Positions 1 through 64,000 of a DNA stretch of 64,000 nt are shown here, in pieces. The DNA is from Octopus vulgaris (Eukaryota). The notes beneath the pieces are model-generated. The model had not been told where the DNA came from. It did not search any database and was given only the letters and a program-made list of their open reading frames with translations. The stretch spans positions 58,280,001 to 58,344,000 of the forward strand of contig OX597830.1 of assembly GCA_951406725.2 (NCBI GenBank), written 5' to 3'. Within the stretch, counting starts at the first letter, position 1, and each line of letters opens with the position of its first letter. The position numbers and the translations under genes were made by a program.

Positions 1-1040
1 CCAGAGAAACGTTGACAGTACACGGCGCTTTCCACCCTGAGAGTGACACCGATAGGCTCTACTTGTCCAGAAGAAAGGGTGTGAGAAGTTTGATCAGTTG
101 CCAGTAATGTAAAGAAGCAGAGGAAAACAACCTTGGGTGGTATATAAAAAATGCCGTGGAGCCACTGCTGAAATACACGAAGAAGGCCGGCGTAATCGAA
201 AATGACGACTGTGTAACTAAAGAAAAATTTTAACAAGAACTGATAAAAAAAAAACATGGAAGGAAAAAGAAAATGTACGGTCAGTTTGCAAGGGAGGTGA
301 ACGTCAAGACAGATACAGAAGATAGGTGGCTATGGATGAGGTGGAGTGACCTGAAGATAGAGACAGGAATACTCATATGCGCAGCTCAAGAACAAGCGTT
401 AAGGACCAATTATATGAAGTGCAGAATAGGCAGCACTACCGATAGCGACAAATGCAGAATGTGTGGAGAGAGAGGTGACATGGTATGGCACATTGTTAAC
501 GAATGCCAGAAATTGGCACAACACAAATACAAAAGATACCAAGACAATGTGATAGAAGGAGTCACCGAAAATGAGAATTACAAAATCCTGTGGGATGCAA
601 TGATCCAGTGCGATCACCCGACCAAACATCGGAAACCGAACATTGTTGTGGTGAATAAAAAAGAAAGAACATTTATGATTATCGACATAGCATGTCCCGG
701 TGACAACAGGGTCGATGTGAAAGAAGAAGAAGAACAAATAAACAACCATGACTATTTAAAGTAGGACATACAAAGGTTGTGGTCAATGAAGAGAGTAGAC
801 TTTATTCTAATAGTATTTTGTGCACTTGGAAGTATCAGCACTCAACTACCAACATGGCTGAAAAAGATCGGTGCAAGTGTGAAGGTAGAACACCTACAAA
901 AATCAGAATTGCTTGGAACTGCAAGAATTCTTTGCAGGGTTCTTGAACCATGACCAGTAAACAAGTGTCACCTTAGTCTGCTGGATGTGGACAGCTGACA
1001 CTTTCCATCATACCCAGCAAAAAAAAAAAAAATTAAAAAA
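1..1040 (+). mobile_element. Decayed 3' part of an R4/Dong-clade non-LTR retrotransposon (CCHC knuckle + restriction-like endonuclease)
   Basis: ORF 273-764 has CRMCGERGDMVWHIVNEC (CCHC) and RKPNIVVVNKKERTFMIIDIACP (PD..D-type RLE). In-frame stops occur up- and downstream, followed by an A-rich tail and (TAA)n. Confidence 0.85.
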
Positions 1041-1074
1041 TAAGCTGGTAGATTTTCATAATAATAATAATAAA

Positions 1075-1703
1075 AGATCTTGAAATAGAAATCAGCAAAA
1101 TGTGGAAGCTGAAGACTAAAACAATACCTGTTGTCATAGGTGCCCTGGGAATGATAGCGAAAGGGACTGATTGGTACCTAACTCAGATACCAGGAAACCC
1201 CAAAATGGCAGAAATTCAAAAGATAGTGCTCATGGGAACTGCTCATATCCTACGCAAAATACTCTCTATGTAATCCCAAGGTTTAAAACAAACTTTTTTT
1301 TTTTTTTTTTTTCTTTTTTCTTTTTTTTTCTTTTTTATTTGTTTATTTTTTATTTTTATGTATTAGACATTCACTAGTACAACACCAAAAAAAAAAACCC
1401 AAATATATGGCACAGAACTTCTAACCTGTTGTCTCTTGAGGTCTCTGGGTGAGACTTGGAGCCAACTTGTACAGACATAAAGCAAAAGTCAAACATAGAA
1501 TAATTATAATAATAAAGTACAACACCCCCACCAATAAAGTACAACACCCCCACCCCTCAAATATATGGCACACTAGGCATAACAACAACATGAACTTCCA
1601 ACCCTGTTGTCTCTTGAGGTCTCTGGGTGAGACTTGGAGCCAACTTGTACAAATATAAAGCAAAAGTCAAACATAGAATAATAATAATAATAATAATAAT
1701 AAT
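1075..1703 (+). mobile_element. Second R4/Dong-like 3' end with duplicated 3' UTR and (TAA)n tail
   Basis: 1077-1272 reads DLEIEISKMWKLKTKTIPVVIGALG...IQKIVLMGTAHILRKILSM*. The 3' UTR block at ~1423-1500 is repeated at ~1602-1680 and the element ends in (TAA)n. Confidence 0.8.
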
Positions 1704-2083
1704 CCTTTCTACTATAGGTACAAGGTCTGAAATTTGATGGGAGAGGACTAGTAGATTATATCGACCCCAGTGCGTAACTTGTACTTAATTAATCGGGCCC
1801 GAAAGGATGAAAGGCTATGTCGAGCTCGGCGGAATTTTAACTCAGAACGTAACGGCAGACGAAATACCTATTTCTTTATTACCCACAAGGGGCTAAACAC
1901 AGAGAGGACAAACAAGGACAGACAAACGGATTAAGTCGATTATATCGACCCCAGTGCGTAACTTGTACTTATTTAATCAACCCCGAAAGGATGAAAGGCA
2001 AACTTGAACTCAGAAAGTAACGGCAGACGAAATACCGCTAAGCATTTCGCCCGGCGTGCTAACGTTTCTGCCAGCTCGCCGCC

Positions 2084-2085
<2 letters not shown>
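1704..2085 (-). mobile_element. tRNA-derived SINE family A, dimeric copy
   Basis: Minus-strand head GGCGGCGAGCTGGCAGAA, B-box-like GAGTTCAA, and core CTTTCATCCTTTCGGG present twice; flanked by (TAA)n. Confidence 0.8.
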
Positions 2086-2146
<61 letters not shown>

Positions 2147-2375
2147 TCAAATTTTGGCACAAGGCCAGCAACTTTCATTGACCCTAGTTCTAGGCGGATA
2201 CTTTATTTGATCAGCCCCGGAAAGATGAAAGGTAAAGTCAAGTTAAAGTAGAGTTCTTTATTGTAATAAATTTATGTGTAGTTTTGAGTCATTATTATCC
2301 TCGACGTCATTGTTATCGTCATCATTATCAACGACGACGACACCAAAAACATCACAAAAGAAAAACTGTTACATC

Positions 2376-3069
2376 TGTAGCGTATCTGATATCCTCACTG
2401 TTTCAGAGACGCAATAGCAAGAGTTCTATAACAAGATGTTGGGGATCTCGAGGCAGAGGCCAGTTGAGGCACTTGTCGTGCAGGCAGCGGTTGGGGCTTC
2501 AATGCCGAGCCGAGTCTCTTGATACAGAAACTTCTTCAGGTAGACTGTGACTGTTTTCCTCGGTTAAATATTCACACAAACAGCGTGGAGTTACACCTGG
2601 TCGGTGTTGATGTGTATATGTTGAAGTCGACGGAGATGGAGACGACGATGGTGATGACGGCCGTGGAGATGGAGAACGTCCTGTCTGTCGCTGGTGTATA
2701 ATAGCGTCTTCACGGCTGGAGCAGTCGCATGGTTGGCTGGTTGGTCGTCTGTCGCTGGAACTGGAACATGGCTGAGTAGCTCTGTGGTCGGTGACTAGAC
2801 CTTAAAAGGTCTGAAGTCGAAAGACGAAGAGTAGTGAAAATGCTGGCCTTTTTAAAGAGTTAAAATGGCTCAAAGAAGGACATCTGAAACACAGTGTCAC
2901 GAGGCCGTGATTGGTTTGCTTACACGCTGGCGCGAAATAAGTCGAGTGACAGACCGCGCTAAATGCTAACCAATCAGATCAGTGGACACAACAAGGTCAA
3001 ACTAGCCAAAGATGGTTGTAATCTCAAACGAGATAGTTCTTATTGTGTCTCTCAAACAGATACGCTACA
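2376..3069. mobile_element. TGT...ACA element with 13-bp TIR and 4-bp TSD (solo LTR or non-autonomous Ginger-type)
   Basis: TGTAGCGTATCTG at 2376 and its reverse complement ending at 3069; CATC directly flanks both ends. Confidence 0.7.
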
Positions 3070-3887
3070 CATCGATTAGATACAGAAGTAAGAGATGTTA
3101 CATTATCAGCCTCATAAAATTTAATAGAAAATAAAACAGGATTTCAAACGATGCTCGAGGTTACATAACTTCATAAAATAAGATACAACTTCGATAGAAG
3201 AAAAAGATGACGTTGGTTTATAAGACCTCCCAGGTTATATTTCTTCTCAAAACTATTCGACTGCATATTTTAACGAAAAAAACACTGGTTCTTGGATTAG
3301 GAATCCGTCTAAATTATATAATTTTATTCAAAGTCTTAATCTTACACTTAAAACTTAATACAGCATAGCAACACTTTTGGGATAAACACAGAATTAATAA
3401 CATATTCAGTCGGAATGTCTGGTCGTAAGTGTCATTAGAAACCGCTGCAATGGCAACTATGCTTTCTTGGCGCGTCTGTTTCTTAATTTTTGTTCTATAT
3501 CAGATTTGATTAATAACTTTTTTCCTATTATTTTGTCAGCCTAATTGATTTTTTTATATATAATTTATACCTAAGTAATGCAATTATATTATAAATTATA
3601 GAGTTATTTCATGAAAAAAAAATCTCTCTCCAAAACGCTTATGCTTACATTCAGCCGGCGCCGTCAGAAATAATGACTTTTTAAATATATACTTGGGGCG
3701 AATTTTCTTTTATAAATATTCAAGTTATTCCTTGTTTGTGTTTGTTTTGATTTGGAATCAGTGCTTCCATATTTTCCATGCTTCCATATGAATTCCGTTG
3801 CCTTCTCTAAGCAAAACGTCACTTCGTTGTGCTTTTTGTTTAAATACTTCTAACTTTAGAGTATTACTTTAATATATTTGACATCTT

Positions 3888-4222
3888 CTTTTCCGCTCTA
3901 GGCACAAGGCCCAAAATTTTAGGGAAGGTGGCCAGTCGATTTGATCTGCCCCAGTACGCAACTGGTACTTAATTTATCGACCCCGAAAGGATGAAAAGCA
4001 AAGTCGACCTCGGCGGAATTTGAACTCAGAACGTAAAGACAAACGAAACACCGCTCAGCATTTTGCCCAGCGTAGCGCTATTTCGTCTATCTTCTGAGGC
4101 CGACTTTGCCTTTCATCCTTTCGAGGTCTATAAAATAAGTATCCGTTGAACACTGGAATCGATTACATCGATTCATTCTCTTCTCCCAACTTTCTGGTCT
4201 TATGCAAAAATTTGGAATCAAT
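3888..4222. mobile_element. Two SINE family A copies in opposite orientation
   Basis: Core GACCCCGAAAGGATGAAAAGCAAAGTCGAC (minus copy ~3888-4075) and its reverse complement (plus copy ~4085-4222). Confidence 0.7.
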
Positions 4223-4279
4223 ATTTACAAAATTATTCTCTAAAGATGGACTTAATTCTCAAAAATAAAAAAAAGATGA

Positions 4280-4755
<476 letters not shown>

Positions 4756-4889
4756 AATATCCTTTTCTACTCTAGGTACAAGGCCCGAAATTTTAGGTGA
4801 GGTGGGGGCCAGTCGATTAGACCGACCTCAGTACGCAACTGGTACTTAATTTATTGACCCTGAAAGCAAAGTCGATTTCGGGTGGAGTT

Positions 4890-5810
4890 AGAAGCGTTTG
4901 GCTGCAATGTTTCAACATTCTAAATGTTTGGACACTTCGGTTCATCCAGTGGGTTCAAAATATTGAGGATGGTCCTGAAAAATCAATGAGGGCTCTCGCC
5001 AAAGATCTTCAACTGTCGGGATGAACTACCTAAACTATAGTGCACGAGGACTAAGGAGAGGCCAATTCATGTCTGCGAAGACTCAGGAAAACCGCTGAAT
5101 CTGTTCCAAGTGGTTATTTAAGGTTAAAAACTTCCACAAACATGCCATGCTTGGTTCTTTTCCGATGTGAAGAGTTTTGATCAAGACGAAAAGCCTAACA
5201 GGAGAAATAATGGTTATGTGCAAATCTTCCTGATGTCCTCACTCCATACAAAGTTTCCAACAGCTGCGAGGGTTTTAGGAGCGGTGACTAACGAAGATCT
5301 CACATCTTTCCGCGGGATCTTAGCATTAATGTTGCTGAATATGTTGAAGGGCAGGAAACCTCTGTTAAGCCCTGGATGGATGAAGTATGTAGTGCTGGAA
5401 TAAAACTTAGCAGCTTCTCACAAAACTTACGTAACCCAAAAATGGATGCAGACGACTTTTGCGATGATGGCACACTAAATGTTTGGCTCTAAACTCGCCA
5501 GATAAAAATCCCATGAACAACTACGTTTGGAACGTTGTTGAAAGGGAGACTAGTCGACATCCTCACAGTATCATTGCTCAGGTGATACCCGAAAATTAAC
5601 AAGAACCATTTAGAGGCACCTGTGTCCACGATTCCGATCCCGCAATGAGGCAGTTATCAAAGTTGAAGGCAGATTCATAATCTAATAAGAAATCTTATCG
5701 AGAACATGTGTACAAATCTTTTATTAAAATGCATTTTGATTTTGCAAGATTAGAGTCGTTTCATTAAATTATCAGCTATGTCCTCAAATACCTCTCGCAT
5801 CCTGTAAATT
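4890..5810 (+). mobile_element. Highly decayed Tc1/mariner (maT/DD37D-like) transposase
   Basis: Frame-broken remnants such as FSDVKSFDQDEKPNRRN, HTKFPTAARVLGAV and W.*.NSPD.NPM..YVW match the maT catalytic region. Confidence 0.6.
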
Positions 5811-5894
5811 AAAAATCCAGTTTCTTCCGAAACATTCTCAGATCAGACTCCAATTATATTAAATATAAGCTGCTTAATATTAATGTTGGTTTCA

Positions 5895-6522
5895 CACTTT
5901 GGCACAAGACCAGAAATTTCCGAGAAGGGGCTAAGTCGATTAGATCGATCCCAGTATTTCACTGGTACTTATTTTATCGACCCTGAAAGAATGAAAGGCA
6001 AAGTCGACCTCGGCGGAATTTGAACTCAGAACGTAACGGCAGACGAAATACCTATTTCTTTACTACCCACAAGGGGCTAAACACAGAGGGGACAAACAAG
6101 AACAGACAAACGGATTAAGTCGATTATATCGACCCCAGTGCGAAACTGGTACTTATTTAATCGACCCGAAAGGATGAAAGGCAAAGTCGACCTCGGCGGA
6201 ATTTGAACTCAGAACGTAACGGCAGACGAAATACCGCTACGCATTTCGCCCGGCGTGCTAACGATTCTGCCAGCTCGCCGCCTCTGTCTTGGTATACACA
6301 AATATAGTCCTTTCTATTATAGGCACAAGGCCTGAAATTTGGGGAGAGGAGACTAGTCGATTACATCGACTCCAGTGTTTCAATGGTACTTAATTTATCG
6401 ATCCCAAAAGGATGAAAGGTAAAGTCGACCTCGGCGGAATTAGAACTTACAACGTAGCGATGAGTGAAATACCGCTAAGCATTTCGTGCTGCGCGCTAAC
6501 GATTCTGCCAGCTCGCCGCCTT
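5895..6522 (-). mobile_element. Two tandem SINE family A copies (dimeric 5895-6283, monomeric 6308-6522)
   Basis: Same head and core as 1704-2085. Confidence 0.8.
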
Positions 6523-6847
6523 GTAAAACATTTAGGGGAGAAATGGGGATAAAGTTTGCAAGAAGTCGTGGTAGAGTTTTTGTTTTTATGAATTGGATTT
6601 ATTTAAAACTGACCAGCAAGAAGCAAAACTAAAAATTATTTTGATGTCACTGGTGCAACAGAAAAACAAAATTTCCACACTTTTATCGAATCCAAGTTCT
6701 ATAGAGCATCAGTTCTTTTGTAGAGCCTTTATTTAGTTACAATATCGCACCATAACAAATACGACAATGAACAATAAAAGTTATGGTTTTCCTCTTCCAT
6801 TGGTCCACTTAATCATGTGCTTGAATAGTCAGGAGTGGAACAGATTG

Positions 6848-6850
<3 letters not shown>

Positions 6851-6893
<43 letters not shown>
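6851..6893. repeat. (TG)n microsatellite
   Basis: Seen directly. Confidence 0.95.
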
Positions 6894-6895
<2 letters not shown>

Positions 6896-7203
6896 AGAAC
6901 GACAATATAGAGGAGAGAGAATGCGAAAATGTCCGTTCTCTGCATGGATAAAAATTGCTCTAATAAACTGAAAGTCAAAAGCTTCAACGTTTTTCCGATT
7001 GTGAAAATGGCGACGGTTTCGTGGCGTAAAATTCAATTTTTAATAACTTTAATGCGGCTGGTTGTAGAATGTCGGAAAGAATTGCCTTCCGGGTATTTGT
7101 TCCGCTGTTCTAAGTTCAAATTCCACCGAGGTCAACTCTAGTGTTTATTCTTTGTGTGTGGGCGAGGGGGGGCATAAATAAAGTAACCATCTTGTATTGG
7201 GAT

Positions 7204-7290
7204 TTCTTCTTCTTCTTCTTCTTCTTCTTCTTCTTCTTCTTCTTCTTCTTCTTCTTCTTCTTCTTCTTCTTCTTCTTCTTCTTCTTCTTC
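7204..7290. repeat. (TTC)n microsatellite
   Basis: Seen directly; explains the poly-K/R/F ORFs. Confidence 0.95.
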
Positions 7291-7843
7291 CTTTCTTTCC
7301 TTGCACTTTCTCTTTGGAACAAATCATTTGTGATCAAACGAGGTGATAGAGAGAGTCCGCATGATTTAAAATCCTAAACACACGCCCTAAGTCATCACAG
7401 CGCTCCTGCAACGCTTCAAAAATTGAGGACCAAATGAAGAATTAATGATTTGATTGTGGATATGATTCTTGTCGAGGAATTTGTCGTTGTTCTTACTTCT
7501 GCAAACAAACAGATATACAAATATAGATCTGTTTATCTGTTTGTTTAGTCAAGGAAGAGACCAATACATAACATTCGTTTCTTTCTGACGAGGTGCCACG
7601 ATGTACGTTTGGAAAATGAGAAGCTGTCAGTGAAAGTTTTCTCAAGGGTCCCCAGGGGTTTATGTAAAGCGAATAGACTTCAACTGGGGAATCGAAATCG
7701 TTCATAACATCGGCCCAGCGGCAGCATTTCGATTTTGTGGCGCCTGCAATACACCAGCAGACACTTGTAGACAGGCACATGCACGCCATTTTAAATTAAG
7801 TGTATCATTTCACATTATATCATACTTCAATATGCACACCCTT

Positions 7844-7901
<58 letters not shown>

Positions 7902-8347
7902 GTGTGTGTGTGTGTGTGTGTTTATAGTCTATGTGTATTCAGTAATTATGTGACTATTATAGGCTTATCATATTCCAAAGATGGGAACTGTGGGCTGTCA
8001 AGAAGATAAGAATATTTATCAAGCTAATATCTTGTGAATAGTATAGCCTTACCAGGCAATAGAGCGTGTGAAAGGATCCGGGAATTCTTTGGCAAAATAT
8101 TGACATAAAGAAGATAAGATATCGTACGAGTCTTGGCCCACCTCGTCTATTTTCTGACGAACCCTTCAACAGTATTGTGAAACCCCACGGGAAGTATAAT
8201 TAACAGTTAATAGGTGTGAAAGTCTCCTGGCTGACAAGTCAATGAGTTATTAATTCTCTGATTTATGAGCATTCAGCCGAGAATGCAAACCAAAAAATAA
8301 ATATATATACACATTTAAAACAACAGACGATTTATGATTATATCGAA

Positions 8348-8374
8348 TATATGTGTGTGTGGGTGGTTGTATAC

Positions 8375-8426
<52 letters not shown>

Positions 8427-8522
8427 GTGCGTGTGTATGTGTGTGTATATATATATATATAAATATGTGTGTGTATAAGATATATATACATGTATTATAT
8501 ATATATATGTGTGTGTATACAG

Positions 8523-8597
<75 letters not shown>

Positions 8598-8599
8598 TG

Positions 8600-8653
<54 letters not shown>

Positions 8654-8765
8654 TATGTATGTATATATGCATATATATATATACATATATACGCACACCC
8701 ACATATATCTGTGTGTACATACACGCATACAAATATACATAACACTCACATGTTGTATGTGTGTT
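8348..8765. repeat. Compound (TA)n/(TG)n/(TATG)n microsatellite
   Basis: Seen directly; explains the YI/VC ORFs. Confidence 0.95.
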
Positions 8766-9541
8766 TAGACGTTTTGTGCATATTTTTTGAAGGGCCTTTT
8801 TTTTTTTTACCTAAATTTCTAAGGGATTATTTTCCGACACTGTTTCCAAAAATTTTTACCCATTTCATTTTCACAGAAAGAAAAATAATTTTCCAGATTA
8901 TTATTTTTTTTTGTTATTCTCGTCGCTCTTGACTTCTTTTCTACATTAATCGAGACAGAAGAGGATTATTGAAGTTTAACAATTATCTCAGGAAGGCAGC
9001 TATATGTCGGTTTCAATGCCAAGTTGGCAATTTAGTGTGTTCTGTTTTGAACTCTAATTATTCTTCCAATTATCAATGTTAGTCACGGTTCGATGCAGAG
9101 GATTACTCCCAAAAACAATTCAGCTGTAACGCAGTTGACAGAAGTATGACAGGCAATCACTGGTGGACTACAGTTGGATGACTATAAACAATAGAATAAT
9201 ATCTGCTTGATAAGAACTGTCTGCATTGATCGTTAGTTCTTGTTAGTAAGATCAAAGCAAAAATGGTCGAGGTATTAGACAATGAACCAAGAGGACGGCG
9301 GTTCGGATGTTGTCCCCGAAATTGTGTTGTCATTAAGGTATTTAACTCTCAACAGTGCTCTTTTATATATATAAACATAACGTCGTAAGAAATTTGAAAA
9401 GCTAAACGCGAAACCGGTCTTTCTTCTAAATTATGTCATTGTAAGGAAAAAAAATTTTTTAATATTCTTCAGACATATTGACGCAAATATATATATTTTT
9501 TAACCTTTAAGCCTTCTGTAGTTTTTTCACTTTTTACTATT

Positions 9542-9605
<64 letters not shown>

Positions 9606-9607
<2 letters not shown>

Positions 9608-9930
9608 CTTGGGATCTAGGGAAATGGACAGGTCCTCCGAGATCGGTTAGATCGACGTCATTAATGTTCCTCTCGTTACAAATCAATATCTACGGGATAA
9701 ACATTAATTGGCAGGGAGTTCCACTGGGAATCGACGTTCTTAAGGAAGGACTGGGCAAGAGGCCTGGCGGGCAGGACACAACAATGCTGATGAGAGATGA
9801 GGAGACGTGTGGATTGGAATGGAGTTAACGAGAGACGAACCGGCTCGGAAGAGGGGCAAAAGCCATTACTGTATCGGCTTACAAGGCAGAGAAAGAAAAC
9901 GGCGCTTCTGTAAGCCAAAGGATGAAGTGT
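9606..9930 (-). mobile_element. CR1/L2-group LINE 3' end remnant
   Basis: Minus ORF ends ...AQSFLKNVDSQWNSLPINVYP, the SF....WNSLP C-terminal motif of CR1/L2/Jockey-group ORF2; abuts (TA)n. Confidence 0.6.
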
Positions 9931-12488
9931 CCCTGTGAGTTACTTTATGCCAATCTTTCGGGTGGCTTGTCCCTGAGATATTGTCTGTGTGTGCGTGTGC
10001 GTGCGGCAGCAGCACCATCCCAGATGTGAATGAAATGCCCATTACGGGCTTCATTGAGTCAGTGACTGTTGCAGGATGGAATACCTTCTGGCCCTCAATA
10101 GAAGGGTCAGTTTTAGGATATAGTCCTAGCTATATTAAGCGACATTTTGAATTATTTGAATCATCATCATCATCATCATCATCATTAAGGTAGTGAGCTT
10201 GAAGAATCGTTGGAGCATCGGAAAAAAGTGTTATGTGTTCCGTCTCTTTCTATTTTGTGTTCAAATCAGGCAGAGATTAACTTTGACTACTGTACTAGAC
10301 TTATACTTTATTTTATTAGGGTCTGATGTATCGACTACTCCCCATTCCCATCAGAACTGCTGGCCTTGTGCCTAAATCATCATCGTCATCATCAAGGCAG
10401 CGGGTTGGCAGAATTGTTAGAGTGAATTATCACGTTCGAATTTAGTTGTCCCCAACGTTGTTGAACTTGATAAAATTTGAAAGATTCGAAAGCAAGGTTG
10501 TTGGAGACAAACCACCACGAGTCCAGGGGCCTGCAGCCTTTTTTATGTAAGAAACTAAATTTATTTAACTCAGACATTCGAGTAAGAATGGCCATCCGCA
10601 TCAATGAATGATTATAGACAAAAGGGTCTGCATTCAAACCAGAGAAAATCATCGGGAAATACAGATTGTGAATCTTGAAATGATGAAACTAGTGTTTTCT
10701 TGAGAGTTGATTGATAATTCATCGATAGTTATAATTGTATTTAATCAGTGATTGGTTCGAACACAGTAATATTGTTTAGAGTAAGTATTTAGTCCAAAGA
10801 GTTTAGCTTCATTCACATTTACTGAGCTGAGCATTTGGGGAGGAAACATTCTCGCTGCCCTGAATGGATCAGTCCAAGTCACTGAGTCGCTGGTTACCCG
10901 TCAACTTTAATATTTTTATAAAAGGAAATTGAGGGAGAAATAATTCAGAAATTGAAATTCAAACTTGTGATAATTAAAACATTGAAATTAAAATACTAAT
11001 TCAATAAAAACATGAATTTTAAATTCAGAATGCTAAAGTGGGTAATTTTTTAAAACTGAATTAAATTTAAATTTTAGATTATTTCATAAATCTTCCATTT
11101 TGATTTATCAACAATTTGATCACCTTAAACTTGAAGCCGAAAAAAAATTTAGTCTTGGATACATCACAAATGTCAAATAGAAGTTTTCTCGCTAAACTGA
11201 TTTTTGCACACAATATATCGATTTTGTATTTAACTCATAAAGCACTGGGATTTGAACTTACATAGCATGGAGTGCTGAGCACATTTTCTGAAAAGGAGAC
11301 GACCATGCACACATCAAAAACAAAAAATAGTTAAAAGATCTTGTTAGTATATAATGGTGGCAAGTTTTACATCATCTGAAAAAGTCATTAGTTGAACTAT
11401 TAATCCTCTTGCATTTTGTGGGGTATCGGAGCGTTTGATTGACATTAAACCCCCAACAAAAGCCCATAAATTAAATGTATCTATCTGGGCCACAATCGTG
11501 GTCTGTCGACCTGTACCTGACGGCCACGATCGTGGTCGCCGCGCTTTATGTGTTAATTATGATCATTTTCCCTTTGGAGTTCAATTTTCTTTTTATTTAT
11601 TTATACGATTTATAACCCTGTGTGGAAAAAGAAGTGTATTTGTCATTTGACACTTGTTTTCTTTCAATATCCAACCGACTGACCCAGCTAAATATGTTAA
11701 TAGAAAAATTATTTGAAGTATTTTTCATTGCTGTGTAGTAAAACATTTTCTATACCATCCGACTTACCATCAGCTTCAGATACTTCTCGGGTAGGCGTGG
11801 GGTGGGGTATGGGTGCTTGAAACCTAACAGTGTTTGTCTCTTGAAGGTTTACAACTGAATACATTCTTAAATAAACAAGAAAAGAAAATGCTTTCCAAAA
11901 GAGATTCTCAAAATATTGAAATGGAAAAGACTGAAAGCTGGACACAACATTTTTAGACTGGTTCAACTCCTAATTTCATTCTTCAACCATAAATGTAACC
12001 AGATGGAAACAATAAAGACTTGATTGTAAGGATTCTCACGAAGGTTTATATAAAAGACGTTAATAACTGGTTTGAGATAATATTCTGTCAAAACTCAATA
12101 ATTCTGTCAAATTAGAGAAAGACTAATGGCTCTTAGGATTAGCAGAACAACAGCGAGGTAGTTTCAAAGTTACTAGATTCTGTACTGGCCAAATATTCTT
12201 CCTTGTTGATTGTTTAAATCTGTCTTTAAGGGCCCTTTAAAACTTCTGCCGATTATCGATCATACTAGTTTGAAAATAAGTTACATAGTGTAACTCCCTG
12301 CCTTTTATTTGAGGCTTTAATCGCAGAGAATCGACTTTGGAATTGCATATTTGATATTCACAGATGTAATACAAGATGAAACTACTTTCACTTGTAGTTG
12401 ACAATGAATTTACATAAAGCAATGGAAGAGAGCATCACTGGCGATCCGGCTGTTCATGTTTGTAACTTCTTTCACTGATTACGTAGAT

Positions 12489-12554
<66 letters not shown>

Positions 12555-13061
12555 GAGTTGTGCATGGTGTTGGAGAAGGTGGTTCTCAATGACTGTCTGA
12601 GTGAACGACGGCTAATGTGTACTTTCAAAGATCGAGATAGATGTCTGCAGAGATGGGTGTGGTGGGGTCAGACAGGCAGGGAATTTGGCGGGTTTGGCAA
12701 AGATGGGGGCTGGCGCTTGGAAGCTTTGTTTGAGTGTAAGGAGATGCTGTCCTGGCCGGTGGTCATAATTTGAAGTGATCGCAGTTGCTTTCGTGCCTGG
12801 CGTGTAACGTGTACATGGGAGTGAATATGGTGTTATAAAAAGGAAAACTATTGGAGTTGTACCTGGTATATATAGTGTAGAATTAGATGCAAGCCACGGA
12901 GACTGGAGTAAGCTCCGACCAAATGATCCTGTAAGCTGGAGACGAATTAACTTAATGTCAGTTCGATCCAATCTATTACAACACCGCCTCAAATATCGTC
13001 TCAAAATAAGAAATCAACATAATTAAGACATTCTTTGAAATTCAATAAAATTTTGACTCAC

Positions 13062-13584
13062 CGAGTATTTTCATAATCTTTGCGTCCAATTCTTCGGAAA
13101 ATTTATCGGCAGCACCGAAAATATCATCATATTTACCAGACAGGTGACCTTCATATACTGTCAGGAAAAAAATGTATTTCTTGCCAGAATCCACATCCGC
13201 GTAGCAAGAGATTTGCTCACCAAAATTACTTATTAGGTAAGTGGAATTAAGATTTGATGTCTGAGAAAGCGTTTTCGATACATTCTTCAGGTAATCTTCT
13301 CCTTTGTACACAGTTAAGATCCTTACATCAGCGCTGTACGTCCCAGATTTCGTGCGATTCAATTTGTAGGCAGCTTCAACCCGTCCGCTTACGACTACTT
13401 CAGCCAGATCAACTCTCTCTCTCAGTGGAGCTGCTTCCCACCCGTTTAACAAAAGTATACAGGCGTTTGTTTGATTTGAAAGGCAGACGACAACGAAACA
13501 GATCCACAGTAGAATAGCCAGGTGGCATGAAACAGGTAAAAAGCGAGTAAATTTTAGACGTTGATGACAACGGGGTGGCGACAT
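13062..13584 (-). CDS. First coding exon of a secreted NtA (agrin N-terminal / TIMP-like OB-fold) domain protein
   Basis: ATG at 13584 and hydrophobic signal segment (LAILLWICFVVVCL...NAC). NtA-like pattern LRERVDLAEVVVSGRV...TYSADVRILTVYKG...ISNFG...C...V..GKKYIFFL. Phase-1 donor G|GTGAGT after 13062. No downstream exon was convincingly found in the window. Confidence 0.8.
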
Positions 13585-13949
13585 GTTTGTGGCAATAAAT
13601 AATCCTGGACGTTTCTCAGTCGTAAATCTCTTAAATAATGGCAGTTATTTAGGATGATTAAAATCTACTAAGTAGTGAGAGCAAAAGGTAGACATAAATC
13701 AAATATGATACCTTCTGCTTTAATAACATCGTATTTTTGGATCTGAGGCTGTTAACCTAATTTAGTTCTTTTTTATTTTCTTATTTTCTTATTTTCATAT
13801 TTCCTTTCACGCTGTCTCAGTTCTGTCTTCTGTTACCGAAATTTCTTCAGTGACTCTCTCTAACGTGTTTATATAATTCTCCGTTTTTCTTCGTAGCATA
13901 GTTTTTATGTGCTCCTATAAAGAAAAGAATTCGCATTTATATCGCGCGT

Positions 13950-14050
13950 AACATTGGCTGACAGAAGCCTATTCCACGAAGCCATTCGCATCGTACTCAC
14001 ACAAGTGTTTCTCTTCCAATCAGTCGTATAACCCACGTGTAAACACGTGT
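13950..14050. promoter_or_regulatory. Candidate proximal regulatory region of the NtA gene (CCAAT boxes, tandem E-boxes)
   Basis: ATTGG at ~13952, CCAAT at 14016, and CACGTG at 14034 and 14044, all 370-470 bp upstream of the ATG. Confidence 0.3.
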
Positions 14051-14848
14051 TTCATTCTCTGTTTGTTTATGTTATTTCACTGTCGAAATCTTCGGTTTAT
14101 CGCAGACAGCAGAGTCTCACTACACACCCATTCACTAATCTTTCGGTAATTCAATCAGGAGAATACCTCATTACCTTATTTTTTTCCCCCGTTTGTTAGA
14201 TTTTCCTACTATTTATTATGCACCTGGGTTTCTTAAAATAGTGAAGGTAGAGATGTAAAACAAAACAACAACAAAAAAGAACAAACAAAAATGTACAAAG
14301 AAGGCGTATTTATGCGGTTCTCTGGCATCGAGTTTATCGCAGAATGCTTAAGTTGCTGTTAAAGGCGTGGTCTTACAGATAAAGTTCGTTTACGAATACA
14401 ACTTTATTAGACAAATAAGAAAATATATAAAAAGGGGGCGTGACCCACCCAACCACGTCTCCCGCAATTTACAAGCCTTTCTATCCTTATATACAATCTC
14501 TCTCTCTCTCCCTCTCTCTCTCTCTGTATATATATGTGTATGTGTGCGTAAGAGAGAGTGCGCACATACAAATTCATATATTCTAACTAGCTGCTTTCCT
14601 TATATATGCATACACGCATATTATCTATCTATATATCTATCTATATATATCTATATATGTGTGTGTGTGTATGTGTGTGTATGTATGTATATATATATAT
14701 ATATATCATATAACGATATCCTAACTAGTTATTTTCCTTAAATATGAATACACGCATATATATATATATATATATGCACACATACATATATACATATATA
14801 CATACGTACGTACATACATACATAACACATACATTCATGCATACATAC

Positions 14849-14894
<46 letters not shown>

Positions 14895-15321
14895 TATAGT
14901 ATATAGTTCTGCTTAGTTTAAAATTTCGTAGGTGCAGATGAGGCGACTACAACTGATGTTCGGAGTCAAAGAAGGGAGAGAAAAAATTTGGACCACCATT
15001 GGTCAGTTCTGGTCAGAGTATCGATAAAACACGGGAACGTCTAGGCGGCTTTAGGTTGGCCAAAAGGCATCCAAAGGAATTTACACAATCCCAAAAGAGC
15101 TGTAATTACCGTTGGAGAACATCCGAAGTGTTGTTGGTCTTTAATTACAAGTCAACATTGATCTAGCAAACCTTATTGAATGTGTCCTTTAAAGAAAGTG
15201 GATTGTGATTTAAGGCGAAGTTTCTCATATGAGGCGGCAGGGTGTGGTGGTGGTGGTTGGGGTTCAGCTTCCACCTGGAGAGACTGTGAAGTGTTGGAGA
15301 GCAGGGGAGCAAATTGTTATT

Positions 15322-15556
15322 CTTTTAGTCTTTTACTTCAGCCATTTGACTGCGGCCATGCTGGAGCAATGCCTTTTAGTCGAACGAGTCAAGCCCAGGA
15401 CTTATTCTTTGTAAGCCTAGTAGTTATTCTATCGGTTTGTTTTGACGAACTGCAAAGTTACGGGGACGTAAACACACCAACATCGGTTATCAAACGATGG
15501 TGGGGAAACAAACACAGACACACAAATATGTGTGTGTGTATATGTATGTATGTGTG

Positions 15557-15625
<69 letters not shown>

Positions 15626-15762
15626 GACGGGCTTCTTTCAGTTTCCGTCTACCAAATCCACTCACATGGCTTTGGTCGGCCCGAAGCTATAGTAGAAGTC
15701 TCTTGCCCAAGGTGCCATGCAGTGGGACTGAACCCAGAACCATGTGGTTGAGAAGCAAGCTT
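15322..15762 (-). mobile_element. SINE family B
   Basis: Reverse complement of the 4280-4755 element, with internal (TA)n. Confidence 0.8.
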
Positions 15763-16195
15763 AATCTTGTCTTCAACATTGTCCAACACCATGGCAAAGA
15801 AAGAAGGATTGTATGGATACGGCCTCATTAATAGTTTTGGGGGAGGGGCTGGTGCTTATCATTTAAAAAACTTCTGATTAAAGAGACATTTGGCTGCTGT
15901 TTCTAGCTGGCCGAGCGACTACATAGAAGACCTCTTCAGTGGCTCAACAGCTTGGTTACTAAACATTTTGTTTATACTTGTCCCTTAATCCCTTGATCAC
16001 AATACTGAAGGGACAAACAGCAAATAGTAATTTAGTGCTCTACAAATTCTCTTGCTCTCGGCAATTTCTAGTCGGTTGTTGCTGTATACACAATGACCCA
16101 GACCGGTTAATTGGAAAGAAAAGAACTAAGAAGACGGTGGGAATGTGTTTGGAGTATCGTTGGCAATTACCACGGAATATAGGAAACTGATAAGT

Positions 16196-16197
<2 letters not shown>

Positions 16198-16257
<60 letters not shown>
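16198..16257. repeat. (GA)n microsatellite
   Basis: Seen directly. Confidence 0.95.
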
Positions 16258-16260
<3 letters not shown>

Positions 16261-16489
16261 ATTAGCTTTTTGTTAAACAGGTGACTATCTGAATGAATCT
16301 GTTACTTTGTGTTGTTTCCTTCTAATATAATTATATTTAACGTTGAAAGTCAACAAAGTTTGCATTAGAAGCGTTGAGATGTATTGAAAGATACAAATAA
16401 AGAAATCATTTTATTCTCAAACGCAGGATAATGCTAATAATATAGCATAAATAGGATAAACTATCCATATTTTGCAGAAAAATCTGTCG

Positions 16490-16570
16490 GCGGCCAGCCA
16501 TGAGACTCGAACTCACATTCCTGTGATTACGCGTCAAGTGCTTCACCATTAAACTAAACTACCCAGCGAC
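16490..16570 (-). pseudogene. tRNA-like sequence (pseudo-tRNA or SINE head, Thr-CGT-like loop)
   Basis: Minus strand TAGTTTAATGGTGAAGCACTTGACGCGTAATCACAGGAATGTGAGTTCGAGTCTCA has A/B boxes and a T-arm, but U33 is absent and the acceptor stem is poor. Confidence 0.45.
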
Positions 16571-16928
16571 AAATTCTTCTGCAATTTCTGAGTTCAAATT
16601 CCGCCGAGGTCGACTTTGCCTTTCGTCCTTTCGGGGTCGATTGTAGTCGATGTTATCGACTCGTCCACTCACTCAAATGTCCAAGTCTTGTACCTATGGT
16701 ACAAAAAAAATTACCTTATATTTAAGGCGAAGACAGCGAACTGGCAGAATCGTTAGTGTAACAGAGAAAGTGTTTGGTAGCACTTCTTCCGGCTCTTCTG
16801 AGTTCGAATTCTACCGAGGTCAACTTTGTTTTTCATCTTTTCAGCAATGATGAAATAAAGAACATATCAAATACTGTGGTCGTTGTAATCGATTTGCCGC
16901 ATTCTCTCAAAATTTCTGAGGTGGGGTG

Positions 16929-17095
16929 CACTAGCGTAGCAGGGAGGGGGCGATAGGGGTGGTCCGCCCCGGGCGGCACTTTTAAAGGGGCACCACTTTG
17001 GGGCTCTGCTGTAGGCAATACGTGTTTTTTGTGGGGTCCAGGGGCGGCAAACGGAAGGGCTGCCCCGGGCGGCACACACTCTAGCTACGCGAGTG
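16929..17095. mobile_element. GC-rich hAT-like MITE
   Basis: TIRs CACTAGCGTAGC / GCTACGCGAGTG (11/12); 8-bp TSD GTGGGGTG / GTGAGGTG. Confidence 0.75.
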
Positions 17096-18613
17096 GTGAG
17101 GTGGGGTGGGGTTTGCCATCTTCTCTGCACTTTCATTTATTTACAGCCACGCAGGCTTTGGAATTCTGTTCATTTGACCATTAATAAGACGTCGTCGGTC
17201 TCTAGAATCAGCGCCCATGACTCTTTTCAAAGCCTCCAGTGGGGAGATGTTTATCTACAAACCGAGACCCGATCCCAATCCTTGCAGCTGAATCAAATCC
17301 GCTAGAGGCACCCAGGGGCCTGGTGGTGGTGTTAAACCGGATGACAGATAAGTCTTCCGCCCAAATACAAGAACGATTCCCTCAAAGGGTTTCTGTAGTT
17401 CCCATTTGTTGATTTCACTTACAAGGCTTTCGTCAACTTGAGGCTAAAGCAGAAGAGTTGGGCGCGCAGCGGGTTTCGAAATTTGGACGCCCGTTAGGAA
17501 ATAAATGCCTGGCCAGACACATTCTATATAGATATAATGTTTACAATAATCTGCGTAATTTCACTTACGTATTTTCACCACTTCTAATTTTAGATCAAAA
17601 TTGCAGAATCATCTTCATACATTCAAAAGAGATGAAGCCTAAACAACATCCCTCTCTGCGAAGGTCTGGGAGTTAAATGACAAAACTATCGGTTTTCATC
17701 GAACGTCCAACGCTAGATATGCTAAGCCTTCTGTTGGTGCTAGATATGGTTGCATCTCTGCGGTTTGGAATTCTTGAAAAGCTTAAAATGCACGGATGAT
17801 AATATTAATAGAGGCGATGAATTAAGAATCAAATGCCTGCGTTCTTCCCGTAGAACTTTTTAAATACTTGGGTTGATTCTATAGTCTTCTCCGGGTGCGA
17901 GATACGTACCCGCAACTCTACTACAATGTACACCTTAACTACTAGCAATAAGATTCATGTGTAACGGGAATAGATTGCTTCTTGCACTTTTAGGGTGCAA
18001 CTGGTGCATTCACAAATTTCCGTTGCTTAAATTTCCAGATTCTACCAGTCAAAGAACACAAACGCGACAGTAAAAATATATACTCTTTATTGTTCTTATA
18101 ACAGTAAGAAATAAGTGGTATATTTGGTTCCGCTTGGTATGGATGTGTCAGAGCTGAAACTTTAACGCTTGTAAGAATCTTACAAGTGCAACAGCAAACT
18201 GAGCTGGTCAAAATATGGCGTCCTTAGGGAGCGAAGAAAATGTGGTCTGCAACAATGTCTGGTGGAAAAGCCTTCTGTCAGACTGCTACGGGGATTAGTT
18301 GATCACACGTATGAAAATACGTGCTTTCCCTTCGGTCGCAGTGCCTCAAGTCGCTCTGCTCACTGCTGCTATGCGTCTCCATGTACCCTTTTTAGGGGAA
18401 CGCCACATCATCATTCCCTTCTTCCGGTCTTCGCGCATGCGCGAGAGGGCCCTTCCCTTCTGCCTCTACAGAAGGCTCCAAACTCCGCACACGCGAACTG
18501 AAGTGGCGTTAGCGCGCTGTTGGAATAGCGTCACTACACATGTATTGTATTTAGGTAACCTACAGTATCCTAATACTATTAATACTAATAACTGATTATA
18601 TTTAAGCTACTTT

Positions 18614-19024
18614 GGATGTTTTCGGTTTGACCGGCAGTTTTTAAAAATAATTTCCACGTAACTAAACACTTTTAAACTTCATATACTGGTAGAATGTGTT
18701 TATAAAACATCTTTTTCTCTTGGCTTTATTGAGAAAATTCTATAGTTTGTAAGATATTTGTTGTTTTTTCTTCTTCAATTTCTGCAATTTCAACCAAACA
18801 ATGACGTCTATTGAGGTGAAAACATTCTGTGCCGTATGAATATGTCCCTCGTTTAAGAAACAGATTGGGTTTATTTACATTTCTGAAGAAAAAAGATACC
18901 CTTCCCCCCACCCCTAACCCTAAAACAGATTGAAATGCAATAGATCGATACTAGGGTCATAATTATGGGTGACAATTTCATATGACACCCCTAGAAAAAA
19001 CTGCCGGTCAAACCGAAAAGATCC
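18614..19024. mobile_element. Merlin-like MITE
   Basis: ~29-bp TIR GGAT(G/C)TTTTCGGTTTGACCGGCAGTTTTT, GG termini, 8-bp TSD GCTACTTT / GCAACTTT, internal CCCTAACCCTAA. Confidence 0.75.
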
Positions 19025-19107
19025 GCAACTTTTGCATAGCCTTCGTTCTAACGACATGTTCCGATGATTATAATAATATTATACAATTTACGATTTAATA
19101 ACTTTAA

Positions 19108-19330
19108 CCCATTAAGTCCCACTGTCCTATAAACAGGACACTAAATGAGAACATTAATTAAGCTATATCACATTGTCTCAGAGTCCTATTTATAGGACAC
19201 CTAGTATTTCCATTTCTACTTGATGTAAAGGAGTTTTAATAATTATTTTCTTGATTTTAACCTATTTTCTATCATCTGTAAAAATTTTAAAGCAATATTC
19301 ATATATTTAAGTACTCTGGGGCTTAATGGG
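19108..19330. mobile_element. piggyBac-like MITE
   Basis: TTAA|CCCATTAAGTCCCA ... TGGGGCTTAATGGG|TCAA, with subterminal palindromes GTCCTAT..AGGAC. Confidence 0.75.
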
Positions 19331-19509
19331 TCAATCAGTTTTCTTCTAATCTTACGTTCTACCTTTATATTTGCTTCATCCTCCCAAGATCTTTACAATT
19401 CTTTATAATTCTGATAAATTCCTTTCACATTTTCTTAATACTCCCCTTTTTACTTAATCTGTATGATTTTAATTACTTTGTTTTATTCTTATCGGTAATG
19501 TGACAATAT

Positions 19510-19785
19510 TGGCAGAATTGTTAGCACGCCGTATTTCGTCTGCCGTTACGTTTTGAGTTCAAATTCCGCCGAGGTCGACTTTGCCTTTCATCCTTTCGGG
19601 GTCGATAAATTAAGTACCAGTTACGCACTGGGGTCGATATAATCGACTTAATTTGTCTATCCGTCCTTGTTTGTCTCCTCTGTGTTTAACCCGTTGTGGG
19701 CAGTAAAGAAATAGGTATTTTGTCTGCCATTACGTTCTGAGTTCAAATTCCGCCGAGGTCGACTTTGCCTTTCATCCTTTCGGGA
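19510..19785 (+). mobile_element. SINE family A, dimeric, truncated
   Basis: Core repeated at ~19555 and ~19737. Confidence 0.8.
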
Positions 19786-20671
19786 TTATTGCTCTCGAAA
19801 TATATTAATTATTTTCTTTTCCTTTCCTTTCCTTTCCTTTCCTTTCCTTTCCTTCTCCACTCCTTCTTTCTTCGGAAATTTGGCAGAGACCTTCGCTCTT
19901 CTCTGCGATTTTTCCTTGGATAATTTTCTCTGAAGAATAAATAGCTGAATCTCGCTTATTTAAAGCTGATATTCTATTAACTCTACAATAATTAATTGAT
20001 ACACTTTAATCAATAGGAATTCAGTAATTGAATCTGTAAAGCTTGAATTTATTAACTATGTCGCTCCTTTGATGTACTAAACAATACAACACAGTAAATG
20101 GGTTCTTTTTGAGAGCAACGTCGGCAACTGACTTCAAAAATGTTTCGATAGGGCCAAATGTCATGCTTGGTGATTGCTCTCTGCGGGTATATAAACCTCT
20201 TTTGCTTGTAACAGTTTGTTTTTTAGTGATGCCGCTACGTTAAATAACATCTTTAGATTAAATACACCTTTTAAATATTCTATAACTTACCACCTTATTC
20301 TGCTATCCTCCCTCTTGATTCACTGATTATAGTTCCACCCACATTATATTTCTTAGATGTTGGTAACTCTAATTCGAAATTTCACTCCTGGATGAACCGT
20401 TGATTCACCAGCAAGTCACTGCTCGCTTTGTATATTTGATAAGCCTGATGAACGGAGAGTTGCGTAACGGATTGCATATCCTTACGAGTGTTGTACATGC
20501 TAACGTCACAGCAAAAACTCTTAATGAAACAATTGTAGCAACACCACATAAGCCATTCGTCTGTTTTTACATCGACCACAGTGCGTAACTGGTACTTTAT
20601 ATATACATATATATATAAATATATATAGCATATATATAAATAACATACATATAGCCCTGATATATTAACCA

Positions 20672-20920
20672 CCGCTATGAAAACACAAATAGTGAGCGGT
20701 GTTCCACAGGGCACGGTCTTGGGACCATTGCTTTTTATAGTGGCCCTCTCAGATATGCCCTGAAGTGCCCGGATAGCCACCCTTGCAAGCTATGCAGACG
20801 ATACGAAAGTCTCGCAGAAAATACAGAATCCCAGCGATGTTGCACATCTGCAGCAGGAGTTGTACTCAATTTACAGATGAGCTGAGAACAATAATAATCA
20901 GTTTAATGCTGAAAATTCCA
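20672..20920 (+). mobile_element. CR1/L2-group LINE reverse-transcriptase fragment
   Basis: Reads SGVPQGTVLGPLLFIVALSDMP*...ASYADDTKV...LQQEL, with in-frame stops. Confidence 0.85.
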
Positions 20921-20924
20921 AATG

Positions 20925-21372
<448 letters not shown>

Positions 21373-21490
21373 TTAAATTAGAGACAAAACCACTTTTAGG
21401 CAAATCAAACAATGAAAGACTTAAGCCAATACATATGATTAATTTATATTATTTAAATATGTAACAATTATTAAAAAATATAATTAATAT

Positions 21491-21553
21491 CCACTACGAT
21501 CGTTTCCTGCCTGCTGTCTTTAAATTTTTGAATCGCAGTCATTCATCAGGTGG
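21491..21553 (-). ncRNA. Hammerhead ribozyme motif (type I, palindromic stem III)
   Basis: Minus strand: CCAC-CTGATGA-A-TGACTGC...GCAGGCA-G-GAA-ACGATCGT-A-GTGG. Stem I CCAC/GTGG, GUA cleavage triplet. Confidence 0.65.
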
Positions 21554-21611
21554 TTTCAAAATTTTTCTTGGCGAGTTTTAAACAATGAACTATCATATAT
21601 ATATATATATT

Positions 21612-21832
21612 CTTTTACTTGTTTCAGTCATTTGACTGTGGCCATGCTGGAGCACCGCCTTTAGTCGAACAAATCGATCCCAGGGTTTATTCTGTATAAG
21701 CCTAGTACTTGTTCTATCTGTAGCTTTTGACAAAACGCTAAGTTACGGGGACGTAACACACCAAAATCGGTTGTCAAGCGATGGTGGGGGACAAACAGAC
21801 ACACAAACACATGCATATACATACATACATAT

Positions 21833-21872
<40 letters not shown>

Positions 21873-22030
21873 GACGGGCTTCTTTCAGTTTCCGTCTAAT
21901 GATGTTGTGAGTGAAGTGTTTGAGAAGAAATTAGCTTTAAAAAAGACAACGAATGTCATGCAGTGGGACTGAACTCGGAACCATATGGCTGGGAAGCAAG
22001 CCTCTTACCACACAGCCACGCCTGCGCCTA
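21612..22030 (-). mobile_element. SINE family B with internal replacement
   Basis: Matches family B; 21896-~21952 is replaced by non-SINE sequence. Confidence 0.75.
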
Positions 22031-22964
22031 TATATAGTCTGCCCAGTGTGTGTGTGTGTATGTGTGTGTGTGTGTAAAGCGAGAAAGAGAGAGACAATAC
22101 AGGTATAAAAATTATAACACGATTCAAATCCTTGATATATTAAAACTATTTCCACCTCTGGGGGATCTCTCATAAATTACCAAATGGCAACCAAAACCAG
22201 TTTCACTTGAGATGGCGAAATAATCTCAAGATTCAGGAATGCTACAAAGTTCACATGCCGCCAAGGGTTGCGTCTGAAGATAAGAGGACAATCGTGATGA
22301 TGTATTCCTGCAACAATATGCGTCATCAGTCCGAAAATTGTTGAAGCTTATCTCCAGTTTGCCAAGGAACAGAATAGAACCCATTTCTGGTTAACCCGGA
22401 GACGTTTTATTAAAAGATTCGAATCCACATTTGCTGGCTTTTGTCATCCCTCTAAAACGACATAATTTCTTCTCAAACACTTCACTCACAACATCATTAG
22501 CCAATAATTTTACTTTAACCAATATCTGTAACATATGTTCTGCCTCATTGGTATGCGAAGCGTATGTATTACAAGACTTTCAAAATGTCCTTGACCACAT
22601 TTTAACTGGTCATTTTCACTTATTTTTTATCCCCAAAATCGTTGATGTAGCCATTTCGTACACTGCACTAAAATAATTCACTTTGACATCAACTTCTTTA
22701 CAAAAAAAATCTTTATTTCTACAGTAATGTTTCCTGCAGGCTTTCCTTTTAGCAAAGTGAATATTTTTATACAATCATAAATCACATTTTCAGAAAAAAC
22801 CTAAACCACTCATGGGCAAAGTGCAGCCCACAGATCTTTGTGAATGGCCACCAACGAGAAATTATCTTGGAATTTTTGGTAGTTCGACTCGCCTGAAGGT
22901 GATTCATGTTTCATACTGCCCGCTTCTCGAAGAAGGTTGCACATGACTGAGATGAGCGAGTCCT

Positions 22965-23200
22965 TGGGAGGAACTACAGGAGCTTAACCTGCTGCTATCG
23001 GTTTTGTGCCGGTCACAGTCGAGACATTAGGTGTTCTCGGACTCCGCACTACTGGTTTCCTCCGCAAAATCAGGATAACAGCTGCCCGGCTGAAAATGAA
23101 CCCTGCAAGGTGGAGTGGCTGTTGCAGAGAGTATCGCTGGCCATTCTTCGCAGCAACACCTTTGCAATTATTATGTCCGCAAGGCGCAGCTGGACACGCC
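22965..23200 (+). mobile_element. CRE-clade-like non-LTR retrotransposon 3' end (RLE C-terminus)
   Basis: FVPVTVETLGVLG...FLRKI then, after a frameshift, WLLQRVSLAILRSN; this matches the VETLG / QR.S.AI.RGN signature. Confidence 0.7.
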
Positions 23201-23636
23201 ATTTGGTCTGAGGTCTCCAACCCGGCAGTTCCTTCCCCACCACCATTTTCTCTTGCTTAATTCCACCCCTCACACCCTTTGTTTCTTTGGTAATTATGGG
23301 TTTCATTTTTCTCGATGATCTCATCTTTAATCCTATTCATGCTTTTTTACCCATTCTAATGATTCTGTCTCGAACAAAACTCAAAGACTGCAAATTGGGA
23401 GAAACTCTGGAGACCAGTTTGTTTTGATTTGTATCTTTGAATGGAACAAGTTCACCTCGCTGTTATTCTTTTCAACCACGTGGTACATAGTTTTGTTTGC
23501 TTCCGATTTTATTCATCATTAAAACAAGAAGAAATAATCCAAGAAAATTCGTGTGGAAGCCCCTCACCGATACTTTAAATCCTAAAATGCTAATTCCATA
23601 TTTTGGTATAGAATCGTTGGTAGATATGATTTTATT

Positions 23637-23878
23637 TACATTATTTACATTTGACGGATATTTGTCCTCATCTTGTTTGTTAACACAACGTTTCGGCTCA
23701 TATATTCTCCTGCCTTCATCAGGTGTCTTAGGGAAATTTCGAACCTGGGTTCTCATTCCTACGGTATTTTTCGTTGTTATCATTATTATTATTATTCAGG
23801 TCGCTGCCCGGAATCAAACTCAGAATCTTAGGGTTAGTAGCGCGCGCTCTTAACCACTACGCCATATGCCCGTGGGCA
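23637..23878 (-). mobile_element. Solo tRNA-head + hammerhead cassette (Penelope terminal-repeat derived) with 16-bp TSD
   Basis: TSD TAGATATGATTTTATT at 23621-23636 and 23879-23894. A box TGGCGTAGTGG, B-box-like GTTTGATTCC. Matches 47879-48094. Confidence 0.8.
23682..23727 (-). ncRNA. Minimal type I hammerhead ribozyme
   Basis: Minus strand: GACAC-CTGATGA-A-GGC...GCC-GAA-ACGT-T-GTGTT. Intact core, palindromic ACGT stem III, stem I GACAC/GTGTT. Confidence 0.75.
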
Positions 23879-24009
23879 TAGATATGATTTTATTCTCACC
23901 ACTTTAATGGAACTTGTGGTAAAGTTACGCTTACACAATTAAAGCGGTCAAAATTATACGCACTCCCTGCTTTTTCTGTGTATCTATACAAAAGCAGGGG
24001 ATAAACAAG

Positions 24010-24900
24010 TAGGTCATTTTTCTATAAAGTCTCCTTCCTTTTCAATGCACTTGGTCCAGTGGTACACAAGCTTGTGTCTTCCTCCAAGAAGAAGGTTTCC
24101 AGTTGGTCATGCAACCATTTATGCACTGCTTCCTTCACATCTTCATCCGCAGGAAATTGACGACCTCGTAAACCATCTTTGAGAGGTCCAAAAATATGAT
24201 AGTCGGAAGGGGCAAGATCTGGGCTGTAGGCAGGGCGTTCCAGCACCTCAAAACCCAATTGGTTAATGGTCTGGGCGGCCTTGTGTTGGCGTGCATTGTC
24301 AAGCAACAATACTTTCTTCGACAATAGGCTTCGGCGCTTGGCGCGAATTGCTGGCTTCAGTTTGTTGGTCAGCAAAGCACTGTATCTTGCACTGTTGATT
24401 GTAGACTCCTCTTCCAGATAGTCTTCCAGTAGAGGCCCTTTTGAGTCCCCCAAAATGGTTAGCATCACCTTTCTCGCAGAAGACTGTCTTGAATTTCTTC
24501 GTCGCTGGAGAGCCGGGATGTTTCCACTCCATACTCTGTCGTTTGGATTCTGCCTCATAATGATGGACCCATAATTCATCTTCTGTGACTATTCTGCCCA
24601 AAAATTCTTTGCCCTCATTGTTGTAGCGATCGAATAAACGTTGGCAGACCTCAAGACACTTTCGCTTGTGCTCTGCAGTAAGCTCTTTTGACACCCATCC
24701 TGCACAGACTTTATGGAAGCCGAGCTCATCGTGGATGGTTTGATACGCAGAACCATGACAATCCTTCTAACCAGAGAAATTGGATCGTTACTCTTTATTC
24801 TTTGGTGCACATTGCTAGTGGAGCGGCCATGCTTACACTGTAAAGCCAGAAAGAAAAATGGCGCAATCAGGCTCAAACTTCGATCACATGACTACAACAG
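24010..24900 (-). mobile_element. Decayed mariner (DD34D) transposase
   Basis: IVTEDELWVHHYE, LLLDNARQH and YSPDLAPSDY motifs across frameshifted ORFs 24299-24694 and 24022-24579. Confidence 0.9.
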
Positions 24901-25099
24901 TACCAACTATAAGCACGCATACGCAGAAGGCGGTGTGACAATAATAAAGATATGATACGAGACTACCCGTGACCCGTTAGGTCACCGGGAAATTCGGAGT
25001 TTCCCAGCAATGGGGTTTTTTCTCTTCCAGGTTATTTCGCATGCTTTCAATGAATGTTACATCGAAATCACGCGTAAACGGCTCCTTTCCCCAGAAAAG

Positions 25100-25218
25100 A
25101 AAGATTTGGTTGCTATTTTTTGCACGTCCTACTACCACGTAACAGGTATTTCGGGTCCTTTATCGCAAATAGCAGTTATGTGGTAGCAGGGCGTGCTATA
25201 AATAGCGGCTAAATCTTT
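25100..25218. repeat. Imperfect inverted repeat (~44-bp arms)
   Basis: AAAGATTTGGTTGCTATTTTTTGCACGTCCTACTACCACGTAAC pairs with GTTATGTGGTAGCAGGGCGTGCTATAAATAGCGGCTAAATCTTT. Confidence 0.7.
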
Positions 25219-25449
25219 GGAGGTGAGATGCGTTGAATGCACTCGGAAAAAAAAACCTCTGGAAAAAACTATTTCACACCGAGGTTACGAACGGTTCTTT
25301 TACGAAATATTTACCGTATTTTTAAAGTCATTTTCGCATATATTTTAAATATGCCAAAAAAACTTTTGTAATGGTATTCACTCGAAAATAATTTTTAAAA
25401 AACATTAACATATTGTCTGTTTAAAGAAAACTAAAATATAGATACTTAC

Positions 25450-25836
25450 TCTTTAACTTGTTTCAGTCATTTTGACTGCGGCCATGCAGGAGCACCGCCT
25501 TTAGTCGAACAAATCGACCCCGGGACTTATTCTTTGTAAGCCCAGTACTTATTCTATCGGTCTCTTTTGCCGAACCGCTAAGAGACGGGGACGTAAACAC
25601 ACCAGCATCGGTTGTCAAGCAATGCTAGGGGGACAAACACAGACACACATATATATATATATACATATATACGACAGGCTTCTTTCAGTTTCCGTCTACC
25701 AAATCCACTCACAAGGCATTGGTCGGCCCGGGGCTATAGCAGAAGACACTTGCCCAAGATGCCACGCAGTGGGACTGAACCCGGAACCATGTGGTTGGTT
25801 AGCAAGCTACTTACCACACAGCCACTCCTGCGCCTA
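25450..25836 (-). mobile_element. SINE family B
   Basis: Well-preserved copy. Confidence 0.85.
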
Positions 25837-27721
25837 TACAAACAGCTTACATTTTTGAAATCACGTTCACTTAAAAATATTTCTAAATATTAAAATATTG
25901 TGTTTGATAAATGCGAAAATAGAAACATTTACAGTGAAAAAAAAACTCGTAGTTTTTCGTTGTCAAGTCGCAAAGATAGAGTTTCTTTCCTTTCAGGATG
26001 AAGATTATTTTCGGAATATTTCCCCATTATGCACCGTTTGGGGTATTTATACCCAAAAACCTCTGATATCTTTAAAACTACTTGTCCGATTTACGCGAAA
26101 CTTGTTTCATTCTGTTCGTATTAACATTTCAGGGTAAACTTAATTCATAGTATATAGTATTTTTCCATTATGCTCCAGTTTGGCTAGGTAACATTGCAAA
26201 CAAGCAAGCAAACAAGATTCAAACTAACCTTTAATGTATTATCGATAGATGGCGAAAGTGCAGATAATTTTTGACTTACCTTTATTATATGTGTGTGTGT
26301 GTTACTCAAAGGACATAACGAGTATGTCTACCTGCTGGAAATAACAGTCAAAACTCTTATTCAAACACTGATAATAACTACAGAAATCAGCCATCTGTGA
26401 GTATACGGGTTGAGAAAATCATTCAACATACCAATATAGCATCCATCTATATATTCTCTAGTGTTTGGACTCACGTGGACCGGTTTCTGGACTGGCATTA
26501 TAGCCTCCCCCTCTTCAGCACGTGTTAACACAATGAAAAATCCGCCAACCTCTCACGTTGAAGTCTGCGCTGCAACTGATTTGTTTTACACCAAATCATA
26601 GCATTTTCAGCAGAAACTCTATTATTATCTAGGATAAAATGATTAATATATATTCCCTATTCTTTGATTTCCTTTTCCCCCACTTAACTTGTCTCTTCCT
26701 CTCTCTCTCTCATTCTTCATTCTCTCTCTCCCCCTCACCATTCTTCATGGTCTCCTCGCACCATTCCCCTTCTTCTCTCCCTTCCTCTTGCTCCTCCTCC
26801 CCCCTTCCCGTCGTCCACCCGCGACGATACTTCCGCCCTGACTGCTAACTGTCTTTCTAGCCTGCCTTTCAAGGTAACTGGACGACTTTTCCTGCTCTCT
26901 CGTCGTTCACAAAAAATTCTGCGTTTGCAATACTTTTTTCGTTCGGCGTCAACAGCCCTTCTTATCTTGTTTTCCCTGTCCTGTCTTTTACTGTTATATA
27001 TATTTTTTTACCGTTTTTTTACTGTTTTTATTTTTTTGTACTGTCGTTACTGTCCTGTTTTTTTACCATTTTTTACCCCTCTGCGAAAAGATCTCAGAAT
27101 TTTAATTGATTTGCTTTTCGCAGGAAGGAAAGTTTCTTGTCGAAGATACGTCTCGCTTTTATCCTTCGAAACGTAGAGTAGATGAAACCATAGCGACTGA
27201 AGAAGGGGTTTTTTCGTTGTGTTAATTGTCCTGTACTCCATTTTTTGTTGTTTTTAAAAAATGTCCTGTTCCTTTGGTTTGTGTCTATGTTTTCGTTTCT
27301 CTTTGTGTTCGACGTCCCTTTGGTGTCCTGTACTCATATATGCGTGTATATGTACATGTAGAGGTAGGTACGTACATATATGTTTATATATATGCATATG
27401 TTTTATTTCATTTATTAATATATATATATATATACGCGCATACATGTATGTATACACGCACATGCACACACACGCGCGCGCGCGTATTTATTTACATGTA
27501 TAATTCTTTCTACTATAAATTTTGCGAGGGAAGACCAGGCGATTAAACTTAGCCCAGTGTTCAACAGCTATTTATTTTATCAACCTCGAAAAGATGAATG
27601 CAAAGTCGATATCGGTTGGAATTTGAACTCAGAACATAAAACCGGAAGAAGTGTCGCTAAACATTTTGTCTGGCTGGCAAACATTTCTGCCAGCTCACCG
27701 CTTTATATATATATATAAGAA

Positions 27722-28028
27722 ATGAAGATGAATAGCTTGCCAATAGTTCAGTTCAGGATGCAAATGCTTCAATAACCTAGTGACTTGTTTACATACGATA
27801 AGTTACGTGTGATGTAATACTGAATAATTTTCATTATATGCTAAATCACCAAACCGATCTGTCTACCAACGATCGAAAACGCTTGAAGAAATGACTGTGA
27901 TTTAGTATATAAAACAATGTAAATTATGTAATATCACATCATATAACGTAATACTTCGAGTACAAATAAATTGCCATGCCATTGAAACATTAGTTTCATG
28001 AATTCAACTATTGACTATTCATCTTCAT
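27722..28028. mobile_element. Old foldback/palindromic MITE
   Basis: ATGAAGATGAATAG...CTATTCATCTTCAT termini with nested complementary blocks (TTATATGCTAAATCAC / GTGATTTAGTATATAA). Confidence 0.7.
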
Positions 28029-28619
28029 GTATTATATTATTTTAACCGCCTGACATGTACAACAAACGTTGTTACAGAATGGCTAACAGCATTCAAGTAA
28101 TTGAGATTGCGTCCATTACACTATCGACCGAATGATTAACGAAGAATAATCATCAATATCTCTACAGAGTATAACATTTTGGAGTTGTTCGGAAGTTAAT
28201 GACCACGATTATTAAGATCCAAATCGATTGATGCACATACATTGCGATGGACCGGCGTCCCGTCCGGGGAAGAATATATACGCCAGCGAAACCGGCCCTT
28301 TTCTCCTTACGGACTAATGTGGACTAATCACACACTCGTGCGTATAGATACACATTTTCTTGACTCACAAAGCAGACGTAATAAATAACCAACATCACAA
28401 GATTCCCTGAACGGGAACACCGGCTCGAAGCAAGGTGCCAACTATTTTGATGAGAAGGAAAAAGGAAAAAGTTGGCTGGTGCTTTATTTTATCGATCTCG
28501 AACGTAAGGAGGGTGGAAGAAACGCTGCTAAGCACTTTGTCCGGAATGCTAACGATTCTACCTGCCAACAGCCTTATACATATATAAACACGCACGTATG
28601 TATGTATATTTGTCTGTAT

Positions 28620-29140
28620 CGTCATTTTTTGGCATCTTGGCCCAAATCGTCTTCTCATAGTGGTGGAGGCCTTTCCGTTCTCCCGGATGCCACTTATTAA
28701 CTACACGGGTCCACCTTTCATCTGTGAACCTCGCGACATTTCCCGCCCTTCGGTGTCTTACGGTTACGTCGTACACTCCGCTCCGTTCTCGAATGATCTC
28801 ATTTTGCATACGCTCTCACAGTATTCCTACTAAGGTATTTTCGTGGTTCTTTGTGTCGTAACCAATCGATGTTCTTCCCTCTTCATAGAAGCCCACGTCT
28901 TACTTGCGTCTAAGAGCGCATCCTTTGTTGAGGTTAAACACCTTCCATTCTCCCCTTACTTTCTTCGCGATTTCAGCATCTATCTCTCGACGCATTTTCA
29001 CTGTGTATCCCAAGTAGACGTACTCCTCGATTTCATCGACCCCCCCCACCTCTGTCCAGCGTTTTTGCTACGTTCTGAGACCGCATGTATCTTATTTTCG
29101 TGCGACTCGCTTTGTGGTCTTCTGCTGAACTATGATGCAG
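28620..29140 (-). mobile_element. RTE-clade LINE 3' fragment
   Basis: NEIIRERSGVYDV...RAGNVARFTDERWT...WHP, an RTE C-terminal WAGHVAR..D.RW motif. Confidence 0.75.
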
Positions 29141-29424
29141 GCTGCAAAGGAATGAAAAAGTCTAAAAGATGCAGGAGAGAGCTGGCACTCTAAGGGTTAG
29201 AGGTGATGGCACATAAGAACAAGAACAGGCTCAGAGTGACAAAGGGTATGCAAAACATTCTACACGAACCTTCTTAAATCATCACTGATGATCGATTCTC
29301 CACTGTCACCTATTCTGGTCAGAGAAACTGAAAATGCCTTCAAGCTGATGCAGAAAGACAAAGCTCCAGGGAAAAATGGCATATCAAGGTGTGAAGGTGA
29401 AGAGCGGTAAAAAGTCTACCCACG

Positions 29425-30972
29425 AGCACATCGACTACGAAGCGGTGACAGGAGTGAAAATCAACCGGGAAAAGTCAGTGGGCTTGCGGCTCGGCACCTG
29501 GAGAAGCAAGCCCTTGCCGTCCACCAGCGCCTCCGTCGTGGGACGCTGGACCGACGGTCCGGTCGAGTTGCTCGGGGTCTGATTTGGTCCGGACCTCCAA
29601 ATGGAGAACTGGAACGAGATAACGAGTAGGGTGGTCACACTCGCCCGGCAATGGGCCGAGAGGAAACTGTCCCTAAAAGGTCGGGCGGAGGTGGCGAATA
29701 TCGCGTCCGTCATCTACTACCGCTTGAACATCGTGCCTTCTCCCGACCCTACCATCATCAAACTAGAACGCATTCTCTTCCGCTTCTTGTGGAAAGGATC
29801 CGTCCCGATGGTCAGGCGATCCATTTGCTGTCAACACCCGTTAAAAGAAGGGCTGGGCATGCCGTGGTTGATGATGCGCAGACACGCGCTGAGACTGCGA
29901 CATCTCTGGCTCTACGTAGACACGCATTCCCGCAACTCGTCTCCATGATCGAACTGCAGTCGTGGATCAAAAAGAGGCCGAGGAAGGGCGAATGGCACCG
30001 CGAGTGTCGCGTTGCTCTCAAGCAACTATGTCGTCCCGGGTCAAGCTTGAGCGACTTCAACACAACCAAAGCATTCTATAGGGGATTAGTGGAGGGGAAG
30101 TACGACGACGAGCTCGGTGTGAACCTGGGCGTCGACGAGGAATACCTGACCCGCCTGTTCAAGACGACTTTCGGGCCAGGACCTATGAACAACTTCCAGT
30201 GCTGGCAGTGCTACCGAGAAGCGCTAACCGTTCGGAATAAGCTCTACAGACACGGGGCCGACCTCCGGTCAGAACGACGAAACCGTTCTGCACGCACTCG
30301 TGCAGTGTCCAACCGTTTGCGACCAGTGGGCTTATGTCGAACGACTGCTGTCACGTGTGGGACGAGTCGGTTTATCAGCCAAGTCTCTCGTCACGCCTCC
30401 TTCCTTCAAACGGGAAGGAAGAGCTATTTTCATCATGCTTGTGGCTATGGTGAAAGAATGTATCTGGTGGACGCGTCTGAAAGGATTAGAGACAAACACT
30501 TTCCTCTCTGGTCAATCTTTCATCAACTTCTTCAAGTATCACTTGAAAAAGGAAAGTGAGAGTAGAGAGGCAAGTTTTGTCTAGTGAATGTTTCAAAAAA
30601 AGATGGGTGAATGTAGCAAGGATGGCACGTATGAATGACGAAGCCACCTTGAGCATAAGCCTATGAATCCGGAAAAATTTAAAACAGAGTTACTTGCAAA
30701 TAAATGTTAACATGTGACATTATTAACCGAGGTTACCGTGGTCTTTTCCGTAGGCTTTTCTTTCCACGAATAAACCTTATCCATTTGCCCCCTTTACATC
30801 ATGACATTTCTGTGATACACGATCCCTATTGATCGTTTCTTTTTCTCTTTCCTTTTTACGATCCCTTTTGGTCGAAAACCTACTCCCGCCTTTTTTTTTC
30901 TCCCCCAAAAGAAAAGCTCTACTTTGTAATCTGTCCCACCTGTGTTCAGCCCCGTGTGGCTAATAAAGAAAC
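29425..30972 (+). mobile_element. L1/Tx1-clade LINE, 5'-truncated and frameshifted
   Basis: YEAVTGVKINREKS...LLGV*FG, WAERKLSLKGRAEVAN, FRFLWKG, P.KEGLGMP, a later zinc-knuckle remnant, and a 3' UTR ending TAATAAAGAAA. Confidence 0.85.
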
Positions 30973-31489
30973 CTAAATATACACATAGGTATAGCTTGTG
31001 TGGACAGTTAGATGTGCGACTACTACTGTTAAAGCCCCACATTGATTACTATTATTGTTGTTGTTGTTGTTGTTATCCAGTCAGCTTCCAGTGTTAGTTG
31101 TTAGTCAACGACTTTACTTAGTAATGTTACTAGTTATGATATACAGAACACATGCAAGGGTGAAGTTAAGATAAGCACAAGCACTTGAGTTTATCTTAAT
31201 TTTCCCCTACACACACACACACTCACATATATGTATGTATACACACACACACGTCATCATCTCATAAATACATTCCAAATTGCAGTAAGTTATCGGTGGA
31301 ATGAGCTTGAGCATGTGTATGAGAGAGAGAGAGAGAGAAAATCGTGGTTTATTTTTCTGTATGAGTGTCTAAAAAGTTGTGTAAATGGTGCTGGTAATTT
31401 GGTTCACTGGGCGAATTTATCTGTGTTATTGGGCTCAATATATATATAAAAAAAGTTGTGTGTGTGTATATAATTTCTCGATGAATGAA

Positions 31490-31750
31490 TCGATCCCAGG
31501 ACTTATTTTTAAGACTAGCACTTATTCTAACGGTCTCTTTGCCAAAATGCTAGGTTACGGCTACGTCAACACCAGTTGTCAAGCGGGGATGGAAAAGACA
31601 CACACACACACGAGCTTTCTGTCAACCAAATCCACTTGCAAGGCTTTGGTTAGCCCGAGGTTATAGAAGACACTTGCCCAAGGTGCCATGCAGTGAGACT
31701 GAACCCAGAGCCATGTAGTTGGTAAGCAAACGTCTTACCATACAACCACA
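31490..31750 (-). mobile_element. SINE family B (degenerate)
   Basis: GACACTTGCCCAAGGTGCCATGCAGTGAGACTGAACCC motif. Confidence 0.7.
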
Positions 31751-34700
31751 ATATTTCTTCTATGACTTGAGAAAAAAAAACAAGATTGTATTTTATTAAT
31801 TCGTACTTCTAACATCTTTCATAATACAAGAAGGATATTTAATTGGGGTCATTAAATACTGAAATTAAGTTGATGTAATTAAGCATTTGAAAGAGTTATT
31901 TGTTGTAGAGAATCATTCAAAAGTCTAATCGGAAAAGCAAGATGAAAAAGTAGCAAAAGGTAGCAAATTGGCCAACAGGGATGAATATGGTTTCAACAAA
32001 TATGATAGCCCTATCGATAAGGAGCTGGTGACCAGCGACCAGCAGTTCATATCTTACAACTGCAATTGTGGTCAGTTGAGAAACTTTACTGCTGAAAACC
32101 CAGAGTAATGTTACTCACTGGTGAGTATCAAAAAATTTTGTGCTGTTGATGTTGAATCTGTTTTGCATGCAAGTAGAAAGAAACGTTCAAAAACTACTTC
32201 CATAAAGATGATCTCCTGTGTGTATGATGGATATCGAACGCAGTTGATATCAGATCACTGAGACAATAAATCGTTAAATCCGACAGTTTGTTGCAGCTTA
32301 TAAATTAATAATTTTCTTTCCATCCTCCATCCTCACATCCAGATACGATTTTATTAAAATCTGTTTACGTCAGCAGATTGTTTCGACTTCATTCAGATTA
32401 AAACAAGAAAAAGACTGCAAATGGCCCAGAGCAGCAATAAAGAATTATTTCTGCCACGACATTACTTTCATCTTATGGTTCTCCTCGGATTTGTAGTTTA
32501 GCCCTTGGTTAGCTGCAGCCCAGTGTACCTACGATCAAAAGGTATTCTACCCACAACCATTTCATTTTTTCTATCTCCTCCTCCAATTAAGATTTCTGAA
32601 AACACATTGTCTAAAGAGTTCATTCCTTTCCTTAAACCAATCAAGTATGAAGTGAGAGAAACTAGCTTGCTATTTCTAGCAGATCAAACGATCATGCAGA
32701 GGCAATCTCATTAGCTTGTCTCAACCCAGTGAAGGTTCTTGGCATGGAATCTTAGAAACCATTCATACTTTTTACAAAGAAATGGATTTTTTTCTAGTGA
32801 GTTTATGTTGGTGTTTGTCACCCAAAAGCAACGTTTTGGAAAGCAAAAGCCAGTTGACAATAAATGGCATTTTTTTTTTTGTTAAACAAGAATAAAATTG
32901 ACAAAGAAAGCCAACAAGAATAGATTGAAAGCAGATAATGTAGAGAAAGAAGTCAAGCAATGGTTTTTATGTCTCACATCAGATATTTTACTCTTTTTAC
33001 ACATGTACATGGGGTTGGGGTGGGGTGGGGCCAAGGAGATGGGCACTACAAGAATCTCTTTTCTGGCAACAGGACCAGCTGTTTGTTGGAGGCCACAAAA
33101 AAAGGAGCAGGGGTGGGTGGGAAGGAGGCTGCAGCAAAGTTGTTTTCAAATCAAAGGAAACTGCTAGAGAAAATAAAGGGAGAGAGAGAAAGAGAGTTAC
33201 AATAATAGCCAGAAATAAAATATCAGCTATGGCTTAGAATTTCACAGCAAAAACTCTAAAAGTAACAATAATTAATTGATTAAGGGTGTATGTGCATGCT
33301 TCAGTTTATCAGAGGTTAACTTATTAAGAAGTAAACACACAACATTAACGTCTCAATCATTTTAGAAAACTGTTTTGGGGCTCAAACACTTGAGCAATAT
33401 TTTCAGACTAATCAAGTTGATTTGGTTTTAGGTAAATTCATTTATTTTCCAGTTTACAGAGATTGGTTCCTTTCTAAATAACCATGTATTTGGTGAGAAC
33501 TGAAGCAAAGGTTTCATTCTTTTTTTCTTTTTTTTTGTCTCAAATCAAGCTCTATCACATTTGAGTAGAAAGTGAAATGTGAGAATAGAAAGAATTCAAC
33601 AGAAGAGTTTACAAGAAAATATAATCCACAACACATCTATGTACACACACTTCTTCAGGGTTCTGACTTCTGTTCTTGTAGTAGAATTTCCAGTTTGTAA
33701 CTTAGTCAAAAATAAAATCAACTATTCTCTCATTATAGTGGAAAGCAAAACATTTATAAATAACCTTTCTTAACGAACAGATAATAGGAGGGGCAGGAAA
33801 ACTTTAAAAACTAGCAATTACTAAATTTGTCTGATCAGTTGAACAACTGAAAGGTTCACCAACCATTATTGATTAAAAGGGTTAATTCAGATAACGAATC
33901 ATGCCACCTTGGATGTTTTTAAATTTAAAACTTCTCCGTCATCCACAAAACTACTACACTTAATGAAGAAACACTGATGTAGGGCGCTGATTAAAATATT
34001 ATTTTAACAGCTTCACATTTAAGGCAAAGCAATTCTTTATTTTAATTAATAGCATTTATAAGGAATTAAGGATATTCAATGTTATATCCAAGATATCTGC
34101 TAAAAAGAAAGTGGGCTATTTGTCCAAGAGGAACTGGAGAAATAGCCAAACTAAGAGGAGACTGCTAGCAGCCACAGATATTTATAAGGCAATGGACAGC
34201 CAAAAATACATCCATTAAACTACAGGAAAGAACACTGCAAGCAATGATACTGCTCTTCCAGATTGTTAGCATTATACATAGCATTATCTAGTTAAGAGAA
34301 AAATCAAACAAGGTTTAAGTAGGGACATTCGTGTGTGTGTGTGTGTATAGGAAAAGGTTGGCAGTGATGTTGACATTTTACCAAGAACTTTTTTCTTAGA
34401 GAATTTGAGGCAAAACTTTGAAAATCACTATCAACTTTTAACCTTGGAAAAATAAATATAATATTCATAAATGTGTTGAGTGATTTCTTTTTCAATTAAT
34501 AGCTTGATTGCTTTCATATATGATTGTACAGTAAAAATAAAATAGCATATATATATATATATATATATATATATTGCCACCTGCTTTATAAATAAACAGC
34601 TTAAAGTTGTGTTAACTTTCTTTCATTGTTTGGCCAATTTCAGAGCAGTCCTAAAAAAAATTGCACTTTGAGAAGATTCTTTCTTTAAATCCAGATGACA

Positions 34701-35085
34701 AACAGAAACTAGAATACCAGAGATTGTTTGTTTGGAAATAAAAATGAATGAAATTGCAAAGAAAGAATCAGAGGACATACATTTTGTACAATTTGACAAA
34801 AAGTAAAATTAATTGAAGGTACGGATTTGTGAGGCTTACGCAGCAAACTCTTATAACTACTGTCTGCAGTCTTCAGTTGCTATTAATGTTGGTAAGAACC
34901 AAAAAAAAAAAAAAAAAATCAACAAAATGCTTACAAAGACATAATTCAAAGTTTGTGGTTTATAAAGTAAGAAGAGAGTGAGTAGAGAGGGCTAAACAGA
35001 AGAGGAGTTTGGAAAATTTCAATAATGGAAAAAGGGAGTTTTTATTGAAACAGGACATATAGTGTTTCAGGGCTCTAAATATTAC

Positions 35086-35116
<31 letters not shown>

Positions 35117-35134
35117 AATACTGATGTGTGTATG

Positions 35135-35182
<48 letters not shown>

Positions 35183-35273
35183 CATATATACATGTGTACA
35201 TATATATTGACACAGATATATACATATGCCTACACACACGATATCTATACACTCTCACCCATAAATGTGTGTG

Positions 35274-35334
<61 letters not shown>

Positions 35335-35404
35335 TGTAGAGATACACATATGCATGCTATTTTTAGTTTTGCTGTAAATTGCTTTAAATACATACATTTT
35401 ATTT

Positions 35405-35452
<48 letters not shown>

Positions 35453-38067
35453 ATTTTTGTTTTTAATTGGAAAAAATTTACTTTTTTTCTAAAGTAATAC
35501 TTAGTGAGAAGTTATGAAAAGTTGAGTGAGTCAATGAGAAGAGTGTGGAAGATTTTATTGTCAGCTGTGGATCGTCTGTCATCCAATAAAGCATAGAGAA
35601 AGACAATTGTAGGAAAAATACAACTTAATTTATAGTGGCTATGAAAAGTGAAAAGATTTTGATAAGCGCAAGGAAGATGAGATTTTGGGTTGCTTGGAAT
35701 ATAAATGATTTATAGAAAACAGAAATATACATGGTTATAAATAGGTTAAGGGTGTCATGAGCAAGGTGTTCTGCCTTTACAAATATAAAGCAATACATGG
35801 TTAGAGGGAAACTTGTTGTTTCAAAGGGAAACACTATTTTGATTTATCGACATATTCCAACTGTAGAAGATCACTATCTGCAGACAGGATTGAAGACACA
35901 GCCACACAGAGAAGACTAAGTTCACAAACATAGAACAGGCCTAATTGAAGTAGAGTTGTATTATGTATACAATTGATTTTAATAGTCATAATAAAACAAA
36001 GCTTCAGACAAATTAAAAATAAAAGAATAATTGTAATGTTGGTGAGAGTAGCATAATGAATAAAACCTTTGGTAAATAGCTCAATTGATTTTGCTTCCAA
36101 ACAAAGAAAAACTATAAATGAGAGGGCTTTTACTGTTTAACACTATCTTTTTGGGTTTTTTTTAGAATTGAAGTAAAATAAGTGAGGTGGGAGACAATAG
36201 ATTACAAGGGGAGGGGGCATTTACAAGTGAAATGGAAGGATTCCAACACCCCATCTCCCCCTCTTTTAGAAAATATAAATAAATAAAACTGAAGAGTTTA
36301 ATCTGTCAAAAGTTAACAGGAAACCAGTTCATTAATTATGGTTTGATGCTAATCAAACTAAACGAGGAACAAAAGACTTTGATCTTCGTGTTACTGTTTC
36401 AATAATTTTACATTATAAGAGGAGGAGAGAAAAACGGCAACATATATGCCTTTGGGTAGGGTTTAAGAAATTGTTAATACACCATGGTACAACCCAACCA
36501 TCCATTCATGTACAGCAGCAACATGTATCATGCACACACACACACACACACACAGAACGTAGCTCCCATATATAGACATTGTGTATGGCCCCAGAGATTA
36601 AAAATGGAGTAAATTCAAACTGACGCAAGCTTTATAAATTAGGGGACAAGTTTATAAACATGTACAAAATTCCTGATAGTAATTTATGTCTGCAACAGTT
36701 AATTGGTAATAATATAAATAAAGAAAAAAAGATAATGATAATTAAAGGGAGGAAAGGCAAAGCTTCAATAGCCACTTAGCAGTAAAAACTGAATTAAGCT
36801 ATAAAACCAGACCAAATAACTTTTACAAATCCTAAACATTATTTATTCTCGTTTCATATATACAGTAAGAAGCTACCATACAAAAAACAAAAAAAAATCA
36901 AACAAACAAACTCAGAAATATAGACAGTTTATATGGAGGGATGAGAGGATCGCTCTTCTCCTCTGCAAATGGGTGGCGTAGCAATATCAGATTGCTCTGG
37001 TAGAAATATGAAGTTGCTTCAGCACAGCGATAGCCAGATTGCTGGCAGAAACCTTGGAATGCTCCCCCCCCCCCACCCAGCTTAGTTGTATTGGTCTGTA
37101 GAGGCAGAAGCTGATTGCTTCAGCATAGCTTTAGAAGGCGCTGCCCTAGCAGAAGAAGAAGTATTACACTCGGGTCACCTAGTAGAGCAAATGTCAGGCC
37201 GTGTTGGCAGGAACATTAATAAGTGGTCCAGTAGAGAGCAAGAATAGGATTATCCAGGCAGAAACAGAACTCTGGTCTAGGAGAGCAATAGCAAGATGCT
37301 CTGGCAGAAAAAAAACAAAAAACAAAAAAAAAAAAACATTAAATTGCTCCAACAGCTATACAGTAATGGCAATGGGGGGGTGGGGGAGAGGGGAGAGGAA
37401 AAAAAAGAAAACAATGTAAATAACAGTAAGCATATGTAAAGAAATAATGTAAAGGCTGGAAGTTATCTAATTTTGTGTCTGTATGCATGTGTGTGTGTGC
37501 ATCAGAGAGAAAGAGTGAGAGAGAGTGAGAGAGAGAGTGAGAGAGAGAGAGAGAGAGAGTAAGATTTTAGCGAAAGGTAGCTGCTCAATTGTTAGAGAAT
37601 GTATTAAAGAGGGCAGCACTAGCAGGAGGCACAACACCTTAGCCAGAGAGCAATACTGTTGTAAAGAGTCGAAGCCCTTCCCCCCCCCCCTCCGCTGCCT
37701 CTCATTGTAAACACTGTTGCTGCTGCTGCTGGTCGCTGCAGTTTGAGGAGAAGAAGAATTTGCTGTTCATCAACAGTTCAATAACTGCTAAGCAGGCACG
37801 AGAGGAGAGTGGGGGGAGAGGGAGAGAGGGGAGAGGGTAAGATCACAGAGCATTGTAGGCAAATAAGATTCAAGTGATGACTGACAAACAAGTGAGACAA
37901 CAAGAGAGGTATTAGACAGGTGACATGACATGAGGAGGGGAGAGGGGGAAATTGTTGGTGTTTTTGTTGTTGTTGTTTTGTTTTTTGTTTTTTTTGTCTT
38001 GTATAAGCTTTGGTTGAAAACTTCCCAAATTTTATTGCAATAACCACACATAAACAACCAGTAAGCA

Positions 38068-38160
38068 TCACGTATCAGCAGAGGCCAGTGGAGATTTGGA
38101 ACCTTTCGAGCCATCTTTCTGTGACTGAGCCCGTTTTATGTAGAGTTTTAATAATTTCAT
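38068..38160 (-). CDS. CLASP: CLASP terminal coding exon (MKLLKLYIKRAQ...ADT*)
   Basis: Acceptor TTTCAG|; matches the conserved CLASP C-terminus MKLLNLYIKRAQ; TGA at 38070-38068. Confidence 0.9.
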   Translation of the reverse strand: MKLLKLYIKRAQSQKDGSKGSKSPLASADT

Positions 38161-38295
38161 CTGAAAGTAGAAGCAAAAAGCAAAAATATGTCAAAAACTA
38201 AATTATTATGAATTTCGCAAAATTACAACACGGACGAAATAAGGGAGGAGAAAGTGATGAGAGAGAATTTAAGGAGAAAAACTGCAGATATTCAC

Positions 38296-38412
38296 CTTAC
38301 TGTAATTCAACTGACTTAAATAGGGTCGTAAATTGTCACCAACTGCCATATAAATGGATACCAAGCAGAACACACTAGCCTTGCGAACTGTACTTTCAGA
38401 GTCATCATAGCT
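38296..38412 (-). CDS. CLASP: CLASP exon (SYDDSESTVRKASVFCLVSIY...)
   Basis: AG/GT bounded, 117 nt, phase 0-0; conserved ESSVRKASVFCLV motif. Confidence 0.92.
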
Positions 38413-38540
38413 CTAGATGCAAAGAAATAAGATATATGGATATATACATATATACGTATAGAAGATATGTATGTGTGTACACACACACAACTTTGTAATT
38501 ACAAACGTAATTGTGTATTTCAAGAGAAAGCTGTACTTAC

Positions 38541-38609
38541 TTTTAACAAACCAGGAACTATCTCTGTAAGAGAGGTTTCTAATTCCTCTTTGGGTAAGAG
38601 TTCTATAAC
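38541..38609 (-). CDS. CLASP: CLASP exon (VIELLPKEELETSLTEIVPGLLK)
   Basis: AG/GTAAGT bounded, 69 nt, phase 0-0. Confidence 0.88.
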
Positions 38610-39134
38610 CTGAAATAGAATTGTTTTATATATTTAAAAAAATTGCTATGAAAAAGAGGGAGAGAGAGAGAGATGGAATTTACCTGGTGTCACAAATATG
38701 AATAAATATATTTTTCAAGATAATATGCAGGTTTCAATTATGTTAGTGTGTGTGTGTTTGTGTGTGTACAACAGTGACTGTGTGGTTAAGAACTTCCTTT
38801 TCCAACCACAAGGTTTCAGATTTTAAATCCAACTGCATCGCACCTTGGGCATGTGTCCTCAACAATAGCCCTAAGGTTAACCAAGGCCTTGTGAGAGGAT
38901 TTAGCAGACAGAAACTGAAAGAAGCCCATCACGTGTGTGCGTGTGTGGGGGGGGGGGTACGCTTTCTTGTCTTGTGATCATGTGATAGTTAGGACTATGG
39001 GGAAATATTATTTTGCTTGGAAACAAGTTAGGGCTGGCAACAGGAAGAGCATCCCACCATCAAAGATCTGCTTCAATACCCATGCAAGCATAAAAAAGTG
39101 ATGTTGATTTTATATATATATATATATATATATA

Positions 39135-39320
39135 ATGTGCCGGTGGCACGTAAAAAGCACCCACTACACTCACAGAGTGGTTGGCATTAGGAAGGGCATC
39201 CAGCTGTAGAAACACTGCCAGATCAGACTGGAGCCTGGTGCAGCCTGCTGGCTTCCCAGACCCTGGTCGAACTGTCCAACCCATGCTAGCATGGAAAGCA
39301 GACGTTAAACGATGATGATA
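39135..39320 (+). mobile_element. RTE-type 3' UTR fragment with (ATG)n tail
   Basis: GGCACGTAAAAAGCACCCACTACACTC...GTTAAACGATGATGA; same sequence as the UTR after the RTE ORF end at 55390-56050. Confidence 0.7.
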
Positions 39321-39479
39321 TATATAAAGACAATCAGTTGCCAATATTAACAAGATGTTGTTCTACCAAATCTCTGTCTTCAGCTTCCTTCTCAATGCCA
39401 AATTCCTGAATAAGAATAGGCACCAACCCCCAATATTGTGTGTGCAGTGCAGTCATTGAGGTATAACATGTTTCATTCC

Positions 39480-39960
39480 AAAGATGATTCTGCTCCTTCT
39501 GCTTGCATAGCTATTAACAATGGACATGAGTTTAGTAGGCTGTAAAAGAGAAAGCAATGTACCAACAGCATCAAACAGATTGAAATTTGATACCAGAAAA
39601 TGAAAAGTTGCACCAAATAGAGGACATCCTCAATGGCAACCACAGCAGGTCGTTAAAGCCCATCAGTGAGCAGCTGATGGAGGCAGAGTCCAAAATCAGA
39701 TGCGTGCTGCAGGAGGTCATCATATACAAGTCCTGTGTGATGAAGAGAGAGGTCAGTTCATGTCCAGTAAAACCCTCTGAACCTGATTATGTGACTCTCA
39801 ACATCATGTGGACTCCTAGGTCTCTCTATTCAAACCCCTTAGATTATTGCAGCTGGGGTATCATTGGGAGGGTGACCCCCACAATGTCAAGAAGTCATGA
39901 GTGGCATGGGTGGAAGCCACTGATCCTAGCATGCAATCTGTCACTACATCAACGCCACTG
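39480..39960 (+). mobile_element. Very decayed maT/Tc1-mariner remnant
   Basis: WTPRSLYSNPLDYCSWG resembles WPPxSPDLNPLDYxVWG. Confidence 0.45.
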
Positions 39961-40009
39961 TTAGGGCAGAAAAGAAGTTTATTAAATGGTTGGTTCCTCT
40001 GAGGCAGAC

Positions 40010-40905
<896 letters not shown>

Positions 40906-41142
40906 TTTTCTGAGAGCATGTATTTTTACTGCTTTTTTTTTTGTATTTTTTCTTCTTACATTTTGTCTTGATCTTGGTTGCCAGTATAAAACAAAGGGAT
41001 GCAGGGAATTAAATTGAAGAAGTTTAGGAAAATATTGTTTGTTGTCACAAATGAGATTTTTAGTAAATTTATGTAATAATTTTGAAAAGAATTAAAAGGG
41101 GGCACAAAAAAAAAAGAACTTTAAATCTTTATTTCAAGGTAC

Positions 41143-41389
41143 CTTATTTTGCATCTTGATTGCAGCTAAAATAACTGGGTATTGCGAACTTTGGATGAGT
41201 GGATTAATATCCTAATGCTCTGTTCTGATTAAGAGATTAATACTAGTAATCAGTATTTTGCATCTTGATTGCAGCTAAAATAACTGGGTATTGCGAACTT
41301 TGGATGAGTGGATTAAGTATCCTAATGCTCTGTTCTGGGGGGATTACATTAGCCAGAGTTCCAGCACATTCTTCAGCTGCTTTCACAAC
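41143..41389 (-). CDS. CLASP: CLASP exon (VVKAAEECAGTLAN...LAAIKMQNK) disrupted by internal duplication; premature TAG at 41245-41243
   Basis: Acceptor TTCTAG| at 41389 and donor AAG|GTACC at 41143. Conserved VVRAAEE / LAAIKMQ motifs. The exon is 247 nt against 138 nt expected. Confidence 0.85.
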
Positions 41390-41592
41390 CTAGAAAATAT
41401 AAAGACATTAGCAACTGTGAGCTAAAACTAATACAAAAGAAAGAGCGTAACAATTATCAAACCAAATTCTAAGAATGTATGTTATAGAAAGCAGATTTGA
41501 AATATTAACAGAATATCAAGAATTTAGTTTAACCTTTTAGCATTTGGATTATTCTGTCAAATGTAATGTTTATTTATTCAAATTATTTTGAA

Positions 41593-42712
41593 CTAGTGGG
41601 ACCCGTGAATATTTCATGGAATTAATGGTAAACCTATTGGGTTATTTCTGTAAACTTTATCCAAAAGCCCTGAAGTGTAGCCTGTATTGTGTCTGTACGG
41701 AAAGACAGTCGATCATCTGCTACTTTACGCACAATTTTAAAGACTTAATACACAGCACTCATAAAAAATATATTCACTTATTTTTCCATTTTTCCAAAAA
41801 CAAAAAGATATCCCATACATATGATACAACCTTTGCCATGTAAATAAGCGTGAATATTTTGAGAAGACCCGGCAAGGCAAGTGAGACCATAACCTGTGGC
41901 CAGTGGTGTATAACCAGCCCACTTATGAGTACCCCTCATTCATTGGACAATAAACTTTGCTTGCAAAGACCTGCTGAGGTAAGTGAAATCAAAAATGTTG
42001 ACTTGGCTCATGACAGTACCGCCTGATTGGCACTTGTGCCAGTGGAACATTAAAAGCATCATCCGAGCGTGATCATTGCCAGTGCCACCGGACTGGCTCC
42101 TGTGCAGGTGGCACATTAAAAACACCTTTGAGCATGGGTGTTGCCAGTACCGCCTGACTGGCCCTCATGCTGGTGGCACGTAAAAGCACCCACTACACTC
42201 TCAGAGAGGTTGGCGTTAGGAAGGGCATCCAGCAGTAGAAACTTTGCCAGATCAGATTGGAGCCTGGTGCAGCCTTCTGGCTCGCCAGTCCTCGGTCAAA
42301 CCATCCAACCCATACCAGCATGAAAAGCGGATGTTAAACAATGACGATGATTTCACGGAATTGCACATGTGTTAAGTGATCCGTGATAGAAAAGACTTAG
42401 TTCACTTAAATAAAAAATACACTTTTCACAATCCAATCACCACCACCTCCATCACCATATCCCTCTTTGTCTTTCTTTAACCTTACCATCAGAATATCAC
42501 CCCTCTGCTAAAATTATTACGTCCCCCCCCCACTCTACCTCACATCATGGACATTTCTCTCTCTTTCCCTTCCACCAATAATGTGAAAGCATTACAATTA
42601 CATTTCCTCTACCTCACGTCATGGACACTTCTCTCTCCCTCTTTTTCTCTCATCACATGAAAGTGTTACCAACAGGCTAAGTAATGCAACAACAAGCAGA
42701 ATTATTATAAGA
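41593..42712 (-). mobile_element. Non-autonomous Helitron (itself interrupted by an RTE 3' fragment ~41850-42350)
   Basis: Minus strand starts TC(TTATAATAA), ends with a hairpin (plus strand CCGTGAA-TAT-TTCATGG) then CTAG, and sits between A and T. Confidence 0.65.
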
Positions 42713-42812
42713 TTAATCATGCATCAACATGTAGTTTTCAAAGTCCAATGATGTGATTGTTAATTTTTAGAATGACATTATAGGATAAGTATGGGAGGCC
42801 CGATCTGGCTAA

Positions 42813-43196
42813 TCTCTCTCTATATAAACGGCAGTTTGTCTGTGTGTGTTTCTGTGTGTCTGTTTGGTTGTACCCTCACCCTGACCACGGCTTTCAACCG
42901 ATTCTGATGAAACTTGACACACACATAGCCCAATGTCATAATTCAAAACTAACGCAGCGAAAATTTTGAAAAGTTCCCCCAGTTCTGAAAAAGATCGATA
43001 AATTCGACATGGGGTCGACAATCAGAAACACAAACCACAGATGGTCTAGGGGACGCAACTCGACCTTTTTAACTATCAAAAAAATTTACCATCATTTTTT
43101 CCCCCATTTTTTTGCTATTTTTTGGCTATAACTCTCTAAAAATGCTTTATAGTTATTTCCCTTACAAACCTGAGCAACGCCGGGCGATACTGCTAG
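42813..43196 (+). mobile_element. Non-autonomous Helitron
   Basis: A|TCTCTCTCTATATAAA start, subterminal hairpin CCTGAGCAACGCCGGG, CTAG|T end. Confidence 0.8.
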
Positions 43197-43300
43197 TTTG
43201 AATATAAAAGGATATTTGGGCTGGATATGGGGGCCCAGTTTAAATGCTAATTAATAGCTATAGGCAAATAACAAAAAGTAGGGCAATAAAATAAACTCAC

Positions 43301-43429
43301 CTCTCGAATAAGATCTTTATGTGATTCTAATACCTTTAGAATAGTTAACTCTGCATAATCTTTAAATCGAGTTGGTTGGTTGTGCAAAATGTCTCTTAAT
43401 ACACACAAAGTGAGGCCTCGAATTTTATA
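43301..43429 (-). CDS. CLASP: CLASP exon (YKIRGLTLCVLRDILHNQPTRFKDYAELTILKVLESHKDLIRE)
   Basis: 129 nt, phase 0-0; conserved QP.RFK.YAELTI.K.LE.HKD motif. Confidence 0.93.
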
Positions 43430-43536
43430 CTGAAAGGAAAAACAACAATAATAAGTCATCAGAGACGCAATTTGGAAGTAAAAGATTTTTGAACCGGAAT
43501 AAGAAAAAAAGAAAAGTGAAACAAAGCAATACTGAC

Positions 43537-43663
43537 ATCATCATCAGCTAAAGTTTCCAGAAGAATTAACAAAACTGGTTTGAAATGCTTGTCCCATAAC
43601 TCTGTTTTTCCGTCTATAGCTAGCTTCATTAGTAAATGCATTGCATTCTTTCTCTCATCGTTG
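43537..43663 (-). CDS. CLASP: CLASP exon (NDERKNAM...WDKHFKPVLLILLETLADDD)
   Basis: 127 nt, phase 2-0; conserved W..HFK..LL.LLETL motif. Confidence 0.92.
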
Positions 43664-44479
43664 CTGGTGTAGAAAAGAAAAAAAAAGGATATCAGAATTA
43701 TATATATGAATCTATAATTCAAGCTGGGGTGGAGAGTTGTGAAATTATTAAAATTCATAAAACTGGGGCATCTTTATAAGACAATCAATTGAAGCAGGGG
43801 ATTAAAAAAAAACAAAAGTCATTGGGAGATTTTTAGTCTTCTTCCAGGAGAAGAGAGTTGGGAAAGGTTTTGAAGACATTCTTTGATAGTTTTCTGCATT
43901 AGTTTGAGGGAGACTCTAAGATGTGATGGATGGATGAAATTGGGAGATATGAGATCAAAAACACTAATGCTTATAATGTGAGCAGACAACAGAGTAATAT
44001 ATTACATGTGATATCATCAAATATCTGATAGCATTCAACCAAATCAAGAATGTTATTTCAGTAAACAAAACAAATATAAAAATCATCATTTAATATGTTT
44101 CCCATGCTGGCATGGGTTGGACAGTTTGAGAGGAGCTGGCAAATCAGAGGATGGCACCAAACTTTACTGCCTGCTTTGGTAAGGTTTCTACAGCTGGATG
44201 CCCTTCCTAACACTGACCACTTTACAGGGTGCACTGGGTGCTTTTCCTGTGGTGCCAGCATAAGCGAGGTCACCAAGTAACTTGCATGACAGATCTCCCC
44301 CCCACCCCATCAACTGAGGAGAAGAAGTGAGTAATGAGAAGTTAGAGTATGAAGAGTGACACAGATATAGTAAGGGAGACACATGGCTACTCCGGTTGGA
44401 GAGGTGGGGGAGGGAGGGGGGGTAAAAACAGTAGATTGAGTCAAATATTGAGCTCTTTGCAAAATAATGAAATAGTTAC

Positions 44480-44546
44480 CGTGAATTGTGATTAGAAAGT
44501 TCTGTCAGAATTTCTTGAATTTGTTCATCTTGGTCTTGATTATTTC
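44480..44546 (-). CDS. CLASP: CLASP exon (NNQDQDEQIQEILTELSNHNS)
   Basis: 67 nt, phase 1-2; conserved L.ELSNHN motif. Confidence 0.88.
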
Positions 44547-45633
44547 CTGCAACAGAATCAATGACAAGACATGTAGAAGCTGAACGTGTGACTGTAATTA
44601 ACTCTACAGAAAGTTCAAGAAACGGTAAATGAGTGCAGAACAGACCAAGAAGGAAAACAGACACAGCATCAGCTGGTCGTTAACATAATTATGAAAACAT
44701 GATGTTAAAATAATAAACATATTTATACTAAATTACAACAGAATGAAGTTGGGACATGACACAGTAAGATGGGGGTGGGGGAATGATTACATACAATGAT
44801 TTGTGAAGATGTCTCATAATAATCTAGGTTCCTACAAACATTACTAAACAAATAAAAATGTTCAAGTTGACAAAACAAATAAAACAAAAATGAGATGCTA
44901 CATTTATAATTACGACCAATTAACTATGAGAGTCAACAAGGAGTTCTAACGTTGCACCAAAATGGAGACAAAAATAAAAAGAACCAAATATTTGATTTCT
45001 ACAGCAATCATTAAAATATTTCAACAAATACAACAGCAAATATCATACGATGAAAATCTGCCCAGCTTTACAAACTGATTGGGCAATAAAAATTTTAGGT
45101 TAAGAGATGTGATAGATCCATGCAAGTTTGTACTCAACATTGTGGATTGTCAGGAAGCAATACTTTGGTACAAACATGAAATAAAACACCACTGAAAAAC
45201 AACAACAAATCTAATTGCACAGACTGGGATGGGGGGAGGGGCACTTTCCTCATGATTAAACTATTTCGATTCCTTACACAAGATGCAATGGTAATGGTGT
45301 TAGTAAGACTATTCCACAGCTATGTAAAGAGAGATTGTCACTTAAAAGACACTAATATCAATGAATCATGCAAAACATGCAAGTGGAACAACATCTGTGA
45401 AATTATCTCGATAAAACCCCGAGTAAAGGGAAAGCAGTTTGAAAACATGTTGGTGAAGCCAACAGCAGAAACTCGGCTTGAAAGCAGCAACACAAACCTA
45501 TGGAGGTTAAATCCTAAAGTGTTAACATCAATTCTACAAAACAATAGATTAGTGGAGCAAATCTTAGACAAAAAGATCCTCACATTTAAGTAGCAAAATA
45601 AAAACAAACAAACAGCAAAACTAAAGGTCAATT

Positions 45634-48094
45634 CAGTTCTATATTTAAGAGATGAGGAATTATTTACATTATTTACATTTGACAGATATTTGTCCTCATC
45701 TTGTTTGTTGTAAACACAACGCTTTGGCTGATATACCCTCCAGCCTTCATCAGGTGTCTTGGGGGAAATTTTGAACCTGGTTCAAGAGGTTGTCTTCATT
45801 ACTTAAGAAAATAAGCAGAGATGATGATAGAAAGAGAATCCAACAAGACCTAGAAAAGTCATACATGAAAGAATTTGAAATGGTGAAGACACACCAGATT
45901 AAGAAGTTTATGAAAACTCAAAGGTCAGAGAATGAAGGCTGAAGTCCGTCACCCACCTGTAAAAGCAGTAATTAATGTAAGAAGCTGACATCTAGAAAGC
46001 TCTGAAGAAGCAGTACTGAACAAAGGTCTCAACTTTGCGACAGCCATCAAGCGCATTCCATACTTGGACATAATAGCTCCTATTGAAGAGATAGCCATAA
46101 AGATACCAAAAGCTCAGGGAGATGAACTAAGGTGGAAAGTGAGACAGGTACTAGAAAAAGCGAAACTTCCCAAACCAAACATCACTAAGGAAGAAACAGT
46201 CACTATTAAAAGACTTCAGAGTGACAATTCCATCATAATACTTCCAGTGGACAAGGGAAATGCTATAGTGGTGATGAACAAGTCTGATTATTTGGAAAAC
46301 TGGCAAGTCTTATAAGTGATGGTAGCTACCACAAAGTAAAGAAAGACCCTACTTTGAAAACAGAGGAAGTTGTCACAGATCTTGATCAAGAACAAGGATC
46401 AGTTTACACCAATGAAGTACAGACAGCTGACTCAACATCACAGTAAACTACCACACATGTACAGTCTTCCTAAGATTCACAAGGATGGTATTCCATTAAG
46501 ACATATAGTGAGCTGTAGAGGTTCAGCATGTCATCCACTGGGCCGCTTCCTTGTGGATATAATCAGTCCGTTAGCAGGACAGTCAACATCGTACGTGAAG
46601 AATTCCACCCACTTCACAGAATTGATCAAGGATACCCCCCTTGAATCCAACCAGATGTGATAAGCCTGTTCACCAAAGTCCCAACTGATGAAGCACTATC
46701 GGTGATACAAGGAAAACTAGTGACACCCATCAAAAAGAACGCATTAGTAAACCAATAAGAAACTTGATGGAAATGGTGACCTTCTGTGTTGAAACTACCT
46801 ACTTCAGTATGGACACTGATATACATCGACGAGAAGAGGGTTTAGCTATGGGTTCGCCATTATCACCGATAATAGCCAATATATACATGGAATACTTTGA
46901 GAATTTGGCTTTAGGATCAACTAAAACCAACCCTATGTCTGCGATATGTTGATGGCACCTTCATATTCTGGCCCCACCAGGAAGATGTCCAAGTGCTGTT
47001 AGATCATGTGAAGTCAATAAAGCCATCCATACAGTTCACAATGGAAAAGGAAACAGACAAGCAGTTGGCATTCTTGGACGTATTAATAACACGCACCAAA
47101 TATGGATTCAGGACCTCCGTATGCCACAAGCCGACCTTCACTGGACAATACCTCAACTTCAAATCCCACCATCCATACAGTGTAAAGAGAGGGATGGCTC
47201 AGTGCCTAAAACATTGAGCAATGAATATAAGTAGCGATCGTGATACCCACCACGAAGAAATGATCAAGCTCTGTAATAATCTATTAAGCAACAACTACCC
47301 CAAAAACATACTCTCCCCTCTAATTATGAAGAAAATAGAAGATGAAACCGATAAACTGTCCATAGTCTGTCTACCCTATGTGAAAGGCCTCTCCGAAAAG
47401 ATACAAAAGATATGCAGCCCATATGACATCAGGACAGTATTCAAGAGTAATACAGCACTTTGCAAATCTCTCCTTCGAGTAAAACCACCAATAAAAGAGA
47501 ATATGATCAAAAACTGTGTGTACTCCATCTCATGCAGCTGTGGTAGGTTATACAAAGGCGAAACATGCAAAATAAGGGTAGAGGAACATTGCAAAACTGT
47601 GATACAGGGAGATATTGATAAATCGGGTATAGCTGATCATGTATGGAAAAATGGAGATCTCCCCAACACACACACACACACACACCTTTGGGATGAAGTT
47701 AAAATAATAGACAGAGAACACCCATGGAAAATACGAAAACTAAAAGCAGCAGCACATATGCTAGGACACAACAACCTCCTAAGCAGACCGAGTGCAGATA
47801 TGAATAACATATGGGAACCGGTATTAAGGAAGGATAGGAGAATATTAGATTTATAAGCCTTAAAATTCACTCCATTATTGCCCACGGGCATATGGCATAG
47901 TGGTTAAGAGCGCAGGCAACTAACCCCAATATTCCATGTTCGATTCCAGGCAGTGACCTGAATAATAACATTGAAAAATACCTTAGGAGTGAGATTCCAG
48001 GTTCAAAATTTGCCCACACCTGATGAAGGCTGGAGGATGTGTTAACAACAAACACGATGAGGACAAATATCCGTTAAATGCAAATAATATAAAT
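45634..48094 (+). mobile_element. Decayed Penelope-like element (RT + GIY-YIG) with inverted 5' terminal repeat and 7-bp TSD
   Basis: Motifs PVDKGNAIVVMN, YSLPKIHK, GLAMGSPLSPIIANIYME, YVDG (YVDD), FLDV and CVYSISCSCGRLYKGET. 45634-45780 is an inverted copy of the 3' repeat. GTCAATT flanks both ends. Confidence 0.9.
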
Positions 48095-49127
48095 GTCAAT
48101 TAGTCAATCTTTTAATCTTACACAGGCATGACAGAGTGTATGACTATTCATATTTAGTGGTATCTAGCAATAGTAACATTAGTTTAAGATAGAGAAAATT
48201 GTAAGTTGTGATGTTCACACCTTTCCCATTGTAAGATAAATGAATACAGATACAACTAGTAACCAAAACCAGGCCATAGACTTTGCTCGTCAGCAGCTTT
48301 TCTCTTTTTAAAGACAGAGCAACTACGTTTGCAGAAACCATAATGGAGAGATGAGGACAAACAAAGGATGACAAGAGAAGTATGAAGATGTGAGCTGTTG
48401 AGAAAAAGAAAAGATCAGCTTTTGTCATGTAAACATCACAGTCTAAAAGAGAAATATTGAATGACTAAGATCAAAATTAAGAAGGATTATGGTTTGTAAA
48501 GATAACAGGATTTGAAAGGATTCATATTTCTAATTAGGCTGGAAGGGACTGAAGGTCAGTTTTTGGCAACTGGCAGTGAATGACTCACACACAAACAGAG
48601 GCACATGCACACTAATACACAAACACACAGATGTGTGCATCTACACACACACACACAAGTCTGTAGGAGCAGAATAACAGCTGTCATAAATACTGAAAAT
48701 GTATGAGGGTCAAAAATGCTACACACAGACTGCAGCCATTATTACCCAGCTGACATTAGACTATTCAGAAGATGAAGCATGAAAAGTGAGAGACAAAATG
48801 GGGGGAAAATCAGAGAAGAGATCAAATCTGTTGGACTGTCAATTAATCAGAAAATTAAAAATATAATTGTTTATTAAACAGGTCTATAAATTTGAAAGAA
48901 AATGATTTTTAATTGCAGTGAATGAGAAAACAATAACTGCAACATAAAGTAATTATTATTATTTGATACAATTTAATATTTCTGTGATATGAATGAATCT
49001 TTGAGAAAATAGAAACATATGAGTTGAATAAGGACACTTCTTGGAAAGAAAAAAAATGAACATGTTAGATTCTGAAAATTACTATTTCTAAATCTCACAA
49101 CGAGAGATATTCAACAACAGTACTTTA

Positions 49128-49585
49128 GAGTAAAGATTGTTTGCCAATACAACATGGCAGTCCTGATTTAGGACGAATGTTGCTGTAATTTAGCCCCAGG
49201 AGACATCGTCTCCAGCTAACTATGTGACACGATCTGTGTCCTTATATTTTCAAACAAGGGAATCTAGCACCCCCTCTCAGCTCAAAAAATAGTAATTTTC
49301 TAATTTATAGATCAGTGACTTAGTTGTCACTTTGAAAACTATATATATTTTGAACAGGAATTTGGCAGCGCCACCTCTAGCCGAACAATTATTCTGTGCT
49401 GATGAAGAGAAATAACCTGGAAATCACAATACACAGATATTGTTTTGAGCTGAGTGGGGGGTGCTAGATATAAGGACACAGATCATGTCATTTAGCCAGC
49501 TGGAGACGGTCTCCTGGGGCTAAATTACAGCAACATTCATCCTAAACCAGGACTGCCATGTTATGTTGGCAAACAATCTTTACTC
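49128..49585. mobile_element. MITE with ~150-bp TIRs
   Basis: GAGTAAAGATTGTTTGCCAA...CTCAGCTCAAAA at the left end and its reverse complement at the right end. Confidence 0.85.
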
Positions 49586-50211
49586 CATGTTAGATTTTGT
49601 AAGGCACCTGAGTAGCACAGACAAGGCAGTTAATTTTCCTTTTAGCAATTTTAAAGGCTTTGTAAAGTTTGAAAAATCAAATTAAATTGTATATTGACAA
49701 TAATATTTCCTTGGGAGAGAAAAAAACCCTATCTGAAACCATGTCTTCTTAAAAATACAGTCAAAAGAGTAGGTTTTAAAAAAATGTAGAAAGTTCTTAT
49801 TATTTCCTTACTTTGACATAATTTATAACCTATTTAAATATGTAAATCATATTTTATCAAATATTTCCAATTTGTAGAACTAAAATAAATCTAAATTTAT
49901 TTTCTGGAAATTAAAAAAGAAAAATGATTATACAAAAAGAAAAAAGTGTAACCCAATTTAATTCGATTGTATCAAATGGCATGCCTTTGAAACACACGTG
50001 TGCACACACATACATCCACACACCAGAGAGATGACAACATTCTAAACCAAAACAGCTTCCCAATGTTCTAACAGAGTGAATGTTAGTAAAAAAAAAAACT
50101 GTACCATAATGAAATGGAAGAGATAAAGATAATAGGGAGTGGAAATTGTACAGGATTAAAGAAAAGAGAACGTTTATGTAAAAAAAAAAAATGTTGGGGA
50201 AGAAATCTCAC

Positions 50212-50253
50212 CACATTCGGTGACCGGTATGCCCAGCAGTGACTTCCAGGGAG
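50212..50253 (-). CDS. CLASP: Candidate 42-nt CLASP cassette microexon (PWKSLLGIPVTEC)
   Basis: TTTTAACTAG| ... |GTGAGA, symmetric phase 1-1, open in the CLASP frame. Confidence 0.5.
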
Positions 50254-50444
50254 CTAGTTAAAATAGGAGGGCACAATTTTATTATTATCCATAATCACAA
50301 ATAAATAAATAATAAAAAAAAAAAACTAATTTTGGATTTCTTCTTTGAGCTAAAACATATGTAAACAGTTTAATCATTTAAAACTATTTTAAAAATAAAT
50401 GTTGTTGTTTTGTTAGTGCATGCTAATTTAGATATTTTATCTTG

Positions 50445-50700
50445 ATGTTTGGTGACAACAAGTCTCCTCAAATCTCAAGAATCTTTCTTAGAATTCTTGA
50501 AGAATATAAGATGCTATTTTTCTGCTGGTCAACAATCTCTTTCAGTTCTTTAGGTAGCATTCTGGCTGTTGTGCCAAGGGCACCAATTACTATAGGAAGA
50601 ACTGCTGTCTTAGTCTTCCACACTCTGGCTAAATCCCGATATTTCTTAAATTTTTTCAATTTCTTTTGGCATCAACTCTGCTAACATAGGGAATTGGAAA
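50445..50700 (-). mobile_element. R4/Dong-like RLE 3' end
   Basis: KYRDLARVWKTKTAVLPIVIGALG...RILRKIL; next to (ATT)n. Confidence 0.75.
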
Positions 50701-50719
50701 ATCTATTATTATTATTATT

Positions 50720-50945
50720 AAGGCAGCAAGTTGGCGGAAACATTAGCATGCCAGGCAAAATGCTTAGCGGTATTTCGTCTGCCATTACATTCTGAGTTCA
50801 AATTCCGCCGAGGTTGACTTTGCCTTTCATCCTTTTGGAGTCAATAAATTATGTACCAGTGGAACACTGGATTCAACGTAATCGTCTAGCCCCCACCCCC
50901 AAAATTTCAGGCTTTGTGCCTACAGTAGAAAGGATTATTATTATT
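50720..50945 (+). mobile_element. SINE family A, monomer
   Basis: Head, core and tail flanked by (ATT)n. Confidence 0.8.
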
Positions 50946-51596
50946 ATTATTTCTACTGCATATTTATAGACTGTCATCATCTGTCAGAACATAAAACAAT
51001 AACTGCAAGGCATCTTCCCCTGGCATTGATTTCCATCAATTAAATAAGCTCCAGTATTTAACTGGTATTTTATTTATGTCAGCCGAAGGAGGAGAAACAG
51101 CTACATTATGACTCCCAACTTGTCCACCAGTAACTAAGTATGCAGTATGCACTCTTAAAGTCATTTACCAGATATGTATAAGAAGTTGGTTCTGCCTGTT
51201 GAAGACAAGCATAATGTGAGTAAAATGGAAAAGGTGGGAAACGTTTTTATTAGATGAGAGCCAGAGATTTCTGAGGATGTTTTAACTGCTTTTTCAACAA
51301 TGAAGAGAATACATGTTCCTAGGTCCAACAGCTTCACAACACCCTAAATATACCCGTCTTCAACTAAAGGGATACAGAAGAGATGCAAGTACTTTGAACT
51401 CCCATTAATAAATAAGGACAATATATGAATTAGGGATTTGTTGGTTGGAGTTGTTAAATAAACAAAACAATTAAAATGCTTTAATGTTTCGATGGAAGTT
51501 AAATGTTGATTTATTTTGATAATTTGTTGCAAGATGGATATGAAGGCATGAAATCATTTTCAGATAAATATATTTCATTGGACATGACAATAAACA

Positions 51597-51653
<57 letters not shown>

Positions 51654-51804
51654 CACAAACAAACACAAACAAACACATACATACATAAAGAATGAAAGAA
51701 CTCTGGTGATCACAGACTGCAACAAATAAGACATTTTCAGATTAAGTTTCAAAAATAAATCCTTTTTTTCTTTTTTTGAAATGTGTTAAGAGAGGTTGGC
51801 TCAC

Positions 51805-51880
51805 CTTCATTAAATAGCTCATTGTCTACATCCAGCATAGCACCAGAAAGTGTTGTTCTGTTGTATCCATTTAAAGTATG
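51805..51880 (-). CDS. CLASP: CLASP exon (HTLNGYNRTTLSGAMLDVDNELFNE)
   Basis: CTGCAG| ... |GTGAGC, 76 nt, phase 0-1, compatible with its neighbours. Confidence 0.75.
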
Positions 51881-52764
51881 CTGCAGAAAGATTTGTGGAG
51901 AACGTTACCATCATCACTTTTAATTGACACAGGTAGAAAAAGAGATGTAATGAAAAACAGGTACGGCAAAGAATAAGGAGGGTGATTAAGTAAATCAGGA
52001 ATAATCTGAGAACTTCTTGGAAGGCAAGAAATTCAATAGAATTTAAGATTTAAAAAGAAAAAACATGACAAAAAAAATAATAAAAACAGTAAAACATAGG
52101 TTGGAAACAAAATATTCTTTAGTCTATGAAGATCAAGACTGAAGATTCTAACTTAACAAGATTCTTCAAAGAATTCGAGCCAATGTGGGAGACTGTGTTG
52201 TTTGCTCTGCTACAAACAAAAGATAAATCCCCATTAAATCACTACCTTTTAAAAGTGGACACATTGAATAATGTAGTAGTCCTAAAAACACTCTTCTGAA
52301 TGGGATGGAAGCCCTCTGATTATAGATTCACTGGATCAGAGCAGATTTGGTGCTAAATCTCCTAAAGTGGTTTCTCAGTGTCGTTCTCCAAGAAAGAATT
52401 GAGATTACAAGACAATAAGTTGATGAAACATTCATCATGTATATATTGTGGCAAGATATACCCATGGTTCCTATTTAGCACTAAGTTGAATGTGTCCTCA
52501 CTGAATCTACAGAATATAAACCAACTCGTCTTTTGACTGGGACAAAGTAATCTCAATAAATTTTGAAAGTAAAATTTGAAGAGATTAATGTTTGGAATAT
52601 AACAAAGATTATTCCATACAATTCTAATGGAAGGTTTTAATTTAAATATGAACATTGTAAAACAAACAGATTTGCATTAGGAGCCGCCAGACGGGTTGCT
52701 TGAATGAAAAAAGGAAGATTTAGAAACATGAGTCAATTTATACTCTTCTTTCTATTCAATAGAC

Positions 52765-52983
52765 CAGTGGTTTTCAACCAGGGTTCCACGGAACCTTAGG
52801 GTTCCGCCAGTACAATCCAAGGGTTCCGCAAGAAGTTACAAAACTGCTAAAATCGGCTGTAATTTTTAATTCTCCTGTGCAGATATGTGTGCATAAGACT
52901 ATTAAATTATTGCACAGGGGTTCCTCGAGCCAGTGGAATGTTTCCTTGGGGTTCCGCTCCAGCAAAAAGGTTGAAAAACGCTA
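52765..52983. mobile_element. hAT/Charlie-like MITE
   Basis: CAGTGGTTTTCAACC...GGTTGAAAAACGCTA with a perfect 8-bp TSD CAATAGAC. Confidence 0.85.
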
Positions 52984-53023
52984 CAATAGACCAATGTCGA
53001 AGTGCTTAGAATCAAATAATTAC

Positions 53024-53270
53024 CTCATCTTGGTAGTGTGAAGGGTTATAAAACGTTTTACGAGGATCAGAAACGTCAGGACTGTCATTCCGAAGGTCTT
53101 GAATACCACTATCTTGAGAAGTAAATTCTTTCTTTTTCTTTACATCATCAAAATGGTCTAATTTACTGTTATAGCTAAGGTTTTGTATATCGGCAGACGT
53201 TTTCTTTATAGAGTTATAGATATCCTGAGGATTCATGTTCTCTGTTTCATACTCATCTGGCTCACCAGAT
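53024..53270 (-). CDS. CLASP: CLASP exon (SGEPDEYETENMNPQDIYNSIKKT...YQDE)
   Basis: 247 nt, phase 2-0; conserved TENMN..DIY.S motif. Confidence 0.9.
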
Positions 53271-53691
53271 CTGCAGCAAAACAAAAACACAAAACAAACC
53301 AAATTACTACAGATTTCAGCAAATTCTCATTAAAAACTATACAAATACAATTTATGTCACAAGGAAGTTGATCGAGTAATGGCAGTAAAAAGTGGACTAA
53401 GTTAAATTTATTTTTTTAATTAAAATTCCTTCAATTTTAACTCATAAAAATATGTCAATATAAGTTAACTATTGTAAAAAATATATAGACTTAAGTTATT
53501 ATGGAAAAAGCTTCACAACCAAAAGCTTTTAGTCTAATTACACAAAACAATAGAAAAGTCCTCTGAAATCTCCTAATTTAGCTTGCAATTTTTTATCTCC
53601 CAATTCTTTGTAAATTACATATAGGAGTTTAAATGAAGGACAAATAAATACAAAAGACTATAAATAATAATAATAATAATGCAGATTATAC

Positions 53692-53810
53692 CTGGAAGGA
53701 GGACGTAAGCGAGCAACAGGGCTAGTAGCGTTACGAGGAGATAGAACATCTGAATCAGAGTGAGAACTAGCATATTTCACATGGTTATGCAAGATTTTGG
53801 TAGCACCATC
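53692..53810 (-). CDS. CLASP: CLASP exon (DGATKILHNHVK...PPS)
   Basis: 119 nt, phase 0-2; conserved DGATK.LHNH motif. Confidence 0.9.
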
Positions 53811-54819
53811 CTATAGTGATAGCAAAAAAGAAAAAAAAAAATTATAACAATCTACAATAATCTACATAAAAAAAAAGCGGGATTGAACCCCAAAACATAG
53901 GTTTCAAGACATACAGTTACAAAACATTTAAGTAAAACGATAGTGAAATTCAAAGAAAATGAAAAACGGTAACATTATTGCCTGTTTGAAAGGCATTAGC
54001 AACATAAGTAAAGCAGTTCCAAAGATTGCAGACTGAGTTGACCAAAATACTTACCAACTCACTGAAGTACTGACCACTTAAAGAATTAAAAATTCTAAAC
54101 TTTATAAATTCTAGCACATTTCAATAAAACACAAAGAGACCAGGTAATACTTTTGATACTGTCCTCTATCTTTTAATTTCAGTTTGCCAATGAAGGAAAG
54201 CAAAGTGCTGATCCAATCAGAAATGTAGAAAAGATGTAAGGGGAAGCCAGTTGAAGCTATGTAACGGAAGTGCACAAGCAACTGTATCAGACTGGAAGTG
54301 AAGTTGTCATTGAATGTAAAAAGGAAATATCAATTGCAAAAAAGTAAAGAATTTTAATTTTCCAATAAACCAATTTTTTTTTTTTTAATGACCAGACTTT
54401 ATTATGTCTGGAAAATAATAATAATAATATATAATTGCTAATAAATTCCCAGGGAAAAAAAGAGGATAGAAAAAAAGTCTTGTGTAAGAAGAAAAAAATA
54501 TGAGGGGTGCAAAAAGATTTGAGTTCCAAAAAAGGGGCAGGGCTAAAGTTAAAGCAGCAATCTGGAAGGCTAATAGGAAATAAAGTCAGTGACTACCAGG
54601 TGTTGGGTGCTAGAATGACTTCTATTCAAAATGCGGCCAAATGAGCCAATAGTAGTAACTACAAGTCTTGGATGCGACCAAAAACTTTGCTGAAATTAAA
54701 AAAGAAAAATATGCACAAATACAAACTATTCTTCACAGACAAAACTTAGCTTTGGCTAACATTTAAAACTGGCAAAACAAAATGCATCTGTTTTAAAAGG
54801 CAAACTGTATTTTTTTTAC

Positions 54820-54906
54820 CTGGAATGCTTTGGGAAGAATGGATAACATCATTGAAAATTCAGCTGTATTTAAGTTAAAGAGTGCAATCAGTACAGCTTG
54901 AGCAGC
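54820..54906 (-). CDS. CLASP: CLASP exon (AAQAVLIALFNLNTAEFSMMLSILPKAFQ)
   Basis: 87 nt, phase 0-0; conserved AAQ.VLI.LF.LNT.EF.M.L..LPK.FQ motif. Confidence 0.92.
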
Positions 54907-55389
54907 CTGAAAAATAGAAAATAATTACACAACTTTACTACATTGTGAATATCATATTTGCTTTCTGAACATTGTGACTTTTCTGCAACCAAAAGAAATC
55001 AATTCAGTCAAGCAATCTTTCATTACATTCTTCTTCTTCTTGATTTGTTTATTATGTTTAAAGTTCCAACTTAATCAGATTCTATTTTGCAATGGAATTT
55101 TGTTGGACTAAATTCTTTGCCCATCCAGTCCATAACAAATGAAAACTTTGTCTCTTCAATTTATAGAAGCCATCCTTCTCCCTTGCCGTCTTCTCTCCCT
55201 TGCACAAAGAGATTCATATTTTTCCATTCTTTGCTGAATGCATCTTCCATTTATCTTTAACACTGCTGATATTCATTACATTTCAAAATATTCTTTAAAA
55301 AGTCACAATTTAAAAAATCTTCAACAGCAATGCAGACAAACTACACTGGACCTGGAGAGATTACACTTCCAGAATGACAATCAGTGATA

Positions 55390-56050
55390 TTAGACATAAG
55401 AAGCATCAGGTGTGGTGTGTAAGAGAAACGAAGGTGCTGGTATGGTCATGTGATGCATATGGACGAGGACAGCTGTGTAAAGAAGTGTTGATCCCTAACT
55501 GTGGAGGGAACCTGTGGAAGAGACAGACCCAGGAAGATATGGGATGAGGTGGTGAAGCATGATCTCTGAACTTTCGGCCTCACAGAGACAATAACTAGTG
55601 ACCAAGACCCTTTGGTGACATGCTGTGCTTGAGAAGATAGGTCAAGCCAAGTGAAATCACAGTCGTGGCTGATGCTGGTGTCACATAACCGGCACCCATG
55701 CAGGTGGCACGTAAAGAGCACCTTTCAAGCTTGGAGCCCCATGGAGGCAAAGTGGTTGAGCCCTTTTCAAATGTTGGACCTCGTGGACGTATCAACCGAG
55801 TCCGTTTGGCATCATGCTGTGCCTGAGAAGAAGACCCATCAAGCCAAATAAAACTGCAGTTGTAGCAGATACCAGTGTCATGCAAATGGCATCCATTACA
55901 CTCTTGGAGTGGTTAACGATAGGAAGGGCATCCAACCACAGAAGATATGCCAAAACAGACGGGAGCCTGGTGCAGCCTTCCAGCTTGTCAGCCCTGGTCA
56001 AACTGTCCAACACATGCCAGCATGGACAACGAACATTAAATGATGATGAT
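55390..56050 (+). mobile_element. RTE LINE 3' end (ORF end + UTR + (ATG)n tail)
   Basis: WYGHVMHMDEDSCVKKC*...EGTCGRDRPRKIWDEVVKHDL. Confidence 0.8.
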
Positions 56051-56094
56051 GTTTGTGTGCATGCCTTAATTTTATAGAAAAATCCCAGTCTCAC

Positions 56095-56238
56095 CTTTCG
56101 TACATCTGCACTCTTTGGTTCTGTAGTCCAGGTTATAATTCTAGATACAGCTAAACGGGAATCACTAGAATTATTGAAATCTGAGGGGTCCATAAGTAGG
56201 ATCAAAGCATGCATGTATTGCAGAACAGCTGCTTTCAC
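56095..56238 (-). CDS. CLASP: CLASP exon (VKAAVLQYMH...RLAVSRIITWTTEPKSADVRK); upstream exons probably lie beyond the window
   Basis: 144 nt, phase 0-0; near-identical to the CLASP motif RLAVSRIITWTTEPKS.DVRK. Confidence 0.95.
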
Positions 56239-57758
56239 CTGGAAAAGCAATCCAATGAGAAATATTAATAAATCAGCCAAACAATTTTGCAGGTGTGTTA
56301 ATATAATCATGAAAAAACTTAACTCAATACCTAACAACCAACCAAAACAAAGCAAAATTAATCTTATAGTCAGGCAATAACAAACGGAATATGTATGATA
56401 TTGATTTTTTTTTTCTAAAGAAAGGGAAAAAACACACTTGCAAAAATTTAAAGAATTACCTCGATAATACTTTATATAGGAGTAAATTAATTAATATTAG
56501 AATTTGAATGATATTTTTCTTTTAGTTTTTTCTTTTATTTAGTCAGTTAACATCTTTTTTGAAACTGGAATATTGCAGTAATATACTGTATGAATGTCAT
56601 GCTAATGTTATAAAATTCAGAGATGTATTCAAATCTTGCACATCTATTTTAAAAACTGATTAAAAAGCTGTTAAAGACTGAGAGCGATTTAATAACTAAT
56701 CAGTGATTCTAATAATAATAATAAGAAGAAGAAGCAAAGTAAAAAAAAATGTCACATGCTAGATCCAAGACAAATGACATATGAAGATTGTTTAAAATAT
56801 GATGAGTGCAAAAGTGATTACTTGTTGAATATAATTAAGTTTAATTAACAGTAATTATAACTGGAGTAAGATATTATAATTCAGCTTGTGCCTCTGTCAG
56901 CACTTGTGTTGGGCAGTTGTCACTAAACATTAGTGATGTTATGGTGAGCTGGTAGAATTACTAGCATGACAGACAAACTGCTTGGCAGCAGTTCCTCCAG
57001 CTCTTTACATTCTGGGTTCAAATTCTACCATGGTTGACTTTGCCTTTCATCCTTTTGTAATAGATTAAAATAAGCTGAGTACTGGGCTTGAACCAACTGA
57101 CTAGCTTCTTCCCACAAAATTTCACACCTTCTGCCAAAAGTATTATCCTTATTATTAACAGAAATACTGGCCTCTATGCAGTTTTCCATTAGTTTAGAAT
57201 AACAGCCTACGTGAGGGACTTATAATTTATAAATTAAATATGGATATTCTTATTCTTCCATTGCCTCTCCTCTCCCCCATTAAAATTAACATTACAGCCA
57301 TTAATTCTGTAAGAAACAAATATGTAACCTAAAGCCATTAATTCAGGTATTTAATGAAGAAATATTTAATGAAAAATTATAGATCAAACTTTGTGTGTGT
57401 GTGTGTGTAAAGAGAGAGGAGAGAGACAGAGAATTGGAGAGAGTTTCTACAATAATGCAACATTACTGGCAATTCTTAATTTGACCAAAGAAATCAGGAG
57501 TTTGTTTGACAATTGGCAGAATAAACACAAATCAGCAGAAAAAAACTCCAGATAGAATGATTCACAATTTATCCAATATTATTTAAGAAGTTGGAGAAAT
57601 ATAAGCAAAACTTTGACATGGCAAGACACTGGGTCAATAACAGTTCAGAATCAAAAATGGTAACTTAGATTACCTAGACTTCAATTCAGCCTCTCAACAG
57701 GCTCACCTGAGAAGAACAAGTTCATTGAAATCAATAAAACTTCAATGTTCATATAAAG

Positions 57759-58061
57759 CAGTGGTTCTCAACCCTTTTTTACCCCTGGACCCCTTTCATT
57801 ACTTTTGTATTCTGGTGGATCTCTTTAGCCATTCAATGTTTAAAAACTAGCTTTATAGGTACTTCTTCAAAATTCCTATTTCGTTTTTCCCCACATAAAT
57901 TTCAGTAAGTTAGCTTCTTCCAATAAGCACATCCAAAGTAACATTTTGTTTTTCACTATTAATACTTCGTTGGCTCCCCAATTTACTTGTTGCTTGTGTG
58001 GACACCCAAAAGTCTTAGATGGAGCCCCAGGGATTATATGGACTCCAGTTGAGAACCACAA
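57759..58061. mobile_element. hAT/Charlie-like MITE
   Basis: CAGTGGTTCTCAAC...GTTGAGAACCAC; degenerate 8-bp TSD ATATAAAG / ACAGAAAG. Confidence 0.7.
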
Positions 58062-58795
58062 ACAGAAAGCATTCTTTCATTTGTTTACAACTTTAGTTAT
58101 TAAGAAAATATACTGTTGTGTATTTGAGGACTGGTTTCAAATAGCTGTGACTGGATGGAATCTGTTTCAGGAAAGAAATTCCAAATAACATAGAAGCTAA
58201 CATGATTATAGGTCATCTTCATTATATGAATTTGCTAATATAGGAATGAATGGAGCTAATGGTTGTTGTTTAGCCCTAGCCAAACCTGACTAAGAAGGCC
58301 TATATTCAAAAGCTTTTAAACTGGACCAGGGAGACTTTTTTTTTTTTTTTTTTTTTTTTAGAAGCATACTTTTCCAGAACTTCAATATCTTTTGTCCTCT
58401 TCCTTCCTTTTTTTTTCCCTACGATACCAGGGAAATGCTAATTTTATAGACAAATAATACCTGGGGGAAAAAAATACATTGAAATAAATTTTATCACTTC
58501 AAGTTCAACATCTAAAGCAAAAATTTAATGTTCAGGAATTGTCAGTTGGTAGTTTCTGAAACGAGCACTATGATGTGTGTCTCTGGTTTAATACAGAAAT
58601 CTTTGGTGTCAGAGATGAAAAAAGGAATATTCTGTTTCCATGACAGAGAAATGAAATACACGTATTGTTATCGTTTTTCTGATCACTATCAAACTCAACA
58701 ACAGATACTTGTCTGTTTCAATGGGTTGAATAAGTTTACTATACTTTTACTTTCTATGCCAGCATGGAAAACAGACATTAATCAATGATGATGAT

Positions 58796-59577
58796 ACAAT
58801 TTCTATATTTAAGAGATGTGGAATTATGTGCATTATTTACATTTGAAGGATATTTGTCCTCCCAGCCTTCATCAGGTCTCTTGAGGAAATTTCGAACCTG
58901 GGTTCTCATTCCAAAGGTATTTTTTGATATTATTATTATTATTCGGGTCACTGCCTGGAAACCACTACACCATATGCCCACGGGCATATGGTGTAGTGGT
59001 TAGGAGCGCACGCTACTACCCCAAGATTCTGAGTTCGATTCCAGGTAGTGACCTGAATAATAACATCGAAGAATAATAATATTAATAATAATAACAACAA
59101 CATAGTGCCGATGGCACGTAAGAGAACCATCCGAACGTGGCCGTTGCCAGTGCCGCCCTGACTGGCCTCCATGCCAGTGGCACGTAAAATGCACCATCCG
59201 ATTGTGGCCGTTGCCAGCCTCGTCTGGCCCCCGTGCCAGTGGCATGTAAAAAGCACTATCCGATTGTGGCCGTTTGCCAGCCTCGTCTGGCACCTGTGCA
59301 GGTGGCACGTAAAAAGCACCCACTACACTCACAGAGTGATTGGCGTTAGGAAAGGCATCCAGCCGTAGAAACACTGCCAGATCAGACTGGGCCTGGCGCA
59401 GCCTTCTGGCTTCCCAGACCTCAGTTGAACCGTCCAACCCATGCTAGCATGGAGAACGGACGTTAAACGATGATGATAGAAAAATCCCCAAGACATCTGA
59501 TGAAGGCTGGAGGGTATATCAGCTGAAATGTTGCGTTAACAACAAACAAGATGAGGACAAATATCCGTCAAATGTAG
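58796..59577. mobile_element. Head-to-head fold-back duplication of the tRNA + hammerhead cassette, interrupted by an RTE 3' UTR insertion (~59100-59477)
   Basis: Minus copy 58796-58979 and plus copy 58982-59577, joined by a hairpin with perfect 20-bp arms. Confidence 0.8.
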
Positions 59578-59781
59578 ATGACGATGATGTTGCTACAAAT
59601 TAATTCTGAAATTCCTTGTTCAGTTCAACTAACCTTGCACCATTAAATTCACAACTCCAATGTTTCATTGCTTTTTCCTCCCACCTAAAACTCTCTTTGT
59701 TGAAGGCCCAAAGCTTTGCAGATATTTCTCTTATGCACACTAACAAATAATACTCCTGTACTCAGTTTCTATATCTTTCAT

Positions 59782-60105
59782 CTTTTACTTGTTTCAGTCA
59801 TTAGACTGTGGCCATGCTGGGGCACCACCTTGAGGAATCTTTAGTCAAATGAATCAACTCCAGAACTTATTTGTTTTCTAAAGCTTGGTACTTATTCTGT
59901 TGGTCTCTTTTGCCGAACCTCTAAGTTACAGGAATGTAGACACACCAACAGTGGTGGGAGACACACACACACGACAGGCTTCCTTCAGTTCCCATCTATC
60001 AAATCCACTCACAAAGCTATAGAAGAAGAGGTGCCATGCAGTGGGACTGAACCCGGAACCATGTGGTTGGGAAGCAAACTTCTTGCCACACAGCCACACC
60101 TGTGC
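59782..60105 (-). mobile_element. SINE family B (internally deleted)
   Basis: Family B tail and head motifs. Confidence 0.75.
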
Positions 60106-61017
60106 CTTTCAAATACAAATGTTAAGATGGACAGCTGTGTTAAGAAGGGACAGCAGTCCTTGTTGGATACCTTCTACACTATCAGCAGCAGTATCACAAT
60201 TCCCAGCCAGACCAGGATTTATTTATTTGTCATTTGCAGTAATGGTGTCGTGTGATACTCTGAAATTTTTAAGCTTAAATAATCTTTAAGCTTAATAATC
60301 AATAATCTACAAGATACTATTACATAGTTTCTAGATTTGCAATATAAACCCAGTGAATCAATTAATCATCTATTTTCTGACCACATTCACATACACCCTT
60401 AATACATTGACATACACCCTTAATACATTGACGTACACCATATCAACAGTAATGGTAAATGAAACCTCGCTGGTTGCTCAAAGTAATTACCAGTTGGTTG
60501 TAGAGATTTCAGTTGTTTTTATTAACCTCAAAAAGCTGATAAAGACAGAAAGAGAGAAAAATTTAAGTTGCTTCATAACTAAGATGGAAATGTTAAATGA
60601 TTGCATGAATGAAACTCTACTGAGTAATGTTGAGCAGGGAAAATGCATTAGGTGCAAATTGGAAAAGTGAATTAGTAAGAACTACAATAGCTATTTAGTA
60701 CTAACTATAGAATTAATGCAGAGTTGCACTGCCTATAATTATTAGGCAAGAAAATTGAGAAGGAAAGCCACCACCTGGCAGTGAGGTTTGCATGAAGCAA
60801 TTAAAGCAGTGAATATAAAGAAAATTGAAACCATTTGGAAGAATTACCTTTGGCTGATGTCCATAGTAAATGACAGACATAAGAAAAACAAAGAGAACAG
60901 ATAAGCATGCAGTGAAAGCATAAATAATGTTATCTGGTATTTTGGAGTTTATATTGCTGTAAAAAGTCTATGTGTATGGATGTGTGTGCGTGTATACATA
61001 CAAACATACATACACAT

Positions 61018-61213
61018 ATCGTAACATATGATTGCCAACCAAGTGTGGCATCTTATACAGGACAGTGCTACTGACGTTAATAGCCCCAGGAAGACATCTC
61101 TTCCAGCTGTGTGTCATTAACCAGCTGGAAGAGATGTCTTCCTGGGGCTATAAACGTCAGTAGCACTGTCCTGTATAGGCTGCCACACTTGGTTGGCAAT
61201 TATATGTTACGAT
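61018..61213. mobile_element. Near-perfect palindromic MITE (~92-bp arms)
   Basis: ATCGTAACATATGATTGCCAACCAAGTGTGGCA...TGCCACACTTGGTTGGCAATTATATGTTACGAT with a ~12-nt loop. Confidence 0.85.
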
Positions 61214-61315
61214 TCCATATTGCTACTGTTTATATCAGGCTCAGAGATTTAATATAGCTTTTATATATATATATATATATATGAGCACACCTACACACCC
61301 ACATGTGTGTGCATG

Positions 61316-61349
<34 letters not shown>

Positions 61350-64000
61350 AACCCACATAGACTGCCTGTAGCATATTTCCAGGAAGAAAAAAGTAGAGGG
61401 GGAAATACACACCAAATTGTTGCCCACTCATTCATATCAAACATGGGGAAAGGCATCAAATATCAGAAATGGCTTGTATATAAATAGGATTTCTGAGATT
61501 AAGTAACAGATGTCCAGTGAGTAGATCAGAGAAAATAAATGACCTCAAACTGAGTAACCAAAGATAGAACCTCTTGAGAATGGTAAATCTTTAGACAGCC
61601 AAAATAACTTAATAGCAAAAGCATATTTTAGAGTATTTCACTGTATTCCAATGCAAAGCATACATATTGTAGATGTCAGTAATTAATAATTGGGATAACT
61701 TGAATAAAATCATTGGAGAGTGTATGAGAAGATGCAACTTTGAGACCCATTATGCCTGTTCTGAAGTTTGAAAAAAAAAAGAAATATCTGCTAATAATCC
61801 ATTATCAAACATCAAAGGAACAGGAAGAGAAAAGAATGACGGAAACAGAACATCAAGGACATAATTTTTAGAGGAAGATAAGAAAGAAAGAAAAAAACTT
61901 TAAAAGTATAAAAGATGAAATTATCAAAAGAAAAAAAAAACATAACTCAATCGCCAAGGAAACAGAGAAAAAGAAAAAACAAAAGGGATGGAATTAAGCA
62001 ACAGAAAATGGGAGGGGGTAATCGGTTGTACACCCCAGAACAAATGGTGTATTTAGCCCCACTTTGGCCAGCAACACTTGCTACTATAGCCACTCCACTT
62101 TACAGGGTTTATTTCTCAGACAGGCCACAGTTATCACAAGGAAATAGGGTAGTGCTGGGTCCAAGAATCAGAAGCTTTGATGGCAACCAGCACAAACTTG
62201 TAGGGGTTGGTCAGGCTCCTGTCTTCAATTATCAACTTAATGCATGCGGACACACAATTTAGATTAACTAATATTTATTACCGGAAAACAAAACTACAAA
62301 ACCTGAAATAATCTCTTGTAGCAGACTAGTTTCTGCAGCCTTCTTACAAAACTGATGCCAGAACTTAACCTTGCAATGTAGCACCATTTCATGCAATGTG
62401 GAAGAGTAGGAAGTAGAAGATTACAATGGAAACAGATTCCATCGAAACTCTGTAATTATAGCTGCAAAACAGGTTGCAAGATCTTGTTGAAAAAAAAATC
62501 TTGTACAAGATACAATATGCACTCACACATACACATCCACAGAGAACCACACAGTCGAATGCATGTGTATGTGTACAGGGACACACATGCACATGTCTGC
62601 AGATACACACACACACACACGATAAAAGGAGAATATGATAAGTGTGCTTCAATTGCTTGATCAACAGAACTCACAAAAATATAAAATGAATGAACATTTC
62701 ATAGACAATTGGAACTATGAATATAAGCTTCAGGTAGAGTCAGTATGATAAGACTTTGCTTTCAAATCATTAGTACAATTTGCCAAGCTTCAGCACAGTA
62801 TCCATCCAACTGACAATAAAGGACACCTACTTAAAGCGTCACACAGTAACATCAAACATGGAACCTAATGATTGCAGATAATACTTCTTAACCACAGTGC
62901 CATGCACCTGCTATTGCTGACATCATCATTATCTTTATATAAGTATTTCTCACAGAGACTTTGGTGAAGTTCAGTCTCTTGAGATCAGCCTTCACAACTT
63001 CTTCCCATGCTTTCTCTTCATCTTCATTTCTTCATTTTCTACGGGTTCCTTCCACTCAGAATTTTTGATATTTATTTACCCAACTCCATTCGCATGCATT
63101 ACAAGTCTCTACCAGCACAATTTTCTCTAATTCCTCATCTACCCTCATTTTCCTTTCAACTCATCTCCTTATTCATACACACTGACAGTACACCTTCCTA
63201 TTTGCTTCATTTATTCCAAGCATTCATCTCTCCTCGGCCCCTTCAAACAGAACCCTTTGGTTGCCAACTTCCTCCACACTGGCTTTCAAAACACTCCCTG
63301 CGCCCCATTATTTCCCCAAATTCTATCGTTAATGTAGGTCAAAGAAAATGGTTACAAGGATCAATCTATAACTGTATTAACAACAAAGACAGGAAAAAGT
63401 ATGAACAGAGTTTGGATGGGGAGATGAATGAATAGGGAAAAACCTATCCACATGGTATCGACACAATCTTACCAAGAGTCCTAAGAGCAAGAATAAAGAT
63501 AGAAATTGTCCAGATTAATTAATACAATTCTTGAGACAACCAACATTGTTTCAACTACAAAACCTTTCAATATTGATCACAAGAATCCATTCAGAAGGAC
63601 ATGAATATAACTGGGGGGGGGGGACACAACTTATATTTAGTTCAGCATGTATGGACAAAGGGGGAATAAGTCACATCTTTTAGTATATGAATTCATAAGC
63701 TTCTTTTCCATTGGTTAACAAAAGAAATTCCCTAATGTACCCCAGTGTTAAGACTAGCTGGGTTCCAACCCCGAAAATTTGCTAGTGATATATATTGTAC
63801 AGTATATTTTAAAATTAAAATATCATATTTTTGTTATAAAAAGAGAGAGCAGGAGTTAAGTGAAGCATTGCAATGGGGCTAGATCTGGCCCACTGATCTT
63901 GTGTCTAACATCCCTCACTTATGTCTGACAATCATATTATTCTTTGCTTCCCATCTTTGCAGGCCTCTCTCTTAGGTTTTTATGGCTCTGTCCACATACC

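What the first reader, a model, noticed from the sequence alone, without database searches (positions are those of the whole stretch)
23621..23894. Independently mobile ~240-nt hairpin + tRNA-like Pol III promoter + hammerhead ribozyme cassette (Penelope-dependent SINE/retrozyme)
Seen: on the minus strand the unit runs hairpin TGCCCACGGGCA, A box TGGCGTAGTGG, tRNA-like arms, B-box-like motif, (ATA)n spacer, an intact minimal type I hammerhead (GACAC CTGATGA A GGC..GCC GAA ACGT T GTGTT), then a tail. A perfect 16-bp TSD brackets it, and the same unit is the 3' repeat of the Penelope element at 47879-48094. Established: Penelope-like elements carry minimal hammerheads with palindromic stem III that cleave as dimers, and schistosome Sm-alpha repeats combine a tRNA-like promoter with a hammerhead. 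Inference: this is a Pol III-transcribed, self-cleaving non-autonomous retroelement mobilised by the Penelope RT/GIY-YIG. I do not know of this being described in cephalopods.
Basis: partly seen in the sequence, partly recalled or inferred. Interest (0 to 1): 0.85.

Follow-up and report, generated by a model that had tools for sequence, protein, structure and literature searches.

The report
Penelope retrotransposon with tRNA-type promoter
This 240-base piece is the terminal repeat of a Penelope retrotransposon, present in an estimated 20,000 mostly solitary copies, and it carries a tRNA-like promoter that likely lets RNA polymerase III transcribe the element, so the solitary copies are likely by-products of Penelope's own copying rather than a separate SINE family.

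Summary
It is the pseudo-LTR (pLTR) of a Poseidon-like Penelope family. It follows the RT/GIY-YIG ORF and also precedes it, running in frame through the hammerhead into the ORF. Solo copies outnumber ORF ends about 7:1. They carry Penelope marks: head-to-head inversion, a ~30-nt tail at one end only (36 of 38 pairs) and 10-15-bp TSDs. No solo-only subfamily was found. The unusual part is the head. It is tRNA-like with consensus A and B boxes, and 58 of 90 sampled copies begin within 25 bases of it. The 2.36-kb majority body has no T4 run (Pol III terminator), against 1 of 35 related Penelope families. Most likely a captured tRNA/SINE head became the element's promoter, and reverse transcription starting inside the ORF copies back to the RNA's 5' end and drops solo pLTRs. 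Pol III use and cleavage are inferred, not shown. The flagged copy is decayed (B box mutated, stem II weakened).

The parts
23879..23894 (-). target-site duplication, 5' copy (16 bp)
   Evidence: family TSDs are 10-15 bp
23867..23878 (-). palindromic hairpin at unit positions 1-12; part of the autonomous element's pLTR; likely serves as microhomology when two arms join head to head
   Evidence: (present in ORF-linked copies)
23798..23871 (-). tRNA-like head (unit 8-81); the majority head is 49/75 identical to a genomic tRNA-Arg(TCG) and scores equally with the head of an older SINE family of this genome
23854..23864 (-). A box (type 2 Pol III promoter consensus)
23811..23819 (-). B box; consensus in the family majority, C-to-T decayed in this copy
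23776..23796 (-). (AAT/AAC)n spacer, highly variable in length between copies
23754..23756 (-). ATG (unit 123), in frame with the Penelope ORF when the pLTR sits at the element's 5' end; 70 nt upstream of the predicted cut
23682..23727 (-). minimal type I hammerhead with palindromic stem III; predicted cut between 23687 and 23686; also codes for the ORF N-terminus
23637..23681 (-). 3' part of the pLTR, ending at the first of the two family 3' end points (unit ~245-252); this copy has no tail
23621..23636 (-). target-site duplication, 3' copy
45637..45780 (-). inverted, 5'-truncated pLTR arm (unit 131-280) with hammerhead and tail, at the 5' end of the window's long Penelope copy
   Evidence: L061
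45790..47856 (+). 5'-truncated, frameshifted Penelope ORF (N-terminal domain, RT, GIY-YIG-type C-terminus)
47879..48094 (+). 3' pLTR of that Penelope copy: head intact, half of the hammerhead core deleted
58801..59579 (.). a third insertion of the family: head-to-head pair centred on the hairpin near 58980; its + arm is interrupted by another repeat (about 59106-59478)

Best explanation
The unit is the pseudo-LTR of an autonomous Poseidon-like Penelope family that carries a tRNA-like head with A and B boxes, which likely served as an internal RNA polymerase III promoter, and the solitary copies are likely reverse-transcription products of RNAs that began at that head. Steps: (1, shown) in full-length copies the pLTR runs directly into the ORF; an ATG upstream of the hammerhead reads through it in frame, and the 'tail' is the ORF's start. 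(2, inferred) Pol III starts near unit position 1-2, about 13 nt before the A box, and can read through the whole element because the sense strand has no T4 terminator. (3, inferred from PAc biochemistry) the Penelope protein nicks both target strands 10-16 bp apart and starts reverse transcription at two sites inside the ORF start (unit ~250 and ~278). (4, inferred) on an RNA that begins in a 5' pLTR, copying back from those sites reaches the RNA end after about 250 nt and yields a solo pLTR or a head-to-head pair with a tail at one end. On an RNA that has ORF upstream of the pLTR it yields long copies. (5, inferred) most solos are dead ends, because the protein-binding region that lies further into the ORF is not copied. 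(6, inferred) hammerhead cleavage, probably as a dimer or with protein help, would cut the AUG off the ORF and remove RT template, so it would act as a regulator and not as the step that makes the unit.
For: pLTR identity: 6 of 30 head-selected copies run into the ORF end; long copies are followed by the unit; several long copies have a direct upstream pLTR running into the ORF start. Frame: three real copies translate from the pLTR ATG into the N-terminal domain; 36% identity over 115 aa to homolog P0003, starting in the hammerhead-coded codons, E=3e-18. Penelope marks on solos: 49 of 69 ORF-less insertions are inverted composites; tail at exactly one end in 36 of 38 resolved pairs; 3' ends cluster at 245-252 and 274-281; TSD of 10 bp or more in 20 of 81 insertions against 0.5% in controls. 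5' end hot spot: 58 of 90 arms start at -10 to +15; in long insertions only 1 of 12 second arms starts there, p=2e-5. Pol III signs: consensus A box at 15 and B box at 60; 0 T4 runs in the 2,356-nt majority body against 4.1 expected, P=0.0135, none in pLTR plus tail; related Penelope loci have 502 against 361 expected, 1 of 35 families has none, 7 of 9 have T4 before the hammerhead, and none of 19 pattern hits has A plus B boxes there. By-product reading: haplotypes solo/ORF-linked 60/28, 17/11, 20/3; paired arms differ at 7.9% of sites against 9.0% for random pairs and share 0.6% private changes. PMC11167929: RT starts internally at two sites in the ORF, product length follows the RNA 5' end, the first 172 nt of ORF are required, and cleavage is dispensable.
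Against: No direct evidence of Pol III use or of cleavage. The 5' ends spread over about 25 nt, not one base. The T4 deficit is one evolutionary sample; under a synonymous-codon shuffle of the 1,677-nt frame it is not significant (0 against 1.7, P=0.14), and G4 runs are also absent (34 against 117 in copies; relatives 106 against 169). One related family (L317) also has no T4 in its ORF. The long-insertion control speaks to RT stops only if both arms are primed on RNA; under a fold-back model the second arm's start is a landing site. One haplotype is commoner in solos (20 of 98 against 3 of 42 among the three main haplotypes), and the excess of shared private changes (0.6% against 0.14%) allows some secondary sources. 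The head is too degenerate for Rfam or default ARAGORN. A Pol III transcript of about 2.9 kb that is translated without a cap is unusual (own knowledge).
Confidence: 0.6

Rival explanations
1. Independent Penelope-dependent SINE: solo pLTRs with intact A/B boxes and a tail were transcribed by Pol III and re-mobilised in trans, forming their own lineage.
For: Solos carry their own internal promoter; both boxes are intact in 83 of 202 arms; head-bearing arms outnumber ORF ends about 7:1; one haplotype is enriched in solos; 34 of 92 arm pairs share at least one private change. Non-autonomous Penelope derivatives are described (PMC8557442 passages; bioRxiv 2026.07.22.740005).
Against: No diagnostic position separates solo from ORF-linked pLTRs; all three main haplotypes have ORF-linked members; most differences arose after insertion; in PAc the RNA needed for activity extends beyond what is copied.
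Confidence: 0.2
2. The head marks an RNA-processing or RT-stop site on a long Pol II transcript: either RNase P cuts at the tRNA-like fold (unit position 8), or the hairpin lets nascent cDNA snap back and end synthesis. The A/B boxes would then be a passive relic of a SINE that inserted in the 3' UTR.
For: Position 8, the tRNA +1 position, is the single commonest start (7 of 90); several pairs are symmetric about the hairpin; D. virilis Penelope has an internal, LINE-like TATA-less promoter (PMC2377424 abstract).
Against: 19 of 90 arms start at positions 1-5, upstream of a cut at 8; 11 of 12 second arms in long insertions pass through head and hairpin; the head folds poorly as a cloverleaf; it does not explain the T4-free strand.
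Confidence: 0.15
3. Ordinary random 5' truncation of Penelope, or a LINE-mobilised SINE that happened to insert at a Penelope 3' end.
For: Most Penelope copies are 5'-truncated (PMC8557442 passages); the 3' end has a short tandem repeat like LINE-type tails; the flagged copy is a single arm with a clean TSD.
Against: Step of about 7-fold across some 60 bases at the head against 1.2-fold across the next 115; 29 of 30 ORF ends run into at least part of the head (first 24 rows read in full, the rest cut from view; see report); tail asymmetry and inversions are Penelope marks.
Confidence: 0.05

Closest known systems
Poseidon element of Anolis carolinensis, PAc (Frangieh et al. 2024, PMC11167929; parts 1-2 of 4 read)
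   Same: pLTR-ORF-pLTR layout; hammerhead overlapping the ORF start with the cut downstream of the start codon; two 3' end points defining the tail inside the ORF start.
   Different: No tRNA-like head or Pol III promoter is described in the parts read; here the ATG lies 70 nt before the cut (26 in PAc), so the whole hammerhead is coding; solo pLTRs starting at one place dominate the family.
Minimal PLE hammerheads (Cervera and de la Pena 2014, PMC4209133; parts 1-2 of 4 read)
   Same: Type I, 5-bp stem I, extra base before stem II, palindromic 15.2-16.2; mostly single motifs or opposite-strand pairs 100-700 bp apart.
   Different: That paper attributes the single motifs to truncated PLEs; here the 5' ends are tied to a promoter-like head.
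Schistosome Sm-alpha / Sj-alpha (seen only through PMC6765202 and PMC8490949 passages; Ferbeyre 1998 not held)
   Same: Pol III-type promoter followed by a type I hammerhead in a short dispersed repeat.
   Different: Described as a non-autonomous SINE-like, often tandem repeat; here the same layout is the terminal repeat of a protein-coding Penelope and is not in tandem arrays.
TRIMp3: Cassandra, Helenus, Ajax (Kojima 2024, PMC10886601, passages)
   Same: Small-RNA-derived Pol III promoter inside a terminal repeat, proposed to arise by SINE insertion.
   Different: Those are short non-autonomous LTR elements, and the paper argues that autonomous partners must use Pol II; here the head sits in the repeat of an autonomous non-LTR-type element with a 2.3-kb ORF.
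Non-LTR retrozymes (PMC7229834 passages; bioRxiv 10.64898/2026.07.22.740005, parts 1-2 of 5 and passages)
   Same: 170-400-nt units with a type I hammerhead, related to pLTRs.
   Different: Defined by head-to-tail tandem units and circular RNA; none of 82 insertions here is such an array. The preprint's text has no hit for tRNA, promoter or polymerase III.

Membership tests
EN+ Penelope-like element (Penelope/Poseidon type), pLTR | single ORF with RT and C-terminal GIY-YIG-type endonuclease | tested here: met
   RVT_1 above cut-off; RT motifs and YKGET/RVEEH motifs in order; 56 homologs among 1,317 candidates, up to 68% identity. Pfam named no GIY-YIG family for the C-terminal piece.
EN+ Penelope-like element (Penelope/Poseidon type), pLTR | same repeat before and after the ORF (partial tandem) | tested here: met
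   L063/L271, L067, L069, L072, L083, L084 have a direct upstream pLTR
EN+ Penelope-like element (Penelope/Poseidon type), pLTR | inverted 5'-truncated copy at the 5' end; 30-40-bp tail at one end | tested here: met
   54 of 82 insertions inverted; tail at one end in 36 of 38 resolved pairs, 16 unresolved
EN+ Penelope-like element (Penelope/Poseidon type), pLTR | minimal hammerhead with palindromic stem III in the pLTR | tested here: met
   core plus palindrome intact in 72 of 270 arms; sequence only, activity untested
EN+ Penelope-like element (Penelope/Poseidon type), pLTR | placement in the Penelope/Poseidon clade by RT phylogeny | not tested
   No tree with named references was built; 'Poseidon-like' rests on layout and on recalled N-terminal motifs
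tRNA-derived SINE | tRNA-derived head with A and B boxes | tested here: met
   49/75 identity to genomic tRNA-Arg(TCG), z=7.4 against shuffles; only 6 amino-acid isotypes were sampled, so the source tRNA is not fixed; no call by Rfam or default ARAGORN
tRNA-derived SINE | transcription by Pol III | not testable with these tools
   indirect only: start hot spot, T4-free strand; the RNA-seq laid was unstranded
tRNA-derived SINE | self-propagating non-autonomous lineage distinct from the autonomous partner | tested here: not met
   no diagnostic site between 135 head-starting and 73 ORF-linked arms; shared haplotypes; sample small, so minor solo lineages are not excluded
tRNA-derived SINE | 3' end shared with a LINE partner | tested here: not met
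   3' end continues into the Penelope ORF start; no genome-wide LINE 3' end comparison was run
non-LTR retrozyme | head-to-tail tandem of at least two complete hammerhead units | tested here: not met
   none among 82 insertions; only partial direct repeats such as L165 and L172
non-LTR retrozyme | abundant linear and circular unit-length RNA | not testable with these tools
   cannot show ends or circles
TRIMp3 (Cassandra/Helenus) | non-autonomous LTR element with PBS/PPT and 4-5-bp TSD | tested here: not met
   TSDs are 10-15 bp and the element encodes its own RT; PBS/PPT not searched

The most novel reading that the evidence does not exclude
An autonomous, protein-coding retrotransposon that switched to RNA polymerase III. 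A tRNA/SINE head captured into its pLTR drives a roughly 2.9-kb, terminator-free transcript whose ORF starts upstream of a hammerhead. The protein would be made only from uncleaved or re-circularised RNA. The same promoter sheds some 20,000 promoter-bearing solo repeats, which would be a SINE family caught at birth from a Penelope.
Probability: 0.4. Interest if true: 0.85.

Novelty: new variant of a known kind. Interest (0 to 1): 0.6.

Why it matters
What drives Penelope transcription, what the pLTR hammerhead is for, and where Sm-alpha-type 'Pol III promoter plus hammerhead' repeats come from are open questions. Here the promoter-like head, the hammerhead, the start codon and the two RT start points lie within 280 bases, and thousands of copies record the template's 5' end. 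That makes each question testable on one short RNA. If the Pol III reading holds, it contradicts the expectation that autonomous retroelements need Pol II, and gives a concrete route from a Penelope pLTR to a SINE-like family. For annotation, these copies would be mislabelled as tRNA SINEs or unknown repeats.

Tried and rejected
Rfam scans found no tRNA or hammerhead, only microsatellite noise; ARAGORN found nothing in the window. RNA: no RNA holder listed. Three raw RNA-seq runs and one contig set were laid on L271. The reads were balanced between strands, 73-77% ran on into unlike flanks, and none piled up at the head or the cut site. The runs may be from a related species. They say nothing for or against a discrete transcript. 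Searching G000 for a second Penelope family as an in-genome T4 control returned only this family (30 of 30 loci). Other LINE frames in flanks gave 11 T4 runs against 16.7 expected in 11 frames, one of them a duplicate: too few to use. Region-wise substitution rates (hammerhead core 3.3%, B box 3.5%, others 4.5-5.3%) and class divergences are biased by exact-word selection and were not used. A first metagenome scan with P0003 found nothing, so no DNA for the closest homologs was seen and it is unknown whether they have the head. Earlier scan findings: none by sequence or words. I first read the hairpin as the primer of a fold-back that makes all inverted pairs; I dropped this as the main mechanism because shorter arms start anywhere from 1 to 250 and the two arms end at different 3' points. 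I first took the tail for a 5' UTR; it is ORF. Ferbeyre 1998 and Lunse 2017 were not held.

Full report
Observation. All listed features are in the sequence at the stated place: a 16-bp duplication, hairpin, A box, B-box-like motif, (AAT)n, and a minimal type I hammerhead. Against the family majority this copy has 13 substitutions and a 3-bp deletion outside the microsatellite, among them a C-to-T change in the B box and two changes that cut stem II from 5 to 3 bp. The copy at 47879-48094 is 75.5% identical and lacks half of the core. The window holds two more pieces: an inverted arm at 45637-45780 and a head-to-head pair at about 58800-59580.

The unit is a pLTR. Of 30 copies picked by a head 25-mer, 6 continue upstream into the end of the Penelope ORF. 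Conversely, 30 loci were picked by an ORF-end 19-mer; the output was cut, and of the 24 rows shown in full 23 run on into at least part of the head and one (L136) stops inside the hairpin. The figure '29 of 30' in the third rival should be read as this 23 of 24. Long copies found with the ORF's 5' part show a direct upstream pLTR running into the element body (middle rows cut from view). That junction is coding. An ATG at unit position 123 reads through the hammerhead and the tail into the N-terminal domain in the majority and, with decay, in L063, L083 and L084. The homolog P0003 (53% identical in RT/EN) has the same hammerhead-coded peptide in the same frame after an upstream Met. The ORF has RVT_1 and RT and endonuclease motifs in order. 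None of the long copies examined has an intact ORF, and non-CpG divergence is 4-6%, so the family looks extinct.

Copy numbers. Exact 19-mers occur 9,781 times (hammerhead), 5,629 times (head) and 1,157 times (ORF end). Scaled by the exact-match fraction in arms not picked by that word (74 of 184, 27 of 98, 26 of 62), this gives about 24,000, 20,000 and 2,800 arms. These are rough, and arms are not insertions.

Solos carry Penelope marks. I took 90 of the 100 listed matches, all from the first 55 Mb of contig C1; the 10 left out were already held or were second arms of a fetched insertion. They collapse to 82 insertions: 69 without ORF (49 inverted composites, 20 single arms) and 13 with ORF. 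3' ends cluster at 245-252 and 274-281. Of 54 head-to-head pairs, 38 had both ends resolved, and 36 of these have the tail at exactly one end. TSDs of 10 bp or more flank 20 of 81 scorable insertions (8 bp or more: 26), against 0.5% (2.8%) for mismatched flanks; lengths run to 15. Only 2 of 20 single arms had a TSD of 10 bp or more, so the flagged copy's clean SINE-like look is the minority form. Craig 2021 (PMC8557442, passages) lists the inversion and one-ended tail as PLE traits. Frangieh 2024 (PMC11167929, parts 1-2 of 4) shows for PAc that both strands are nicked and extended, that RT starts at two sites inside the ORF start, that the tail is the stretch between them, that product length follows the RNA's 5' end, that the first 172 nt of ORF are needed, and that hammerhead cleavage is dispensable. 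Two priming events explain the one-ended tail well (inference).

5' ends are not random. Of 90 arms, 58 start at -10 to +15, 12 at 16-30, 8 at -11 to -100 (at least three of them alignment overshoot) and 12 further into the ORF. Starts at -10 to -1 are mostly read-through of the palindrome into the opposite arm. In 39 long insertions with an inverted arm, 12 second arms cover the same anchor; 1 starts at the head and 11 pass through it (p=2e-5 against 58 of 78). If both arms are RNA-primed, the head is not an RT barrier, and the hot spot marks an RNA 5' end. That condition is not proven.

The head looks like a Pol III promoter. The majority has a consensus A box at 15 and B box at 60; both are intact in 83 of 202 arms. 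It is 49/75 identical to a genomic tRNA-Arg(TCG), the best of 30 tRNA loci covering six amino acids. A profile of the head picks up, after family members, the heads of other SINEs of this genome and that tRNA gene. It scores 64 against both the tRNA and the majority head of an older SINE family (shuffle 33 +/- 4), whose body I recall as CORE-type. Capture of a SINE head is therefore plausible but not shown. A start at position 1-2 would lie 13-14 nt before the A box, as expected for type 2 promoters (own knowledge).

The sense strand avoids Pol III terminators. The 2,356-nt majority body has no T4 run (4.1 expected, P=0.0135), nor does the pLTR plus tail. Decayed copies have 44 against 222 expected, but they descend from one master. 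In 80 related Penelope loci from other organisms T4 runs are in excess, 502 against 361. They form 45 families; of the 35 with at least 3 expected, one has none, and the median ratio is 1.2. Of 9 families with a hammerhead downstream, 7 have T4 before it, and none of the 19 pattern hits has A plus B boxes there. Against: the codon-preserving test is not significant (P=0.14), and G4 runs are absent too, though relatives are also G4-poor (106 against 169). I take this as moderate support.

Independent SINE or by-product. Among 135 head-starting and 73 ORF-linked arms no position is diagnostic. The three main haplotypes occur in both classes (60/28, 17/11, 20/3). In 92 arm pairs the arms agree at 176 of 192 polymorphic sites, so they come from one source, yet they differ at 7.9% of other sites against 9.0% for random pairs and share only 0.6% private changes (0.14% by chance). 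Most copies thus came from a few near-identical masters. Some loci are segmental duplicates and exact-word selection favours young copies, so a minor solo lineage is not excluded.

Hammerhead. The core and palindrome are intact in 72 of 270 arms. The common variant at unit 161 falls on the free position of CUGANGA. Stem III cannot close in a monomer, as for the minimal PLE hammerheads, which cleaved weakly and not as single motifs (PMC4209133, parts 1-2 of 4). RNAcofold did not predict the active dimer as the lowest-energy form. Since inserted copies span the cut, their templates were uncleaved or re-ligated. Cleavage would part the AUG from the ORF (inference).

Comparison and novelty. Each part has a precedent: pLTR hammerheads, a start codon upstream of the cut (PAc), Pol III promoter plus hammerhead (Sm-alpha, through PMC6765202 and PMC8490949 passages), a tRNA promoter in a terminal repeat (TRIMp3, PMC10886601 passages), and retrozymes as pLTR derivatives (bioRxiv 2026.07.22.740005; PMC7229834 passages). 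I found no description of an autonomous Penelope with a tRNA-type head in eight full-text searches. The O. vulgaris repeat paper (PMC13282606, part 1 of 3 and its one held supplement) gives only totals (190 Penelope-like families). PMC4758252 and PMC6962438 (passages) and PMC2377424 (abstract) add background only. Ohshima and Okada 1994 was seen only as a citation. Repbase, Dfam, SINEBase and bioRxiv supplements could not be checked, and the family may be deposited there. Verdict: new variant of a known kind, interest 0.6.

Noticed in passing
P0003 residues 1-60; window 23756-23637 (-): The hammerhead is protein-coding in the same frame in this family and in a homolog 53% identical in RT/EN, with an upstream Met in both; common pLTR length variants in this stretch are 3 or 9 nt.
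   Followed up: partly
L317 (related Penelope, metagenome contig): The only related family of 35 with no T4 run in its ORF match (0 against 3.3); its pLTR is T-rich and has no A/B boxes.
   Followed up: partly
window 23742-23752 (-), unit ~135-145: A second B-box-like motif (GGTTCGAAA) lies between the ATG and the hammerhead in the family majority.
   Followed up: no
window 24022-24766: Frameshifted mariner-type DDE transposase (Transposase_1) about 130 bp from the flagged insertion.
   Followed up: no
window 13042-13644 (-): Exon with an Agrin NtA domain; a host gene lies in the window.
   Followed up: no
window 234-764 (+): C-terminal piece of a LINE ORF with a zinc-knuckle (weak zf-RVT hit).
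   Followed up: no
window 61061-61170: Near-perfect 37-bp inverted repeat around a 34-nt loop, MITE-like or hairpin; not examined.
   Followed up: no
window 39860-41090: About 1 kb of degenerate (CA)n microsatellite.
   Followed up: no
L109:1198-1262, L091:78-146, L071:3281-3343: An older SINE family whose head resembles the Penelope head as closely as tRNA-Arg does; a candidate donor.
   Followed up: partly
window 29630-30559 (+) and 55792-56490 (-): Stop-free frames of 309 and 232 aa with no Pfam match.
   Followed up: no
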